Virus record (IMG/VR): IMGVR_UViG_3300027668_002455
Location: 32,001-96,000 of that record
Direction: 5' to 3' (one strand)
Length of the DNA stretch: 64,000 nt
From: a virus
Part shown: positions 1 to 64,000 of the stretch, piece after piece
Numbering within the stretch: the stretch's first letter is position 1
How the letters are laid out: each line of letters begins with the position of its first letter
The notes under the pieces: generated by a model
Seen by the model: the letters and a program-made list of their open reading frames with translations, nothing else
What the model was told of the DNA's origin: nothing
Database searches by the model: none
Translations under genes and position numbers: made by a program

Positions 1-62
1 GTTAGGTGCCATAAGGTGTCTCCCCATCCGGTATCGCGAGTATAATGATAATAATTACTCAT
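1..62 (-). CDS. Partial ORF running off the window start (MSNYYHYTRDTGWGDTLWHL...)
   Basis: ATG at 62 directly after the stop of 63..287; frame stays open to the edge. Confidence 0.55.
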   Translation of the reverse strand, partial: MSNYYHYTRDTGWGDTLWHL

Positions 63-287
63 TTATTCCTCAGTTTCCATTCTTTTTCTGACTATTTTTT
101 CTGCATTTATTTGCCATGCGGAAAATTCTTCTTCGCTCATTGCCTCAAATTCTTCTTCTGTCAGGGCTTCACCTTCATAGAGCATCATTTCAACCTCAAA
201 GTCTGTAGGATATCTATGTGTATGTCGTTGATCGGGGGATATTTCACCCATCAAAACAACTCTGCGTTCATCTGGTTCATTGTTCAT
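63..287 (-). CDS. Hypothetical acidic protein
   Basis: Start revised to ATG 287, which forms an ATGA overlap with the upstream stop. Confidence 0.6.
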   Translation of the reverse strand: MNNEPDERRVVLMGEISPDQRHTHRYPTDFEVEMMLYEGEALTEEEFEAMSEEEFSAWQINAEKIVRKRMETEE

Positions 288-787
288 AATTTTAATAAGC
301 CCTTTAATTGCTCCCAAGTATCTTCTAGTTCGTGGTCTGTATTAATCATATACTTAGGATTACCAATTTCAAAATCTTCTACATGATACTGTCTCCTTAG
401 TTCTCTCTTACTATTTAAAAAAATTTCAATTATTTGGTCTTGGTTGTTATTTTTTAGTTCTTTTCGTAAGCTATCGTAAGGGTTTACTAGGCACACTATT
501 ACATCTGTTCCTTCTTTTACAGGGCGACCCTGAATACTGTTCCCTCCGTCTGTTTTACAGTAAATCGCAAACCACTCGTTTTGTGCTGATTTTTTATTTA
601 GATAGGTGGCCACAGCATTTGCGTTCCTAATGTTTTCCTCGCGGCCCTCTTTTCCATAATTCTTATTGGTAAACATTTCCCTGAACTCATCTCCGTCAAT
701 AATAAATGGAGTGTTCAAGTGTTCTGCCAGCAATTTACCCAAGGTGGTTTTGCCTGACGCTGGTTGTCCGTATAATACATAAATCAC
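284..787 (-). CDS. cysC: Adenylylsulfate (APS) kinase-like P-loop kinase
   Basis: GQPASGKTT Walker A, IDGDEFR and GREENIR motifs of CysC. Confidence 0.75.
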   Translation of the reverse strand: MIYVLYGQPASGKTTLGKLLAEHLNTPFIIDGDEFREMFTNKNYGKEGREENIRNANAVATYLNKKSAQNEWFAIYCKTDGGNSIQGRPVKEGTDVIVCLVNPYDSLRKELKNNNQDQIIEIFLNSKRELRRQYHVEDFEIGNPKYMINTDHELEDTWEQLKGLLKL

Positions 788-790
788 AGC

Positions 791-1033
791 TTATTGATCT
801 CCGAACTCGCTTTCTTGGTGGACCGTTGTTCTGGGTCGTATCGTTTTTTCCAACTCCCTGCACCTTTTCTTGCACGTCTCCCACTGCTTCTGTCCGTGCC
901 TACTTCTGTATTCCTCCCACCCATCCAAAAAAGACTGTGCTGACAATGGGGGTAACGTCCCCGTCACAAAAATCTTCCAACAGAGCCTTACCCTAGTCCA
1001 AAGACTCATTTTATTTTCATCAAATAAATTCAT
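791..1033 (-). CDS. Hypothetical protein
   Basis: ORF in a tightly packed minus-strand operon. Confidence 0.55.
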   Translation of the reverse strand: MNLFDENKMSLWTRVRLCWKIFVTGTLPPLSAQSFLDGWEEYRSRHGQKQWETCKKRCRELEKTIRPRTTVHQESEFGDQ

Positions 1034-1116
1034 TTTAGACCTATGAATTTAGACAATCCAATACCAACCAAAAGAGTTATCACTATTGATGCTACAAACC
1101 CTATAAATGCAATCAT
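1030..1116 (-). CDS. Small single-TM protein MIAFIGFVASIVITLLVGIGLSKFIGLK (28 aa, not in ORF track)
   Basis: ATGA overlaps at both ends; fully hydrophobic. Confidence 0.55.
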   Translation of the reverse strand: MIAFIGFVASIVITLLVGIGLSKFIGLK

Positions 1117-1586
1117 CGTTCTGGGTTTGCTGATTGCATACCTACCGCTCCAGATGGTATTCCACTGCCGCCTGTTGTGCCTCCGCCTGTTGTGCCTCCG
1201 CCGGTTGTGCCTCCGCCGGTTGTGCCTCCGCCGGTTGTGCCTCCGCCGGTTGTACCTCCGTTATTATTAGTCTGGATAAAACCGTGTCTACCCAACCTGA
1301 GATTAAGCCTGTATTCTCTATACGTTGTAATTTGTTGCCGTTGTTGGGGCATCAAGCGCAAATTAAGCCTAACCGATGTACCCCCCACTTGTACTTGGCT
1401 TCCTTGTGAGTATCCATTATTAATGGTGGTAGCTGTTAGCGTCGCCACGGAGCCTCCTTGTTGCTGCCCGCCTTGTTGCTGCCCGCCTGAATTTTGGATT
1501 TGATTCGACCCGTTGAAGGGGATCGTCTGAGCCATCGCGTTACCGACTAGGGCAAGGGTTGCAAGACTGATTATAAAGTTCTTCAT
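1113..1586 (-). CDS. Secreted Gly/Thr/Gln-rich low-complexity protein
   Basis: Signal peptide MKNFIISLATLALVGNAMA, GGQQQ and GGGTT repeats. Confidence 0.65.
   Translation of the reverse strand: MKNFIISLATLALVGNAMAQTIPFNGSNQIQNSGGQQQGGQQQGGSVATLTATTINNGYSQGSQVQVGGTSVRLNLRLMPQQRQQITTYREYRLNLRLGRHGFIQTNNNGGTTGGGTTGGGTTGGGTTGGGTTGGGTTGGSGIPSGAVGMQSANPER
1168..1257. repeat. 15-bp tandem repeat x6 (CCGCC[T/G]GTTGT[G/A]CCT) encoding Gly/Thr pentapeptide units on the minus strand
   Basis: Directly visible in the sequence. Confidence 0.95.
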
Positions 1587-2195
1587 TTATTCTCCTAGTG
1601 GACTTACCAGTCGTGCTGGCAATTCATTAATCTCTATTACGTTGCCGTTCTTGTCAGTTTTAAAGCGAAAAGCAGTTTTTTCTTCCCCTGTCGTACTAAA
1701 GACCCTTTCTTTGATAACTATTTCTTTAAATGGTTTTATTTTAATTAGTTTAATTATACCCTTTGTAGGAGTATCATCCCTTTTTGAGTAAACATGGATA
1801 GTAACAATGTTTTCTCCCTCTAATACTCCGCGAAATGAAACAATCTCCTCGTTGAAAGCGACGACTGATCCTTCTTGTCCTTCTTGTAGACTGTTATTTC
1901 GACGTTTGCCCAAGGCATCGTGGTCTAGACTGATCAAACTACCTTGACCTCCCTCCCTATTGTTGAAGCTTACAACATGACCGGAAGCGGATTGAACATA
2001 GATATCTAAATCGTCTTCGCTGTTACCGTCCCATGTTAATACCACTTCGTAGAGAACATTTGGGGGTCGTGCCTTAGTTTTTTTCTCTTCTGTTTTGAGC
2101 AAAAACAGGATAGCAACCAACATCAATAGACAACAAAAAAGTACATCAATGAATGGCCTAAACGAAAAGAATTTTTTATGCCCTCTGTTAATCAT
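1587..2195 (-). CDS. MotB/ExbD-like single-TM protein with a YfaP/DUF2135-like C-terminal domain
   Basis: TM helix PFIDVLFCCLLML with intramembrane Asp17; VLTWD...DDLDIYV...G...SLDHD motif. Confidence 0.6.
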   Translation of the reverse strand: MINRGHKKFFSFRPFIDVLFCCLLMLVAILFLLKTEEKKTKARPPNVLYEVVLTWDGNSEDDLDIYVQSASGHVVSFNNREGGQGSLISLDHDALGKRRNNSLQEGQEGSVVAFNEEIVSFRGVLEGENIVTIHVYSKRDDTPTKGIIKLIKIKPFKEIVIKERVFSTTGEEKTAFRFKTDKNGNVIEINELPARLVSPLGE

Positions 2196-2287
2196 TCTTC
2201 ATATTTTTCTATTTCCCAGTAGAGCGATACTACAACAGCTATACACCAAAGCATTAATGACTCGGTGTAATCACTGACCTTTTTCAT
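2192..2287 (-). CDS. Small membrane peptide MKKVSDYTESLMLWCIAVVVSLYWEIEKYEE (31 aa, not in ORF track)
   Basis: Fills the gap between the MotA-like and MotB-like genes; ATGA overlap with 2195. Confidence 0.5.
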   Translation of the reverse strand: MKKVSDYTESLMLWCIAVVVSLYWEIEKYEE

Positions 2288-2288
2288 T

Positions 2289-2759
2289 TTATTCCTCTAA
2301 TTTAAATCTTAGAATCATTAACTGCACCTGTAGCGGAAGACTAAAGATGATGCCGCAAATGGTAGTGTAAAAAGCCGTGTTTAGTCCTGTTTTTAGTCCT
2401 GACACTATGTCGGTAATCTCGCTCCCCTCATTTAGTGAAGTGGCAGTTGCCACGCAAAGGCCAAAAACTGTTCCCAGTAAACCAAGGGTGAAAAAATGCT
2501 CTGCCGCAAACCAGCCGACTTCAGCCCTCTTTGATAAATGTCTTCGGGCCTCTTTTTCTTTCCCCTTCTTCATTTTATCAGACAAAAAGCATAGCCTTCC
2601 GACAGTAGCGGAGACGGCCACATACAGTACCATAATAACAATGGTTAGGTGGCTAACGTCACTCTTAACCATTAATGAAATTGCACCCTTTGTTTCTGCA
2701 AAGAACACTCCGGTTAAAAAAACTGCGTTAACTAAAAACCATTTTATAAAAGTTGTCAT
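2289..2759 (-). CDS. MotA/TolQ/ExbB proton-channel family protein
   Basis: LGLLGTVFGL and GLNTAFYTTICG channel motifs; 4 hydrophobic segments. Confidence 0.85.
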   Translation of the reverse strand: MTTFIKWFLVNAVFLTGVFFAETKGAISLMVKSDVSHLTIVIMVLYVAVSATVGRLCFLSDKMKKGKEKEARRHLSKRAEVGWFAAEHFFTLGLLGTVFGLCVATATSLNEGSEITDIVSGLKTGLNTAFYTTICGIIFSLPLQVQLMILRFKLEE

Positions 2760-2765
2760 AATAAA

Positions 2766-2876
2766 TTATTTCTTTTTCCACTTGTCTATATGTCCCCTTG
2801 TTTTTCTATCACACCATGCTCTCAAGACAAGGGCACCGATAAGGTTGGCAACTACAATTATAATCGCTATTTTCAT
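2766..2876 (-). CDS. Small membrane protein MKIAIIIVVANLIGALVLRAWCDRK... (36 aa, not in ORF track)
   Basis: ATG start, TM segment and basic tail; fills the intergenic gap. Confidence 0.5.
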   Translation of the reverse strand: MKIAIIIVVANLIGALVLRAWCDRKTRGHIDKWKKK

Positions 2877-2885
2877 TTAATCACC

Positions 2886-3320
2886 TCATAAGTCGGGGGG
2901 CGGCAAAAAACCCTCATATCCATCAGCTGGATCATCTCCCCCCTCATCCTCTTCGTCTTCGTCACTATTATCTCCATGAAGAAAAGAAAAGTCAAAATAT
3001 TTTAAGGGATCTTCTAAGTCACCGGAGGGAAAAGTCACCTCAAAATCTTCTTCTTCGTCAAGAATCATTAAATTAATATCATTATTACCGCTAATTCTTG
3101 ATAGATAATCCATGAGGCAGCCATGACAGGCTGTTATTTCCACACTAATATCATCATCTTCAGAGGCCGCTTCTTCGGGGACATAAAAAAAACAAAGCTT
3201 TTTGGCAAAAAAAAGGACTTTGTAGTCAGCAGCACAGTAAGTTATGTTACACAGATCACATGAGATATCTTCTGGTTTTATTTCAAGAAACGCAGGTCTG
3301 ATAAGCTGAACTAAAAACAT
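2886..3320 (-). CDS. Hypothetical protein with CxxC...CxxC motifs and an acidic tail
   Basis: CDLC and CHGC; D/E-rich C-terminus. Confidence 0.55.
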   Translation of the reverse strand: MFLVQLIRPAFLEIKPEDISCDLCNITYCAADYKVLFFAKKLCFFYVPEEAASEDDDISVEITACHGCLMDYLSRISGNNDINLMILDEEEDFEVTFPSGDLEDPLKYFDFSFLHGDNSDEDEEDEGGDDPADGYEGFLPPPDL

Positions 3321-3634
3321 TATTCATTGGGCGATCCGTAGCTAAAAACCTTTATTTCATAAATAGATTCATTTTGAGTAACTTCTATGTACTTTTTGGC
3401 CTTTTCCTCAGAGGTAAAGATACCTTTTATTTCGCCCCCATCTTTCCATAGGACTAAGAACAGGTCACTGTGAAGGGTGCTTATCTCTCTAGATTTCTCG
3501 ATGCGAGGCTTCGCTTTTATGCCTGTGCCTCTGGGCGTCGTACTAGAGCTAACTGGAAAGATTGTAAATGCCACTAAGAGGGTGACAAAAAATCCCAAGA
3601 CGAAAAGTACAGGAGTGACCTTGAGTAGCTTCAC
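3320..3634 (-). CDS. Membrane-anchored hypothetical protein
   Basis: N-terminal hydrophobic helix. Confidence 0.55.
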   Translation of the reverse strand: MKLLKVTPVLFVLGFFVTLLVAFTIFPVSSSTTPRGTGIKAKPRIEKSREISTLHSDLFLVLWKDGGEIKGIFTSEEKAKKYIEVTQNESIYEIKVFSYGSPNE

Positions 3635-3640
3635 TTTAGA

Positions 3641-3814
3641 TTATTTGGTTTCAAACCTTTCAACTTTATTTAAGAAGTTGCGAGTAAATTTTCTTTTGTC
3701 CACTGTCTTTAGGGAGACTCTGTTCTGTCGCTTGGTTGAAGAGGCACAAACTTTTTCAATTTCAACTGAGCCATTTGAGTTTTCGACGATTGTTACTTGA
3801 TATTTTTTAGTCAT
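3641..3814 (-). CDS. Small basic hypothetical protein (57 aa, MTKKYQVTIV...)
   Basis: ATG directly downstream of a TTGACG-17-TATATA promoter. Confidence 0.55.
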   Translation of the reverse strand: MTKKYQVTIVENSNGSVEIEKVCASSTKRQNRVSLKTVDKRKFTRNFLNKVERFETK

Positions 3815-3819
3815 ATAAA

Positions 3820-3848
3820 TATATACAGTATCGACGCTAAGGCGTCAA
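3820..3848 (-). promoter_or_regulatory. Sigma70-type promoter TTGACG-N17-TATATA, 5 nt before the ATG
   Basis: Consensus match and spacing. Confidence 0.55.
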
Positions 3849-4156
3849 GGGGTTTTTATCAATCTAGCAATATCATGACGGCCCGCATTTATAAGAATAA
3901 ATTGAGTCATGCAAATGTTGCCGTCACAAGTTACGAAGTGATCTAGGGTTAAGTCTCTGATTTCTGTGGAGTCCATATCCCGAGCGGCTTCGTCATCTGG
4001 GGAGATTACAAACTTATCATGTCTACCGTTTAAAAAGTTCTCGATAGCCATAGTCATAGCCTCAATACACATATCACTCTTTTTCTCGAAGACTTTTCCC
4101 TCCACCTCTACGATGGTTGTCCAGTTTCCGCATCCGACTTCAAGTTTTATTGCCAT
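3845..4156 (-). CDS. Hypothetical protein
   Basis: ORF overlapping the bS21 stop region. Confidence 0.55.
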   Translation of the reverse strand: MAIKLEVGCGNWTTIVEVEGKVFEKKSDMCIEAMTMAIENFLNGRHDKFVISPDDEAARDMDSTEIRDLTLDHFVTCDGNICMTQFILINAGRHDIARLIKTP

Positions 4157-4350
4157 AATCTGTTTTCCCGAGCCTCGATCTTAGCTGTCAAGAGTGCTCG
4201 TTTCTTTTGTTTATACTTTTTGGTGCTTGGCTTTTCATAGAAGCGACGATCCCTCATCTCTCTTATCGTGCCTTCTCGCATCATTTTCTTTTTAAGTTTT
4301 TGAAGAGCTTTATCTACGCTCCCACCCTTTCCTACATAAACTTCACTCAT
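4147..4350 (-). CDS. rpsU: 30S ribosomal protein bS21
   Basis: VDKALQKLKKK...REMRDRRFYEKPS signature; 67 aa, basic. Confidence 0.92.
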   Translation of the reverse strand: MSEVYVGKGGSVDKALQKLKKKMMREGTIREMRDRRFYEKPSTKKYKQKKRALLTAKIEARENRLWQ

Positions 4351-4351
4351 A

Positions 4352-4552
4352 TTATTTATATTGTTTTACAAACCCTTCAGCTTCTGCATAAGTCATACAC
4401 TGACATACTTGCTGCAATAGGTCCTGTGCTTCTTTTTTTGTAAGGTAAACCGTTTTTTCTTTATCTTTACCAAAGATAATCCCAGTTTCTGTTTGTTCTT
4501 CGTGTTTTTTGTCGTGACCTATGACCACTCTTAGTTTAATTTTGTTTTTCAT
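4352..4552 (-). CDS. Hypothetical protein
   Basis: Start revised to ATG 4552 (MKNKIKL). Confidence 0.5.
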   Translation of the reverse strand: MKNKIKLRVVIGHDKKHEEQTETGIIFGKDKEKTVYLTKKEAQDLLQQVCQCMTYAEAEGFVKQYK

Positions 4553-4877
4553 TATGTAATTTTCTACGGCGAATACCAAAATGACTTCTCATATCTACAA
4601 CTTGGCGAGGGGTTTTATTTGGTAAGAACCTTTCGCTCATCTCTTTGTGGGTGTAATTTGACCCGTGCTCAAGCAGTAATGCTCTTTCATTCTCACTCCA
4701 GACAGGTTCTTTTTTGAGTCCCATGTCCATTTTTTTCTGATTAACCTGAATGGGGGTAAAGTTTGGGAAAAACTTTTGAGACAGTTCTCTCTGGTTGTAC
4801 TGAGAGTAGTTGTCCTTTAGTGTTTTCTCTTGTTTTTTTGACCAAATTCTTTCAAAGGGTTTTTTTTGTGTTGTCAT
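4536..4877 (-). CDS. Tandem Myb/SANT-like helix-turn-helix DNA-binding protein
   Basis: Two ~50-aa repeats of the form WS..E...L......(T/N)..E.S..F.PN.TP.QV......G. Confidence 0.6.
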   Translation of the reverse strand: MTTQKKPFERIWSKKQEKTLKDNYSQYNQRELSQKFFPNFTPIQVNQKKMDMGLKKEPVWSENERALLLEHGSNYTHKEMSERFLPNKTPRQVVDMRSHFGIRRRKLHNEKQN

Positions 4878-4878
4878 A

Positions 4879-5139
4879 TCAATTATTTTCTACTCTTTTA
4901 AGTTTAAACTTTTTCATTAATTCACTAACGCGTAAAATCTCAATGCCTACTTGGGTGTTTACTTCGTCGGTGTCTATTGTCACCATCCCTCCGTCATCAT
5001 CATTGTACACCATGACCGCTCCCACAGTCCCTTGCGGCGGCGCTACATAAATATACATAGAGTCAGAGCTTTCATCGTAGGTAATGCGATTTTCAAAGTC
5101 ATACTCAAGGTACTTGTCGTGGTGGGGTTTACTTTTCAT
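4879..5139 (-). CDS. DUF2283-like protein
   Basis: ITYDESSDSMYI...IDTD...VGIEIL pattern. Confidence 0.7.
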   Translation of the reverse strand: MKSKPHHDKYLEYDFENRITYDESSDSMYIYVAPPQGTVGAVMVYNDDDGGMVTIDTDEVNTQVGIEILRVSELMKKFKLKRVENN

Positions 5140-5368
5140 TAAGGTTAATCTTTTTATTAAATTTATTATAAATAAAGTCTCTAGCTCTTAAAACTTTATA
5201 GTATCTATTGTTATTTGTAATAGTGTGAAAAGCACACATTTTTTTATCATCGTCTATGTGGCAGCCACTTTTGAAAAAAGATGAAATTTTTTCTGCTTTT
5301 GGCAAATCCTTTTTATAAACGGCAAACAAAAAGTCTGTATAGTTCGAGCTTATTGATTTATTTTCCAT
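5129..5368 (-). CDS. Hypothetical protein
   Basis: ORF in operon. Confidence 0.45.
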   Translation of the reverse strand: MENKSISSNYTDFLFAVYKKDLPKAEKISSFFKSGCHIDDDKKMCAFHTITNNNRYYKVLRARDFIYNKFNKKINLNEK

Positions 5369-5375
5369 TATTTAA

Positions 5376-6032
5376 CTACTTTTTTAAAGTGAAAACCAAT
5401 AAGTCCATCCATGCAGAGAATGACTCATCGACGGGTTGAATAGACCTCCCGTTATGCCAGAGGTAGCTATCATCAATTATCAACATTGTCCCTGCATCAA
5501 GCGTGGCCTGTAAAAAGGGCGTTTCGGTTTTGTGTGTAGACAGGAGGGCCTCTCCCCCAATGATATTATTACGATCAACCCCTATCATGGCAACTCGGTC
5601 ATACCCGTCTTGATGCCACCCTTCGGGAGATAGTTGTGTTGCTCCCCCTTTACAGTTTACCCTTATTTGATGAATGTCAAATTCATATTTAACTGATTTG
5701 TCTAGGGGCGCAAGAAAAATTCCAATCATCTCTTTCATTACTGAAGAAGATAAAACAGAAGGGTCTATGTTAATAAATTTCCTAGATTTTCCTCCTTGGT
5801 GTTTGTTGTACTTTTCACTCTGCGAAAATTCTGAAATATCTAATGGGGTTATTTGAAGGTCATCAAGGGAGGGGAGCCAGTGTGACTCCCAAAAAGCTTC
5901 AACCTTGGAGTATTTTCTTAAACGATATCCGCCGTCGGCATGGTTCGTCGCGGGTAAATCATTAAATGATTTTTTTATTTCACTCAGCAGGTCTGGATCA
6001 ATTTTTGTTATTTGTAGTATCGTGTTTGTCAT
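5376..6032 (-). CDS. 2OG-Fe(II) dioxygenase (2OG-Fe_Oxy_2/BsmA-like)
   Basis: HQIRV...SPEGWHQDG, distal His (LWHN). Confidence 0.8.
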   Translation of the reverse strand: MTNTILQITKIDPDLLSEIKKSFNDLPATNHADGGYRLRKYSKVEAFWESHWLPSLDDLQITPLDISEFSQSEKYNKHQGGKSRKFINIDPSVLSSSVMKEMIGIFLAPLDKSVKYEFDIHQIRVNCKGGATQLSPEGWHQDGYDRVAMIGVDRNNIIGGEALLSTHKTETPFLQATLDAGTMLIIDDSYLWHNGRSIQPVDESFSAWMDLLVFTLKK

Positions 6033-7189
6033 ACATTCTTTCCAAAGACTTCGTTTGATTGCTGATTCACTCTAATAAAAGTAGCACACTTTGGCATATC
6101 TTTCAATCTTTTTGCTCCTATATAAGTACAGGTTGAACGGATGCCGCCAAGTATATTTTCTATCGTGTTTTTAATAAGTCCACGGTGCTTTATCCTTGTC
6201 GTCTTTCCTTCCGAGGATCGGTAGCTGGCAACCCCGCCGTGATACTTGTTCATAGCTGTGTCAGAGCTCATTCCATAAAATGTTTTATATTTCTCCCCAT
6301 CCACTATTTCTTCTTGTCCAGCAGATTCCGTATGTCCAGCCAGCATACCACCAAGCATAACAAAATCAGCACCAGCAGCAAAGGCTTTGGAAACGTCTCC
6401 AGCACATGTGCAGCCACCATCAGCCATAATATGCCCACCGACGCCATGAGCAGCGTCAGCACATTCGATGACGGCTGAAAGTTGTGGATAACCCACGCCA
6501 GTCTGAATCCTAGTAGTACAAACAGAACCACCTCCAACACCGACTTTGACAATATCTGCTCCACTTAATAATATCTCCTCTGTCATTTCGCCAGTGACAA
6601 CATTCCCCGCAATGATAATAAGCGCGGGGTGTTCGTCTCTGACTCGTTTAATAAAGTCGCAAAACCTTGATGTATAGCCATTAGCTGCATCAATACATAC
6701 GAACCTAGTGTGATAAAAGTTCCATGTAATATTATTAAGATAATCTATATCATCTGCCTTATTTGGGTCATACTTAATACCAATGGAGGGCGAGATATGG
6801 TCGTAAATTCTGCTCTGCCAATCATCTGCGCCTCGTTCGTACGACCAGTTCTTTGAGTTAGCTTTCCTGCTTTCTGGTGTCTTATAAACTCCGTAGCCGT
6901 CCAGTTTATGTAGCCATTTTTTTGCATCGGAGTGCTTACTAATACAAGTCAGCATATGGTATTGAGCAAGAGCCTTCGCTGTTTCAAACGTGCCAACCGT
7001 ATCCATATTTGCCGCGACGATGGGGATACCCTTCCAGCCATAAGCCTTAGGGTCTGAGCCTTCGCCGCCAGCGTTTTTGAAAGTAAACTCGCGCATTAAA
7101 TCAACATCATTACGAGATGTCAATTCTGAACGCTTGGGACGTAGAAGAACATCCTTGTAGTCTAGCTTTATTTCTGACTCAATTCGCAT
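6029..7189 (-). CDS. guaC: GMP reductase
   Basis: MRIE..KLD.KDVLLRPKRS start, ANMDTVGT, GSVCTTR, FYGMSS, SEGK; start revised to 7189. Confidence 0.95.
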   Translation of the reverse strand: MRIESEIKLDYKDVLLRPKRSELTSRNDVDLMREFTFKNAGGEGSDPKAYGWKGIPIVAANMDTVGTFETAKALAQYHMLTCISKHSDAKKWLHKLDGYGVYKTPESRKANSKNWSYERGADDWQSRIYDHISPSIGIKYDPNKADDIDYLNNITWNFYHTRFVCIDAANGYTSRFCDFIKRVRDEHPALIIIAGNVVTGEMTEEILLSGADIVKVGVGGGSVCTTRIQTGVGYPQLSAVIECADAAHGVGGHIMADGGCTCAGDVSKAFAAGADFVMLGGMLAGHTESAGQEEIVDGEKYKTFYGMSSDTAMNKYHGGVASYRSSEGKTTRIKHRGLIKNTIENILGGIRSTCTYIGAKRLKDMPKCATFIRVNQQSNEVFGKNV

Positions 7190-7463
7190 ATTTTTCGTGC
7201 ATCCCTGCGTGTATTTCGGCATGACAATTTCTGCATACCAAGATAGTGTTGTCTGCTTCTTTCTTTAAATTTTTAAGACTTAAATCTCTTCTTGATGATA
7301 TAGTGAAGTTTTTTTTATTAACGTGGTGAAAATCTAGTGCCCAGTTACATGCTGCGTAACCACAGATACAGCACTTTCCCCCTTTGTATTCTACAAGAGC
7401 AGCTTTTTTCTCTCTTTGTCGAGCAACTGTACCTTGGGATTTTATTCTGGATTCGATTGACAT
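7179..7463 (-). CDS. HNH endonuclease
   Basis: CCICG...LDFHH...LVCRNCHAEIH. Confidence 0.85.
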   Translation of the reverse strand: MSIESRIKSQGTVARQREKKAALVEYKGGKCCICGYAACNWALDFHHVNKKNFTISSRRDLSLKNLKKEADNTILVCRNCHAEIHAGMHEKYAN

Positions 7464-7477
7464 GAGTTTTGTCTAAA

Positions 7478-7506
7478 ATAGTAGTGTTATTATCTCTAGT
7501 TGTCAA
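7478..7506 (-). promoter_or_regulatory. Sigma70-type promoter TTGACA-N17-TACTAT
   Basis: Consensus match upstream of HNH/guaC. Confidence 0.65.
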
Positions 7507-7756
7507 GCCAGCTTAGATACCCATAGATATTCATGACTGTAATAATTAATGACATTACCATTGTAGAGTATGCTTTCTTGTGGTAGGAGTATAATCCCAC
7601 ACCCAAGTTCCCAGCTATCCACACCAGCCACGAAGATAGAAGGTGGTTAGCATTTAAATAATAGCCAAAAACCACAAGAAATGCCCCAAGCCACCCTATT
7701 AGTTCAAAGGCGTTGACTTTCGTAGCTCTCTCTGAAGAGATTTTTTTCAAGTTCAT
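7496..7756 (-). CDS. Small 3-TM membrane protein (PnuC-like half repeat)
   Basis: IGWLGA...WLVWIAGN...MNIYGYLSW. Confidence 0.55.
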   Translation of the reverse strand: MNLKKISSERATKVNAFELIGWLGAFLVVFGYYLNANHLLSSWLVWIAGNLGVGLYSYHKKAYSTMVMSLIITVMNIYGYLSWLDN

Positions 7757-8279
7757 AACAGGATTTTAAGATGTCTTCTTCTATGCCTAATTTAATTCTT
7801 ATATAATAGGGGGTGGAAGTGAGATGATGTCTGAAATCAACCTTAGATAGATCACTTGGGCATTTAGAGCCAGCCATAACAGCATTATAAAAAACGAGTC
7901 TTTCGTCTTCACCAAACTTGTAGCCTTCTGGGTAAAGATACTTGGCGCAAAACATAAATAAGTTTCGCCTCCACCGAGCCATCCTCTTAGTGCTTCCCAT
8001 GGTGTAGCCAATTACAAATGCCTCATCTTTTACGCCCAAGCCTCGACCCAGTGTCGCGTGAATACAGTCGTGAGTAAATAAATCAACCGCGCCCCCAAAA
8101 AGTGTCGCCGTTTTGTAACTTGGGTTTTCAACCAACTTTATGATAAGTGGAACATCGCTTTGATTGAGCGAGAAGGGGGACATTTCCTCAAGGATAGAAT
8201 CTAGAGTATAATTTGACCCTTCACGCACAGAGGGGGCTTCCCAAAGCTCTGCTGGTTCTATTTCTTTATAGGCCTTCAA
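7704..8279 (-). CDS. Coq4-like HDxxH metal-binding protein
   Basis: HDCIH(x)10-11E motif. Confidence 0.5.
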   Translation of the reverse strand: MKAYKEIEPAELWEAPSVREGSNYTLDSILEEMSPFSLNQSDVPLIIKLVENPSYKTATLFGGAVDLFTHDCIHATLGRGLGVKDEAFVIGYTMGSTKRMARWRRNLFMFCAKYLYPEGYKFGEDERLVFYNAVMAGSKCPSDLSKVDFRHHLTSTPYYIRIKLGIEEDILKSCYELEKNLFRESYESQRL

Positions 8280-8439
8280 TTATACATTTAATGGTTTTTA
8301 AGTGGAGCATCTTTTCATACTCCTCCTCTGATTCATATCTCTGTGCATTGAAACAGGACTCTCTGATTGATTTCTCGACAACCTCTAGCAGTTTGTCTTT
8401 GTGCTCTCGTAGTACCTGTAGCTTTTCAAGATCAGTCAT
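8266..8439 (-). CDS. Small hypothetical protein (57 aa, MTDLEKLQV...)
   Basis: Fills a gap in the operon and overlaps its neighbours. Confidence 0.5.
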   Translation of the reverse strand: MTDLEKLQVLREHKDKLLEVVEKSIRESCFNAQRYESEEEYEKMLHLKTIKCIIEGL

Positions 8440-8605
8440 AAGTGTCGCTGTACTCGTTAAGGTGTCGGTAGATTTTTACCACCTTCTCTCGGTAGGAGTC
8501 CACTTTAAGAATCTTATAATGTTTATTTTTAACACCACGATTCCACGCCTCCTCGTTTTTAAGGATACGGTCTACAGTCTTATCGAATTTGCTTTGTTGC
8601 TTCAT
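8432..8605 (-). CDS. Small hypothetical protein (57 aa, MKQQSKFDK...)
   Basis: TAATG overlap with the upstream gene. Confidence 0.5.
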   Translation of the reverse strand: MKQQSKFDKTVDRILKNEEAWNRGVKNKHYKILKVDSYREKVVKIYRHLNEYSDTYD

Positions 8606-9168
8606 TATCTCAGTTCCTTTTTAATAAGTCTCCACCTATCACTGTCTATTTCTTTTTCTCCAGAGTCAATCATCTTCAACATATCCACGACTTCTTCTAT
8701 CGTGTCGTAAATATAGTGGTGTGGTAGCATCCCCATCATCCATAGTGGTGTTTTGCTTTTCCCTCCCTCCATACTTATGAAGATAGGTTTTTTCATTCTC
8801 ACCGCTGTAACAATTTCTTCTGCGCTTCCCCAACTTGCCACCTCTGGTACTAAGTGGGCTACGATAAAGTCGCTTCTGTCAACAAGGTTTAAATCGTAAC
8901 TACGTATTCTTTTCATCCTCTCTGCAACGTCACTGTAAAACCCAAGCTCCATGTCTCGCTGTACTTTTTCGCGAGTCTCTTCGCCCTCATCTACATCTTT
9001 TACGAAGGGTTTTTTATATGGGTTGAAGATAGTTGTGCCAAGAGGTAGTAGTTCTTCTTCGACATAATCACGCCAGTCTCTCCCCTCGGCATACTGCATA
9101 TGCCCTACGAGATAGGTACGCGTTTTCCATAGTAGATTATCTTTGTTGTTTTGATTTTGCACGGGCAA
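8605..9168 (-). CDS. Nucleoside 2-deoxyribosyltransferase-like protein
   Basis: TYLVGHM...WR...FNP...DL..VD.SD...SWGSAEE...KP. Confidence 0.75.
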   Translation of the reverse strand: MPVQNQNNKDNLLWKTRTYLVGHMQYAEGRDWRDYVEEELLPLGTTIFNPYKKPFVKDVDEGEETREKVQRDMELGFYSDVAERMKRIRSYDLNLVDRSDFIVAHLVPEVASWGSAEEIVTAVRMKKPIFISMEGGKSKTPLWMMGMLPHHYIYDTIEEVVDMLKMIDSGEKEIDSDRWRLIKKELR

Positions 9169-9313
9169 TGACTCTTTTTTTTACTTTATTTAAAACGATC
9201 CTAGACCAGATGGTATACCTTTTAGAGCCTTGAACTGAGTCGCCTGTCGTAGACACCTCTTTTTCAATTTCACCAAGGATATTAAGTACCTCATCTAACC
9301 CAAAGTAAATCAT
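9137..9313 (-). CDS. Small hypothetical protein (58 aa, MIYFGLDEV...)
   Basis: Open frame filling the gap, preceded by TATAAT. Confidence 0.4.
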   Translation of the reverse strand: MIYFGLDEVLNILGEIEKEVSTTGDSVQGSKRYTIWSRIVLNKVKKRVIARAKSKQQR

Positions 9314-9339
9314 TTTATTATATTAGTCAAGTAAAATCG

Positions 9340-10461
9340 TCATACAGAAATTTCTAGTTTTTCTAGATTCTTACTGAAATCTTCATATGGGATGTCGCTG
9401 TAGGATAGGTTCTTCGGGTATTGCGTATAGTGATCTCGATCCTGATCTTTATCACCATCAAAAATACCTTCAGCCATGAGGGAGGCTACTGAAGAAATTG
9501 GAAAAGCCGTGGCTCTTTGCATAGCTGTAAACCCTGTGGTGTTACCGTGCGGAATCAAGATTTCTTTATCATATTTAATATCCCCTCCTTTAACAGTGAT
9601 CTTCATAAAGACCACATCTCCGAAGGGTTGAGGGGGACATCCCTTTTCAAAAATAGCGCCAAGGGTTTTATCATCTACCTTGGCGTGTCTAATTAAGAAT
9701 CTAACTGCCTCACAGTGGCCTTTGTATCTTAATGTCTTGTAGGAGCAGTCCTTGACTCCTCGTCTCTTCATGGTTTCAATCGTGTGGGACGCTCCCCCAC
9801 TCGTAAAAAAGGCTTCCATGTCTTCGTTTATAAGATCAAAGTGGACTTCCTCTAACCCCTCCATGCCTCGCTCCTCATGGATTTCACCGTTCAGAAGTAC
9901 CTTACAGTCATCCTTGTACTCATTTACAAGGCCATCGGTAGACCATGAGCAAATATAATTGAAGGGCGGGTTTGCATCGAAGCAAGCTGGGAGTCCTCCT
10001 ACCATCATTTTAACTGAATCCACCTCACAATGGAGTTGAGAGTACCCATGCTCTGCCATAATGTTAACCCAGCCGGGTGCAAGCCCCAAGTCTGTCATAA
10101 TGGGTTTGGTTGCTCGCTCTTGGGCATAATCATTTATAGATTGGGACACGTCTACGCGACCACCAAGATCGCAGTAGCGAATATGGTTATCAATGCAAAA
10201 TTCAGCCAAGGTTTGGTTTTGGTGATACGGGAGGCTGCTGATTACAACATCAACGGCTTCAAACTGGGTGAGTAACTCTTTGTAGTCGCGCTCATCGCAA
10301 TTATAGAAGGTTCCCTCCTCTTCTTGCTTAATGTGGTGTCTAAAATTATTGGCCGCATCACTGCTAGAGTCAATGCCAACAACATAATACCCAAGTTTAG
10401 ACATGGCGTACGATATGGCTGTACCCATCCTACCGATTCCAAAAACAGCTACCTTTTTCAT
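9340..10461 (-). CDS. Lysine 6-dehydrogenase / saccharopine dehydrogenase family oxidoreductase
   Basis: GIGRMG Rossmann motif, DLGG, DLGLAPG, EAFFTSGG, YKTLRYKGH; start revised to 10461. Confidence 0.85.
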   Translation of the reverse strand: MKKVAVFGIGRMGTAISYAMSKLGYYVVGIDSSSDAANNFRHHIKQEEEGTFYNCDERDYKELLTQFEAVDVVISSLPYHQNQTLAEFCIDNHIRYCDLGGRVDVSQSINDYAQERATKPIMTDLGLAPGWVNIMAEHGYSQLHCEVDSVKMMVGGLPACFDANPPFNYICSWSTDGLVNEYKDDCKVLLNGEIHEERGMEGLEEVHFDLINEDMEAFFTSGGASHTIETMKRRGVKDCSYKTLRYKGHCEAVRFLIRHAKVDDKTLGAIFEKGCPPQPFGDVVFMKITVKGGDIKYDKEILIPHGNTTGFTAMQRATAFPISSVASLMAEGIFDGDKDQDRDHYTQYPKNLSYSDIPYEDFSKNLEKLEISV

Positions 10462-10466
10462 ATTTT

Positions 10467-11303
10467 TTATTGCTCCCTTTCTCTTTCTCTTTCTCTTTCT
10501 TTTCTCTCCGCTGCACCACACGCAGCCATGAAGTTAAAAGTTTTACCCATAGAGTCTAGCAACCACGTTTGCTCCTCTGGATTATTTTCATAATAATTAC
10601 TCCTGATAATCTCTTGTCCAACTTTTTCTTTAAAGAAGATTAGGTCTTCTTTTTCTTTCATAAAGGACTCTAAAGTGAGCCGTGTTTGTGTCTGTGGGGT
10701 AAAGTAAAATTCCTTTTCAGAAACATTGGTATAATGAGCAATCATGAGGAGGCACTTTTTGCCCTCTACTGTTGTGATCTTTGTTTTTCCCCGCTCAAGG
10801 AAAAAGGATTCCTCGCATACGTGATCTTCGTTTCTGAATTTGTGTCGATTTAGGTAAGATTTTTTAAACCCAAGGATATGAGTTGGGTTTCTTAACTTCA
10901 CGTGGGCAATTGTTTTGTCGTGCTTTAAGTCATATACATACAGGTCATCCAAACATGCTACTTCATATTTTTTAGGTGTTAAGCTTTTTACTATGTGACT
11001 TACACATGTCGCTGGATAAAAATCATCATCATCCATTTGGACAATTATTTCCCCTTTCGCAAGGGAGCAGAGCTTGTTTCTTTTTTTTCCAATAGACAAT
11101 GGGGTTTTGCTTTTTGAATGATGGTATTTAATTCGCTTGTCTGTAGGTAAATGTCCCTTCATGGAGGGTCCTCCGTCCTCGTAGACCAGAAGCTCCATTC
11201 TATTTTGTGGATAAGTTTGTCTATAGAAATTTCTAAGAACATTTTCTGTAAAAAATGCCCTGTCTCGAGTCGGAACAATTATAGATACAAGTGGTTTTTT
11301 CAT
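10467..11303 (-). CDS. Glycosyltransferase family 2
   Basis: VSIIVPT.DR, GKKRN, MDDDD. Confidence 0.85.
   Translation of the reverse strand: MKKPLVSIIVPTRDRAFFTENVLRNFYRQTYPQNRMELLVYEDGGPSMKGHLPTDKRIKYHHSKSKTPLSIGKKRNKLCSLAKGEIIVQMDDDDFYPATCVSHIVKSLTPKKYEVACLDDLYVYDLKHDKTIAHVKLRNPTHILGFKKSYLNRHKFRNEDHVCEESFFLERGKTKITTVEGKKCLLMIAHYTNVSEKEFYFTPQTQTRLTLESFMKEKEDLIFFKEKVGQEIIRSNYYENNPEEQTWLLDSMGKTFNFMAACGAAERKEREREREREQ
10475..10510. repeat. Imperfect hexamer microsatellite (CTCTTT)n encoding the EREREREQ tail
   Basis: Directly visible. Confidence 0.7.
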
Positions 11304-11656
11304 TACTCCTTCCATTCTACCTGAATTAGGTTCTCTCCAAAGAACTCTCCCGTATACCTCACCGCATCCATTGGATCAAACTTTTTGCAAGTGTAAATAT
11401 CAATGGAAAAGAAGGGCGGTTTTCTGTCGTCCCATCCATAAATGTGCATTCCGCTTTCTTTCCAGTGCATATACGCGCACCACCCGTAGTGGGAATCATA
11501 GTTGCAGACGGGGGATGTCACCGCTGTCATGTTTAAGACCTTGGTTACCTCCTCACAGTAGCGAGTCATGTCTTCGGGTTTGAAGGCATTGTGAAGCGTC
11601 CCTTCGATTATAATTCGCTGTCGGCAAATGTCTGGTGCTAAATCTTTCCAACTCAT
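11303..11656 (-). CDS. S-adenosylmethionine decarboxylase-like pyruvoyl proenzyme
   Basis: E/S self-cleavage site (KESGMHIYGW), IDIYTC.F. Confidence 0.75.
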   Translation of the reverse strand: MSWKDLAPDICRQRIIIEGTLHNAFKPEDMTRYCEEVTKVLNMTAVTSPVCNYDSHYGWCAYMHWKESGMHIYGWDDRKPPFFSIDIYTCKKFDPMDAVRYTGEFFGENLIQVEWKE

Positions 11657-12066
11657 AACTCTTCTATCCTTTTTGATTTGTCATCTATCACTAAATCACA
11701 AGCTGGCTTAATATATTTTCCTTTAGAGCCGGTAGATAGGTCATGAAATTTACAACCCCACGATTCCAGCTGTCTCCAAGTGAATTCATAATAACATTTA
11801 CCAAGTGATATAGATTTCTGAGAGCCGCCTCGGGCGGTCCAATAAATAACGTACCATCCTTCATCATATAATTTATTTATTTTATTTATATTTTCCTGAC
11901 TAGGCTCAGCAAGGTCGTACCGTCTTTTGTCAGGGTAAAAGCAAATGGTTTCATCAACATCCACTAACACAACCTTTCTGTCGTCAGAGGAAAACTTTTT
12001 GGATTCATGAAAGTTCATGTCTTCTGCAAGTTGATTGTACATCTGCGCTTCTGGGTGCTCGCTCAT
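11653..12066 (-). CDS. HAD-superfamily phosphatase (capsule-biosynthesis EcbF-like)
   Basis: VDVDETIC, YWTARG, KP...IDDK. Confidence 0.75.
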   Translation of the reverse strand: MSEHPEAQMYNQLAEDMNFHESKKFSSDDRKVVLVDVDETICFYPDKRRYDLAEPSQENINKINKLYDEGWYVIYWTARGGSQKSISLGKCYYEFTWRQLESWGCKFHDLSTGSKGKYIKPACDLVIDDKSKRIEEL

Positions 12067-12830
12067 TTTCCCCTTGCCTTCTTAGGGGTCTTTCTTTTAG
12101 GCTCTGTCCTTTTGGGTGCTTTTGACCTTTTCTCGGGTAATATTGCACGAATTTCGTCTACGAGTTGCATTTCTAGCCCCTCATCCGCACTGATCCACCA
12201 GTCTTTTCTGTCCCAGTTTCTTTTTATCTTTTGTTTAGTTAATCTAGATCGAGCCGTGAAGATATCAAGGATCCGGCCCTCAATGCGCTTAACAAACTCA
12301 ACTTCGTCTTCCACTTCATAAGTTTTACCGAAGGCCCCAAAAGCTGCTCGGTGGATCATGATCCATGCTTGTCCTCCAACCCATCGGGTGTCGCCGGCTT
12401 GGAGCAAGATTCCTGCCATAGAGGCAGCCATGCCAAGTGTTCCGGTGGTTATGTGGTGGCCTTTATTTCTTAGGTCTTGAAGGAAATCAAATAATTCAAA
12501 TCCATCAATGATGCTTCCTCCGGGGCTTGAAAAAATAATTTCAATATTACACTCAGGAGTAATCCTAGACCACTCTGTTAACCTCCTTATACACCCGCTA
12601 ACTGTAGACTTGTTTACCTCGCCACCAAATCGATAAAGATGATTGCGCTCATCGGATGCCGCTGCTCGCCTGTGTTTCCTCTCTTCGTCGCCGGCTTCAA
12701 GCATCGCTAGCGTCGCTTCTGATTCAGCCTTAGCGGCTTCAGCTAGTGTCTTGCGAGTTTCTGCTTCCGTCTTTGCGATTTCTGCGGCAACTTCCTTTGA
12801 GCTTCTGAGGTCTGAATTTTCTTTTTTCAT
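12063..12830 (-). CDS. ClpP-family serine protease
   Basis: SSPGG, GMAASMA (catalytic Ser), MIH (catalytic His), DWWISA..GL..QLVD. Confidence 0.85.
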   Translation of the reverse strand: MKKENSDLRSSKEVAAEIAKTEAETRKTLAEAAKAESEATLAMLEAGDEERKHRRAAASDERNHLYRFGGEVNKSTVSGCIRRLTEWSRITPECNIEIIFSSPGGSIIDGFELFDFLQDLRNKGHHITTGTLGMAASMAGILLQAGDTRWVGGQAWIMIHRAAFGAFGKTYEVEDEVEFVKRIEGRILDIFTARSRLTKQKIKRNWDRKDWWISADEGLEMQLVDEIRAILPEKRSKAPKRTEPKRKTPKKARGK

Positions 12831-12843
12831 AATTAGTTTTTAT

Positions 12844-14379
12844 TTATTTCATTCCCTGTGGAAAGGTTAATGTGTCTGCATGGTTTACTGTCCAGCTTAT
12901 TTCGTGAGTAACTGCTCGGACGGTTCTTGCTGCGCTTGGAAAACCGTTGCCAGATTTTTTAACACCCCCAAAAGCCATGTGTGACTCAGCGGCTATTGAC
13001 CCCCCGTTCCAGTAAATCATTCCAGCATCACACTCATCTCGGAGGACCCTCGCCTTCCTGAAGTCATTGGTAAGGACACCAACGGCGAGGCCATACTCGG
13101 TATCGTTGTATATCCTGATCGCATCTTCTAGCGTGTCGAACGGGATGATTCCAACGTGTGGACCAAACACCTCGTTACGTAGATAGGAAGCTTCGGGCCC
13201 TCGCCATTCACTCTGATAAATCATGGGAGTACTGAAGTAGGTCCCATTCTCGCCAGTATAAACAGGGGGGAGTAGAACTGTTGCCTCGGGGTCATTAAAT
13301 ACCATCGAGTTGTAAAGTCGAACCTTGCTGAACCCCTGCTGGTTGATTAGTGGCCCATAATAAACCTCCTCGTTTGGGGTAACTTCCTCCCAACATATAG
13401 CGGCTGGGGTGCCACATGTGCCGATGTTCTTTTTAAAGGGATTACCTGTTTTTAGTTCTGAAGCCTTCTCTGTAAATTTTTTACAAAATTCATCGTAGAC
13501 TGTCCTTTGTACAATCATGCGACCAGAGGAAACACATCTTTGTCCAGATAGTTTAAAAGCACTGGCAACTGCGGCCTCAACAGCTAAATCCATCTCTACG
13601 TCATCAAATATAATACAGGCAGATTTACTACCTAATTCACAAGAGGTAGTCTTGTTCCAAGATTTAGCAGCCACTGTACGAATGTGTTGTCCGACATCGG
13701 CAGAACCAGTAAAGCAAATATGGTCGATATCAGCATGAACCAACCCGTCACCAGTATCGCCACCACCGTGCACCAAATTAACGACTCCATGTGGAAGGCC
13801 AGCTTCCTCATAGATTTCCACAGCCATTTGAGTTGACATCGGAGCGTCTTCACTTGGTTTTATTACAATCGTGTTTCCTTCTACTATGGCTGGTGCGGCG
13901 TTCCAGAACATTCCAATCGCTAAAGGAAAATTAAAAGGCGTTACAATAGCTATTACACCCTTTGGCTTCCTAAGCATGTAACAATCTTTATCTTCAATTT
14001 CGGAAGCAATAGCTTCGCCATGAGAGTAACGCCCAGAACCAAAAGCAAATTGAGCCATGTGTAGAGCTTCATTTACTTCCGCTATTGATTCGTTATAATT
14101 CTTTCCTGTTTCAAGAGATATAGTTTTTGCTAACTCTTCTTTTCTTCGCTCAATTATTTGAGCAACCTTATTCATGTAATCAGATCGTACAAATCTGCTT
14201 ACCTTTCTCCATTTTAAAAATGTCTCCCGCGCGACATCCACGGCCCTGTTGACATCGACATCTTCGGTTTGGGGAAACAGACCCAGAATTTCACCTGTGG
14301 CGGGGTTGATGTTGGTATAGGTTTCCCTTGTGGTTTCCCATTCTCCGTTAATATAGTTTTTACCTTTAAACATTGTCAT
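12844..14379 (-). CDS. Aldehyde dehydrogenase (semialdehyde dehydrogenase-like)
   Basis: PFNFP, KPSE, FTGS, ELG, GQRC, EVFGP, FGGVKKSG. Confidence 0.95.
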   Translation of the reverse strand: MTMFKGKNYINGEWETTRETYTNINPATGEILGLFPQTEDVDVNRAVDVARETFLKWRKVSRFVRSDYMNKVAQIIERRKEELAKTISLETGKNYNESIAEVNEALHMAQFAFGSGRYSHGEAIASEIEDKDCYMLRKPKGVIAIVTPFNFPLAIGMFWNAAPAIVEGNTIVIKPSEDAPMSTQMAVEIYEEAGLPHGVVNLVHGGGDTGDGLVHADIDHICFTGSADVGQHIRTVAAKSWNKTTSCELGSKSACIIFDDVEMDLAVEAAVASAFKLSGQRCVSSGRMIVQRTVYDEFCKKFTEKASELKTGNPFKKNIGTCGTPAAICWEEVTPNEEVYYGPLINQQGFSKVRLYNSMVFNDPEATVLLPPVYTGENGTYFSTPMIYQSEWRGPEASYLRNEVFGPHVGIIPFDTLEDAIRIYNDTEYGLAVGVLTNDFRKARVLRDECDAGMIYWNGGSIAAESHMAFGGVKKSGNGFPSAARTVRAVTHEISWTVNHADTLTFPQGMK

Positions 14380-14382
14380 CCC

Positions 14383-14925
14383 TTACTCTTTTGTGCTTTC
14401 CATTAAGGCTTTTACGTTCTCCTTGCAAAATCCGTCTCCTTCTCTATCGATTAGCTCATAAATCACCCCTGTCAATTCGGATGGCTTCGTGAAAACCTGA
14501 ACAAGTCCGGGGCAACTCATGGGTTTCTCTGAGTAGAACTCAGCATACCCTTCTTGCTTCCATTTTTCCATAGTTTCTTCAACATCTTCTACTTCGTAAG
14601 CCATGTGATGTATGCCGCCAACACCACCTCTTTCGTCCACCCAGTCTCCAACTATGGAGCCTTCAGGCCCGTCGCTGATAAAGATTTCGGGGGGAGCATG
14701 GTATTCTAATTGATTTTCTCTCTCCGTGAGGTGATAGGGCAGTGTCCAAAGCTTGGGACTTTCTGCGCGATTTTCAGGAGGAGTAAGAGCTATGCAATCT
14801 GCCTTACTGCCGTCCTCAAATTCAATCTGGAACTCTGTGCCCACGTCATACCCAAGGGTATCGTGAAGAAAATCAACCGTTTTAAGACGATCTTTTACCC
14901 TGTAAGCTATGTGGTCGAGTCTCAT
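14383..14925 (-). CDS. VOC-fold, single-domain HPPD-like metalloenzyme
   Basis: DH(5)IA, GIHH(107)MA, LVQVFTKP...YE(157)LI.R..GF...NVKALMES, resembling the HPPD C-terminal domain. Confidence 0.7.
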   Translation of the reverse strand: MRLDHIAYRVKDRLKTVDFLHDTLGYDVGTEFQIEFEDGSKADCIALTPPENRAESPKLWTLPYHLTERENQLEYHAPPEIFISDGPEGSIVGDWVDERGGVGGIHHMAYEVEDVEETMEKWKQEGYAEFYSEKPMSCPGLVQVFTKPSELTGVIYELIDREGDGFCKENVKALMESTKE

Positions 14926-14939
14926 GATATATAATTGTA

Positions 14940-15662
14940 TTAATTCAAATATTTTTTTTCTAATAATTCTATAGTTTGTTCATCAGATGTGACATTATGG
15001 TATGTTCCTTGTCCTTCTATAAGAATATCATTAGCAATCGAGTAATCGTTTCCCCCCTCGTGGCATTTGTCTCCAAAAAATACCATTTTACTTTTTAAAG
15101 TCTTCCTTATCCACTTACTAGCCTGCGACTTATCTTGTCCCTTTGGGTAGATGTCAATACTTATTTGACCACCAATACATGCATCTAAATCAGGCCAATC
15201 AAGCTTTATCGTTAGGGCTAGTTGTTCTCTGTCTTTATTCTTTTTGTCCCATTCATAATAAATTTCTCTTAACTCAGGCACCGCTTCCCTGCCTATAATA
15301 GAAAAGTTAACCATCCCTGTTCTCTTTTCTCTGAAGTTTTTTCCTTTGGGGGTAAAGTGGGAGCTTTTCTGAAGCTGTGACAGGTAGCTTAAGAAGTCAG
15401 GATTCGGTGTCCAATCATTCTTGTATATCAATTCATCGTTCATCCATAGTTCGTTTCCAGAAGAACAGAAAATTCCCTCCACCTCACTGAGAATGTTGTG
15501 GGGTAGTTGTCTTTCAATTTTTTCTTTATCGCTCCCCGCTACAATGTAAACATTTTTACCTTCCATCCATCGGAGAAAGCGTCTCGTTGTCTCTGTTCTC
15601 ATGGCCTTCATTGGCGGCGTCAGGGTTCCGTCTACATCAAAAAGATAGGCTATGTTGTCCAT
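14940..15662 (-). CDS. HAD-IIB phosphomannomutase (eukaryote-type PMM-like)
   Basis: FDVDGTLT, R.GMVNFS.IGR, GGQISIDI, FFGDK...GGND. Confidence 0.85.
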   Translation of the reverse strand: MDNIAYLFDVDGTLTPPMKAMRTETTRRFLRWMEGKNVYIVAGSDKEKIERQLPHNILSEVEGIFCSSGNELWMNDELIYKNDWTPNPDFLSYLSQLQKSSHFTPKGKNFREKRTGMVNFSIIGREAVPELREIYYEWDKKNKDREQLALTIKLDWPDLDACIGGQISIDIYPKGQDKSQASKWIRKTLKSKMVFFGDKCHEGGNDYSIANDILIEGQGTYHNVTSDEQTIELLEKKYLN

Positions 15663-16519
15663 AATTTATTTTTAAGTTCAGTTAGTTTTGTTTTATCTTT
15701 GGTTGAAAGCTCAGGGCATTTAGAATTTAATATACATTTAATCTCTGCTGGGCTGGCTAGGTTGGTGGATATATTTCCAAAGTGATGTATGTAAGAGTTC
15801 ATGTAAATACCCCATTTAGGGCGCGAGATCAAATCTCTAATTTGATTTATCCACATACCATCTTCGGCACCAGCTAGTGATACGTTTGGGTCCCACTTGG
15901 GTAAACGGTGTGCTATTTTTTTATTAATTAAAAAGGCATTTATATTTACTCTCCCGCGAGTGAGTTCGTTTTCTTCCTCTCCGAGCTCCCCGTGATCATC
16001 CCTCTCTCCGTAAAAAACGGAGGAACCGTAGTGACTGACGTGGTTTTTTATGAAGGCTTCCTTGTCGGTGCCGTAAGCTGTGTCCATGTATGCGTCGAGC
16101 GTTTCTGCGGTGGAGTCTCTCTTGCATTGCTCTTGTGAAACATCAGTGTTCCGCTTTATGTAATCAAGGAGAATCGGGTTCGCAGAGGGACAAAGGGTTG
16201 AGGCAATATGGTAGCCCTCTTTATTTTTAATAAGGGGGTCTATCCAGTGGGGGAAAACGTAGTGGTCATTAGCCATGACGAAAACGTCTTGATTGCATTC
16301 CCGTGCAATCTCAATAGCAAAGTTTTCGGCCCTTGCCACTCCGTAGTTATGCTCTAGGTTGAGGAGATGGATGTCTTCGTCGGTGTGTTTAAAGGGACTA
16401 TCTGAGGAGTTTTCCCATACGACGACATTAAGGTCCTCGCGGGGTGTGTGTTTGAATAGTGAATCTAAAAGATACCCTGTGTATACGGGTCGGTTCCAGC
16501 TTATGATTAACTGTATCAC
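15650..16519 (-). CDS. Glycosyltransferase family 2-like
   Basis: ISWNR, WENSS, NYGVARAEN, EDG..IHH; start revised to GTG 16519. Confidence 0.65.
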   Translation of the reverse strand: MIQLIISWNRPVYTGYLLDSLFKHTPREDLNVVVWENSSDSPFKHTDEDIHLLNLEHNYGVARAENFAIEIARECNQDVFVMANDHYVFPHWIDPLIKNKEGYHIASTLCPSANPILLDYIKRNTDVSQEQCKRDSTAETLDAYMDTAYGTDKEAFIKNHVSHYGSSVFYGERDDHGELGEEENELTRGRVNINAFLINKKIAHRLPKWDPNVSLAGAEDGMWINQIRDLISRPKWGIYMNSYIHHFGNISTNLASPAEIKCILNSKCPELSTKDKTKLTELKNKLWTT

Positions 16520-16520
16520 C

Positions 16521-16874
16521 TTAGTCTCTCCAAACTCTATAACTATCCGCATCCCGATGAAATGTGCTGCTTTCGATAATGTCACAGTCAGTAGTAGCTT
16601 CAACTTGGTGTGGGACAAGCCTATCTATTACATAACAATCTCCCTCGTGTAAATCTAAAGAGACTTCCGCTGTTGTTTCTGTATCTATAATTTTAAGTCT
16701 ACAGCTTCCTTTTAAGATATAAAAGGTTTCGTGTTTATCAGAATGAAAATGCATACTAAACCTATGGCCGCCTTTAACGTGAAGAATCTTTCCACAATAA
16801 TTGTTTTCCTCCTCGTTGGCTAACCAGAGCTCGTACCCCCACTGTTTTATTACTTTTTTTGGTTTAGATTTCAT
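16521..16874 (-). CDS. Cupin (mannose-6-phosphate/D-lyxose isomerase-like)
   Basis: WGYE, SMHFH..K.ETFY, PH, ESST. Confidence 0.8.
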   Translation of the reverse strand: MKSKPKKVIKQWGYELWLANEEENNYCGKILHVKGGHRFSMHFHSDKHETFYILKGSCRLKIIDTETTAEVSLDLHEGDCYVIDRLVPHQVEATTDCDIIESSTFHRDADSYRVWRD

Positions 16875-16875
16875 T

Positions 16876-17664
16876 TTAATTCATATAAAAGTCCCACTTC
16901 GCATCATACTCTGAGAAGTTTTCATTGTATTTAAAGTATTTTATATCAAATATATGTTTTTTTCTAAGAAGAGATTTTGCTTCCTCGTCTTTGTCTAGGT
17001 AATCTAGGTGATGTTTGCGGTTCCCAAGCTCTCTGGAGACATTAGAGAACTCTATCGGGATATTGGGTAAGAGTAGTCTACCACATAAGTAGGAGAAGTC
17101 ACTCTTTATTTTTTCGCATCGACCAATGAAATTGAAACTAGTTCTGAGGTTGGAGATTGAATCGGGCCTACCGAAGACATCAGCGGGAACAGCTTGCAGG
17201 TTTCTGCTTTCAGTAGCAAAGTCAATCAGCGTGTGCGGCCAAATCTCATCAGACTTGATGTATTCGGGGTATGACATCTGTTTTATTTTTTCTTGTCTGT
17301 GGAAAAAGTCTTTTGGTGCAGGGTCCCACGCCTTGGTGTTTTTCCACCAAAAATAATTGGAAAGATGAATCTCCCACGGGTTGCGCACAAAGGTGAACTT
17401 GAAATACTCATCCCATATTTTATCTCCCACATATCCCTTAACACAGGCAGCTGTCGAGTGTTTCCACGGAAACTCGCCCTGTTCTCTTTGATATTTTTTA
17501 ATGTTTTTTAATCTATTCTTTTCAGAAAGAGCTTCTCCGCTGCGAGTGCACCCGTATACCTCATCATCGTCCCCTAAATACGGCAGGAGGGAATGAGTTA
17601 TAGAAGTCCCCGCGCACCTGTGAGGGTGGATAAAAATAAATTTACGTGTGTGTGAGATAATCAT
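16876..17664 (-). CDS. Sulfotransferase (Sulfotransfer_2)
   Basis: FIHPHRCAGTS 5'-PSB and FVRNPW...S 3'-PB motifs. Confidence 0.85.
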   Translation of the reverse strand: MIISHTRKFIFIHPHRCAGTSITHSLLPYLGDDDEVYGCTRSGEALSEKNRLKNIKKYQREQGEFPWKHSTAACVKGYVGDKIWDEYFKFTFVRNPWEIHLSNYFWWKNTKAWDPAPKDFFHRQEKIKQMSYPEYIKSDEIWPHTLIDFATESRNLQAVPADVFGRPDSISNLRTSFNFIGRCEKIKSDFSYLCGRLLLPNIPIEFSNVSRELGNRKHHLDYLDKDEEAKSLLRKKHIFDIKYFKYNENFSEYDAKWDFYMN

Positions 17665-18806
17665 TATATTTTCTTAACTGCACAGATTTTCTCTTTTAGT
17701 ATAATCTCTAGGTGCTTTTCATAGCAAGCTAAAAAAGAGTCAATGGCGAATTGAGGCCTTTCGCTTGGGGTTTTATGCGGAGAACATAGGTAGTCATCAA
17801 AAATTAAAACGCCCCCTTTCTTTAGGAGGGGATAAGCATTAACTGCGTCCTCTAAAACTTGGTCACCATAGTGATCACCGTCGATATATATAATATCATA
17901 ACAATTTATCTCTTGATTTTTTCTGAAAAAGTCAGTACTTAAACTTTTAATTTTTTTTATTCTACCACCGTATTCTTTTGCGTTCTCGTCGAACCTGCCT
18001 TCATAGTCTTTATGGAGCTCACCGCCCAATACATACTCAGTGTTAAATGGGTCAACGCACTCTATGGTGGAATTGGGTATCATTTCTAGAAACCAACATG
18101 CTGAATAACCCTCAAAGCTTCCTATCTCTAGGATACGAGGGGAATCTGAAATTCTTAAAAGAAGTGGTTTTATTGTATAAAATAAATGTTTTTTAAACCA
18201 TACCTGTGTGAAGTTTTTCTTGGCATTTATTAGATCATTTTCTAGAGGGTGACTCTCCTGCCATGTCTTTTTTCGATATTCAAAAGTAGCTTCTTGGTCA
18301 TCAAGATATTGAATGAGATTTTTCTTGTCGATGGAATACCCTTTCTTTAGAAATTTTCGTAGACGTTTAACATTAGTGATAATCCATCTATCTGATTGTT
18401 GGGTCCTCACCAGTTTTTTTTCTTTTATGTGATCGAAAAAATCCACATGATGAAGGAACTCAAGATTGGTGTCAAGGGCGGCTGCGCATACAGTATAGTC
18501 AAAAAACTCCAACGTAGATTGCGGATTGTTTTCGATAACCATTAGACCATAAAGCTCATCATCGTTTCTGCCGAGGCTGCAGTTGTTGGGGTGCTTTCTT
18601 AGTATCCTAAATCCTTTGCTAATAAGAAAATTCTGAGCCTTTAATTGATCATCGGTTGTTTTAAAGAAGAGGTCTATATCATTGCGTTTTTCGTCAAGAA
18701 AGAAGTCTCTTATCGCTCCACCAGCTATCCAACAATATATATCTAAATCGCGAAACTGGCTAAGATACTCATCAAAGTAGGTTTTTAATTCTTCAACACT
18801 CTTCAT
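17664..18806 (-). CDS. Fusion of a CCA/poly(A)-polymerase-like nucleotidyltransferase and a class I SAM methyltransferase
   Basis: N-terminal GGAIRD..DIDLF..DYT; C-terminal LEIGSFEG, CVDPF, IYIDGDH, FDDY. Confidence 0.7.
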   Translation of the reverse strand: MKSVEELKTYFDEYLSQFRDLDIYCWIAGGAIRDFFLDEKRNDIDLFFKTTDDQLKAQNFLISKGFRILRKHPNNCSLGRNDDELYGLMVIENNPQSTLEFFDYTVCAAALDTNLEFLHHVDFFDHIKEKKLVRTQQSDRWIITNVKRLRKFLKKGYSIDKKNLIQYLDDQEATFEYRKKTWQESHPLENDLINAKKNFTQVWFKKHLFYTIKPLLLRISDSPRILEIGSFEGYSACWFLEMIPNSTIECVDPFNTEYVLGGELHKDYEGRFDENAKEYGGRIKKIKSLSTDFFRKNQEINCYDIIYIDGDHYGDQVLEDAVNAYPLLKKGGVLIFDDYLCSPHKTPSERPQFAIDSFLACYEKHLEIILKEKICAVKKI

Positions 18807-19414
18807 AATATTTTATTCATGAAAGAGCGCATCTGCCAGTGCGGTCTTACTTCTTTATCATCTTGAACTTGAATTGCCATCATGGGATTAATTAGATACA
18901 TTTTAAAATCATTTAGAAAATAAAAAACATCTATCTGTCCCTTTGAGTGTCCCCTGAAGGTCGAGTCATCACCTTTAAAGGCTAGTATTTTGTCAAATGC
19001 GTTCCCATTAATAGCGTAAGCGTGGGTGAACCATAGTTTTACAGAGCATAAATTTTCTTCTATATCTTCGAGTTTTTCTTCTATTTTTCCCCCTAGATAA
19101 AAAAGCTCCCAATCATGTTTTTTAAGGTTTTCTAATGAATCTAATAAGTGCTTCATGTCCCTGCTAAGCATACAAAAGTCATCTTCAAATATAAATATAT
19201 TTTTTACTCCTTCGCCTTTTGCTTTTCTAACGCACAATTGGTGAGATAGGAAGCAGCCAGTAATGTTCTTGCCATTTTTGACTCCCTGAATGCGTTCCGT
19301 CCTGTCGTAAATACCTAGTAGCTTTAATTGCTTAACAGCCATTTTCCAGCGGAAGCTGTTCTCATCCATGCTTATGCAGTAGATTCTATCAAAAAAATCA
19401 AATGGATTGTTCAT
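18803..19414 (-). CDS. Glycosyltransferase family 25
   Basis: IYCIS...R, GCFLSH, FEDD, THAYAI. Confidence 0.8.
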   Translation of the reverse strand: MNNPFDFFDRIYCISMDENSFRWKMAVKQLKLLGIYDRTERIQGVKNGKNITGCFLSHQLCVRKAKGEGVKNIFIFEDDFCMLSRDMKHLLDSLENLKKHDWELFYLGGKIEEKLEDIEENLCSVKLWFTHAYAINGNAFDKILAFKGDDSTFRGHSKGQIDVFYFLNDFKMYLINPMMAIQVQDDKEVRPHWQMRSFMNKIL

Positions 19415-20145
19415 ACCTTGTAGTCTATTTTTATGAAATCTTTATGTATAAAATAAGCTTCATGAAGAGTTCTATTATATGGATTATCAACCCTAATATA
19501 TCCATTGTCTTTTATTAGATTTGTAAGTATCCTGTAGGTGTTTCCGCCCATCTCAATAGACATGGCTTTAAATTTGTAGCGATCAAAGGGAAATGCTTTT
19601 AAAATCTCAAGCTCTGATCTTTCGACATCTAGAGCAAAGTAGTCGATTACAGTAGGGGCTTTGCACTCATCTAGGACCTTGGCAAGAGTGGTTGTTTTTA
19701 TGGGGAAAGACTCGTGTGCATCGGTCTCTTGGTTAGCGTATCTTCGGAGCTTACCAAAGTTTTTCTTTATACCACTGCACCCTTTATATTTTTCGTATTC
19801 AACGAATTCTGTTTCCCCTTCAACTGAGTCGAGGCACACGTTGATGCACATGTCTCGTGGGCGATTTTCTACACACTGTTCATAAAGTGCGGGGATGGGT
19901 TCAATTAGAACCCCACTCCATTCGTAATCTCTCTCTAGTAAGTAGGTACAACCATATGCTCCGTTGTTCGCCCCACATTCTACATAAAATCCACCCGTCG
20001 CACCCTTGAACACCTCTTCTATGATCCAGATATCATTGTGAGTTGGAACATTTTTAGAAAACTCAGAAACTCCGTCAATCCACAGTGGTGGCTTAAGGTT
20101 CTCTGGTGGGATATCCCAATCCCTTCTTTTGCTCATATAATTCAC
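19411..20145 (-). CDS. FkbM-family methyltransferase
   Basis: YVECGANNG, W.GVLIEP, IDYFALDVE.SE. Confidence 0.85.
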   Translation of the reverse strand: MNYMSKRRDWDIPPENLKPPLWIDGVSEFSKNVPTHNDIWIIEEVFKGATGGFYVECGANNGAYGCTYLLERDYEWSGVLIEPIPALYEQCVENRPRDMCINVCLDSVEGETEFVEYEKYKGCSGIKKNFGKLRRYANQETDAHESFPIKTTTLAKVLDECKAPTVIDYFALDVERSELEILKAFPFDRYKFKAMSIEMGGNTYRILTNLIKDNGYIRVDNPYNRTLHEAYFIHKDFIKIDYKV

Positions 20146-21218
20146 AGAGATTTATATATTTCACTACTTGTAAATGCCTCTCTAAAGAACTCTCCGGACA
20201 GCTTCTCTCTCATCGGACACTCCTTAAGATACCGGTGTGTCTTAAGGATTAAATCCATATCAAAAGATTTCTGGACAGCCTCCTCTGGGTGAGTGAAGTA
20301 GAAGGGGTACTCTTTGCCTAAATATTCAATAACAGGGGGGATGGGTGGTGCTAGTATGGGTGTTGCTCTGGCGATAGCCTCAATGACAGAGTTGCTGGCA
20401 CTGCAAGTGTAAACATCCATAAATACAATGTTTTCCGAAAACATATCATCATACTCTTCATCGGTGAGTTGATAGAGCTCTTCAACATGAGACGTAGACT
20501 CGTGCGAAAAATAATCAAAGGCTAGTCTCGCTTGTTGGTCGTACTTTAGTTCATGTTTTCTTAAGTTCTCCACAAAGCGATGGGGAGGGCTGTTCTCCTC
20601 GTAAGGAAGCACTTTGGTCTTTGTATAAATTTGATTATCAATAGGAAGTGAGTAGATGGAATTTACTTTTCTAAGCCAGTACCCCACATTGAGAAGTCTT
20701 TTTCTGGGATTTCGCAAAAAGTTATCAAAATCAAATTGCTTTTCTGGAATCTCACTTGGGTGGTAAAGCGTCTCTATTGGGACGTCTAGGTTGGCTCGAC
20801 AAAATTCAGCGTGATGTTCTGAGAGGGTGAAGATACCTTTGCACTCTTTAATGCTTTCCTTGAACTCGGGGCTGTTGATCATTACCTCAGGCATACCCTT
20901 GACCCCGAACCACCAAGGATAACTTTGTGGGTTATGAAAGAATCCAATCCAAGGATTTGTGAAGGGGATTATTTTCTTTTCTATGCACTCCTGATTTCTC
21001 CATGAGAACTCATTCTCTAGAAACCCGTAGAATTCAATGCCTTCAGAATTATGGAGCGGGGCAAGTGACATCATGGCATAATTCCAGCCACTCCTGTGGG
21101 TTGTAAAGGTCGGTTGCTCTGTTAGCTTTATTTTGCCATTAGGGTTTTCTTCTAGGACAGTGGTTGACTCTTGGCCCCACTCATTAACCGTCCTTCTTTT
21201 GGTTTTAATGTTTTCCAT
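20142..21218 (-). CDS. Hypothetical protein, possibly GT-B-like
   Basis: Long ORF; NSVIEAIARATP motif resembles the GT-B donor-binding region. Confidence 0.5.
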   Translation of the reverse strand: MENIKTKRRTVNEWGQESTTVLEENPNGKIKLTEQPTFTTHRSGWNYAMMSLAPLHNSEGIEFYGFLENEFSWRNQECIEKKIIPFTNPWIGFFHNPQSYPWWFGVKGMPEVMINSPEFKESIKECKGIFTLSEHHAEFCRANLDVPIETLYHPSEIPEKQFDFDNFLRNPRKRLLNVGYWLRKVNSIYSLPIDNQIYTKTKVLPYEENSPPHRFVENLRKHELKYDQQARLAFDYFSHESTSHVEELYQLTDEEYDDMFSENIVFMDVYTCSASNSVIEAIARATPILAPPIPPVIEYLGKEYPFYFTHPEEAVQKSFDMDLILKTHRYLKECPMREKLSGEFFREAFTSSEIYKSL

Positions 21219-21408
21219 ATTCTAATGACCTTACATCATACAAATCAACAGTGACGTGCTCTTGTGAACCCTTCTCCTGTACTGTGAGAGTGTCCTCATT
21301 AATAACATCTACCACTACGGCTTCAAAGGTCGGCCTCTGGGTTTGTGTGACTAGGACTCTTTGTCCTATCATCTTTTTATTATATTTTATTTTCTCTTTA
21401 GAATTCAT
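21205..21408 (-). CDS. Hypothetical small beta-barrel-like protein
   Basis: ORF in operon. Confidence 0.5.
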   Translation of the reverse strand: MNSKEKIKYNKKMIGQRVLVTQTQRPTFEAVVVDVINEDTLTVQEKGSQEHVTVDLYDVRSLEYGKH

Positions 21409-21685
21409 TAAGTACCTCTCCGTTAAATGAAACTATAACTTTCTCTACTTCGCTAACCTGTTTTATCTTTAGCTGCTCATCCTCGTCAAAAGAGGTTGCT
21501 ATTAAACAGTACCCCCTCACTGCTTGATCTTTCCGTTGAGCTCTGTTGCACGGGCAACCGGAAGGAAGCCCGTGGACAAGGGAGACAAAGGCTCGCCTTA
21601 CATGGTCAGGCTCTTTACCGAGACTGTTAATAACAGATATCATCTCTGCCAGATTGGAAACATAAAGAGTATTATCTTCTTTCAT
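21398..21685 (-). CDS. Hypothetical protein (GCPC motif)
   Basis: ORF with overlaps at both ends. Confidence 0.5.
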   Translation of the reverse strand: MKEDNTLYVSNLAEMISVINSLGKEPDHVRRAFVSLVHGLPSGCPCNRAQRKDQAVRGYCLIATSFDEDEQLKIKQVSEVEKVIVSFNGEVLNEF

Positions 21686-22044
21686 GTCTTTGAGATTCTG
21701 TTAAGAGTAAAATAGGACATGAGACTCAATAAGTAAAGGGGACAAATATAAATCAGACCTATTACTAGGGATATAAACAGGCAGTACCATGCGGCTAGGC
21801 ATAGCGGGCAGGTTACTAATTTTATTATGAAATTGCTTTTCGTGCAAGCCAGAAAAGAAATATAAGTAGCATCTATATCAACATTCAGGACATAATCCTC
21901 ATATTCCTTAATAAGGAGAACACCGTCTAGCTTCAGGAGCTTTCCGTATTCTACCACCACATTAGTGTTAAACCACACAATTAACACTGAGGTAATAAAG
22001 GAACTAAAAAGCAACAATATCTCTATATCTAATAACTTAAACAA
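21682..22044 (-). CDS. Membrane protein with a CPxC motif (DUF1360-like)
   Basis: TM helices, LVTCPLCLAAW. Confidence 0.55.
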   Translation of the reverse strand: MFKLLDIEILLLFSSFITSVLIVWFNTNVVVEYGKLLKLDGVLLIKEYEDYVLNVDIDATYISFLACTKSNFIIKLVTCPLCLAAWYCLFISLVIGLIYICPLYLLSLMSYFTLNRISKT

Positions 22045-22111
22045 CTTATCAATTATATAAGGTTAACAACTAATTTAACAAAATTTTGTTTTAAGTGTCA
22101 TAACTTTTCTC

Positions 22112-22503
22112 GGAACATGAAAGACACAGTACCCCCCCAATAAAGGAGGATACTGTATTCAAGTGTGTGTCTTTAAACTTTTCTTCGGCCCCTTTAAATT
22201 TTTAATGCAGAGAGGATTTGAAACTCTGCGACACGAATACTGACGATTAAAAATCGTAACGGTCTACCATTTAGATGATGGCGGGAGGGAATGTGCGTAA
22301 AAACTCCACTTACAACCGTCTACCACAACACGCTGGGCATTGCCATAGTAGTTAACTATGATTCCTTGTTCCTGTGTATTTGCAAACAGGAGGCTATCCC
22401 TTGATTTGGAAGTAAGCCAACTCCCACCCTACTGTATTCAGTCATCTTAGGAAAACTCCACTGATTTCTCTCAGCGAGATTAAAAAGGATTCTACCTTTT
22501 TTC
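22112..22503 (+). ncRNA. Candidate structured ncRNA, unassigned family
   Basis: Largest ORF-free gap; 9 or more stems including nested long-range pairings; most G-U pairs favour the + strand; ends in a hairpin with a T-run. Boundaries are approximate. Confidence 0.5.
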
Positions 22504-22506
22504 TAC

Positions 22507-22710
22507 TTAAGTATTATCTCTTAACCATTTTGCTGTCAACTCTTCTTTTACTGTAATTGTATCTCCCCCAAGCATCACTAGGTTAGTCCCAGTGCCCGTC
22601 ATCACGTGGTGGTAGAGAACGTTTTCACAATTTACCACGACTAAGTTGTCACTTATATCGGTAAGCTCCAGCATCAAGATGGGCTGGCTTGTTGAATATA
22701 CATCAGACAT
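22507..22710 (-). CDS. Hypothetical protein (FlbD-like small beta protein)
   Basis: ORF behind TTGACA-N16-TAATAT; ...GDTITVKE motif. Confidence 0.5.
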   Translation of the reverse strand: MSDVYSTSQPILMLELTDISDNLVVVNCENVLYHHVMTGTGTNLVMLGGDTITVKEELTAKWLRDNT

Positions 22711-22754
22711 AATATTTATATATTAATTTTTTCTTTGGGTTTGTCAAAAATTTA

Positions 22755-23249
22755 TTAAACGCCGGTACTACCAAACCCACCGGTTCCCCTCACTGACTCG
22801 GCAAGATCAGGCACCTCCCCCCATTCGGCGTCATGGTATTTTTCGATTATTAACTGAGCAACCCTAGACCCGTGCGAGAATTCAATGGTACTACGAGAAC
22901 CAAAGTGGGATTCATAAGAATTAACTGTGTTTCTTTTGTGCTCGGGAACAAATAATTCTTCTGGTAAATTTAAATTGATTAAAACTACGCTGATTTCCCC
23001 CCGATAACCCGAGTCTATCACCCCACCAAGGACGTCTAAACCAAACCTTACTGCGAGCCCACTGCGGGGGGCTATTCTTCCATAGTACCCGTGAGGTATC
23101 TCGACAGCGATACCTGTCGGAACCTGAACCCTCGCCATGGGGGGAATAACTATACGTGATAAACACGACAAATCATAACCAGCATCCCCGTAGCCGCCCC
23201 GAACTGGGGCTCGGGCGTCGGGGTTAAGTTTTTGAAAATTAATTTTCAT
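22755..23249 (-). CDS. dut: Trimeric dUTPase
   Basis: AGYDL, PRSG, GVIDSGYRGEI, RVAQL, RGTGGFGSTG; start revised to 23249. Confidence 0.95.
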   Translation of the reverse strand: MKINFQKLNPDARAPVRGGYGDAGYDLSCLSRIVIPPMARVQVPTGIAVEIPHGYYGRIAPRSGLAVRFGLDVLGGVIDSGYRGEISVVLINLNLPEELFVPEHKRNTVNSYESHFGSRSTIEFSHGSRVAQLIIEKYHDAEWGEVPDLAESVRGTGGFGSTGV

Positions 23250-24120
23250 CCGTAACGGCCCTCCCCTTATCATTTTCCCAATCTTTTTCGGGCCTATCAA
23301 TAATTTCATTTCTATAAACAGCACCACGGATAATATGGCTTTCCTTGCCGCCTGTTTTCTCTATAAGCTTTAACAGGGAATTAATATCCTTAGGAAAACA
23401 CGTACCCCCATAGCCCTTTTTACCGTCTGGTCCCGGAACTTGTGTGTGACTTGGGCCGATCCTATCGTCCATCCCCATTAACTGCGCCACCGCGTTGTAA
23501 TTGATGTGCATAGATTGGCACCAATCATAAATTTCATTACAAAAAGAAACCTTTGTTGCCAAAAAAGAATTTCTGACAAGCTTCGCGGCTTCTGCCTCGC
23601 GCGTAGATGCCCATACTAAATTTGCTCCTTGTATTTTTTTATTTCTCTTTGCCGTAACAAAGATTTTACGTAGTATGACTTTGAGAAGTTCGACATCCTC
23701 ACCCGGTTTGGGACTGTCTAATCCGATAATCCAATCTTTATTATTCCTAAAATCATCCTCCCAAAGACTTTCAGTTAAAAACTCTGGCATGAAAGCTACC
23801 CCGAGTCGCTCGCAAGTTCCGACTGGAACAGTGGAGCGAACAACTATGCCCGTAACCCCGATATCTTTGAGGTCCCCGACGACGCTTTCTACGATTCGAG
23901 TGTCACAGGCACCATCTTTCAGTGCTGGTGTCGGGACGCAAACAAAAACCACATCACACATCACGAGGTCTTTCATTTGTAAATCAGATGGAACGCGCTT
24001 GTTCTCATCAATATCATAAACTAAAATGAGATTGTCGTCTAAATCAGCCGCATCATCGCGACAACCCAAAAGCTTCGTGGCTTTTCCTACATATCCATGT
24101 CCTACAATTCCGATGTTCAT
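23239..24120 (-). CDS. UDP-glucose/GDP-mannose 6-dehydrogenase family
   Basis: GHGYVG, CVPTP, RSTVPVG, PEFL, GYGGTCFPKD. Confidence 0.9.
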   Translation of the reverse strand: MNIGIVGHGYVGKATKLLGCRDDAADLDDNLILVYDIDENKRVPSDLQMKDLVMCDVVFVCVPTPALKDGACDTRIVESVVGDLKDIGVTGIVVRSTVPVGTCERLGVAFMPEFLTESLWEDDFRNNKDWIIGLDSPKPGEDVELLKVILRKIFVTAKRNKKIQGANLVWASTREAEAAKLVRNSFLATKVSFCNEIYDWCQSMHINYNAVAQLMGMDDRIGPSHTQVPGPDGKKGYGGTCFPKDINSLLKLIEKTGGKESHIIRGAVYRNEIIDRPEKDWENDKGRAVTDEN

Positions 24121-24536
24121 AATATTTTTAATATACTCTTTAAGTTTATACCTAAATCTTTGCAAATTTCCAAAGAAGAATAATCATTTTGATAAACTTC
24201 CTCAAAAACTATGTTTTGAATACCATAGGCAGCTATAGAGCGCAAGCACTCATTGCAAGGGAGATGGGTAGAGGCTAGTAAATAACCTTCGTTTGGGCGA
24301 ACATACCTCAATGCATTTATCTCTGCATGAATTACCCGTTTTCGCCTTTCATCCCTGTCAGTCCAGTCAATTTCTATACCCTGTGGTGCACCATTGTATC
24401 CTAATCCCACCACGCTCTTGTCTCGCCGCAAGACACAAGCCCCAACCCTAAGGTATGGATCTTCACTTCTCCGAGCGGCCACCTTTGCTAAGTCTAGGGC
24501 ATAAGCTTCCCAAGATAATCTTTTCTTTTTTTTCAT
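24117..24536 (-). CDS. dCMP deaminase
   Basis: RSED..VGAC, GYNG, HAE, PCNEC. Confidence 0.9.
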   Translation of the reverse strand: MKKKKRLSWEAYALDLAKVAARRSEDPYLRVGACVLRRDKSVVGLGYNGAPQGIEIDWTDRDERRKRVIHAEINALRYVRPNEGYLLASTHLPCNECLRSIAAYGIQNIVFEEVYQNDYSSLEICKDLGINLKSILKIL

Positions 24537-24541
24537 TTTAT

Positions 24542-24576
24542 AAAAAAAAAGGCGACGGCCCTAAAGCTGTCGCCTT
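24542..24576 (-). terminator. Intrinsic terminator
   Basis: GGCGAC.GC / GC.GTCGCC stem followed by a 9-U tract on the minus strand. Confidence 0.75.
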
Positions 24577-24597
24577 AATTAAGTGGGCTAATAGATA

Positions 24598-24879
24598 TTA
24601 TTTTTTGTCAAAGTCGGGGTCAGGAGACCCAGCGGCAGTGAGATTAGCAGTGGGGCAATAAACAATAGTGGGGCGACCCATTACCTTGCGCCTAACGCCG
24701 ACACGTCGAAGCTGGCCCCTTTCAACCGCTTTATTTACCTTCAGCTGTACGGATACAGCAGAAAGCTTACCGTCAAGAGTTTGATAAACATCATTTACGG
24801 TAAAATTGCTAGCTGGCCATGCTACATCATAGGACGGGCGGCCACGTTTAGGTTTGTTAGTTACTGTTGGATTTTCCAT
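24598..24879 (-). CDS. Small DNA-binding protein (AT-hook-like KRGRP plus winged-helix-like region)
   Basis: PKRGRP, GRP..VY; standalone promoter-gene-terminator unit. Confidence 0.6.
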   Translation of the reverse strand: MENPTVTNKPKRGRPSYDVAWPASNFTVNDVYQTLDGKLSAVSVQLKVNKAVERGQLRRVGVRRKVMGRPTIVYCPTANLTAAGSPDPDFDKK

Positions 24880-24887
24880 AGTAAAGA

Positions 24888-24953
24888 AGTATAGGTTATT
24901 TGTTTTTATAAGTCAATCTTTTTTTTGCTTTTTCCATATAAAAGGTTCATATT
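24888..24953. promoter_or_regulatory. Back-to-back sigma70 promoters at the strand switch
   Basis: Minus: TTGACT-N17-TATACT-N8-ATG. Plus: TTGCTT-N17-CATATT-N5-ATG. Confidence 0.7.
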
Positions 24954-24958
24954 AAAAT

Positions 24959-25378
24959 ATGACTATTTTAGATGCCTCTAGTAAACTTTTTGATTGGTTT
25001 TCACTAAGTGATAAATTTAACTTTGAAGAAGATATCCACAAGATTATACCTAAAGCAAAGAAGGAAGAAAAAGCCGCCCTCAAGTGTGCTCTTACAGAAT
25101 TTGAAGGCTTGGACATTGTAAAACGTACCGAAATTAACTCAGAAGAATACTGGGTTTTAAAGAAGGGCTTTCAGACCTTTGAGCAGGATGTTACTCTTTC
25201 TCCAAAAACGTCCATGTTGATATGCCAGTTAACCAATGCATTCTGTAAGGTTTTGGGGGTGGAAGATGAAGAGTGTGACCCCAAAGACATCAAAGAGATA
25301 GATATTAATAATTTAATTTTAATATGCTACCACTTCATTAACGAGACCGACGACACAACAGACCCATCCCAGAATTAA
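24959..25378 (+). CDS. Hypothetical protein
   Basis: First gene of the plus-strand block. Confidence 0.6.
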   Translation: MTILDASSKLFDWFSLSDKFNFEEDIHKIIPKAKKEEKAALKCALTEFEGLDIVKRTEINSEEYWVLKKGFQTFEQDVTLSPKTSMLICQLTNAFCKVLGVEDEECDPKDIKEIDINNLILICYHFINETDDTTDPSQN

Positions 25379-25380
25379 CA

Positions 25381-26040
25381 ATGAAAAGCCCTCTCTATAT
25401 TGGTTTAGGTGGCGTCGCGGGTAGTGGCAAGGATACTTTTTATTCTTATCTTAAAAAAGAATTAAATAAAAAAGAAATAAAAATTAAAAGATACTCTTTT
25501 GGTGATGAGTTAAAAAAAGAGGTAAATGAATGGACGACGACCCACTACGGCATAAGCTCACTCAAATGTACTCGGGAAGAAAAAGAGGTAATACGCCCCC
25601 TTTTAGTCACACACGGGAGTGTTAAGAGAAATAAAACCGAAGGACAATACTGGATTGAAAAAGTCAGCCAAGCAATTGACAGGGATGAAGAAAACCCTGA
25701 TGTTATTTGCATTACCGATGTACGTTATAATCATTATGATAATGACGAGGCTAGTTGGCTTAAAAATCTGGGAGGTATCTTAGTTTATGTTGGACGCATG
25801 GTAAAAAACCCAGAATCTTCTGGATGCCCATCCGTTGATGGGGTGATGTCCGAACTTAAACCAAAAAACACAGAAGAAATGACACATAACCCCAAGGTAA
25901 GAGGGGCAGCGGACTACACGTCTCTGATCAGAGACGTTAAAAAATCCCAAATTCCTGAGGTTTTTCAGGGAGAAATAAAAAAGTTAATGAAATGGATTAA
26001 AGAAGAAAGGGGTCCAGAATGGACGAGTCTACTGACCTAG
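25381..26040 (+). CDS. Deoxynucleoside monophosphate kinase (phage type)
   Basis: GVAGSGKDT, SFGDELK, YWI, ITDVRY.....NE-like motif. Confidence 0.8.
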   Translation: MKSPLYIGLGGVAGSGKDTFYSYLKKELNKKEIKIKRYSFGDELKKEVNEWTTTHYGISSLKCTREEKEVIRPLLVTHGSVKRNKTEGQYWIEKVSQAIDRDEENPDVICITDVRYNHYDNDEASWLKNLGGILVYVGRMVKNPESSGCPSVDGVMSELKPKNTEEMTHNPKVRGAADYTSLIRDVKKSQIPEVFQGEIKKLMKWIKEERGPEWTSLLT

Positions 26041-26612
26041 AATTAGCAAATAATGTAAAATCTAGATGTTGTGATAGAAGCTTAAAGGAGCTTATTCAAC
26101 GACACTCTGCTCTGTGTATTGATATTTATAAAAAATACACCCCAGCCCTATGCGCTTCAGGGGTTCCATACAGAGATATCTATGATGATAAAGACTACTT
26201 AGTTTACAAGTCAGCACTGACCTATAACCCCAACAAAAAAGCTAAATTTTCTACGTGGCTTGGTAATCAAGTCCGGTACCACTGCTTAAACACTATCAAT
26301 AAAAAAAATAAACTCGTGAGAATTGAAAGCAATGAAGAGCTTGATTATTTTGCAATGCAAGCTGAGATCTTAGAGGAAAAAAACTTTGACATAGAGATTG
26401 AATATGTTTTCTTAATCCTATCTAAACTAAAAGATCCTAGAATAAAGAAGGTATTTACGCTAAGATACTTTGGGTCTGACAAAAAGAGAATGCCGTGGGC
26501 ACAGATAGGGAAGGACATGGGGGTAAGTACCCAAACCGCCATAAACCTACACCGACGAGGCATTAAGATACTTAATAAGAAAATGAAATCAAATGACCCC
26601 GATATTATATGA
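26019..26612 (+). CDS. RNA polymerase sigma-70 family factor
   Basis: YNPNKKAKFSTW (region 2.3); LRY...IGKDMGVS...(region 4 HTH). Confidence 0.8.
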   Translation: MDESTDLELANNVKSRCCDRSLKELIQRHSALCIDIYKKYTPALCASGVPYRDIYDDKDYLVYKSALTYNPNKKAKFSTWLGNQVRYHCLNTINKKNKLVRIESNEELDYFAMQAEILEEKNFDIEIEYVFLILSKLKDPRIKKVFTLRYFGSDKKRMPWAQIGKDMGVSTQTAINLHRRGIKILNKKMKSNDPDII

Positions 26613-27760
26613 GTTCCAAGGAAAATCCTAGCATACGAAGAGTATTAACAGGGGCAGATGGCAAAAGAGAGGTAGAAAAAACCTTAAATCAAGAGAAAAA
26701 TCTTGAAGGAAAATTCTGTAGCCGCCCTTTTGATTTTCTTGAGGCCCAAGACTTGGGCGATGGCAGGGTATTTGTTTGTTGTCCTACATGGCTAAATGTC
26801 CCTGTTGGAAAACTTTCCCACCAGTCAGTACAAGAAGCATTTAATTCAGAAACCAATCAAGAGATAAGAAAAAGTATTTTTGATGGGAGCTTTAAGTATT
26901 GTAATCATAAGTTGTGTCCCATGATCCAAAATGAATCCCTCCCATTGGCCAGTGAGGTAACTGATCCGCACCTTAAAGCTATTATAGAAAAGAAACAAAT
27001 TACAAACCTTACCCCCACAGAATACAATCTATGCTATGATCAATCCTGTAATCTGTCGTGTCCAAGCTGTCGCGCTACCAAGATATATATCACAGAGGGC
27101 CCTGCATACGAGCGCAAAAATATAATCCAACAAAAAATCATTAATGAAGTTTTTGGCGAGGCCCACACAAGGTATTGTAAAGTAAACATTACAGGGTCTG
27201 GTGACCCCTTTGGTTCAAAAATCTTCCGAGAATTACTTTTTAGTATCGACGGATCAAAATATCCCAATGTCCACATTTCCCTACAAACAAATGGGGTCAT
27301 GTTTACAGAAAAGTATTGGGAAAAAATGAAAAAAATACAAAAAAATATAAAATGCGTAATTGTATCACTGGACGCATCTACAGAGTCTACTTACAACGTA
27401 GTGCGACGTGGAGGCAATTGGAGCGCCCTTTTAAACAATTTAGAATTCATTTCCAGCCTAAAAGAACAAGGGACAATCCCCTACCTTAGGTTGGACTTTG
27501 TAGTTCAGCGAGAAAACTACAAAGAGATGGCTGGTTTTGTAAAAATAGCCAAGAAATTTAAAGCCACCAAATGTTATTTTTCCCTAGTAAGCGACTGGGG
27601 AACATGGCCCGTTGAGGAGTATAAAAAAAATGCAATCTGGAAAAAAGATCATCCTGAGTTTAGTGAATTTACAAAGGAAATGAGCAACCCGATATTCGAT
27701 GAGCCAATTGTGGACTTAGGAAACCTAACAGAGTACCGGAGGCAGGCATGCTATGAATAA
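26609..27760 (+). CDS. Radical SAM protein with an N-terminal SPASM/twitch-like Cys cluster
   Basis: CNLSCPSC; N-terminal C..PF...CC...C...C; GDPF, QTNG, SLD. Confidence 0.85.
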   Translation: MSSKENPSIRRVLTGADGKREVEKTLNQEKNLEGKFCSRPFDFLEAQDLGDGRVFVCCPTWLNVPVGKLSHQSVQEAFNSETNQEIRKSIFDGSFKYCNHKLCPMIQNESLPLASEVTDPHLKAIIEKKQITNLTPTEYNLCYDQSCNLSCPSCRATKIYITEGPAYERKNIIQQKIINEVFGEAHTRYCKVNITGSGDPFGSKIFRELLFSIDGSKYPNVHISLQTNGVMFTEKYWEKMKKIQKNIKCVIVSLDASTESTYNVVRRGGNWSALLNNLEFISSLKEQGTIPYLRLDFVVQRENYKEMAGFVKIAKKFKATKCYFSLVSDWGTWPVEEYKKNAIWKKDHPEFSEFTKEMSNPIFDEPIVDLGNLTEYRRQACYE

Positions 27761-28589
27761 TATAAATACTTTTTTTGATAAAATTTTTGTCATGAGCCCG
27801 GCCCACAACACAGAGCGCAGGGAATACATAAACAGGCACTTTTATGAAAGGGGAATTACGAATTGGGAATTCCATGACGCCATAGATTACAAGATTCTTA
27901 CCCCCGAAGCTAGAACTTTTCTAGTAAAATCAGAGCTCCTAAGCGACGAGGGACGACCTTGGCTTCCCCTGAATGATACTCAGGTGGTAGCATGTTTGTC
28001 TTTTATGAAAATGCTACTTAAAACTAAGTACTGTAAGTATAATAAAATATTGCATGTAGAAGATGATATTTATTTTTATGATGATTACGAAACCCTATTT
28101 GACACAGCTGTGTCTAATTTACCGGACGACTGGGACGCAGTTCATTTCTACAGTCATGTTCCTGTAGGTTCTCAGAAATTTAACGACAGCTATAGAGAAA
28201 AAATAAACAGTGAGATTTACAAGGGGTTTTCTGAAGGTAGCGGGGCAGCTTGCATCGGCTATAATAAACGGGCAATAGATTTAATGTTTACTAGGGTATT
28301 CCCGATTGATAGTGGCATTGACGGGATAGCAAATACGGTTAGTGGAAATTGGTATGAGGGGCATGAAGACTATATAGCCTATATTTGCAAAAATTTTATA
28401 TGCAGGACCAATTCTAATTTACCCAACAGTCATTCTGGTGCCACAAAAAACAAAAAGGACACACGAAAAGCACAAGATGAACACCTCGTCCCCCCGCACA
28501 TGACTACCGATGAAGAAAAAGAAGCCCTTCGACTAGAATCCCGAGACCACTCTTGGAAAAAAGACTACCCGAAAAGGCCAGTGGAATGA
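27753..28589 (+). CDS. Glycosyltransferase family 25-like
   Basis: ERRE, DAID, ACLS, VEDD. Confidence 0.7.
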   Translation: MNNINTFFDKIFVMSPAHNTERREYINRHFYERGITNWEFHDAIDYKILTPEARTFLVKSELLSDEGRPWLPLNDTQVVACLSFMKMLLKTKYCKYNKILHVEDDIYFYDDYETLFDTAVSNLPDDWDAVHFYSHVPVGSQKFNDSYREKINSEIYKGFSEGSGAACIGYNKRAIDLMFTRVFPIDSGIDGIANTVSGNWYEGHEDYIAYICKNFICRTNSNLPNSHSGATKNKKDTRKAQDEHLVPPHMTTDEEKEALRLESRDHSWKKDYPKRPVE

Positions 28590-29584
28590 TTCTTATAAGA
28601 AGGCCATCCACATCCGAAGGGAATGTCGGAGACTTGGCATTGCAAAAAGTTATTCGAGAAGAATTAAGCAACGCAAATATAGATTATGACATGCCAGATA
28701 CGAATAAAATATGTGATAAAAATATAAATGATTATAAATATCTTGTTTATTTTGGGTGTGACTGCATTGCATATTGGAGCATAAGCAAAGACATAATTGA
28801 AAAATTTCTTTTAGCTAAAAAAGATGTTTACATTATCAACATGAGTTATGGTAATAATGTCGGAAATAATTTTATTGATACAATAGTTGGCCACAAAAAT
28901 CTGCATTTATTCATACGTGACCAATGCTCCCTAGACCTTCTGAGGGCAAAGTTTAGTTTTTATAATCCACCAATACTGGTTGCTGACTTAGCTCATCTAT
29001 GTAAGGAAAATGAGGAAAGCAAAGATGAGGAGCTAGAAAGATGGATGGAGTTATCAAATAAAAAAATAGTGGGAATAAATATCCACAAAGACTTCGGGAG
29101 ATATAATGGACAGGTATTTGATAGCATTAAAAATTTTATTTTATGCAAAAAACACGAATATAGATTTTTATTAATACCACATGACCGACGAAAACAAGAG
29201 AAGGAATTACTAAAAGAACTGGTAAAAAAAATGAGCGGCGTGGACACTTACTTAAGTCACCATATGGACCCGGAATATGAAAAGAAGATAACCAAACAAC
29301 TTTATTTTGCAATTACCGGGAGAATGCATTTGTCAATCTTAACCATTCCCAATGGGGTTCCATGCATAGTTATAGAGTATAAGGGGACTAAGTCCTTGGG
29401 GACACTAAGTCATTGGGGGATATCTGATTTGGCTATAGACCCCAAGAACATTGACAGGTTGCCTGAAATAATTAAAAAGCTAGAGTCTAATTATGGGGAT
29501 TATGTTAGGACCATAAATCAAAACCACAAAAAGGTCATGTCTCTATCAAAGAAACAGCTAACTAAAATTATAAATATCTATTGA
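28586..29584 (+). CDS. Polysaccharide pyruvyltransferase family
   Basis: GNVGD, IRD..S, ADLA, TGRMH...GVP. Confidence 0.8.
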   Translation: MILIRRPSTSEGNVGDLALQKVIREELSNANIDYDMPDTNKICDKNINDYKYLVYFGCDCIAYWSISKDIIEKFLLAKKDVYIINMSYGNNVGNNFIDTIVGHKNLHLFIRDQCSLDLLRAKFSFYNPPILVADLAHLCKENEESKDEELERWMELSNKKIVGINIHKDFGRYNGQVFDSIKNFILCKKHEYRFLLIPHDRRKQEKELLKELVKKMSGVDTYLSHHMDPEYEKKITKQLYFAITGRMHLSILTIPNGVPCIVIEYKGTKSLGTLSHWGISDLAIDPKNIDRLPEIIKKLESNYGDYVRTINQNHKKVMSLSKKQLTKIINIY

Positions 29585-30444
29585 AAATTTACATACACAA
29601 CAGTAAGGGATTTCACTACGAAGTGATAGAGTCGGTTATTTGTAAGTATGACCAGATAGTAGGTGTCCATAAGAGCGAGGAGGACGAGGTGGTTTTAGGG
29701 CTACAGGGGCCCAAGAATAGCAAGGATTTTTCTGAATATATTATAAATAAATATCCTCATATAAAATTTTTAGGTTATACCACCGACCACAGTTTTTTTC
29801 CTTTCTGTAATGATGCAGATTATTATATTGAGTGCAGTATGTACGGCTGTTCCTTTTTAGAAGAATATGCGGATGAAAATAAATATTTTTATATAAACCA
29901 CGCAGTTAATAAAAGGCTTAAAGATTCTAAAAATGTTTTTTACTTAACCCCTCTGGGCGGAGAGCGTTATATTTACGCTGATATTTTGCCTTGGTCTGAC
30001 TCCATGAAGATGAGTGATACCCCAACCTACATAATCCAAGGGGCGTACACCCGACGAAACTGGGGGTTAATAAAGCAGGTTTTAGATTGTGAGGAATTAA
30101 AAAACTTACCATTCAAAATAAAAGTGGTAGGACACGGAGTAGGGGCCCTGCCATTTACTGACAGAAGGTTGATTATTAAGAGCGGGCTTCCCTTTAGGGA
30201 GTATCACAAACAATTTCTAGACTGTTATTGCATAATGCCCCTAATTACAAAGAAAGAAAAACCTGAGTATTACACAAATAAGTTAACATCTTCAATTAGT
30301 TATGCCCGCGCTTATAATTTAAAAACGCTGCTGGATGAAGATCTACAAAATATATATAATTTAAAAAACGCTGAAGTCTATGATCATCCCGATCATTTCG
30401 TGGAAGCTTTTCATAAAACATTGAAAGATTTTAATAATGATTAA
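29581..30444 (+). CDS. Hypothetical protein in the glycan cluster
   Basis: Long ORF, TTG start overlapping the upstream stop. Confidence 0.55.
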   Translation: MKIYIHNSKGFHYEVIESVICKYDQIVGVHKSEEDEVVLGLQGPKNSKDFSEYIINKYPHIKFLGYTTDHSFFPFCNDADYYIECSMYGCSFLEEYADENKYFYINHAVNKRLKDSKNVFYLTPLGGERYIYADILPWSDSMKMSDTPTYIIQGAYTRRNWGLIKQVLDCEELKNLPFKIKVVGHGVGALPFTDRRLIIKSGLPFREYHKQFLDCYCIMPLITKKEKPEYYTNKLTSSISYARAYNLKTLLDEDLQNIYNLKNAEVYDHPDHFVEAFHKTLKDFNND

Positions 30445-31351
30445 CTTTAGTTATATAGCAGATAAAATTAGGACCGCAGAGTTTATCTCCGATCCTTTTC
30501 CTCATCTTGAAATTAATGATTTTTTATCTGATGAGCATTTGGATATTTTATTAACTGATAAGCAGGTTCATTTTCATCGAGAACTTATAGATGATGATGA
30601 TTTGTACCGTGCACTACTAGACAACAAATACAAAATTCAAAAATTTCCGGGATGTATGTCTAATTGGGAGATGTATAAAAAGATGATATTAAATAAGGAT
30701 AAGTTTGAGGGCTGGCAGAAACACTGTGTCTTACCATCGTATAATGTTTTGGAGTCGGCTGGGATTACATTTAGATTAACACATCGGAGCGTTAGAAATC
30801 CTGCTGTGAGAAGCTTGGTCAGATACATGAATGAAGCTGAATTTCATAATGTCTTGAAAAATAAATTTGAGGTTACTAAAGAAACAAAAGTTATATCTGC
30901 TATACAAAAGAATTTAACTGGTTATGAGATAACGCCACACCCAGATATTAGACAAAAATGTTTAACCTACCTACTGAACATCAACAGGGACGATAGCATC
31001 GAGAATGAAGATGTTCATACGCATTTATTGAAATTTAAAGACGCCTACAAGAATGTTGAGAGATACTGGGATGAGACCGACTATCAACGAGGGTGGGTCC
31101 CTTGGGATTATTGCAATACTGTTAAGAAAATAGCCAAGAATAATACCGCGATTATTTTTGCTCCAGCTTCAAGCCCTCCCACATTGCACGCAGTAAAATT
31201 GGATTATGATCATAAAAAGTTTCAGAGGACTCAGATATATGGTAATTTAAATTACACCGCTCCCCCTAAATACCCTAATCCGCCTATAGATTGGGCGGAT
31301 CGCCTGAGGGGAGGACAATTAAACTTGGGGGGTTTAGGACTACAGAAATGA
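30437..31351 (+). CDS. 2OG-Fe(II) oxygenase
   Basis: PFPH.EI.DFL, HPD, distal LHAV, R.Q. Confidence 0.75.
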   Translation: MINFSYIADKIRTAEFISDPFPHLEINDFLSDEHLDILLTDKQVHFHRELIDDDDLYRALLDNKYKIQKFPGCMSNWEMYKKMILNKDKFEGWQKHCVLPSYNVLESAGITFRLTHRSVRNPAVRSLVRYMNEAEFHNVLKNKFEVTKETKVISAIQKNLTGYEITPHPDIRQKCLTYLLNINRDDSIENEDVHTHLLKFKDAYKNVERYWDETDYQRGWVPWDYCNTVKKIAKNNTAIIFAPASSPPTLHAVKLDYDHKKFQRTQIYGNLNYTAPPKYPNPPIDWADRLRGGQLNLGGLGLQK

Positions 31352-32550
31352 AGATCGCTGTTTGTATATTTGGTCAGCCTAGGTTTTATAAAGAATCTGG
31401 GGAATCTTTTCGAAAAGAATATTTCGATCTTCCCGGTCATGAAGTTGATATTTTTATGCATTGCTGGGATGAAATCGGATATACCCCCAAAGACGACATA
31501 AATAATTCTAACAAAAAACATAATTCCGAAAAATTGAAAGATGAGCTCTTTAATTTATACCAGCCAAAGGGGATGTTAGTTGAATCTCCCGAAGGAAGCT
31601 TTAGCGAGACGGCAAGGTCTCTCGCAAAAACTATCTTTACGGTAAGGGATAGTAAATTGTATGAGGATAAGGATTGGAGAAAGTGCCTAGGGAAGAAACG
31701 CGTTAAGACATTCTCATCAGGCGACGATGCTAAAACGTCCATTAGGATAGCTAATGAAAAGATATTGTATTATGAGATGGGTCAATTTTACAGCCTTGAC
31801 CAAGCCATGAATCTAAAAGCTTGGTATGAAAAAGAAAATAATTTTAAATATGATTTAGTAATCAGAGTAAGGACTGATGCCTTTTTTCGCCCCGTGGAAA
31901 TTTATCCTAGCGAAGAAGAGTACTACTTGGAAAAGGAGAACTATTATACAAAGCTACACAAAAATTGTGAGGGTAAGGGGGTCATGTGTCACGGGCTCCA
32001 AGTAATATGTGATCAATCTCACCCAGATTCATCAGGAATGAAGATCAGTCTTGAGAAAATTAATTTCGAAGGAGGGGAGGTGGCTGAGGTCATATTAAAA
32101 GACAAAGAGGTTAATATTTTTCCCGATTCCTTTTTAGACCCAAACGGGCACCCCTCTTTCCCTTGGAGGCTCCACATAAAAGACTGGATTATATACGCCG
32201 ATAGCGAGACTGCTGACAGGGTCTGGGCTGGAATGCTTTCTACATATATAGCACTGGTATCAAATGACATAGTAAGGTTTATGGGTAACAAGCAGATTGG
32301 GCTTATTCCCGGGGGAGAAGTCGTTAACGGGGCAGCTGCACTACTAAATAACAGCTGTCTTCACAGGCAACCCCTCCAAGGAAGATGCTTAAAAATTGTT
32401 CACCCTAATGAATCGATGAGGAAGAGTGGTTTTAAAGGTAAGCACTTAAGCAGCAAGAAGCTTGGTATCATAAGGGGTGGGTCAGTAATATCCATGGGCT
32501 CCCACCAAGACATGGTTGACAGAATACTTGAGTGGGTTGAGAAAAAATAA
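31348..32550 (+). CDS. Putative glycosyltransferase-like protein
   Basis: KIAVCIFGQPR, DIFMH.W, YDLVIRVRTD; start revised to 31348. Confidence 0.6.
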   Translation: MKIAVCIFGQPRFYKESGESFRKEYFDLPGHEVDIFMHCWDEIGYTPKDDINNSNKKHNSEKLKDELFNLYQPKGMLVESPEGSFSETARSLAKTIFTVRDSKLYEDKDWRKCLGKKRVKTFSSGDDAKTSIRIANEKILYYEMGQFYSLDQAMNLKAWYEKENNFKYDLVIRVRTDAFFRPVEIYPSEEEYYLEKENYYTKLHKNCEGKGVMCHGLQVICDQSHPDSSGMKISLEKINFEGGEVAEVILKDKEVNIFPDSFLDPNGHPSFPWRLHIKDWIIYADSETADRVWAGMLSTYIALVSNDIVRFMGNKQIGLIPGGEVVNGAAALLNNSCLHRQPLQGRCLKIVHPNESMRKSGFKGKHLSSKKLGIIRGGSVISMGSHQDMVDRILEWVEKK

Positions 32551-33212
32551 TGTCCTGTAAAAGAAATAATTTTATTTTTATCCATAACCCAAAAACAGGG
32601 GGAGAAACTATAGAAACGTTATTAAAACACCGCAAAAACCATTCATATGCTTATGAATTAAAGGATAAAATTAAAAATAAATATTCTTTTGTTTTTGTTA
32701 GGCACCCAGTTACAAGAATTATATCGTGGTATAATCACTTGTTAAAACATAGATATTATAAAGATATAGAAAATAATAAATTGAACAACTCTAGCACGTG
32801 CTATGATAAGCTTAAAAAGTCCCACAAAATGGGACCCCGAGTGCACAGGCAGATTGCAGAAAAAAATAATATCAATGATTGGATTAAAATAATGCTTAAT
32901 GATGTTGATACATATAATAAACCACAATGGGGACCATTATCCCATCAATATTTGTATGTTTATGATACAGACGGTAAAACAAAATTAGTATCAGAATTTT
33001 TTAAATTTGAAAATTATCAAGAAGAACTAATAAAAATATTTAAGAAATTAAAGAAAGAGGAATTAATTAAAAGCATAGATAAAACAAATCACTCCAAAAA
33101 AATAAATGATAAACTAACCAGTGAATCTATAGAACTGATATATAATTATTTTGAAAAAGATTTTGAACTTTTCAATTATAAAAAATATGAATATGATTGT
33201 ACACTAAAATGA
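32550..33212 (+). CDS. Sulfotransferase (Sulfotransfer_2)
   Basis: FIHNPKTGG, FVRHP..R..SWY, DFELFNY. Confidence 0.85.
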   Translation: MSCKRNNFIFIHNPKTGGETIETLLKHRKNHSYAYELKDKIKNKYSFVFVRHPVTRIISWYNHLLKHRYYKDIENNKLNNSSTCYDKLKKSHKMGPRVHRQIAEKNNINDWIKIMLNDVDTYNKPQWGPLSHQYLYVYDTDGKTKLVSEFFKFENYQEELIKIFKKLKKEELIKSIDKTNHSKKINDKLTSESIELIYNYFEKDFELFNYKKYEYDCTLK

Positions 33213-33865
33213 AAACGGCAGCATTCATACCAATTAAAAGCAACTCCGAAAGAGTGAAAGGAAAAAATTTCACAAAGCTCTGCGGCAAAAAGCTTTATGA
33301 ACACATTATACTCAATGCCTTGGAAGCATCGTGTTTTGATGCCATCTATGTAGATACAGACAGTCAAGAGATAAAAGACTTTTGCAACAAAAATAATACA
33401 TATATAATTGAAAGAGACCCGCGCCTAGCAAGTAACAGTGCAAATGGAAATGATTTACTTAACCACCACGCGTATAACTTCCCTGCGTACGATTTATATT
33501 TTCAACTATTTGCAACAGCGCCCTTTTTAAAACCCAGCACGATTGCTGAGTGTGTTGGTAAGTTAGCCACAACAAATAAACACGATTCTATACTAACGGT
33601 TACTGAAGAGCCCGGTTGGTACTGGGTAAACGGAGTCCCCGTTAATTACAGACCGGGGATACTACCGAGAAGCCAAGATGCAGTGTCGGTTCTTAAGGAG
33701 AGCACGGGGCTTTATGGAGTAAGCAGGAGCTCTTTGAGAAAATACCAATGTAGGATAGGAGCAAAACCCATTTTCCACAAGATAGATAGGGTGGAGGCTA
33801 TGGATTTAGATACTGTAGATGATTTTTTAATAGCAAAGAGTTTTTGTAAAGATGAAGAAGCTTGA
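33209..33865 (+). CDS. Acylneuraminate/KDO cytidylyltransferase family
   Basis: IPIK..SERVKGKN, VDTDS, TAPF, DLDT.DDF. Confidence 0.85.
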   Translation: MKTAAFIPIKSNSERVKGKNFTKLCGKKLYEHIILNALEASCFDAIYVDTDSQEIKDFCNKNNTYIIERDPRLASNSANGNDLLNHHAYNFPAYDLYFQLFATAPFLKPSTIAECVGKLATTNKHDSILTVTEEPGWYWVNGVPVNYRPGILPRSQDAVSVLKESTGLYGVSRSSLRKYQCRIGAKPIFHKIDRVEAMDLDTVDDFLIAKSFCKDEEA

Positions 33866-34391
33866 AACAGAAAATATAGAATCAGTTTTTGAAAGAGTAA
33901 TAAATAGCTCTGAGTGGGGCCTTTTACAACGTCATTTTAATCGTAGCAAAGATATATATTTAGCGGGTAACGGTGGTAATTCAGCCATCGCTGACCACGG
34001 CGCAATAGATATGACTCGCCATACTGACAAAAATATCGTATGTGCCGGAAGTGCTGTCTTAGCTACATCAATTATAAATGATGTTGGTTTTGAAAAGTGG
34101 ACATCTAAATGGCTAGATTTTATTTTGAGGGGTAGAGAAAAAGTTGGGGGAGGCATGTTCATAGGTATATCTGCCTCTGGTACATCAAAAAACCTTTTAG
34201 ATGCCTTAGATTATTGTGATGAAAGGGGCCGCGTTTCCGCATTAATAACAGCAAAGCCCCCAAAGGTAGAAAAGCCAAATTCTATAATAGTAGTTCTTGA
34301 CGTTGAATACTATCACACTGCAGAGGTATTAAGCCTTATGTTAATGTACCAACTTATAATTGGCTCTGGATTTAACTGTCCAAAAATATGA
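33852..34391 (+). CDS. SIS-domain sugar isomerase (GmhA-like)
   Basis: GNGGNSAIADH, ISASG.S.N. Confidence 0.75.
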   Translation: MKKLETENIESVFERVINSSEWGLLQRHFNRSKDIYLAGNGGNSAIADHGAIDMTRHTDKNIVCAGSAVLATSIINDVGFEKWTSKWLDFILRGREKVGGGMFIGISASGTSKNLLDALDYCDERGRVSALITAKPPKVEKPNSIIVVLDVEYYHTAEVLSLMLMYQLIIGSGFNCPKI

Positions 34392-35044
34392 TAATATCCC
34401 ACAAACATAAATTCATTTTCTTCCACCTTCAAAAAACAGGGGGAACATCGATTGCTCACGCGATGTTTCCTCAGTTGGGAAAAGAGGATGAGGTGATAGG
34501 ATATAAAAAGCTACAAGAAAAAAATCCCGAGTCCCCGCTCTCTAAGCACTCTTCTTGCTTAAGTGTTTTTGATTCTATGGATATTGATGTTTATAAAGAC
34601 TATTTTAAGTTTGCGTTTGTTAGAAATCCCTATGACTTATTCGTTTCCCTTTATCACTGGTGGCAAAAAACCCCCTCTTGGGATGATCCGTCCTTATTAC
34701 AAACAAGACTGAGTAAAGTAGAAAGTTTCGAAGAATTTTGTTATAGATATGAACAAATTAAAAAGCCTTATAATTTTTTATATGACAACCACTTTTTTAG
34801 CACTCAATATAAGTACTTTTTCTTTAATGACAGTCTTTTATTTAATTTTTTAGGAAGACATGAAACCCTTCAAGAGGACTACGAGAAAATATGCAAAATC
34901 ATAGGGATACGTTCATCTACCCTTGAAAAACTAAATGTATCAGAAAGAGACGCAAACCATAGAATCTACTACAATGAAAATTGCATCAAATACGTTAAGC
35001 GAAAATATAAAAAAGAATTAAAAACATTTAATTATAAATTTTAA
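34388..35044 (+). CDS. Sulfotransferase (Sulfotransfer_2)
   Basis: FFHLQKTGGTS, FVRNPYD..VSLY. Confidence 0.85.
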   Translation: MIISHKHKFIFFHLQKTGGTSIAHAMFPQLGKEDEVIGYKKLQEKNPESPLSKHSSCLSVFDSMDIDVYKDYFKFAFVRNPYDLFVSLYHWWQKTPSWDDPSLLQTRLSKVESFEEFCYRYEQIKKPYNFLYDNHFFSTQYKYFFFNDSLLFNFLGRHETLQEDYEKICKIIGIRSSTLEKLNVSERDANHRIYYNENCIKYVKRKYKKELKTFNYKF

Positions 35045-35047
35045 TAT

Positions 35048-35124
35048 GCTCTCGTAGCTCAATTGGATAGAGCATCTGTCTTCTAAACAGAGGGTTCTGG
35101 GTTCAAGTCCCAGTGAGAGTACCA
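35048..35124 (+). tRNA. tRNA-Arg(UCU)
   Basis: Full cloverleaf, anticodon loop CTTCTAA, GTTCAAGTC T-arm, encoded CCA. Confidence 0.95.
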
Positions 35125-35130
35125 TTTATA

Positions 35131-35613
35131 ATGAAAGAGGATATAAATAAAAAATATTTAGATGACCCCAAGTTCCACCGGATAATAAACAGTCTAATGA
35201 ACATAGAGCTTACAGTGGTAGCGGCTAGTGGTTATTTTGACCCACTTCATGTGGGTCATGTAGAATACTTAGAGAAGGCTAAGGCTCTTGGGGATAAGCT
35301 GGTTGTTATTGTGAATAGCGACGCTCAAGCCGCACTGAAAAAAGGGAAGTCTTTCATGAGTCAGGGCGATAGATTGAAAATCATTAAATCTTTAAGGTGC
35401 GTAGATGAAGCCTTCATTGCCATTGACACTGACCAAACCGTATGCAAGTCCCTGATAGCCTGTGACCCACATATTTTTGCAAATGGCGGAGATCGCTCGG
35501 AAGAAGAAATACCCGAGGCTGGAATATGCAAGGAAACAGGCATCGAAATGGTAGATGAATTAGGAAGAAAAATCAGGTCATCTTCTGATTATACAGGGTT
35601 AAAGAGTGGTTAA
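35131..35613 (+). CDS. Cytidylyl/adenylyltransferase (HxGH family, RfaE/TagD/RibL-like)
   Basis: SGYFDPLHVGH, VNSD, NGGDR, SSS. Confidence 0.85.
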   Translation: MKEDINKKYLDDPKFHRIINSLMNIELTVVAASGYFDPLHVGHVEYLEKAKALGDKLVVIVNSDAQAALKKGKSFMSQGDRLKIIKSLRCVDEAFIAIDTDQTVCKSLIACDPHIFANGGDRSEEEIPEAGICKETGIEMVDELGRKIRSSSDYTGLKSG

Positions 35614-35634
35614 AAAGTGTAATATAATTACACG

Positions 35635-35814
35635 ATGCAACTAAAATACTATGAATGCCCCTATTGCCCACCAGCAATTGATAATCGATTAGTACTTAAT
35701 CGGTTAGACGGAGCAGAGTCAAAACCAGTATATAAGTGCGGAAAGTGTGCTGAAGAATTTTTTGCCACTGAAGACTTTCGTCGAACCCAGTATCGTAAAA
35801 TAAAAGATGGCTAA
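35635..35814 (+). CDS. Small zinc-ribbon protein (59 aa, not in ORF track)
   Basis: CPYC...CGKC; preceded by GTGTAA. Confidence 0.6.
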   Translation: MQLKYYECPYCPPAIDNRLVLNRLDGAESKPVYKCGKCAEEFFATEDFRRTQYRKIKDG

Positions 35815-35890
35815 TTTAATACTTTTTTAAGTATTTTATTAATTTTTCACGATTTTTTGTAATTGTGTAAATTTTATTAGTATAATTATT

Positions 35891-36829
35891 ATGAAAAAAT
35901 TACTATCCTCTTTGATCGTAGCTTCTCTTCTGGTTCTACCCTCGCAAGCCGAAGAAAAGAAAAAACAAACCACAGCAGAACATTTACAAAATGTGTCTGT
36001 AACGATTAGAGCCGAGGGCTCATTCTCATCCGGTGAGGGTTCAGGGGTAATTTTCACACGAAAAGATGCAAAAGGAAATTTAGTAAATTTTGTATGGACT
36101 GCCGGACATGTCGTAGATAACTTAAGGTCCACAAGGGATATCCTCGTAGACGGCAAATCTAAAACGGTAGTTGAATTTAAAGACCCCCTAGTTGTTAAAG
36201 AGATCAGGCAAAACGGACGAACCGTAGGACGTCTCCAAATGGATGCTGAAGTTCTTAAGTATTCCGACGCAAAAGATGGTCATGACTTAGCTCTGCTGCG
36301 AGTTAGAAAACTTAACTTTGTACAAGACACCGTGACCTTTTACCTTGAAGAAAAAATTCCGCCCCTAGGCGAAGACCTCCTGCATGTTGGAAGTTTACTG
36401 GGCCAGATGGGAGCAAACAGTATGACTGATGGAATTTATTCACAGCATGGTAGATTAATTAAAAGCTTAAACAAGCACGTATTCGACCAAACAACCTGCA
36501 CGGCTTTTCCCGGCTCGAGTGGCGGCGGCGTCTACTTAAAATCTGACGCTCGATATGTAGGGATGTTAGTCAGAGGGGCTGGAGAAGGGTTTAATCTCAT
36601 TGTCCCCGCACGTAGAATGCAAGAGTACTGCGAAAAACATAAAATCATGTGGGCCTTAGATGGAAAGATCAAAATGCCCACCGAGGAAGAACTAAAGAAA
36701 CTTCCTATTGAGCATGAACCAAAAGAAAAAACCGAAGAAACCGAAGAAGAAAGTGCTGCTAAGAAACTGTTTCCCTTCAGACTGAGGGTGACATATCCAA
36801 AAATCTTAATCTTAAAAGAAAAGAACTAA
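35891..36829 (+). CDS. Secreted trypsin-like serine protease
   Basis: Signal peptide; TAGHV, DLALL, GSSGGG catalytic triad. Confidence 0.9.
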   Translation: MKKLLSSLIVASLLVLPSQAEEKKKQTTAEHLQNVSVTIRAEGSFSSGEGSGVIFTRKDAKGNLVNFVWTAGHVVDNLRSTRDILVDGKSKTVVEFKDPLVVKEIRQNGRTVGRLQMDAEVLKYSDAKDGHDLALLRVRKLNFVQDTVTFYLEEKIPPLGEDLLHVGSLLGQMGANSMTDGIYSQHGRLIKSLNKHVFDQTTCTAFPGSSGGGVYLKSDARYVGMLVRGAGEGFNLIVPARRMQEYCEKHKIMWALDGKIKMPTEEELKKLPIEHEPKEKTEETEEESAAKKLFPFRLRVTYPKILILKEKN

Positions 36830-36830
36830 T

Positions 36831-36989
36831 ATGAAAACATTAATTATTATCTGTAGTTGTGCCATGTTTATTGCCGCTGGATGTAAAGACTCTGCTGCCT
36901 CAGGGTGCCCAAATTGCTCGTGCGATGCGGGGTGTTGTGAGTCCGGAAAGTGCGCTGTTACGGACTGCAATTGTTCCTGCAAACCCTAA
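36831..36989 (+). CDS. Cys-rich metallothionein-like lipoprotein (52 aa, not in ORF track)
   Basis: MKT + hydrophobic stretch + AAG-C lipobox; 10 Cys in the 35-aa mature part. Confidence 0.65.
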   Translation: MKTLIIICSCAMFIAAGCKDSAASGCPNCSCDAGCCESGKCAVTDCNCSCKP

Positions 36990-37105
36990 AAATACAAGGG
37001 AACTTAGATAAGGGGCGTCGGAGGGTGGACATAAAAGAGTGATAAGGCTTTAGCTTTATTGCTTTTTTGTTCTTTTTTGTAAAAAAAAGTGTAATCCTTA
37101 AAGTA

Positions 37106-37816
37106 ATGAAGATCGAACATAAAAAATATGTCTGGGAGGTTGACCTTTTTGACGGAGAAGCTAGTAGCCTACAGAGCGCAGAGAGATTTGGCGGCAAAAA
37201 GCGTAGTGAACTCAAAGACAGTGATTTTCTTGACCCCAAAAGGCGATCATTCCCAGTAATGTCCTGCAAAGATGTAGAAGACGCCGTAAGTTCATGGGGG
37301 ATGTACAAAGGTTCAATGAGCTTTGATGAATTCAAAAGTAAATTGACGAGTCGCGCCAAAAAACTCGGATGTGAAAGCGCGCTTCCTGACAAGTGGGTTA
37401 AGGGGGCCAAAACCAAAAAAGAGTGGAATAAAATAGACAAAAAAGAACTTGATCGTGATTCTAAAAAAGAAAAAGGAGAACACGAAAAAGACGCCATTAA
37501 AGACGACGAAGATAAAATCAAGAAGCTAAAGAAAGGAAAACCCTCTGAAAAGAAAAGCGTAATGGTTCATGATCTTAAAAAAGATGAAAAGTTTGATAAG
37601 AAAGACAAGACTGCGACTTCTAAAAAAGGACTTCCCCCGTGGCTAAAGAAAGATAAAAAGGAAGACAAAAAAGACGGTAAGAAGGGCGATAAGAAAGACG
37701 ATAAAAAAGAAGAAGGCAAGAATGGCAAAAAGCTTCCGCCGTGGCTAAACAAAAAAAAGAGTAAATCAACAGACTATTCAGACTTGTATAAAAAAGTCTC
37801 TAACAAGAATAAATAA
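37106..37816 (+). CDS. Lys/Asp-rich protein with a conserved N-terminal domain and LPPWL repeats
   Basis: RSELKDSDF..P..R.FP motif; start revised to 37106. Confidence 0.65.
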   Translation: MKIEHKKYVWEVDLFDGEASSLQSAERFGGKKRSELKDSDFLDPKRRSFPVMSCKDVEDAVSSWGMYKGSMSFDEFKSKLTSRAKKLGCESALPDKWVKGAKTKKEWNKIDKKELDRDSKKEKGEHEKDAIKDDEDKIKKLKKGKPSEKKSVMVHDLKKDEKFDKKDKTATSKKGLPPWLKKDKKEDKKDGKKGDKKDDKKEEGKNGKKLPPWLNKKKSKSTDYSDLYKKVSNKNK

Positions 37817-37817
37817 A

Positions 37818-38027
37818 ATGCCACTCCCCTCAAAAAAAGGTAAAGAATCTCAATCAGAGTTCGTTTCTCGCTGCATGGGGGACAGCGTAATGAACAAGGA
37901 GTTTAGAAACAAAAGTCAACGTGCAGCTGTTTGCTATGATCAATACAAAAAAGCTGAAAAAGTAAAAGCTTCAGATAAAGACCCCCTATGGGATGAGTTT
38001 TCTAATGAATTTTTTACTATTTATTAG
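37818..38027 (+). CDS. Small phage protein (MPLP...EFVSRCM...QRAAVCY)
   Basis: Recurrent phage motif. Confidence 0.65.
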   Translation: MPLPSKKGKESQSEFVSRCMGDSVMNKEFRNKSQRAAVCYDQYKKAEKVKASDKDPLWDEFSNEFFTIY

Positions 38028-38343
38028 AGAGTCTCTTTAGTTGTTCCGTAATCCGACTTACGTTCCCAAAATCTATTGAATTTGTTTTAATAGTATTAGT
38101 ATAATTAAAATCAACATCTATTCTCAATCCTGAGACGCGCTCCTCCGGAGTAACATACTGTTCTACATAGTCCATTAGACCAAGTTCCTTCATATAAATG
38201 AAGTAAACATCCTTCAACTCTTGCTCTACCTCTATTAAGTTATATAACTTTAGGTCGCACCGCGAAAATGCCATGACATATCTAATGGCTAAGCTATCAC
38301 TAAGGGGAGTGTCAATTAAAAGAGATGATGTAATCAAATTCAC
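38017..38343 (-). CDS. Hypothetical protein
   Basis: GTG start 8 nt after a minus-strand GTGTAA. Confidence 0.5.
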   Translation of the reverse strand: MNLITSSLLIDTPLSDSLAIRYVMAFSRCDLKLYNLIEVEQELKDVYFIYMKELGLMDYVEQYVTPEERVSGLRIDVDFNYTNTIKTNSIDFGNVSRITEQLKRLSNK

Positions 38344-38351
38344 ATTACTCT

Positions 38352-38365
38352 TTACACCGGTGTAA
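38352..38365. promoter_or_regulatory. Palindrome TTACACCGGTGTAA, i.e. two divergent GTGTAA elements
   Basis: Perfect 14-bp palindrome; each half lies exactly 8 nt from a GTG start. Confidence 0.6.
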
Positions 38366-38373
38366 TTATATGT

Positions 38374-38589
38374 GTGAGGACAAAACCTAAAATTGTTCAA
38401 TTAAATGGACTACACATCGAGGTATACAAAACAAAAATTAAAATACACGATGTCGTGAACGATGTTAGTTCTGTCGAAGCTGAAAAAATAGTATCCTACC
38501 TTTACCGTGAAGGATTTATTGAGCGAAAAAGCATAATCTGTGAGATATTACGGAACAGCGAGGAAGACATTGAGGGTGATGAGGAGTAA
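38374..38589 (+). CDS. Hypothetical protein
   Basis: ORF after GTGTAA. Confidence 0.55.
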   Translation: MRTKPKIVQLNGLHIEVYKTKIKIHDVVNDVSSVEAEKIVSYLYREGFIERKSIICEILRNSEEDIEGDEE

Positions 38590-38591
38590 AA

Positions 38592-39278
38592 ATGGCCCAG
38601 CTAAACGCAAATGTACCTTACGTTCAATGCTTCATTAGAAATAAATATATTTTCCCGGAAGATGATGAAGGTCTTACTGAGGGATATATATTTGGATGTA
38701 AATCCATGCTCAATAGACCTATGCATTTCCATTTTCAATCCAAGTTCGGAGCAAATTTTTGGATGATGCCAATTTCAGCCTTTTGCCATAAAAAAGATTT
38801 TGATATTTTATCAACAGAGGAAGAAAAGCGGCTCTCCATGCTTCAAACGTGGGACTGTCAAAGCAATAACATTGCGGTTACAACATTTGCCTTTTTACAA
38901 CACAAAAGGGTGGACGTTCATTGTCGAGATGATGTTTGGCGCTCTGGTAAATACCTATTTACGATTGATGATTATGAAGGAGACCTTAACGAGCTTAATG
39001 TGGGATACGCCAACGACACTGACAGTAAATGCTATCAGTTCATAGTCCTAGATGATGGAAATTTCTGTATACCCCCAAATAACCTACTAAGGTGGCATAA
39101 TCCTGACTTTATAGTTCCATATCCCAAGGACAACGTGCCTAAACTCCGAGTATATTCTGATCAAATGAGCTCCGAAGACGTTGACAGAAGCTATGGCAAT
39201 AGCCCCTACTTTTTTTATAACCAAAAACCTCAAAAGAAAAATGAAACAAAAAAAAACAGTAAAAAAGAAGATGCATAA
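38592..39278 (+). CDS. Conserved phage hypothetical protein
   Basis: M..LNANVP...PISAF...WDC.S...YLFTID...G.F...PNN pattern. Confidence 0.65.
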   Translation: MAQLNANVPYVQCFIRNKYIFPEDDEGLTEGYIFGCKSMLNRPMHFHFQSKFGANFWMMPISAFCHKKDFDILSTEEEKRLSMLQTWDCQSNNIAVTTFAFLQHKRVDVHCRDDVWRSGKYLFTIDDYEGDLNELNVGYANDTDSKCYQFIVLDDGNFCIPPNNLLRWHNPDFIVPYPKDNVPKLRVYSDQMSSEDVDRSYGNSPYFFYNQKPQKKNETKKNSKKEDA

Positions 39279-39447
39279 AACGGCTGATCCCACTTGGGAT
39301 GCTCAGACTTATGGCAATTCAAGTAAAAGCCCCTTTAATGTAGACTGGATAAAATACCGCAACCCAATAGAGGGCCGCGATCAAATAATATTCCTCTACA
39401 GCGATAAAGAAACTAAAAAAATTATAAAGCACAGAATACTGCAGTAG
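39271..39447 (+). CDS. Small hypothetical protein
   Basis: Start revised to 39271 (overlap with the upstream stop). Confidence 0.4.
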   Translation: MHKTADPTWDAQTYGNSSKSPFNVDWIKYRNPIEGRDQIIFLYSDKETKKIIKHRILQ

Positions 39448-39476
39448 CCATATAATTAAGTGTAAGTAAAGGTGCC

Positions 39477-39791
39477 GTGAACTTTTCTCTCAAGGAATAT
39501 GTACTAAGAATTAAGTCGGAAGCTATTCAGGCTGGATACTCCTTGAGAATTGATGAAAGCGAGATGGATACCGTCACTCTGGTCTCTAATCCAAAGACCA
39601 GTAAGGTTGGGATGGCATTAATTTCGCCCAATATTTTTGGTGATTTAAAAATACGGACCTTTTTAATTAATCAGCGTAAATATCAATGGGCCAAAGACGA
39701 GGGATTTAGCCTTGACGAGATGATAGAGCTAAAAGATGAAGGGGTTTTCCTTGAGGTAGACCCTAGGAAAATGGTTAATTTTTTATTATAA
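39477..39791 (+). CDS. Hypothetical protein
   Basis: GTG start 11 nt after GTGTAA. Confidence 0.55.
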   Translation: MNFSLKEYVLRIKSEAIQAGYSLRIDESEMDTVTLVSNPKTSKVGMALISPNIFGDLKIRTFLINQRKYQWAKDEGFSLDEMIELKDEGVFLEVDPRKMVNFLL

Positions 39792-39820
39792 ATTTTAATT
39801 CTTTTTAATACAATAGTATA

Positions 39821-40066
39821 ATGAAAAAAAGCTTACAATTATTAGATGAGATTCTTGTAAAAGCTGAACATGACAACAGGGTGGAGTGTTCAATAGAGGG
39901 AGCTCTATTTGAAAGCTTTTATGTTTTCCACCTAAAAAACCTTAAAAAATTAATCATAGAAGAAGGTTCTGAAAATTTTCCATTTACAAAAGAAGAAGAG
40001 GAAGAAATTAAAATATCTATCCGGCAAGCGATGGGAGGGGACCCTAGTGATGAAAAAGTTCAATAA
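39821..40066 (+). CDS. Hypothetical protein
   Basis: ORF. Confidence 0.5.
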   Translation: MKKSLQLLDEILVKAEHDNRVECSIEGALFESFYVFHLKNLKKLIIEEGSENFPFTKEEEEEIKISIRQAMGGDPSDEKVQ

Positions 40067-40319
40067 AAAATACTTCCAAGAAAAGTATCTTTTAGCTTAT
40101 AAGAGCGTAAACTGGTGGGAAGAAGAAGTGGGGGAGCTTGTATCTTTCTTTGAAAATCTAGATAATAAAAAACTTAAACATAAATACAGCAAAAGGATAC
40201 TAGAGCATAACGTGAACGCCTATACAGCACTATGTGGACGTGGGGATGTAGAAGCTAAAATCCTAGACGAAATAGAGAAGGAATTTAAAAAATATAATGC
40301 CTCGAAAAAGAAAAAGTAA
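40047..40319 (+). CDS. Hypothetical protein
   Basis: ORF. Confidence 0.5.
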   Translation: MMKKFNKKYFQEKYLLAYKSVNWWEEEVGELVSFFENLDNKKLKHKYSKRILEHNVNAYTALCGRGDVEAKILDEIEKEFKKYNASKKKK

Positions 40320-40461
40320 AATGTATCTAGTTCTCGCTGAGAGCAACAACTATACACAGGGAGCCTTCCCATACACAGAGGAGGGAAAAAGAATGGCCGA
40401 AGAACTTGTCGAAAAGGCCCGCACTAAAACCCGCGAATCCTTTTATATAACTGAAAAGTAA
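40297..40461 (+). CDS. Small hypothetical protein (54 aa, MPRKRKSKMYLV...)
   Basis: Overlapping start; fills the gap. Confidence 0.5.
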   Translation: MPRKRKSKMYLVLAESNNYTQGAFPYTEEGKRMAEELVEKARTKTRESFYITEK

Positions 40462-40571
40462 TGACGCTATCTATAGTACAGTATATCGTCCACCAATAGA
40501 TAGTTTTTCGTTTCGGTTCTAAATTAACAACTCCGGACTTTCCCTTGGCGTCAAATTAAATGAAAAAAAAA

Positions 40572-40600
40572 TTGACAAAGCTGATTCAAGGCCCTAAGAT
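40572..40600 (+). promoter_or_regulatory. Sigma70 promoter TTGACA-N17-TAAGAT, 8 nt before the ATG
   Basis: Consensus match with an A-tract UP element. Confidence 0.75.
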
Positions 40601-40608
40601 ATCGTTCT

Positions 40609-40863
40609 ATGACAGAAGATAATAGTAATAACACGAAATCCGCAATGACGACTGTAAAAACAGTATATGCTCGCGCCGCCTTAATGGTGATGTGCCTGAA
40701 TCTACTGTTGACCGGATACGCCATTGCAGCACTAGCAAACATCCAGACTACTGATCAAGTTAGCTTCCCACAAGTGACGCAAACTGAACAGGCATCAGCA
40801 CAAGAGACTTCTGGAGATAAAACTCCCACATCGGTAGAGGGGGTGGTTTCCGACAAAGAATAA
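40609..40863 (+). CDS. Single-TM hypothetical protein
   Basis: Hydrophobic segment; own promoter. Confidence 0.55.
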   Translation: MTEDNSNNTKSAMTTVKTVYARAALMVMCLNLLLTGYAIAALANIQTTDQVSFPQVTQTEQASAQETSGDKTPTSVEGVVSDKE

Positions 40864-40866
40864 AGC

Positions 40867-40895
40867 TTGACACCAACACTAACACACACTATATT
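40867..40895 (+). promoter_or_regulatory. Sigma70 promoter TTGACA-N17-TATATT, 8 nt before the ATG
   Basis: Consensus match. Confidence 0.75.
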
Positions 40896-40903
40896 AAAAT
40901 AAT

Positions 40904-41182
40904 ATGAGCGAAAACCAAAACACAAATACAAACGAGAACCAAAACGCTAACATCGGTGCCCTCTGGGCTCGAGAGAGCCGCAACACCAACCAAAAATACT
41001 TGGCTGGCCATGTAAAAATGGAGATTGATGGCGAAGAAAAAACTGTTAAATTGGTAGTTTTCAAAAATAACCGCAAGGAAAAAGAAAACCAACCAGATTA
41101 TCAGATCTATAAGGCTCGTCCAGCACAACCTCAGCCCGAGGCTGCTACGACCAATGAGAGTAACAGTGACGACTTACTTTAG
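40904..41182 (+). CDS. DUF736-like protein, possibly ssDNA-binding
   Basis: IGALW...YLAG...N..K...QPDY; acidic tail. Confidence 0.65.
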   Translation: MSENQNTNTNENQNANIGALWARESRNTNQKYLAGHVKMEIDGEEKTVKLVVFKNNRKEKENQPDYQIYKARPAQPQPEAATTNESNSDDLL

Positions 41183-41211
41183 TTTTTTAAGTCTATAACT
41201 CCAAACACATG

Positions 41212-41241
41212 ATCGGAAGAAAATTTCTTCCGATTTTTTTT
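41212..41241 (+). terminator. Intrinsic terminator
   Basis: ATCGGAAGAA/TTCTTCCGAT stem followed by a T-run. Confidence 0.8.
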
Positions 41242-41273
41242 GTGTTTTCAAAAAAAAACGCTATATTAACTAT

Positions 41274-42368
41274 ATGGATTTTGCAGTAAATGTACCCCTA
41301 GGTAGTGTGAGCTTTGGACAGGTTTCAACAGCCATTCTTCGAGAGATCAAAAAGAAGGGGCACAACCCCTGCATTTTCCCGATACAGGACAATGTAGACC
41401 TTACCACACAAAACCACGATAAGGAATTTTTAGAGTGGATACAGAGCGGGATCGCGAAGTCACAATCCTCACACAAACGAGACATACCGATGCTTAAGCT
41501 TTGGCATCTCATGGGATCACTTGAGTCATTTAGTAAAAATCAACTCCTTTTTACTTTCTATGAACTAGATCAGCCAACGAAAGAGGAAATTAACATTGTA
41601 AAAAACAATACTCAGGTTTTTTTATCAAGCAGTGAGTCCACAAAGGTTTTTGAAACTTTCGGAGCTACCAATGTCTCCACCATCCCCCTTGGATTCGACA
41701 AACATAATTTCGAAAGAAAAAATAAAAAATACTTTGAAGATGAACGCATCACCTTTAATATGGTGGGTAAATTTGAAAAAAGAAAACACCACGACAAAAT
41801 AGTAAAGGCATGGCTAAAAAGATTTGGAAATCAAAAAGAATATTTTCTGCAAGCAGCAATTTTTAATCCATTCTTGAGTGCCGAAGATAATCAAAAGATT
41901 GTAGGCTCCCTTCTTCAAAATGCAAAATATTTTAATGTTAATTTTTTTGGATTCATGGCTAAAAATAGCCTTTACAATGACTTCCTAAACTCTGGAGACG
42001 TTGTATTAGGAATGTCTGGGGCTGAGGGGTGGGGCCTTCCCGAGTTTCAATCCGTCGCTATGGGTAAGCACTCAGTAATTCTTAATGCCTCTGGCTACAA
42101 AGAGTGGGCAAATGAAAAAAACTCAATCCTTATTAATCCCTGTGGAAAAATCCCCGCTTACGATGGAGTTTTCTTTAAGGAGGGACAGCCAATTAATCAA
42201 GGAAACATTTATGACTTTGATGAAGACTCTTTTATTGATGGGTGTGAGAGGGTAATCGAAAAGGTTAAAGAGAATCGAACAAATGAAGAGGGATTAAAAT
42301 TACAAGAAGAATTTACTTACGAAAAAACCACGGACTCCATCTTAGAACATATAGAGAAAGTACAATAG
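41274..42368 (+). CDS. GT-B glycosyltransferase (GT4-like)
   Basis: VGKFEKRK, SGAEGWGLPEFQ. Confidence 0.8.
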   Translation: MDFAVNVPLGSVSFGQVSTAILREIKKKGHNPCIFPIQDNVDLTTQNHDKEFLEWIQSGIAKSQSSHKRDIPMLKLWHLMGSLESFSKNQLLFTFYELDQPTKEEINIVKNNTQVFLSSSESTKVFETFGATNVSTIPLGFDKHNFERKNKKYFEDERITFNMVGKFEKRKHHDKIVKAWLKRFGNQKEYFLQAAIFNPFLSAEDNQKIVGSLLQNAKYFNVNFFGFMAKNSLYNDFLNSGDVVLGMSGAEGWGLPEFQSVAMGKHSVILNASGYKEWANEKNSILINPCGKIPAYDGVFFKEGQPINQGNIYDFDEDSFIDGCERVIEKVKENRTNEEGLKLQEEFTYEKTTDSILEHIEKVQ

Positions 42369-42369
42369 A

Positions 42370-42732
42370 ATGCCGCTATACACCTTTGAACACCCTACGA
42401 CACTCGAACAGATCGATATCCTTCAAAGAATGAAGGAGGAGCACACCCATATTGATGAAGGGGGTGTGGAGTGGAACCGTGTGTTCACGAGTCCCAACGC
42501 CGCCATCGATACACGACCAGATATATTTTCTACCGACTCTCTAGCTGGTGCTACTAACAACAAGAAGGATAGCTACGAGGATCTCGTAAAGAGATCACAG
42601 GAGGCTAGTGAAAAAAGAGCCGAAAAGACGGGAGGGCGCGATCCCGTAAAGCAGGTGTGGTATGACAACTACGCGAAGAAGAGGCAGGGTAAACGCCATC
42701 AAAGTGACCCTAAGTTTGACTCTGCCTCCTAA
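42370..42732 (+). CDS. Hypothetical protein with an FmdB-like N-terminus lacking Cys
   Basis: MPLYTF...W.RVF..P. Confidence 0.55.
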   Translation: MPLYTFEHPTTLEQIDILQRMKEEHTHIDEGGVEWNRVFTSPNAAIDTRPDIFSTDSLAGATNNKKDSYEDLVKRSQEASEKRAEKTGGRDPVKQVWYDNYAKKRQGKRHQSDPKFDSAS

Positions 42733-42843
42733 CGGGTGATACACTTTTAAAAGGTGCAATTGACAAAAAGTACACTCTGGTGTTTTTTTTCTTTCTTTTT
42801 CTTAAAACTCATGTAATACTGAGTATAGCTAAAGGCTTTCAAG

Positions 42844-45306
42844 ATGTCAGATAAACAAATTCACGTAAAAAAACGAAACGGTAGACTCCAAAAACTAGAC
42901 ATTAACAAAATAAATCTTTGCGCCGAAAGGGCGTGTGAAGATATTGATAATGTGTCAGCTAGTGAAGTCGTGCTAGACGCCCACGTTCAATTCTACGACA
43001 AAATCACTACCACAGAAATAGATAAGGCACTTATTCTAAGTGCTCGGCAAAAAATTGAAAAAGAGCCCAACTACTCCTACGTCGCCTCCAAGCTCCTGCT
43101 TTTCAATATTCACAAAGAAGTTTTTGGGGAAAGCCGAGACAGCGACGCCTTTGAGCATCAATATAAATTAGCATTTATTAGAAATACTAAAAAACTTGTT
43201 GAAGAAGAAATCTTAGATGAGAGACTATTAGATTTTGATCTTACCAAATTGTCAAGTGCCCTAGTGTTAACTCGAGATTTAAAGTTTAAATACTTAGGCT
43301 TGCAAATTTTACATGATCGGTATCTTCATCATGTTAATGACCGCCGCATGGAAACGCCTCAGGCGTTTTGGATGCGCGTAGCAATGGGGTTAGCTCTAAA
43401 TGAAAAAAATAAAGAATCAAAAGCAATTGAATTTTACGGGGTATTGTCTCAGTTTCATTTATGTTGTTCAACTCCTACTCTGTTTAATAGTGGCAGTACC
43501 CATAGTCAGCTTTCTAGTTGCTACCTTAATACTTTCGACGATTCTATTGATGGCATATTTGAAGGTCTGTGGCAGGAAGCTAGAAAAAGCAAGTACGCTG
43601 GAGGTCTTGGCTTCGATGTTACTAACTTCCGTGCTTCTAATTCTTATGTTAAAGGCACTAATGGTAAGTCTTCTGGCTTAATTCCGTGGCTTAAAATTTA
43701 CAATGATACATTAATCGCGGTAGACCAAGGAGGTAAAAGGCCGGGGGCTGGATGTGCGTATCTTGAGCCGTGGCATTTAGATATTGAAGACTTTCTTGAG
43801 TTAAAGAAAAACACTGGAGATGAGCGACGTAGGTGTCATGACATGAATACAGCGAACTGGATTCCAAACCTGTTCCTAGACCGAGTGGAAGAAGATGGGA
43901 GTTGGTATCTATTTTCCCCCTCAGATGTAGATTTGCATAATTTGTGTGGAACAGATTTTAATAAAAAATACAAAAAGTATTGTCTCATGGCCGATCAAGG
44001 CGAGCTACCCAATCACAGAGTCATAAAGGCAAAAGACTTATGGAAAAAAATGCTGCGGACCCTGTTTGAGACAGGCCACCCTTGGATGACATTCAAGGAC
44101 AACGCCAACTTCCGTTACTCAAATAAACACTTGGGAGTCATTAATAGCTCGAATTTATGTACTGAAATTTTCTTGCACACTAAACCATCAAGGTTTAAAG
44201 AAGGTGAAAAAACTGAGATCGGAGAAACTGCCGTATGTAACTTAAGCTCAGTTAACCTCAAGGAGCATCTTAAGAAAGATGGTAAATTAGATTTTAAACT
44301 TCTAGCCAAAACTATTGCCACCCAGATGCGAATGCTAGACAATGTAATTGATTTAAATTTTTACCCCACAAAAGAGGCCGAGAAGGCTAACATGAGCCAT
44401 CGACCAGTTGGCGCTGGAAGTATGGGGTGGGCTGATATATTTCATTCTTATGAGGTTAATTTTTCTAGTGATGAAGCCGTTAAATTTTCTGATGAACTTT
44501 ATGAGTTTATCTCTTATCACTGTATTTTAAATTCCAGTAAGATCGCTAAAGAAAAAGAGCCCTACTCCACTTACGAGGGGTCGCTTTGGGATCAAAATAT
44601 CTTACCCATTGACACCTATAAAGAGCTTATGGCTTTTCTTGATGAGAAACCTATCATCCATAGGGGTAAAAAGTTCTGCCCCGAAGTAGAGTGGAAGTAC
44701 CTTCGTCAGCATGTTGCAGAAAATGGTATGCGTAATAGTAATACCATGGCTATTGCTCCCACAGCCACCATATCTTACATACAGGGGTGTTCACCGTGCA
44801 TAGAGCCTGACTTTTCTGTTCTTTTTGTTTACGAAAATAAAAGCGGAAATCTAACCATTATAAATGAGTGGTTTATAAGCGAATGCCGCAAAAGGGGGAT
44901 CTGGAACCAAGCCATGATTGATGCCATAAAGGCCGTAGATGGCGATCTCAGCCGTTTAAATGGAGATATCCCACTAGACCTTAAGGATCGATTCCGTACG
45001 GCTTTTGATCACGATCAATTTAAGCTTATTGATGGGGCTGCTGCCAAGCAGAAATGGATTGATATGGGGCAGTCTTTAAATTTATTTAATAAAACTACCT
45101 CTTTAAAATATTTGCATGATTTGTATTTTTATGCTAAAAATAAAGGACTTAAGAGTACATATTATCTAAGGAACCGAAGCGCCAGTGAAATCGAGAAGTC
45201 GACTGGACCCAGTAGTGACGTTGGTAATGATAAGGCAAGTGATGGTGGTGGGACTCCTCTTGAAGCTTGTTCGGTCTTAGATCCAACGTGTGAAAGTTGT
45301 CAATAA
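42844..45306 (+). CDS. nrdA: Ribonucleotide reductase alpha subunit with ATP cone
   Basis: VKKRNG, TPTLFN, LSSC, SNLCTEI, APTATIS, TYYLR, C-terminal CESC. Confidence 0.97.
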   Translation: MSDKQIHVKKRNGRLQKLDINKINLCAERACEDIDNVSASEVVLDAHVQFYDKITTTEIDKALILSARQKIEKEPNYSYVASKLLLFNIHKEVFGESRDSDAFEHQYKLAFIRNTKKLVEEEILDERLLDFDLTKLSSALVLTRDLKFKYLGLQILHDRYLHHVNDRRMETPQAFWMRVAMGLALNEKNKESKAIEFYGVLSQFHLCCSTPTLFNSGSTHSQLSSCYLNTFDDSIDGIFEGLWQEARKSKYAGGLGFDVTNFRASNSYVKGTNGKSSGLIPWLKIYNDTLIAVDQGGKRPGAGCAYLEPWHLDIEDFLELKKNTGDERRRCHDMNTANWIPNLFLDRVEEDGSWYLFSPSDVDLHNLCGTDFNKKYKKYCLMADQGELPNHRVIKAKDLWKKMLRTLFETGHPWMTFKDNANFRYSNKHLGVINSSNLCTEIFLHTKPSRFKEGEKTEIGETAVCNLSSVNLKEHLKKDGKLDFKLLAKTIATQMRMLDNVIDLNFYPTKEAEKANMSHRPVGAGSMGWADIFHSYEVNFSSDEAVKFSDELYEFISYHCILNSSKIAKEKEPYSTYEGSLWDQNILPIDTYKELMAFLDEKPIIHRGKKFCPEVEWKYLRQHVAENGMRNSNTMAIAPTATISYIQGCSPCIEPDFSVLFVYENKSGNLTIINEWFISECRKRGIWNQAMIDAIKAVDGDLSRLNGDIPLDLKDRFRTAFDHDQFKLIDGAAAKQKWIDMGQSLNLFNKTTSLKYLHDLYFYAKNKGLKSTYYLRNRSASEIEKSTGPSSDVGNDKASDGGGTPLEACSVLDPTCESCQ

Positions 45307-45307
45307 A

Positions 45308-46318
45308 ATGAGCAAGAGTGGACTATTATTAGATGAAGGGGATTCTGGGGTAAATCAAATTTTACCCCACAAGCATCAATTTGCTTGGGACTTATTTCTA
45401 AAGGGGGTGGCTAACAACTGGTCTCCCTCGGAGATAAACATGAGCGATGATATTGACCAGTGGAAAAATGGATCTCTAAGCAAAGATGAAAAATTACTTG
45501 TTAAAAGATGTCTTGGTTTTTTTGCTGGAAGCGAATCCCTAGTTGGCAACAACTTACTTCTCAACGTTGCGAGGTGGATAACTGATGCCGAATGCGGTCA
45601 GTACATCATGCGACAAGCTTATGAAGAATCTCTTCACAACTGGACAGTCGTTACCTGTTGTGATTCTTACTCCCTCAGAGTTAACGAGGTATATGAAGCT
45701 TATTTAAATATCCCCTCAATTAAGGCTAAGGATGATTTCTTGATGGAAATCACTACAGATATAAACCGACCCGATTTTTCGACTAAGACTGTAGAGGGAA
45801 AAAGAGAATTTTTAAGAAATTTAATTACATATTATATTGTCTGCGAGGGTACATTTTTCTTTAGTGGTTTTGCTATGCTGTTAGCTCTTGGTAGACAGAA
45901 CAAACTTCCGGGACTCTCCGACCAAATACGGTATACTTTACGAGACGAAAGCCTACACATACAATTTGGAACCTATTTAATTAATACAATTAAAAAACAA
46001 TACCCATCGGTGTGGACGAAAAAATTCGAAGAAGAAACTGTGAGCCATGTAAAAAAAGCTGTAGAGCTTGAGGTAAAATATGCCCACGATGTTCTTCCTC
46101 GGGGAATCCTAGGGCTAAATGCTGATATGTTTGTCGAGTACATGCAGTACATCGGCAATCGACGTCTCGAAGGGATTGGTATTGGCTTCCAATTCGACAG
46201 TGACCACAACCCCTTTCCGTGGCTCTCGGAAGTCGTAGATGCAGCGGCAATGACCAACTTTTTTGAAAGAAAAGTGAAAGATTATCAGAGCTCAGGTGTC
46301 TTAGAAGATGACTTTTAA
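45308..46318 (+). CDS. nrdB: Ribonucleotide reductase beta subunit, class Ic-like
   Basis: E76, E107xxH, EG.FFFSGF, RDE.LH, NFFE; the radical Tyr position is Val. Confidence 0.93.
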   Translation: MSKSGLLLDEGDSGVNQILPHKHQFAWDLFLKGVANNWSPSEINMSDDIDQWKNGSLSKDEKLLVKRCLGFFAGSESLVGNNLLLNVARWITDAECGQYIMRQAYEESLHNWTVVTCCDSYSLRVNEVYEAYLNIPSIKAKDDFLMEITTDINRPDFSTKTVEGKREFLRNLITYYIVCEGTFFFSGFAMLLALGRQNKLPGLSDQIRYTLRDESLHIQFGTYLINTIKKQYPSVWTKKFEEETVSHVKKAVELEVKYAHDVLPRGILGLNADMFVEYMQYIGNRRLEGIGIGFQFDSDHNPFPWLSEVVDAAAMTNFFERKVKDYQSSGVLEDDF

Positions 46319-46334
46319 GTGTAACAAACTTTAT

Positions 46335-46753
46335 GGGAGCGTACTGGATTCGATTTAGATTCTTACGCCAGATTGCAAGCAGAGGATGATGGTTGGCCTC
46401 TTAAAAAAACTATCAAAAACCTATATGCCAACAATGACGTTGACATGGCTCCTTCGCTAGCTGAAGCAGACGAGATTCTCGCTCGTTTTGGCTGGGCTGA
46501 AGAGGCCGCGCTGGTAGCTTAGTTCTACCCCGTCCTGCCTCGGATGCTCGCTAAGAGGGTCAGGGCGTCGATAGCGAGCAAAAACTGGAGCACAACAGTA
46601 AAGGAGCCCAGTATAAAATTGATACATCCTTTGCGAACTCGTACAGGCGGTTTGTCGGTGACATGCCAAGCGAGTATTAACACCGACTAAGCTTGTAGTA
46701 TATTTGAGCCGACGGCTCTAAAGACGCGGGTTCGATCCCCGCCGCTTCCACCA
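46335..46753 (+). ncRNA. ssrA: tmRNA (one-piece), tag reading frame 46427-46522
   Basis: 5' GGGAGCG..CTGGATTCGA and 3' GGGTTCGATCCCC.CCGCTTCCACCA; G3-U alanine identity pair; tag ANND...AALVA*. Confidence 0.93.
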
Positions 46754-46760
46754 AATCTAA

Positions 46761-46928
46761 ATGGATACCTTACTCATACAACTAGTAAAAAGGTATAGGC
46801 AGGAAATAAAAGATTCCAAAAACGAAGCCGAAAGAAAAATTTTGCGTAAAGTGGTCAGGGATTTAGAAAAAATGATTTATTGTTACCAACCGTCTGCAAC
46901 CTATACGCTAACTAAATGGAGCGATTAA
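46761..46928 (+). CDS. Small hypothetical protein (55 aa)
   Basis: ATG just after the tmRNA; open frame. Confidence 0.45.
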   Translation: MDTLLIQLVKRYRQEIKDSKNEAERKILRKVVRDLEKMIYCYQPSATYTLTKWSD

Positions 46929-46930
46929 AT

Positions 46931-47401
46931 CTACTTTACTTTACCTATGATATCATCCTCATAGATTATCCCCCACCATGATACGTCCCGATTATCTCCT
47001 ACCACCCAATACTCTTGTGGCCCCAAGGTAAACGGACCTTCATTCACGTTAAAGCCAAGGTCTTCCCAGTTAAATTCATCTATAAATTCTCGGCCATTTA
47101 CATAAATGATACCTCTCTTTATCTCTATGACTTCATAGGGAAGGGCAACGACACGTTTAACTAAAAACTCCCCGAACCCCCAGTGCCAAAAAGCTATCAC
47201 ATCTCCCCGATCAGGGCTCTGTAGATCATAGGATAGCTTATTGACTAGAATGACGTCCTTATCATCAATAGACGGATCCATAGATGCCCCATCCACGAGA
47301 AAGATCCGATACCCGAACCTAAAAACCCCTGCCAAAATAGTAACTAATATCAAAAGCCTAATTCCCCACCAAAAATCTTCTTTTTTAAATTTAAAATTCA
47401 T
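46931..47401 (-). CDS. lepB: Signal peptidase I
   Basis: TM anchor, G.SM.P (Ser), LVKRV (Lys), GDNR..S. Confidence 0.9.
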   Translation of the reverse strand: MNFKFKKEDFWWGIRLLILVTILAGVFRFGYRIFLVDGASMDPSIDDKDVILVNKLSYDLQSPDRGDVIAFWHWGFGEFLVKRVVALPYEVIEIKRGIIYVNGREFIDEFNWEDLGFNVNEGPFTLGPQEYWVVGDNRDVSWWGIIYEDDIIGKVK

Positions 47402-47495
47402 TTTAACCCTCTAGTTAGACCCCTTATCATAGTAATAAATACATAAAAAAAAATTAATTAACTAATAATTTTTTGGTGTAATTAGAGGTAAGCTT

Positions 47496-47786
47496 ATGAT
47501 GGATGCACAAATTATTCTAAACATTGCCTTTGGCACAATTTTGTTTTTAGGAGGGTGGCTACTGAAGCTTATCTTGGGTCACATTAATGAAATCAAATCA
47601 AATCACGAAAAATTACTTATAAAACATATTGAGGACATGGAATCCCTTCTAGAGAAACACACCAACCTAGCTCTCTCCATGCCAGAGAAATATGTCTCCA
47701 AAGACGACTTCCAAACCTTTGTGGAACGCATAGACCATCGATTTAATAGGATTGAAGAAAAACTCGACGATCTTCTTAAAAAATAG
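47496..47786 (+). CDS. Single-TM coiled-coil protein
   Basis: N-terminal TM; YVSKDDF...RF.RIEEKLD. Confidence 0.6.
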   Translation: MMDAQIILNIAFGTILFLGGWLLKLILGHINEIKSNHEKLLIKHIEDMESLLEKHTNLALSMPEKYVSKDDFQTFVERIDHRFNRIEEKLDDLLKK

Positions 47787-47820
47787 TTTCATTCTTCCAG
47801 CATAAGGGCTATAATGAGAT

Positions 47821-48639
47821 ATGCTGTCTATTTATAGCACTGCTTTTAATGTAATTAAAAATAACTTTGACTACAAAGACGCAGTTAAAAACTTCTGCCT
47901 TTTCGCGCAAGAGGTAGTTATCTCAATAAATAAGAGTGACGACGATACATGGGAAGCCTTCGAGGAACTCAAAAAGACCTACGGAAACCTAACCACTATA
48001 CCCGCCAGTGTAAGCTATGAGGACCCCTGCATTGATGGAAAATTATTTAATTTAGCCCTTCAAAATACTACCCAAGAATTTAAGATTCTTCTTGGGTTAG
48101 ACCAACGAATCCCACTCAGGCAGCGGGAGAATTGGGAGCAACTGGCTTACTCTCTGAGGTTCGCCTCTCATGACGCATATCTTATCCCCGTTTTAGACCT
48201 CTGGGGAAGCGAGAATAAAATTCGATGGGATCCAGAAACCAATGTAAGTTTTCAGTGGTTCCTTCATAAGGACGGATTAGAAAGGGGCGTCGTGGATTTC
48301 GCCCAACTACCTAACGGCAAATTTGATCCATCAAAAAGTGACTCAAGTGAATTAATTTACCCCGACGGAAAGCTCGTAAAACACGAACACTATCTACAGG
48401 GAGGGAGTCCAACAAATTTAGAAGATTACTTGCTTGCATTAGAAGAGCAGTCAGTGTATGTTTTTCATTTGGGCTATATGAACTTTGAAAACAGAATTAA
48501 AGTTAATGAAGATATCTGGCGCGAGCAGTGGGAAGAAATCAGACCCCCAGAAAAAAGAGAAAATGCTGTTGCATTGAGTGTGGAAGAGTTAAAAAAACAT
48601 CCAACATTTAAACATAATCTAAAACTTTGGCATGAATAA
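47821..48639 (+). CDS. GT2-like glycosyltransferase
   Basis: S.DDT, LDQR at the DxD position, FHLGY. Confidence 0.6.
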   Translation: MLSIYSTAFNVIKNNFDYKDAVKNFCLFAQEVVISINKSDDDTWEAFEELKKTYGNLTTIPASVSYEDPCIDGKLFNLALQNTTQEFKILLGLDQRIPLRQRENWEQLAYSLRFASHDAYLIPVLDLWGSENKIRWDPETNVSFQWFLHKDGLERGVVDFAQLPNGKFDPSKSDSSELIYPDGKLVKHEHYLQGGSPTNLEDYLLALEEQSVYVFHLGYMNFENRIKVNEDIWREQWEEIRPPEKRENAVALSVEELKKHPTFKHNLKLWHE

Positions 48640-49618
48640 AAAATTAGGACTAGTCGGTTGCGGTTATTGGGGACCCAATATCGTAAGGAATATACAAAAA
48701 TTAAAAGGCGCAAGTCTTGAATTTCTTGTAGACACAAACCCTGAAGCATTAAATAAGCTATCGGTAGCAACCTCGCTGTATTCTGATTTAGAATCAGCAC
48801 TAGAACGGCACAAAGAGGTTGAAGGGGTGATCATTGCTACCCCCATTTCTACTCACTTTGAACTTGCAAAGAAAGTGCTAGAGTCTGGAAGGAGTGTTTT
48901 GATACAAAAGCCAATGACCATGAACGCACAGGAGTGTGACGTTTTAATGGACATTGCAAAATCTAAAAGCCTAGTGATAATGGTTGCACACACCTTTTTA
49001 TTCACTGGGGCGGTAAGGAAACTCAAGGAGCTTGTGGATTCTAATCACCTTGGTGACTTAAAGCACCTAGACTCTTGTCGGATTAACCTTGGCCTTTTTC
49101 AACGGGACTCTAATGTCGTATGGGACTTGGCCCCTCATGACTTTTCTATCTTGAGCTACTTAATTGGAGATAGAAAACCACTATTCTTATCAGCAGTGGG
49201 CTCAAGCCATACCCCCAAAGGCAACGCAGATGTTGCTAATATTTCTGTTCAATATGACGATGGATTTTCAGCCCACATCCACGTGAGTTGGTTTTCCCCA
49301 ATCAAGGTGCGTAATTTAATTCTTAACGGGAGTGAGAGGATGGTTGTTTACAACGACAACAAGCCCTCAGAAAAAATTATGATCTATGATAAAAGCGTAA
49401 GCTATGACGACAGCGTTTTTGACTATAGGTCAGGAGATATGTTTTGCCCCAAGCTAGAACACACAGAGGCAATTGAAGAAGAAATCAAGCACTTTTGTGA
49501 ATGCATGGACGGAGCAGAATGTATTTCTGGCCCCGAACTAGGTAAAAAGGTTGTTAAATTAATCGAAGCTACCAATAAATCCATGGGGTTAAAAGGGGAA
49601 CCATTCGATGTACAGTAA
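48632..49618 (+). CDS. Gfo/Idh/MocA oxidoreductase (NDP-sugar 3-dehydrogenase-like)
   Basis: GCGYWG, ATP..TH, QKP, WDLAPHD. Confidence 0.9.
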   Translation: MNKKLGLVGCGYWGPNIVRNIQKLKGASLEFLVDTNPEALNKLSVATSLYSDLESALERHKEVEGVIIATPISTHFELAKKVLESGRSVLIQKPMTMNAQECDVLMDIAKSKSLVIMVAHTFLFTGAVRKLKELVDSNHLGDLKHLDSCRINLGLFQRDSNVVWDLAPHDFSILSYLIGDRKPLFLSAVGSSHTPKGNADVANISVQYDDGFSAHIHVSWFSPIKVRNLILNGSERMVVYNDNKPSEKIMIYDKSVSYDDSVFDYRSGDMFCPKLEHTEAIEEEIKHFCECMDGAECISGPELGKKVVKLIEATNKSMGLKGEPFDVQ

Positions 49619-50069
49619 TGTTAAAGACTCGAAGGTGGGCACGGGCGTAAATATTTATAGCTTTTGTAACATCTATGGATGTACCATTGGAGACGAAACA
49701 CAAATAGGTTCTCACGTAGAAATCCAACGCGGAGCTATCATAGGTAAAAGCTGCAAGATTTCTAGTCACTCCTTTATTTGTGACGGGGTTACCATTGAGG
49801 ACGGCGTTTTTATAGGTCACGGAGTAGTATTTATTAATGATCGCAAACCTAAATCCTGCAATGAGAACGGAACTAAGCAGAAAGAAGGCGACTGGACTTT
49901 AGAAAAAACCGTAGTTAAAAAGGGGGCATCGATTGGTTCTAATGCTACAATTTTATGTGGCATCACGATAGGGGTTGACGCGACAGTCGGAGCAGGGTCC
50001 GTAGTCACTAAAGATGTGCCCCCAGAGTCTATTGTTTGTGGAAACCCAGCCCGAATAAAAGGAAATTAA
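49608..50069 (+). CDS. Hexapeptide-repeat N-acetyltransferase (WbpD/QdtC-like)
   Basis: Left-handed beta-helix repeats, FIND, VGAGSVVTKDV, GNPAR. Confidence 0.9.
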   Translation: MYSNVKDSKVGTGVNIYSFCNIYGCTIGDETQIGSHVEIQRGAIIGKSCKISSHSFICDGVTIEDGVFIGHGVVFINDRKPKSCNENGTKQKEGDWTLEKTVVKKGASIGSNATILCGITIGVDATVGAGSVVTKDVPPESIVCGNPARIKGN

Positions 50070-51164
50070 ATGAAAGTTAAATTCTTAGATTTATCTAAAC
50101 AAAATAAATACATAAAGAAAAAATTAATGTCAGAATTTTCTGATATTATTGACAATACGGCTTATGTTTCTGGAAAAAGAGTAGAAGCCTTTGAACAGTC
50201 TTTTGCAGAATATTGTGATGCAAAATACTGCGTAGCTACGAGCAGCGGAACCTCCGCATTACACTTAGCTCTCTCATGCTATAAACATAAGGGAGAAGTA
50301 TTAACTACCCCCAACAGTTTCATAGCTACAAGCGAAGCTATTTCCTACTGTCCAGATTTAAAACATAAATTTGTAGATGTAAATTGGACTGGAAATATGG
50401 ATTTTGAGGAAGCTGTCAAAAAAACAAATTCCAAAACCCGCTTTATACTTCCCACGAGTCTCTATGGCAATCCGTGTGACTTATTTAGCCTAAAGGTTAT
50501 AGCAAATCATAGTAACTCTGTGTTAATAAACGACGCAGCACAGGCACACGGAGCAACCCTTAACGGAAAAAAAATTGCCTCTCAAATCATGCTGACGTGC
50601 TTTAGTTTTTATCCGGGAAAAAATCTAGGAACCTGCGGAGAAGGGGGCGCTGTAGTTACTAATTCCAAACAGCTTTACGAATTAATGAAGTGCTTGTCAA
50701 GCCATGGACAAACCAGAAAGTATTATCACTCTTTAGTGGGGTATAATTATAGAATGAGTGAGATAGAAGCCGCAGCCCTGAATATTAAATTACCTTATCT
50801 AGATGAGTGGACTGATCAGAGAATCGAAGCCGCGCATAGATATAGAGTTAATTTAGCAGAGAATAAAAAAGTTAAGATGCTGCAAGTGAAAGAAAATAAC
50901 CGTTGCGTTTACCACATCTTTCCCATCTTCATTAAAAACAGAAATAAGGTTCAAGCCGAACTACTCAAAGAGGGGGTACAAAGTGCCCTTCACTACCCAA
51001 AACCCATACACCTTCAGAAAGCCTATCAATACTTAAAGCACAAAAGGGGAGATTTTCCAGTAGCTGAAAAACAGGCGTCCATGGAGTTAAGTTTACCCAT
51101 CTATCCGGGAATAACCACGAAAGAAATTGATTATGTTTGTAAAAAATTGGAAGACATTTTATGA
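50070..51164 (+). CDS. DegT/DnrJ/EryC1/StrS sugar aminotransferase
   Basis: SGTSAL, DAAQAHG, SFYPGKNLG, GYNYRM. Confidence 0.93.
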   Translation: MKVKFLDLSKQNKYIKKKLMSEFSDIIDNTAYVSGKRVEAFEQSFAEYCDAKYCVATSSGTSALHLALSCYKHKGEVLTTPNSFIATSEAISYCPDLKHKFVDVNWTGNMDFEEAVKKTNSKTRFILPTSLYGNPCDLFSLKVIANHSNSVLINDAAQAHGATLNGKKIASQIMLTCFSFYPGKNLGTCGEGGAVVTNSKQLYELMKCLSSHGQTRKYYHSLVGYNYRMSEIEAAALNIKLPYLDEWTDQRIEAAHRYRVNLAENKKVKMLQVKENNRCVYHIFPIFIKNRNKVQAELLKEGVQSALHYPKPIHLQKAYQYLKHKRGDFPVAEKQASMELSLPIYPGITTKEIDYVCKKLEDIL

Positions 51165-52051
51165 AAGTAAAAATTTTAGGATGGAAAAACGAAGAGCTCT
51201 CTATTGTTAATAGATTAGAGCGGGGCTTCATAGAGCTTGGGCATGAGGTTGTTTTTTTTAATGAAACACCAGATCTACTAATAGCCATCAACCCAGATGT
51301 TTATAGTGATGCCATTGAGGAGGAGGTCACAGAGGATGGGTTGAAAATTTTTAATGTTCTCGATGTACCAGAGCATCTCCTTGACACCTACCCTATTAAT
51401 GATATCAAAGAGCAGCTAAAAGAAGCAGACGTAATCACATCTATCTCTCACTTTACAAAAAAACAAATAAAAAAATATTTCAAGAAAAACGCCCAAGTAG
51501 TTTATACCCCCTCCTTAGAGATAGAAAACATTCCGCGCAATAAAGACATTGATTTTTTGTACGTAGGTAGAGCCACAGACCCCAATAAAAGATTTGATTT
51601 AATTGTCAACGGAATGAGAGACGCTGGAATGCCCCTTTCCAGCCTTACAGTGTGTGGCCCTGATCCAATTTCTTGCGGGATTTATCGCGGACTTGTGACC
51701 TCAACGCACCTTAATGAATTATACAATCAAGCAAAAGTAGTTCTATTGCCATCAAAACTTGAGGGCGTAGGGTTAAGTATGATAGAGGGAGCCATGGCAC
51801 AAGCAGTCCCTCTCACCTGTAGTGATAATAAAACTGTAAAAGAGTTTGGACTTGAAGAGTTTTGCGCGGAACCAGATCCCGAGAGCTATGGAAGGGCAAT
51901 GATGAAGACGTTAATAAATTTTTTAGAAAAAAAACAACGAGTACAAGAAATTGTAAAAGAACAAGATCTTTTTAATAAATTTGACAAAAAAACAGTTGCT
52001 CAAAAATACATCGATATTTATGAAAATAGGATTAATAGCGTCGGCGTATAA
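51161..52051 (+). CDS. Glycosyltransferase (GT4-like)
   Basis: YVGR...NK, PS..EGVGL..IEG. Confidence 0.8.
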   Translation: MKVKILGWKNEELSIVNRLERGFIELGHEVVFFNETPDLLIAINPDVYSDAIEEEVTEDGLKIFNVLDVPEHLLDTYPINDIKEQLKEADVITSISHFTKKQIKKYFKKNAQVVYTPSLEIENIPRNKDIDFLYVGRATDPNKRFDLIVNGMRDAGMPLSSLTVCGPDPISCGIYRGLVTSTHLNELYNQAKVVLLPSKLEGVGLSMIEGAMAQAVPLTCSDNKTVKEFGLEEFCAEPDPESYGRAMMKTLINFLEKKQRVQEIVKEQDLFNKFDKKTVAQKYIDIYENRINSVGV

Positions 52052-52784
52052 TTGTGCACAGTTCTTAGAAGACTGTCTAGAGCCTTGGGGATTTTTTAAA
52101 AAACACAGTGAGCACGAGCTATGCTGTAGCTTTATCCATAATTGTTTTAAAGAAAACAAAGAGCTTCACTTGCCTATTGAATCAAATGATGATACAGCTA
52201 AAATTTTAGAACAAAAATATGACGACGGGACAATAGACTACTATAACTTTTCAACGGAACACCTTAAAGAGCACGAGGCCAGAAATGTATGTTTGAAAAA
52301 TGTGCTCCAAGAAAATGTAGATTACGTATGGACACTGGGGCTAGACGAGCTTTATACTGTTGATGAAATAAAAAAGACACTAGCCTTTGTAGAGGCCAAC
52401 CCCTTTGTAGATTGGTTCAAAATTAATTATAAAAACTACATCTTTGATGGTACACAGTGGGTGGATGGATTTTGTCCTCCTAGGATTTTTAAAGTAAATA
52501 CACACGCAGGATTAAAAGAGTTATATTATGATGATGATTTTGTTTATACAGACGGAACTGATTACAAAAAGTTATCTAACCTAGAAGTCCCCAAGGTAAT
52601 TGCCCACGTCAAGCATATGACTTGGCTTCATAGTAACGGTAAAGCTAAAGTTGAATACCAAAAATTACGCTGGGGAGACAACGGGTGCAGTTATTCGTGG
52701 GACTATAAAGAGAATAAATTGAAATTTAATGAAAATTTTTATAAGATTACCAATAAATCCTTACCAATTATAAATTATGAGTGA
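52020..52784 (+). CDS. GT2-like glycosyltransferase
   Basis: SAYN, S.DDT, EARN, LDE; start revised to 52020. Confidence 0.65.
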   Translation: MKIGLIASAYNCAQFLEDCLEPWGFFKKHSEHELCCSFIHNCFKENKELHLPIESNDDTAKILEQKYDDGTIDYYNFSTEHLKEHEARNVCLKNVLQENVDYVWTLGLDELYTVDEIKKTLAFVEANPFVDWFKINYKNYIFDGTQWVDGFCPPRIFKVNTHAGLKELYYDDDFVYTDGTDYKKLSNLEVPKVIAHVKHMTWLHSNGKAKVEYQKLRWGDNGCSYSWDYKENKLKFNENFYKITNKSLPIINYE

Positions 52785-53715
52785 AGAACGCGAAATGAAA
52801 TTGTGGCTTTGCGGGATAACGCAAAACCGCCTTAAAGATATCGACGAAATGACCAAGGACATCCATCAATATTTTGATGGCCTTATTTTTGTTGACGGTT
52901 ACTCTACCGATGGAACTTTTGAACTTCTTCAAGAAAGACAGGGGGAAGGCAAGATCCTTCAGCGAAGATGGACAAATGACCATGATTTTCAAATGAATGA
53001 GTTCTTGCGCCAAGGACCGATGAAAAATGGGGACTGGTTCGTAACGCTAGATTCCCCTGATAGATTAGTTGTGAAATGGGCTGAGCAACTAAAAGAGGAA
53101 ATAAAAGGGCTTCACAAAGAAAAAGTGGGAGGTATCGGGATGGCTGGAAAAGTTTATTTAGCACAATATTTTGATCATATGTTTTATTTTCACACCCCTC
53201 ACTGGGGGTTAAATGGAATCGTGAATCAAATAAAGAACTACTCTGAAGAAGAAAAAAAAGAATACATAACAAGTGTTCGATTTGATGATCCAGTAAATTC
53301 AGCACTGCTGCACCCCGTAAAATATTACTATGTTTATGGTCGGTCAAATCACTGTAACTTGCTTTACCAGCAGTTTGGAAATGATGTTTTACAATTTCAT
53401 GAATCTCAGCGATTACAGTTTAGAATTTTTTGTCAAAACACTTTAAATCTAGATTTCACATTAGATTCCCTTGCAGAATATATGAAGACGGGTGACTGGC
53501 CTGAATATTTTTTAGAAGTTGTAGAACTCGAAGTTAATCTTAAAGACCTTTATAGGTACAGAGTTTTAGGACAGCCCTTTGAAGAAATCCTTGAAAATCG
53601 TTTTGATTGGAGTATTAAGGAATATTTTAAAACCGGCGACAAGAGCCAAAAAGATACCTCATACACCGGACCGTTTAACAGGTATCGAGCCGAGCTTGGA
53701 GCCCTACAGGAATAA
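52777..53715 (+). CDS. GT2-like glycosyltransferase
   Basis: VDGYSTDGT, W...LDS.D. Confidence 0.65.
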   Translation: MSEEREMKLWLCGITQNRLKDIDEMTKDIHQYFDGLIFVDGYSTDGTFELLQERQGEGKILQRRWTNDHDFQMNEFLRQGPMKNGDWFVTLDSPDRLVVKWAEQLKEEIKGLHKEKVGGIGMAGKVYLAQYFDHMFYFHTPHWGLNGIVNQIKNYSEEEKKEYITSVRFDDPVNSALLHPVKYYYVYGRSNHCNLLYQQFGNDVLQFHESQRLQFRIFCQNTLNLDFTLDSLAEYMKTGDWPEYFLEVVELEVNLKDLYRYRVLGQPFEEILENRFDWSIKEYFKTGDKSQKDTSYTGPFNRYRAELGALQE

Positions 53716-53718
53716 AAA

Positions 53719-54075
53719 ATGATTAACCTCGCAGTCAGCGAAGCTTATGCTTTTGATTACTTGGCCATCTTACAAATAAAATGTGAGATAGACCCAAAGA
53801 AAAACTTTGCAAATTATGCTGGCTGCGTAACCCGTGTTATTGATGAAATTAATGACAACGATAAATGGAACGAAGTAATGAATTCTGTGTGTTATAAAAA
53901 CCTGTACGAAGCTAACAGAAAAATTTTTGAAGCCGTTGAAGATGCTAAGGAGGATGGGGTTTTAGCCAGCTACGTAGATAGATGCAACTACGAAAGATTT
54001 CTGGCCAAAAAAGCATTACAGGAAAAGTTTTTTCCTGAAGAAAAATTTAATGAAAAAAAACTGGGATACAAATAA
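53719..54075 (+). CDS. Hypothetical helical protein
   Basis: D.L.ILQIK...L...N..IF...N.ERF..K pattern. Confidence 0.55.
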   Translation: MINLAVSEAYAFDYLAILQIKCEIDPKKNFANYAGCVTRVIDEINDNDKWNEVMNSVCYKNLYEANRKIFEAVEDAKEDGVLASYVDRCNYERFLAKKALQEKFFPEEKFNEKKLGYK

Positions 54076-54078
54076 AAC

Positions 54079-54987
54079 ATGTATCCAGAACATCACAATG
54101 AAACCACTGTCGTGCAGGGCTCAGATAATGCCATAGAGGTAAGGCCACCTGAGAATGCAAAGGTCGGCATTGTTAACAGTGGGGGAGGCATAGGGGACAA
54201 GATACAATTTGCCTCTATGCCTGAAAATTATTATTATAGTTTTGGAAAAAAGTTAGTAGACTTGCAGCATCTATGGGTTTACGACCATAATCCGTATGTC
54301 GAAAGACTCGGCCCTGACAATGGAGGAGTCATGGACGGAACAGTGGGTGTTGCAATAGATCTTTACAAAAATCAGCTTTTCTTCAAAGAGGGTGATAAGC
54401 CTCTCATAGGTTTAATAAAATTCAAAGATGAAAAATCTTACGTTTCTCAACCCGATAGATTTAAACAGCTATTTAACATACCCCGTGTTCGATTAAGGCA
54501 CCCACGGCTCTACCGATTCGAAGAATTGCAGGGAGAAAAATTGGGGATTGTTACTGTTCATACTACTGGAAAATCTGAAGGTGGAGAAATACCCAACCAC
54601 GTTATTGATCAAATAGCTGAGAACTATAAAAGCTATAGTATTTATCAAGTGGGGGGGCCAAATGATAAAGACACGCCGTTTATAGATAGACGCGGACTTG
54701 GAATGTGGGAAAGCGCCCAGTTAATTGCTTCAAGTCAAATTTTTATTGGAGTTAATAGCTCGATGATGAACATTGCTCAGTGCTACCCAAGAGTTAACAG
54801 GAAGCTTATTTTAATTGAAAACAATAAGAACTTTAAGACAAGTCACCTTGATTCTTATAAGCCCCTATGTCACTACCCAGAGGATGATGACACTGGAACC
54901 AGTTCAATGTGGGTGGACTATAACTGGCAATATTATAATGTTCATGATCACGACATAGGAATAACATATAGCTATAAAAAATTATAA
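54079..54987 (+). CDS. GT9 (heptosyltransferase-like) glycosyltransferase
   Basis: GIGD, NPYV, QVG, FIGVNSS.M.IA. Confidence 0.7.
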   Translation: MYPEHHNETTVVQGSDNAIEVRPPENAKVGIVNSGGGIGDKIQFASMPENYYYSFGKKLVDLQHLWVYDHNPYVERLGPDNGGVMDGTVGVAIDLYKNQLFFKEGDKPLIGLIKFKDEKSYVSQPDRFKQLFNIPRVRLRHPRLYRFEELQGEKLGIVTVHTTGKSEGGEIPNHVIDQIAENYKSYSIYQVGGPNDKDTPFIDRRGLGMWESAQLIASSQIFIGVNSSMMNIAQCYPRVNRKLILIENNKNFKTSHLDSYKPLCHYPEDDDTGTSSMWVDYNWQYYNVHDHDIGITYSYKKL

Positions 54988-55046
54988 AAAAAACAGGTAA
55001 AATTTTAAAATTAGTGGAATTTCTTAATAGTCTGTAATATAATGAT

Positions 55047-56120
55047 ATGATGATAAAAGTTTTAGTGACAGGAGTCTTAGGGCAAGACGGAGCCAACATG
55101 GTAGAGTACCTACTCCGTGAAGTTGGCGATGTAAAGATCTACGGGATGATGCGTCGAAGCGCAAATCCAAATTTTATAAATACTCATAATTTTAAAAATG
55201 ACCCTAATTTTGAATTTATTTATGGTGATCTTAGCGATGATGTTAGTGTCGATAAAATTGTAAAAGACATTCAACCAGATTATTTTATTAATTTTGCAGC
55301 CAATTCATTTGTGGGATGCAGTTGGGATATGCCTCTCCAAGTGATGGATATAAATACCATCGGGGTACTGAGGTGCTTAGAAGCTATTCGTAAATTTAAA
55401 CCAGACTGTCGCTTTTATAGTGCTGGTAGTAGCGAGGAATGGGGTAACGTAGATTATTCGCCACAAGATATAAATCACCCGATTAAACCGAGAAGCCCTT
55501 ACGGAGCTTCCAAGGCAGCGGCGAGACATCTTGTAAAAGTTTATCGTGAATCCCATGATATTTTTGCGGTGCATGGCATTCTTTTTAATCACGAAGGAAC
55601 AAAACGTGGAGAGGAGTTTGTAACAAGGAAAATTACAAAAGCTGTAGCTAAAATATCCCACGAAATTAAAAATAATAAAAATATATCTACGCTCCAACTA
55701 GGGAATCTAGACGCTAAAAGAGATTGGAGTGATAGCGAGGATTTTGTTGAAGGTGTCTGGCTTATGATTAACCAAAATGAACCCAAAGATTATATTTTAT
55801 CAAGCGGAGAAACCCACTCAATTAGAGAATTTGTCGAGCTTGCTTTTTTCATAGCAGGGATTCAAGGGTACTGGGAGGGGTCAGGCGTAGAAGAAACTTA
55901 TAATCTAGAAAATTACATAGCCGAGGAACTTAATACCCAAAATCCAGTTCTTGTTAAAATAAATAAACAATTCTTTCGTCCCGCAGAGGTTGAGCTATTA
56001 CTTGGTGATTCCACCCCGATAAGAGAGGAGCTTGGGTGGACGCCTAAAGTTTCATTTGACAAACTGGTACAAAAGATGGTAGAGTTCGACCTAGATGAAA
56101 AAAAGGTCAACCAAAGCTGA
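55047..56120 (+). CDS. gmd: GDP-mannose 4,6-dehydratase
   Basis: TG..GQDG, SSE, PRSPYGASK, LFNHE, FVTRKI, GNLDAKRDW, FRPAEV. Confidence 0.95.
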   Translation: MMIKVLVTGVLGQDGANMVEYLLREVGDVKIYGMMRRSANPNFINTHNFKNDPNFEFIYGDLSDDVSVDKIVKDIQPDYFINFAANSFVGCSWDMPLQVMDINTIGVLRCLEAIRKFKPDCRFYSAGSSEEWGNVDYSPQDINHPIKPRSPYGASKAAARHLVKVYRESHDIFAVHGILFNHEGTKRGEEFVTRKITKAVAKISHEIKNNKNISTLQLGNLDAKRDWSDSEDFVEGVWLMINQNEPKDYILSSGETHSIREFVELAFFIAGIQGYWEGSGVEETYNLENYIAEELNTQNPVLVKINKQFFRPAEVELLLGDSTPIREELGWTPKVSFDKLVQKMVEFDLDEKKVNQS

Positions 56121-56442
56121 AGCTACTCTTACTAAATACATTGTAAGTAAATTTCTTCCTCACTTGGCGCAAAGCAGGTGGCCTCACGAAAGAGCTATAG
56201 CTAAAAAGCTAGTTGAAAAATATCCCGATAAGAAATTCTGGGAGACTCTACCACCCTACCCCAAGCTGTATAGCCTGTCGTGGTTCCTGAAATTTCAATC
56301 TTACTACCTAAGCGACCACACCCTAGTTTACAAAGCTACGGGAGAACAGGTAGCAAAAGATTATAACTTTCAAAAAGAAAAAATTGGAGAAGATTTTAAA
56401 ATTGACAAAAAGCCCAAGAACACCTTAGACTTTTTTGATTAA
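56095..56442 (+). CDS. Hypothetical protein
   Basis: ORF preceding recA. Confidence 0.55.
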   Translation: MKKRSTKAEATLTKYIVSKFLPHLAQSRWPHERAIAKKLVEKYPDKKFWETLPPYPKLYSLSWFLKFQSYYLSDHTLVYKATGEQVAKDYNFQKEKIGEDFKIDKKPKNTLDFFD

Positions 56443-56450
56443 ATATTATT

Positions 56451-57551
56451 ATGTCACCACGTAAGAAAAAAGAAGAAACCTCCATGGGAGGATCAGTAGA
56501 TGCCCTTTATAAGCACCTCAAGCACAGCGATGATGAACACTACTCCTTCAGTGAGGCTGTGGACTATCGTGTCTCAAGTGGAAGCCTAAACCTCGACCTG
56601 CAAATGGGTGGAGGACTAAACCCCGGCATTAATGTTTTTAGCGGGGTTGCGGGTGGTGGTAAAACTTCATGTGCATTAACCTTCGCAGCTAATTTTCAAA
56701 AAGAAACTAAAAACTCATTTGTAGTTTACATTAAGGCTGAAGGAAGAATGTCAGACAGGATTATTAAATCCACAGGCATCGATACATCAAAAGACAAGTG
56801 GTTTTTATATTCTGGAAATATTTTTGAAAACGTTGGAGCTTTAATAAAAAACTGCATTGACCAAAACCCCGATAACCTGAAGTACATGTTTATCATTGAT
56901 AGCATGGATGCCCTTATACTCAAAGATGACGCAGAAAAAGGTCTAGACCAAGCTGTCAAGGTCGCAGGGGGTGCGTTACTAACCTCGACACTGTGTAAAA
57001 GGCTCGCACTCAGGACTGCCCACAATGGTCACATTGCCTTATGTATTTGTCAGGTAAGAAGTAAGGTAAGCATTAATCCCTATGCCAAAGAAGACCCAAA
57101 GCTTTCTAATAATTCAGGCGGCAATGCGCTTCAGCACTATGCTAATTGGATTTTAGAATTTCAAAGCAACCATTACAAATCCTCTAAATTTTTTAACAAG
57201 GACAAGGATGATGCAGTCGGGCACCTATGTAAAATCGCCATACGCAAGTCCATGACCGAGAATGTAGGAAAGGTGGTGGAGTATCCAATTAAATATAAAT
57301 CTGAAAACGGAAGTGTTTGGGTGGAGCGTGAAATTATAAATCAATTAGGTGCGTGGGAGATGATAAAGAAAAGCGGTGCATGGATATCTTTTAATGAAGA
57401 AACTTTAAAAGACTTAATCGCTCAGGGCTATAGTGTAGAAGAAAAATTTCAAGGAGAAGACAATCTACTTCAATTTTTTGAAGAGAACCCCGAAGTTACT
57501 CGTTATTTTTTCACCAAATTTAAAGCGACGCTAGAATCACTATTTAAATGA
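56451..57551 (+). CDS. RecA/UvsX-like recombinase
   Basis: SGSLNLD, G..GGGKT, AE, IIDS, QVR, GGNAL.HYA, KSGAW. Confidence 0.9.
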   Translation: MSPRKKKEETSMGGSVDALYKHLKHSDDEHYSFSEAVDYRVSSGSLNLDLQMGGGLNPGINVFSGVAGGGKTSCALTFAANFQKETKNSFVVYIKAEGRMSDRIIKSTGIDTSKDKWFLYSGNIFENVGALIKNCIDQNPDNLKYMFIIDSMDALILKDDAEKGLDQAVKVAGGALLTSTLCKRLALRTAHNGHIALCICQVRSKVSINPYAKEDPKLSNNSGGNALQHYANWILEFQSNHYKSSKFFNKDKDDAVGHLCKIAIRKSMTENVGKVVEYPIKYKSENGSVWVEREIINQLGAWEMIKKSGAWISFNEETLKDLIAQGYSVEEKFQGEDNLLQFFEENPEVTRYFFTKFKATLESLFK

Positions 57552-57964
57552 GACTTTTAAATATTCACGGAAAATTAGTTTATAAAAGCGTTGGAAAGAA
57601 ACGCATTAAGTGGAACAAAAAAAGTCGTTCCAAATTACAAACTACAGCTAAAAACTTCCTTGCTGGAATTTGGAAAAAGCATATAGTTTTTGAGGAGTTT
57701 CCTGTCTACGGAACTCGCATGTCTGTTGACTTCTTAAACGCGACAAAAAAAATTGCAATAGAAGTTAACGGCAGACAACACTCTGAATATGTGAAATTTT
57801 TCCACGGCTCTCGATTAAATTATTTTAACTCCATTAAAAGGGATGTTAAAAAAGCAGAGTGGCTGGAAATGAATGGATTTACCTTAATAGAGATAGACAG
57901 GGAAGATGTAGAGCAATTATCGGTGGAGTACATCGAAAAAGAATTTAACGTAACATTAATATAA
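57548..57964 (+). CDS. DUF559/Vsr-like endonuclease
   Basis: VDF...IAIEVNGRQH...RD..K...NG. Confidence 0.75.
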   Translation: MRLLNIHGKLVYKSVGKKRIKWNKKSRSKLQTTAKNFLAGIWKKHIVFEEFPVYGTRMSVDFLNATKKIAIEVNGRQHSEYVKFFHGSRLNYFNSIKRDVKKAEWLEMNGFTLIEIDREDVEQLSVEYIEKEFNVTLI

Positions 57965-57981
57965 AGAAAAAAAAAGAATAC

Positions 57982-59559
57982 ATGTCTGAAGAAAAAAAAT
58001 TCAATGAAGATAAACTTAAATCTCTTAGATTAGAGAAGCAAGCTTTGGGTTACTTACTCAAAAGCAAAAACAAAGAACAAGACTATTATGACGTAGCGCC
58101 GATTTTAACCGAAAGGTCCTTTGTAGATATTTATAATAAAAAAATATTTAATACGATAGTGCTCTTACTTAAAAGTGGGAATGAAATTAATACTACGTCC
58201 GTAGCACAGAAGCTTTCGGATTGGAACATTACCCACAAAGATGGCAATGATATAGACAACTATCTCGGAGCAGTGAGTTTTACCCAGTCCAACAAGAAGG
58301 GTTTTGGGGAGTGCTGCAAAGACCTTTATAAGCTTTCCCTGAGGAGGGACGCTTTTGAGCGAGCCAAGGAAATTGCCGCAGCCCAATTTAGTAATGCTGA
58401 TCAGTCCCCCCTCCAAATCATGAACGAAATAAATCGAATCGTTGATGACTTTCAGATTGGAGCTACCGATGATGTTGAACCAACCTTTATTCTAGAAGGG
58501 CTAGCTGATCATATTAAGGAAAAGGCAAACTCACCCCAGAAAGCAGTAGGTATTCCGTGGCCCTACGAAGAACTTAATGATGCATGTGGAGGGTTGCGGT
58601 TTGGAGATTTACATATGATTCTGGCAGATACAGGGGCGGGAAAAACTACGCTGCTTATGGATATCGCTCTCAAAGTAGCTCTTGGCGGTCATCATGTTAT
58701 TTATCTTAATACTGAAATGCAAGACGATGAAATGAGGGATCGCCTAGGAGGTATGCTCTCAGGGATCGAGCCAATACTTATTTCAACCGGACAGCTAAGA
58801 AAAGAGGTGGTAGAGTACAATAAGTTTATTGACAAAGAGGACGAGATGGAAAGCGTAGCAGCAAAAGCGGGAAAATTTCTCATTCACAAAACAGTATCAC
58901 ATATGAGTATTGAGGAGGTTGAATCATACATCAAATACGTATATCACCGCTACGTGGGGAAAGGAAAACCCTGTTTAATTTGCTATGACTACCTTAAAAT
59001 GACGGGTGAAAAGACAGCTGGCCACAATCAAGAGTATCAAATTATCCGCAATAAGTCAGCCCAACTCAAAAGAATTGCTCTAAGTCTTAACTCTCCGGTT
59101 CTTACCGCAATTCAATCTAACAGACAGCCCGACGACGATACGTTGCCCCTCAAATCAGTCCTAAAGGTTGACTCGACAGCGATGGCTATGTCCCACAGTG
59201 CCTCTTGGGACTGTTCTTTCCTCGGGTTTTACAAACAGAAGGATGAAAGAGAGCGGGAGCTTGATGGTCTGGATCGTGGCACTCATAAAGTTGTACCATT
59301 AAAAATCCGAGCATGGGGACTTCGTGGATTAGACTATGAGAGAGCACTCAGAAGGGAAACTCCAGATGGATTAATTTTTCAAAAAAACCATATTAATCTA
59401 CAGCGCGGAATCTTTACCCTTGAACCCCGTGGAACTTTAAGTGATATCATCAACCGCTCTGACATACAGGGAAATGATCGAGAGTCTACTGACGCCACTC
59501 AGGACGAAGAAACAGCCGCAACCCCAGTAGCAGTGAGCCGTGATGATGGAACATTATAG
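57982..59559 (+). CDS. dnaB: Replicative DnaB-like helicase
   Basis: DnaB N-domain, A.TGAGKT, NTEM, YDYL, Q.NR. Confidence 0.9.
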   Translation: MSEEKKFNEDKLKSLRLEKQALGYLLKSKNKEQDYYDVAPILTERSFVDIYNKKIFNTIVLLLKSGNEINTTSVAQKLSDWNITHKDGNDIDNYLGAVSFTQSNKKGFGECCKDLYKLSLRRDAFERAKEIAAAQFSNADQSPLQIMNEINRIVDDFQIGATDDVEPTFILEGLADHIKEKANSPQKAVGIPWPYEELNDACGGLRFGDLHMILADTGAGKTTLLMDIALKVALGGHHVIYLNTEMQDDEMRDRLGGMLSGIEPILISTGQLRKEVVEYNKFIDKEDEMESVAAKAGKFLIHKTVSHMSIEEVESYIKYVYHRYVGKGKPCLICYDYLKMTGEKTAGHNQEYQIIRNKSAQLKRIALSLNSPVLTAIQSNRQPDDDTLPLKSVLKVDSTAMAMSHSASWDCSFLGFYKQKDERERELDGLDRGTHKVVPLKIRAWGLRGLDYERALRRETPDGLIFQKNHINLQRGIFTLEPRGTLSDIINRSDIQGNDRESTDATQDEETAATPVAVSRDDGTL

Positions 59560-60467
59560 TGGGTGATATTAAACACATAATGATGACCTTGGGGTTTAGT
59601 AACATTACTGAGCTCGCTAAAGAATATCGAGCCCTACCGATCCATCGTGACTCAGGCAACAGCACTGTCATGTCCGTCAAAAAAGACACGGGCTACTTTG
59701 TAGATTATGGAAGAAACATATCAGGTCCGCTTGAAGAGCTCGTTCAGCTATGTCTAGAGTGCTCCCGAGAGGATGCAAAAAAATGGCTTGAATCTGAACA
59801 GGGTTTTGTGGTAACGAGGCGTCCAGTTTTTGATGCGCCAGATAAAGTTTATAAAACCCTTTCAGCCAACACCTTTGATGAAGTTATCCGTGACCACTCC
59901 TACTGGGTGGGACGCGGTATTAATGAAAACACGATGGGAGTCTTTGAGGGGGGCGTTTTTGAAAAAGGAAGAATGAAAAATCGTTATACCTTTCCCATTT
60001 TTGATGTGGACAAAAAACTTGTGGGGGTTTCCGGAAGATACATTCACCCGATAAAGAAAGATTCCAAAATACCCAAATGGAAACACATTGGAGAAAAATC
60101 AAAGTGGCAATATCCCGCGCATTTTAATGGTCACATTATAGAAGAAAAATCTTGTGCGATAATAGTAGAAAGTATAGGGGATATGCTAGCCCTTTGGGAT
60201 GCGGGTATTAAAAATGTAATAGTTAATTTTGGATTAAACGTAAGTTTTGCTATAATTAACACACTGATAAAACACGATGTAGAAAAGATTGTGTTAGCCC
60301 TAAACAACGATGAAAATCTCGCAGGGAATCAAGCCGCTCAAAAAGCTCATAAGAAACTGTTAAAATTTTTTGATAGAGATCAAATCCAAATCTGTTTTCC
60401 AACAAAAAATGATTTTGGAGAAATGCAAAAGGAGGAAATTCAAGGATGGGAAAAAACAATAAAATGA
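59559..60467 (+). CDS. DNA primase (TOPRIM)
   Basis: R..FPI....VG.SGR, KW, IVESIGD, L.ND.AG, DFGE. Confidence 0.85.
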   Translation: MGDIKHIMMTLGFSNITELAKEYRALPIHRDSGNSTVMSVKKDTGYFVDYGRNISGPLEELVQLCLECSREDAKKWLESEQGFVVTRRPVFDAPDKVYKTLSANTFDEVIRDHSYWVGRGINENTMGVFEGGVFEKGRMKNRYTFPIFDVDKKLVGVSGRYIHPIKKDSKIPKWKHIGEKSKWQYPAHFNGHIIEEKSCAIIVESIGDMLALWDAGIKNVIVNFGLNVSFAIINTLIKHDVEKIVLALNNDENLAGNQAAQKAHKKLLKFFDRDQIQICFPTKNDFGEMQKEEIQGWEKTIK

Positions 60468-61471
60468 AATCGATGCTCTCAGCTTCAAGGATTAAAAATC
60501 TTGAGTCTTGCACTTGGAGTTACTGGTGCAAATATCACCTCCACCTCCCAGAGACTAACAATGAAGGTGCAATGCGTGGCTCCATATGTCATTTGGTCTT
60601 TGAGCTTATACAAACCAAAAAACATAAAAAGCATTTTAAATTAATCACAAAAAGTAATCGTATTGAAAGCTCCCCTTCTATAACTAGGTTAATAAATAAA
60701 CACTTAAATGCCTATGGTATAAATACTGAAGAGAATTATGAAATGATCAACGATATGATATTGGTTGGTTTGCATGACGATTTTTACTGCAAAGGAAGCA
60801 CTCTGCTTGACCCCGAATATGAATTTAACCTAGAAAACGGAGACCCCGAATATGTAGTTCGTGGATTCATAGACAAGGCAGCAAAGTACACAAAAGATAA
60901 AAAGATTCTAATTAAAGATTACAAGAGCAGCAAAAAAAGATTCTCAGGCAGTGAATTAACAGCGAACCTACAGGGGATGATTTACAGCCTTGTTGCGACA
61001 AAAACGTGGCCCAAGCTCAAACCAATAGTTCAATTTTGTTTTTTAAAATTTCCAAACGAGCCCATTCAAGAATTAGAGTTTTCAAAAGAAGAGCTTGCTG
61101 GTTTAGAAGTTTATCTTTCTCACTCTTATAAAATCATAAACAACTTTAACGAAGCAACGGCAAAGAGTAAATTTGCTGCAGATGAACCCTTTCCAAAAGC
61201 TGACGAAGGATTTAAAGGTCCTCTTTATTGTGGTTTTGCAAAATATCCGGGCCATCTAAAAAAAGACGGAACCACGATGTGGCACTGTCCTTACAAGTTT
61301 GCTTTTGATTATTATGAGCTTACAGATAAAGATGGTAAAAGGCTTAAGACGGCTTTTACTGCTGAAGAATTAAACGCTAAAGATGATCAAGAGATTGTAA
61401 AAAAGAAATATGCAGGATGTCCACGTCATATACGACACGATAGTGGTGACGACGATGATTTTGGTTTTTAA
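60464..61471 (+). CDS. PD-(D/E)XK exonuclease (RecB/Cas4-like)
   Basis: LSAS...C, G...H, GFID...DYKS, Q...Y, C-terminal Cys cluster. Confidence 0.85.
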   Translation: MKSMLSASRIKNLESCTWSYWCKYHLHLPETNNEGAMRGSICHLVFELIQTKKHKKHFKLITKSNRIESSPSITRLINKHLNAYGINTEENYEMINDMILVGLHDDFYCKGSTLLDPEYEFNLENGDPEYVVRGFIDKAAKYTKDKKILIKDYKSSKKRFSGSELTANLQGMIYSLVATKTWPKLKPIVQFCFLKFPNEPIQELEFSKEELAGLEVYLSHSYKIINNFNEATAKSKFAADEPFPKADEGFKGPLYCGFAKYPGHLKKDGTTMWHCPYKFAFDYYELTDKDGKRLKTAFTAEELNAKDDQEIVKKKYAGCPRHIRHDSGDDDDFGF

Positions 61472-61473
61472 AC

Positions 61474-61503
61474 TTGACAAAGACCCGTCTTAGGTGCTAT
61501 CTT
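61474..61503 (+). promoter_or_regulatory. Sigma70 promoter TTGACA-N18-TATCTT, 6 nt before ATG 61510
   Basis: Consensus match. Confidence 0.6.
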
Positions 61504-61509
61504 GTTGTA

Positions 61510-62262
61510 ATGGTCTTACCACTCTTTAAAACGCACTACTCTCTCGGGAAGAGCATTCTAACCCTTAATAAAAAGGGTTCCTCTATACCCAAGGGGCCCG
61601 ACTCTGTGATAGATATTTGTTTGGAAAATAAAATTAAAGAATTCTATCTAGTAGAAGATAACATGGGAAGCTTCTTACAGGCTTATGATAGCACTCAGGA
61701 TGAGGACTTAAGTTTCAGATTTGGATTACGATTAAATGTTTGTGGGAATCGTACAGAAAAAGGGGAGGAGGCTCTACGAGCTACTTCAAAATATATAATT
61801 TTTGCCCGTGACGAAGGGGGCTACAAGAGTCTCATTAAAATATATAGCGACGCCGCTAGCACCGGTTTCTATTATGAACCTCGAACTGATTTTGAATTTT
61901 TAAGAGAAATTTGGGATGATAAGCACCTAGCTTTAGCAGTACCTTTTTATGACTCCTTCTTATTCAGAAACACACTCGAAGACGGCGAATGCATCCCTGA
62001 GCTAGATTTTACGGCTCCCGTTTTCCTTCGTGAAGATAATGGATTACCTTTTGATGTAATCATGCGTCGTCGGGTAGAAAATTTTTGCGAAGATAAATAT
62101 GAAATGCAAGAATCTAAAAGTATCTACTATAAAAACAAAGAAGATTTCATGGCCTATTTAACAATGCGCTGCGTTAGTAAACGAACCACGTGGAGTAAGC
62201 CCAACTTTAATCATTTATCGAGTGATGAATTTAGCCTTGAAAGCTGGCAAGAAAAAAAATGA
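61510..62262 (+). CDS. Stand-alone PHP domain of DNA polymerase III alpha
   Basis: THYS.GKS, FAR...GY..L.KI.S.A...GFYY.PR.D. Confidence 0.75.
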   Translation: MVLPLFKTHYSLGKSILTLNKKGSSIPKGPDSVIDICLENKIKEFYLVEDNMGSFLQAYDSTQDEDLSFRFGLRLNVCGNRTEKGEEALRATSKYIIFARDEGGYKSLIKIYSDAASTGFYYEPRTDFEFLREIWDDKHLALAVPFYDSFLFRNTLEDGECIPELDFTAPVFLREDNGLPFDVIMRRRVENFCEDKYEMQESKSIYYKNKEDFMAYLTMRCVSKRTTWSKPNFNHLSSDEFSLESWQEKK

Positions 62263-62786
62263 CAATACAACTTACAGAAAAAGAATTAACTTGGTGTGAA
62301 GGACAAGCACAAAAAAGGCATGACAAAAAAAACATGCGCTTTAGGAATACTGGTATCTTGATGGAGAACGTGAACTCCTCAAAGCATAAGTTTTATCTCC
62401 CACACCTTACGGGGATTGTTGGCGAAAAAGCCTACGGAAAACTAATAGGAGCAGAAGTAGACACTCGCCTCTATGACGTAAGAGATGGTGGAGAAGATTT
62501 TAAGGGGGTAGAAGTAAAAACGATTACGTATTTTGGATCAGGAGAGCCTGAGTTAAAAATTAAAAAAGCAGAATACGAATCAAAAACCCCAGAACTTTAT
62601 GTATTAGCGAGAGTAAAAACAGATGGCTTGTGCAAAGTTGAACTGCTAGGGAAAATAACTAGAAAAAACTTTGATATACATAAAAAATCAAAGCAGTACG
62701 GAGTAAATAAGCCGGAGAACTGGGTGGTAGGCCTAAGCTCTATGGAACTCTTCGTAAATAAAATAGATGAAGAATTTGGATTTTAA
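62259..62786 (+). CDS. Hypothetical protein, possibly PD-(D/E)XK fold
   Basis: G..GE.A...D.G.DF...EVKT. Confidence 0.55.
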   Translation: MTIQLTEKELTWCEGQAQKRHDKKNMRFRNTGILMENVNSSKHKFYLPHLTGIVGEKAYGKLIGAEVDTRLYDVRDGGEDFKGVEVKTITYFGSGEPELKIKKAEYESKTPELYVLARVKTDGLCKVELLGKITRKNFDIHKKSKQYGVNKPENWVVGLSSMELFVNKIDEEFGF

Positions 62787-62788
62787 AA

Positions 62789-63427
62789 ATGGACTCGCAC
62801 TTACTTAGATTTGACAAAGATAAAACTTTTGTTTTCATTGATTTTGAAACAGAGAACCTATGCCTTAACTTTCGGCAAAATATACCGTGGCAAATGGCGA
62901 TGATCAAGGTTCGCGGTGATTCAAAATTTGATGAACGTGATATAATGATTAAATGGGATCGTGAGCTCCGAGTGAGTCCTGAAGCAGCGCGGATTACCCG
63001 TTTTAGTGATGAAAAATATAAAAGCTTAAGAAAGCCACACGAAAAAGTTTTCCCCCTGATGGAAAAGTGGCTAGAAGAAGCAGACTATATTGTGGGACAT
63101 AATATCCTTGGGTTTGATATCTATTTAATTTTAGAATTTTATAAGAAAATGGGCAAAAACGGAGCTCATTTAGTAGATAAAATGATTGATACCTTCTGCC
63201 TCTCCAAAGCATACAAATTAGGCTCTCAGAAGCCCTCTGAGGCCTCTTTGATAGAGTTTCAGTATCGGTGCCTCGATATCCGTAAGAAGCGCTTAGGGTG
63301 CAGTTTACAAGCAATAGCGAGAAATTTTGATATTGAGCATAATTACGATAAACTACATGACGCGTTAGTAGATTTAGATCTAAATTTAAAGGTGTGGAAC
63401 AAATTAAAATGGCAATTAGAAGTATGA
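62789..63427 (+). CDS. DEDDh 3'-5' exonuclease (DnaQ-like)
   Basis: DFETE, GHN..GFD, IDT, HDAL.D. Confidence 0.9.
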   Translation: MDSHLLRFDKDKTFVFIDFETENLCLNFRQNIPWQMAMIKVRGDSKFDERDIMIKWDRELRVSPEAARITRFSDEKYKSLRKPHEKVFPLMEKWLEEADYIVGHNILGFDIYLILEFYKKMGKNGAHLVDKMIDTFCLSKAYKLGSQKPSEASLIEFQYRCLDIRKKRLGCSLQAIARNFDIEHNYDKLHDALVDLDLNLKVWNKLKWQLEV

Positions 63428-64000
63428 GCAATTTAACTAAAAACTTTAAAAAATACGACCTCGACATTAAGGGAGTAAGGCTCCCTTCGTTTGAGATTTC
63501 TCCAGAAGAGAAGGAGAGAGTAGGCACAAAAAAAGATTGTGATAACCTTACCTTCTTGACCGCCCTCTGCGACAATCAACTGAAGGTAATCAAGAAGAAA
63601 GTCACGCCCGAAAAATACACTGAGTATGTTAAGAGGACTAAATATGAACTTAAAATATTAAATGAATTAAGTTTTGTTGATTACATTCTTCTTGTTTGGG
63701 ATGTTATTAACTTTTGCAAAAATGAAGAGGTAGCAACAGGAATGGGTCGGGGAAGTGCCGCAGGAAGCCTCGTGCTTTATTTAATTGGGGTGACACGCAT
63801 CAACCCAATCGTTAATGACTTATATTTCGAGAGATTTGTTTCCAAGGTCCGAGCTAAAAAGCAGGTAGTAGATGGAGTAACTTATCTCGACGGAGCGTTG
63901 ATGGCAGATATCGATCTTGATATTTGTTACTATGATCGTGATAAGGTTTTAAAATATTTAGGAGAAAAATTCAAAGGAAAAACTTCTAAGATTCTTACCC
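63424..64000 (+). CDS. dnaE: DNA polymerase III alpha catalytic subunit lacking the PHP domain, partial (runs off the window)
   Basis: Manual translation: R..YEL......F.DY.L.V.D, GRGSAAGSLV.Y..G.T..NP, FERF, DIDLD. Confidence 0.92.
   Translation, partial: MSNLTKNFKKYDLDIKGVRLPSFEISPEEKERVGTKKDCDNLTFLTALCDNQLKVIKKKVTPEKYTEYVKRTKYELKILNELSFVDYILLVWDVINFCKNEEVATGMGRGSAAGSLVLYLIGVTRINPIVNDLYFERFVSKVRAKKQVVDGVTYLDGALMADIDLDICYYDRDKVLKYLGEKFKGKTSKILT

Follow-up and report, generated by a model that had tools for sequence, protein, structure and literature searches.

Introduction

Large intricate RNAs of bacteria and phages to which no function has been assigned are rare. To our knowledge, every such large RNA that has been studied (RNase P, tmRNA, OLE, GOLLD, ROOL and raiA) has given unexpected biochemistry. 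GOLLD, ROOL and OLE form RNA-only homo-oligomeric architectures (PMC12286853).

The RNA described here resembles GOLLD (RF01998) and ROOL (RF03087) in being large, multi-domain and pseudoknotted, and in being encoded by a stand-alone phage or prophage gene. In both cases the genomes also carry tRNA or tmRNA genes, and discovery came from comparative metagenome analysis. It differs from them in that no sequence or structure match is found (cmscan, E ≤ 10), in having about half their size, and in lying in a nucleotide-metabolism cluster instead of beside a tRNA array.

Three other kinds of system bear comparison. Like the phage morons and the PeSL-type cassettes of T4-type phages, the gene is a self-contained promoter-gene-terminator unit inserted between genes that otherwise abut, and related phages carry it at two alternative junctions; unlike them, its cargo is a structured RNA and not a protein gene, and a co-varying direct repeat surrounds the terminator. 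Primer transcripts of the ColE1 RNA II and T4 ori(uvsY) type are likewise structured, contain a purine-rich segment and lie near a strand-switch region. In the present gene, by contrast, a strong terminator precedes the repeated site in the DNA and conservation is of the RNA type, without an antisense regulator or a DNA-unwinding element. Finally, a likeness to CsrB/RsmZ, 6S RNA and GlmY is proposed, in which an abundant stable RNA would present a mimic of a site found elsewhere, although the repeated GGA hairpins, the 6S-like rod and an Rfam match are all absent. This sequestering or mimicry likeness is an analogy, and only the identity of the two repeat copies, c1 and c2, suggests it.

The Gene and Its Strand

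The stretch of DNA that was analysed, called the window below, is 64,000 nucleotides long. Its largest ORF-free gap, as the original prediction had stated, is the internal one at 22045-22506, which measures 462 nt, against 289 nt for the next largest; all 27 of the motif and coordinate statements in that prediction are exact. The gap is flanked by two minus-strand ORFs, one of 67 aa (22507-22710) and a hydrophobic one of 120 aa (21682-22044). Judged by comparison with its homologues, the gap is the gene for a large, ornately folded phage ncRNA that is predicted to be independently transcribed. The transcription unit has the following parts.

22118-22504, minus strand: ncRNA gene of about 385 nt, both ends set by the predicted promoter and terminator
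22511-22539, minus strand: predicted sigma70-type promoter, TTGACA at 22539-22534, a 17-nt spacer and TAATAC at 22516-22511
22116-22158, minus strand: predicted intrinsic terminator, a 15-bp G/C-rich stem (22124-22158) with a 5-nt loop and a U-rich tail
22052-22081, minus strand: promoter-like site of the downstream 120-aa membrane-protein gene, outside the RNA

The end points proposed earlier, about 22112 and 22503, are close to these limits. The promoter sits within the last part of the 67-aa ORF that precedes the RNA, and a promoter scan calls the same site in a slightly shifted register. About 31 of 40 homologues have TTGAC at the matching upstream position, some 35 nt before the RNA, and in most of these TAnnnT follows after 17 nt. 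The terminator is also conserved, with 93% of its cells paired and compensatory changes in 7 of 10 pairs (helix 13). The two stems that the original prediction listed at 22120-28/22166-74 and 22126/22151 are those that form it, now with support from covariation. Since promoter and terminator are both conserved in homologues, the earlier suggestion of an independently transcribed large ncRNA is upheld as far as predicted signals can show. No conserved ORF was found in the RNA region; among homologues, the longest ORF that starts with ATG changes position, and its median length is 44 aa.

The strand, however, is the opposite of the one first proposed. The original prediction was of a plus-strand transcript, antisense to the genes on either side, that might switch between mutually exclusive pairings. 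In favour of this, the hairpin at 22482-22498, read on the plus strand, resembles a terminator in having a T-run behind it, and two copies of an 11-nt repeat in the window could serve as alternative partners. Nevertheless, when the single sequence was compared with dinucleotide shuffles (100 per strand), the minus-strand fold gave a z-score of −2.50 with no shuffle as good, whereas the plus-strand fold gave −0.48 with 34 of 100 shuffles as good. The expectation that folding should surpass shuffled controls was therefore borne out on the minus strand and failed on the plus strand. Counting wobble cells in the helices in the minus sense gives 309 G-U/U-G against 52 A-C/C-A, which fixes the strand as minus and contradicts the earlier statement that most G-U pairs point to the plus strand. 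The conserved TTGAC-17-TAnnnT and the U-tailed G/C hairpin both point the same way. As the minus strand is also the direction of the flanking genes, the RNA is not antisense to them. The T-run hairpin near 22503, taken for the 3′ end, is the 5′ hairpin P1 just after the promoter, and the second repeat copy on which a switch would depend is not conserved. A plus-strand antisense switch is hardly credible in the face of these data, while we consider it very likely that the locus encodes a real minus-strand structured ncRNA of a family absent from Rfam.

With regard to the gene that follows, the −10-like hexamer of the site at 22052-22081 lies only 7-8 nt ahead of the TTG start at 22044, which suggests a leaderless or nearly leaderless mRNA for the membrane protein. 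Similar boxes are found in three other loci (L009, L099 and L115).

Structure and Covariation

The predicted fold comprises about 13 helices, with a multi-branch 5′ domain, a three-way domain, a long-range closing helix and two pseudoknots. From the 5′ end of the RNA, its elements are as follows.

22482-22498, minus strand: P1, weak A/U-rich 5′ hairpin right after the predicted transcription start
22456-22478, minus strand: P2, hairpin with the purine-rich, near-invariant loop GAGAGNAAA (helices 2 and 3)
22392-22452, minus strand: P3 multi-branch domain, P3 being 22444-22452 paired with 22397-22405 (helices 4 and 5)
22415-22418 with 22392-22395, minus strand: pseudoknot PK1, between the P3b loop and a segment whose bases change jointly with it
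22370-22391, minus strand: P4, hairpin followed by an A-rich linker
22343-22361, minus strand: P5, 7-bp hairpin whose loop starts with UA
22323-22341, minus strand: C/G-rich joining region, near-invariant
22258-22320, minus strand: central three-way domain, in which P6 (22314-22320 paired with 22258-22264) encloses P7 and P8
22284-22307, minus strand: P7, with a near-invariant loop of about 16 nt at 22289-22303
22266-22282, minus strand: P8, within the P6 domain
22243-22257, minus strand: P9, hairpin (helix 10)
22230-22240, minus strand: X1, the 5′ strand of P10, with a long-range partner at 22155-22171
22189-22229, minus strand: P11 (22207-22229) and PK2 (helices 11 and 12)
22213-22215 with 22189-22191, minus strand: pseudoknot PK2, between the P11 loop and a downstream G-run

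Covariation was tested on a MAFFT alignment (A2) of 40 sequences, using 64 pairs in 13 helices and 500 shuffles. Standard pairs occupy 88.8% of the cells as compared with 75.0% in the shuffles, and both sides have changed in 45 of the 64 pairs (32.3 in the shuffles). The contrast is largest for cells with double changes, of which there are 393 against 134 ± 11; the covariation that the original prediction had called for is therefore present in the homologues. The covariation score is 0.482; shifting the partners by 1-3 columns lowers it to 0.09-0.13. None of the 500 shuffles matches the observed value on any covariation measure. The compensatory changes thus go beyond what relatedness and composition give, as for structured ncRNAs in general, and they preserve the predicted fold across about 40 divergent uncultured marine tailed phages.

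The individual elements differ in how they are supported. In the 5′ domain, P1 (helix 1) is 91.6% paired with both-side changes in 2 of 4 pairs, and the outer 3 bp of P2 change from CUC/GAG to CCC/GGG or CCU/AGG in 9-10 sequences. P3 encloses the hairpins P3a and P3b (the latter at 22408-22425). Since MAFFT aligns the 5′ domain poorly, P3a, P3b and P4 were supported by folding each sequence separately; at the position of P4, a hairpin recurs when 32 homologues are folded independently, each time with another stem sequence, and almost every lineage has a P4 stem of its own. PK1 and P10, which MAFFT also aligns poorly, were examined by comparing own with foreign partners, and many different complementary combinations occur in PK1 across homologues. 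P5 (helix 6) is 94.6% paired and shows compensatory changes in 6 of 7 pairs. The joining region that follows contains the majority of the invariant columns in A2, and some homologues have a small hairpin inserted there. In the central domain, P6 (helix 7) reaches 99.6% pairing with 6 of 7 pairs compensatory, and helix 8 reaches 98.8%. The figure of 68% for P8 (helix 9) is due to its 5′ strand being misaligned by one column in the window-like sequences. All 4 pairs of P9 are compensatory, and the partners in PK2 change together in L036, L096 and L110.

The long-range helix P10 joins X1 to a segment that combines the 3′ portion of c1 with the nucleotides immediately ahead of the terminator, and it shares about 4 nt with the base of the terminator stem. 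Its own partner pairs at −8.4 kcal/mol against −5.7 ± 2.5 for foreign partners, of which 19% are as good. The original prediction had given GAATAC at 22235 two mutually exclusive partners. The copy at 22155 holds as P10 and co-varies, while the copy at 22434 fails, and with only one co-varying partner and a second copy that is not conserved as a repeat the proposed switch falls as well. The other local stems seen in the window sequence recur, through covariation in relatives, as elements of the fold: 22207/22224 is P11, 22243/22252 is P9, 22344/22355 is P5 and 22369/22387 is P4, and GGCT/AGCC (22392/22415) turned out to be the pseudoknot PK1. The long-range pairings GGGAG/CTCCC (22283/22421) and GGAAT/ATTCC (22288/22361) are not conserved in relatives, and neither is the repeat GTCTACCA.

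Homologues and Novelty

About 42 distinct homologues were collected from IMG/VR and from metagenome contigs with a conserved 20-nt pattern and a profile search. They come from 14 of 80 dUTPase loci, about 28 of 36 IMG/VR pattern matches and 17 metagenome contigs. The 80 loci were obtained by a dUTPase search in IMG/VR in which protein identity was only 40-58%, and in 14 of them nhmmer finds the RNA element, with E-values down to 1e-82. Nucleotide conservation of the element exceeds that of the neighbouring proteins; no close relatives of the two small proteins that flank it in the window were found in IMG/VR. A blastn search of deposited phage genomes with four family members gave no match.

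One homologue lies in a 158,301-bp phage genome (G003), which has direct terminal repeats, is complete by CheckV and carries one copy of the RNA, in keeping with the occurrence of the RNA as a single copy in each genome. It encodes a DNA polymerase, a DnaB-type helicase, a terminase and tail fibres, and the helicases of its nearest cultured phages are only about 25% identical. About 18 kb from its RNA gene, G003 encodes its only transposase-like protein, of 502 aa (L370:8130-9638, plus strand; PHROG phrog_506). Another copy, 98% identical to that of L002, was noted on a 44-kb contig (L187, CAZYHH010000001.1) binned with an uncultured Pseudomonadales MAG. This contig is probably viral and was merely grouped with the bacterial MAG by binning, which is at best a weak hint at a Pseudomonadales host.

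The RNA matches no family described in Rfam 15. The scan covered 4227 models, including tmRNA, RNase P, SRP, 6S, GOLLD, ROOL, OLE, raiA, HEARO, manA, IMES-1 to IMES-4, group I and II introns and riboswitches. At gathering thresholds, the window gave just two matches, the tmRNA at 46335 and the tRNA at 35048, and none at the RNA locus, so the earlier statement that it belongs to no known family stands after a cmscan run. A permissive scan of the locus returned noise, for instance IMES-1 at 12.9 bits (threshold 81) and SAM_alpha at 11.6 (threshold 36). Three divergent homologues gave weak matches only (0.076 ≤ E ≤ 8.2), far below gathering scores and without a recurring family; those in L004 overlap the terminator. 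In the accessible part of the literature there is no description of the RNA. An IMG/VR structured-RNA survey (PMC10690425) has unnamed candidates, which may include pieces of this RNA. On present sequence evidence, then, this is a new family of large, pseudoknotted phage ncRNAs with predicted independent transcription.

The family is abundant in marine viral metagenomes, and it has a well-defined gene and diversity sufficient for a solid structure model. The defined gene and the sequence diversity make the RNA amenable to direct chemical probing, cryo-EM and pull-downs.

Genomic Context

In the conserved cluster to which the RNA gene belongs, dCMP deaminase, dUTPase and dNMP kinase are encoded together with three further proteins, one of about 145 aa, a basic one of 93 aa and a membrane protein of 120 aa. 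Upstream of the RNA gene in the window, on the minus strand, are a dUTPase gene, a UDP-glucose-dehydrogenase-like gene and a dCMP deaminase gene. The Pfam model matches the dUTPase ORF (22755-23327, minus strand) in two separate parts. Reading from the GTG start gives the protein an N-terminal extension, and translation probably begins further inside, at about residue 26.

Within this same cluster the RNA gene takes one of two positions. In the window and nine other loci it stands between the genes for dUTPase and the membrane protein, the dUTPase gene being followed in some cases by a 67-aa ORF, while at most loci it stands between the gene for the protein of about 145 aa and that for dNMP kinase. 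Where the cassette is missing from a junction, the two genes abut; in the window, for example, the 139-aa and kinase genes are 2 nt apart. To judge from these tight empty junctions, the promoter-RNA-terminator unit behaves as a movable cassette of the moron type. The gene downstream varies as well: it may encode the 120-aa membrane protein, dNMP kinase or others, and in at least six loci it is convergent, which argues against a leader or riboswitch role. There is no constant position before one functionally coherent set of genes on the same strand, as a riboswitch or leader would have.

The neighbours of the RNA are dUTPase, dCMP deaminase, dNMP kinase and small genes. An intron was rejected, since the ORFs on the two sides belong to different families and adjoin each other in relatives that have no cassette at that site, and there is no Rfam intron match. 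A guide-RNA system of the OMEGA/TnpB/IscB, IS110 bridge RNA or CRISPR kind was also rejected, no effector nuclease or recombinase being adjacent.

In most phages the gene directly upstream of the RNA encodes a protein of 135-181 aa (family F0; in the window 24959-25378, plus strand, 139 aa), and the RNA promoter is embedded in the 3′ end of this gene. A gene of this kind, for 139-145 aa, is found near the RNA in every case. The F0 protein has no match in Pfam, PHROG or Atlas, and it is a candidate partner of the RNA.

The Direct Repeat around the Terminator

A direct repeat of 20-25 nt brackets the terminator in nearly all homologues.

22167-22188, minus strand: c1, purine-rich tract on the 3′ side of the RNA, the first copy
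22095-22113, minus strand: c2, the second copy, just past the terminator and outside the terminated RNA

The two copies co-vary between phages, a copy scoring 12.6 against its own partner and 7.2 ± 1.9 in foreign pairs. Their spacing is variable (57-73 nt), and c2 is retained at loci with a convergent downstream gene. In c1, an additional base always follows the first three or four, which argues against a simple homogenisation of c1 and c2 by gene conversion. We know of no other RNA gene in which a co-varying repeat is arranged around a terminator.

Partners for the repeat were sought within the RNA and in the genomes. The purine-rich 5′ part of c1 has no conserved antisense segment within the RNA. 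Pairing of c2 with the U-tract was not above foreign controls and was rejected, as was a role of c1/c2 as a genome-wide motif, further copies being absent from the 64-kb window. A perfect 10-nt complement of the c2 core does lie at 39477-39489 (plus strand), where it immediately follows the GTG codon that opens an ORF of 104 aa. At the start of the orthologue in G003 there is no c2 complement, so the match in the window was judged to be due to chance and dismissed as a trans target. A GTGTAA element was noted ahead of that orthologous start (about 94750-94765 in G003, L369). In a genome-wide duplex search of G003, the best duplexes were with the antisense of the locus itself only.

If we had to guess, we would suggest that a single sequence-specific factor recognises c1 as well as c2. 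More specific, and in our view unlikely, is a new class of large trans-acting phage RNA with self-mimicry, in which the single-stranded 3′ tract c1 is kept identical to c2 beyond the RNA's own terminator. If this were true, the RNA would compete with its own locus for the factor or guide the factor to the locus, and its abundance could be coupled to read-through, to local DNA transactions or to mobility of the cassette.

Possible Roles of the RNA

As the best explanation overall, we favour, with some reserve, a stand-alone minus-strand gene for a stable, trans-acting structured RNA of about 385 nt. Host RNA polymerase would transcribe it early from the sigma70-like promoter, it would be released at its own terminator as a stable RNA, and it would act in trans through its tertiary fold. 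The contact surfaces would be the invariant single-stranded loops together with the purine-rich c1 tract, and c2, past the terminator, would present the recognition sequence again, on read-through RNA or on DNA. Action in trans instead of as a leader seems likely to us. Among specific functions we put first, tentatively and from the anatomy of the RNA, that of a protein-binding scaffold at the core of a ribonucleoprotein or of a decoy for a protein.

The competing view of a cis-acting leader, a giant riboswitch-like attenuator, would have the fold control the terminator at 22124-22158, with c2 as the alternative 3′ strand in read-through RNA. A co-directional gene does follow the terminator at most loci, the c1 bases engaged with X1 recur in c2, and the overlap of P10 with the base of the terminator stem would suit such a control. 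However, at the loci with a convergent downstream gene, at least six in number, c2 is still there, the family of the downstream gene changes with the arrangement, and that gene has a promoter-like site of its own. Moreover, c2 failed as an alternative partner of X1, with −4.97 kcal/mol as compared with −5.00 for foreign partners. We regard the attenuator as improbable. The transcript could instead belong to a replication origin, as the original prediction had offered for an alternative, and prime DNA synthesis via an R-loop with c1 and c2 as iterons or as the R-loop site. This idea draws on the purine-rich direct repeats c1 and c2, which flank a hairpin, and on the location of the cluster next to the switch of gene orientation and cumulative GC skew at about 25 kb. 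It is opposed by the nature of the conservation, which is compensatory RNA pairing with G-U wobble on one strand, by the strong terminator that would free the RNA ahead of c2, and by the occurrence of the cassette at two different positions. Iterons, furthermore, would not be expected as two repeats only, at a variable spacing. An origin is thus very improbable.

An RNA-only homo-oligomer, in which the invariant loops would make intermolecular contacts, is unlikely but has a precedent in the architectures cited above (PMC12286853). The RNA is phage-encoded, large and ornate, and has a few near-invariant loops amid freely co-varying stems. At about 385 nt it is nevertheless smaller than ROOL or GOLLD, Rfam similarity to these is absent, and inspection of A2 revealed no self-complementary loop conserved across homologues. 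The pseudoknots and the compact core of invariant unpaired nucleotides would be in keeping with a ribozyme or other catalytic RNA, acting for example on phage tRNA-like RNAs or on nucleotides, and the linkage to nucleotide-metabolism genes can be read in the same sense. Such a role is nonetheless quite improbable, as similarity to the ribozyme families of Rfam is absent and no substrate is evident. The stand-alone trans-acting RNA remains the reading that we prefer.

Other Features of the Genomes

At about 24.9 kb, in the divergent intergenic region where the skew switches, the window has a 20-nt direct repeat (24867-24944) whose copies are 58 nt apart. Each copy holds the reverse complement of an ATG start context.

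The RNA marks a lineage of uncultured marine phages of about 158 kb with unusual RNA genes, among them tRNAs and a tmRNA with a 31-residue tag. The tRNA of the window that the Rfam scan found at 35048 is a tRNA-Arg. The 31-residue tag is encoded by the window's tmRNA (46335-46753, plus strand), and the tmRNA of G003 (L368:3676-4080, minus strand) has a nearly identical long tag, which indicates that the long tag is conserved in the lineage.
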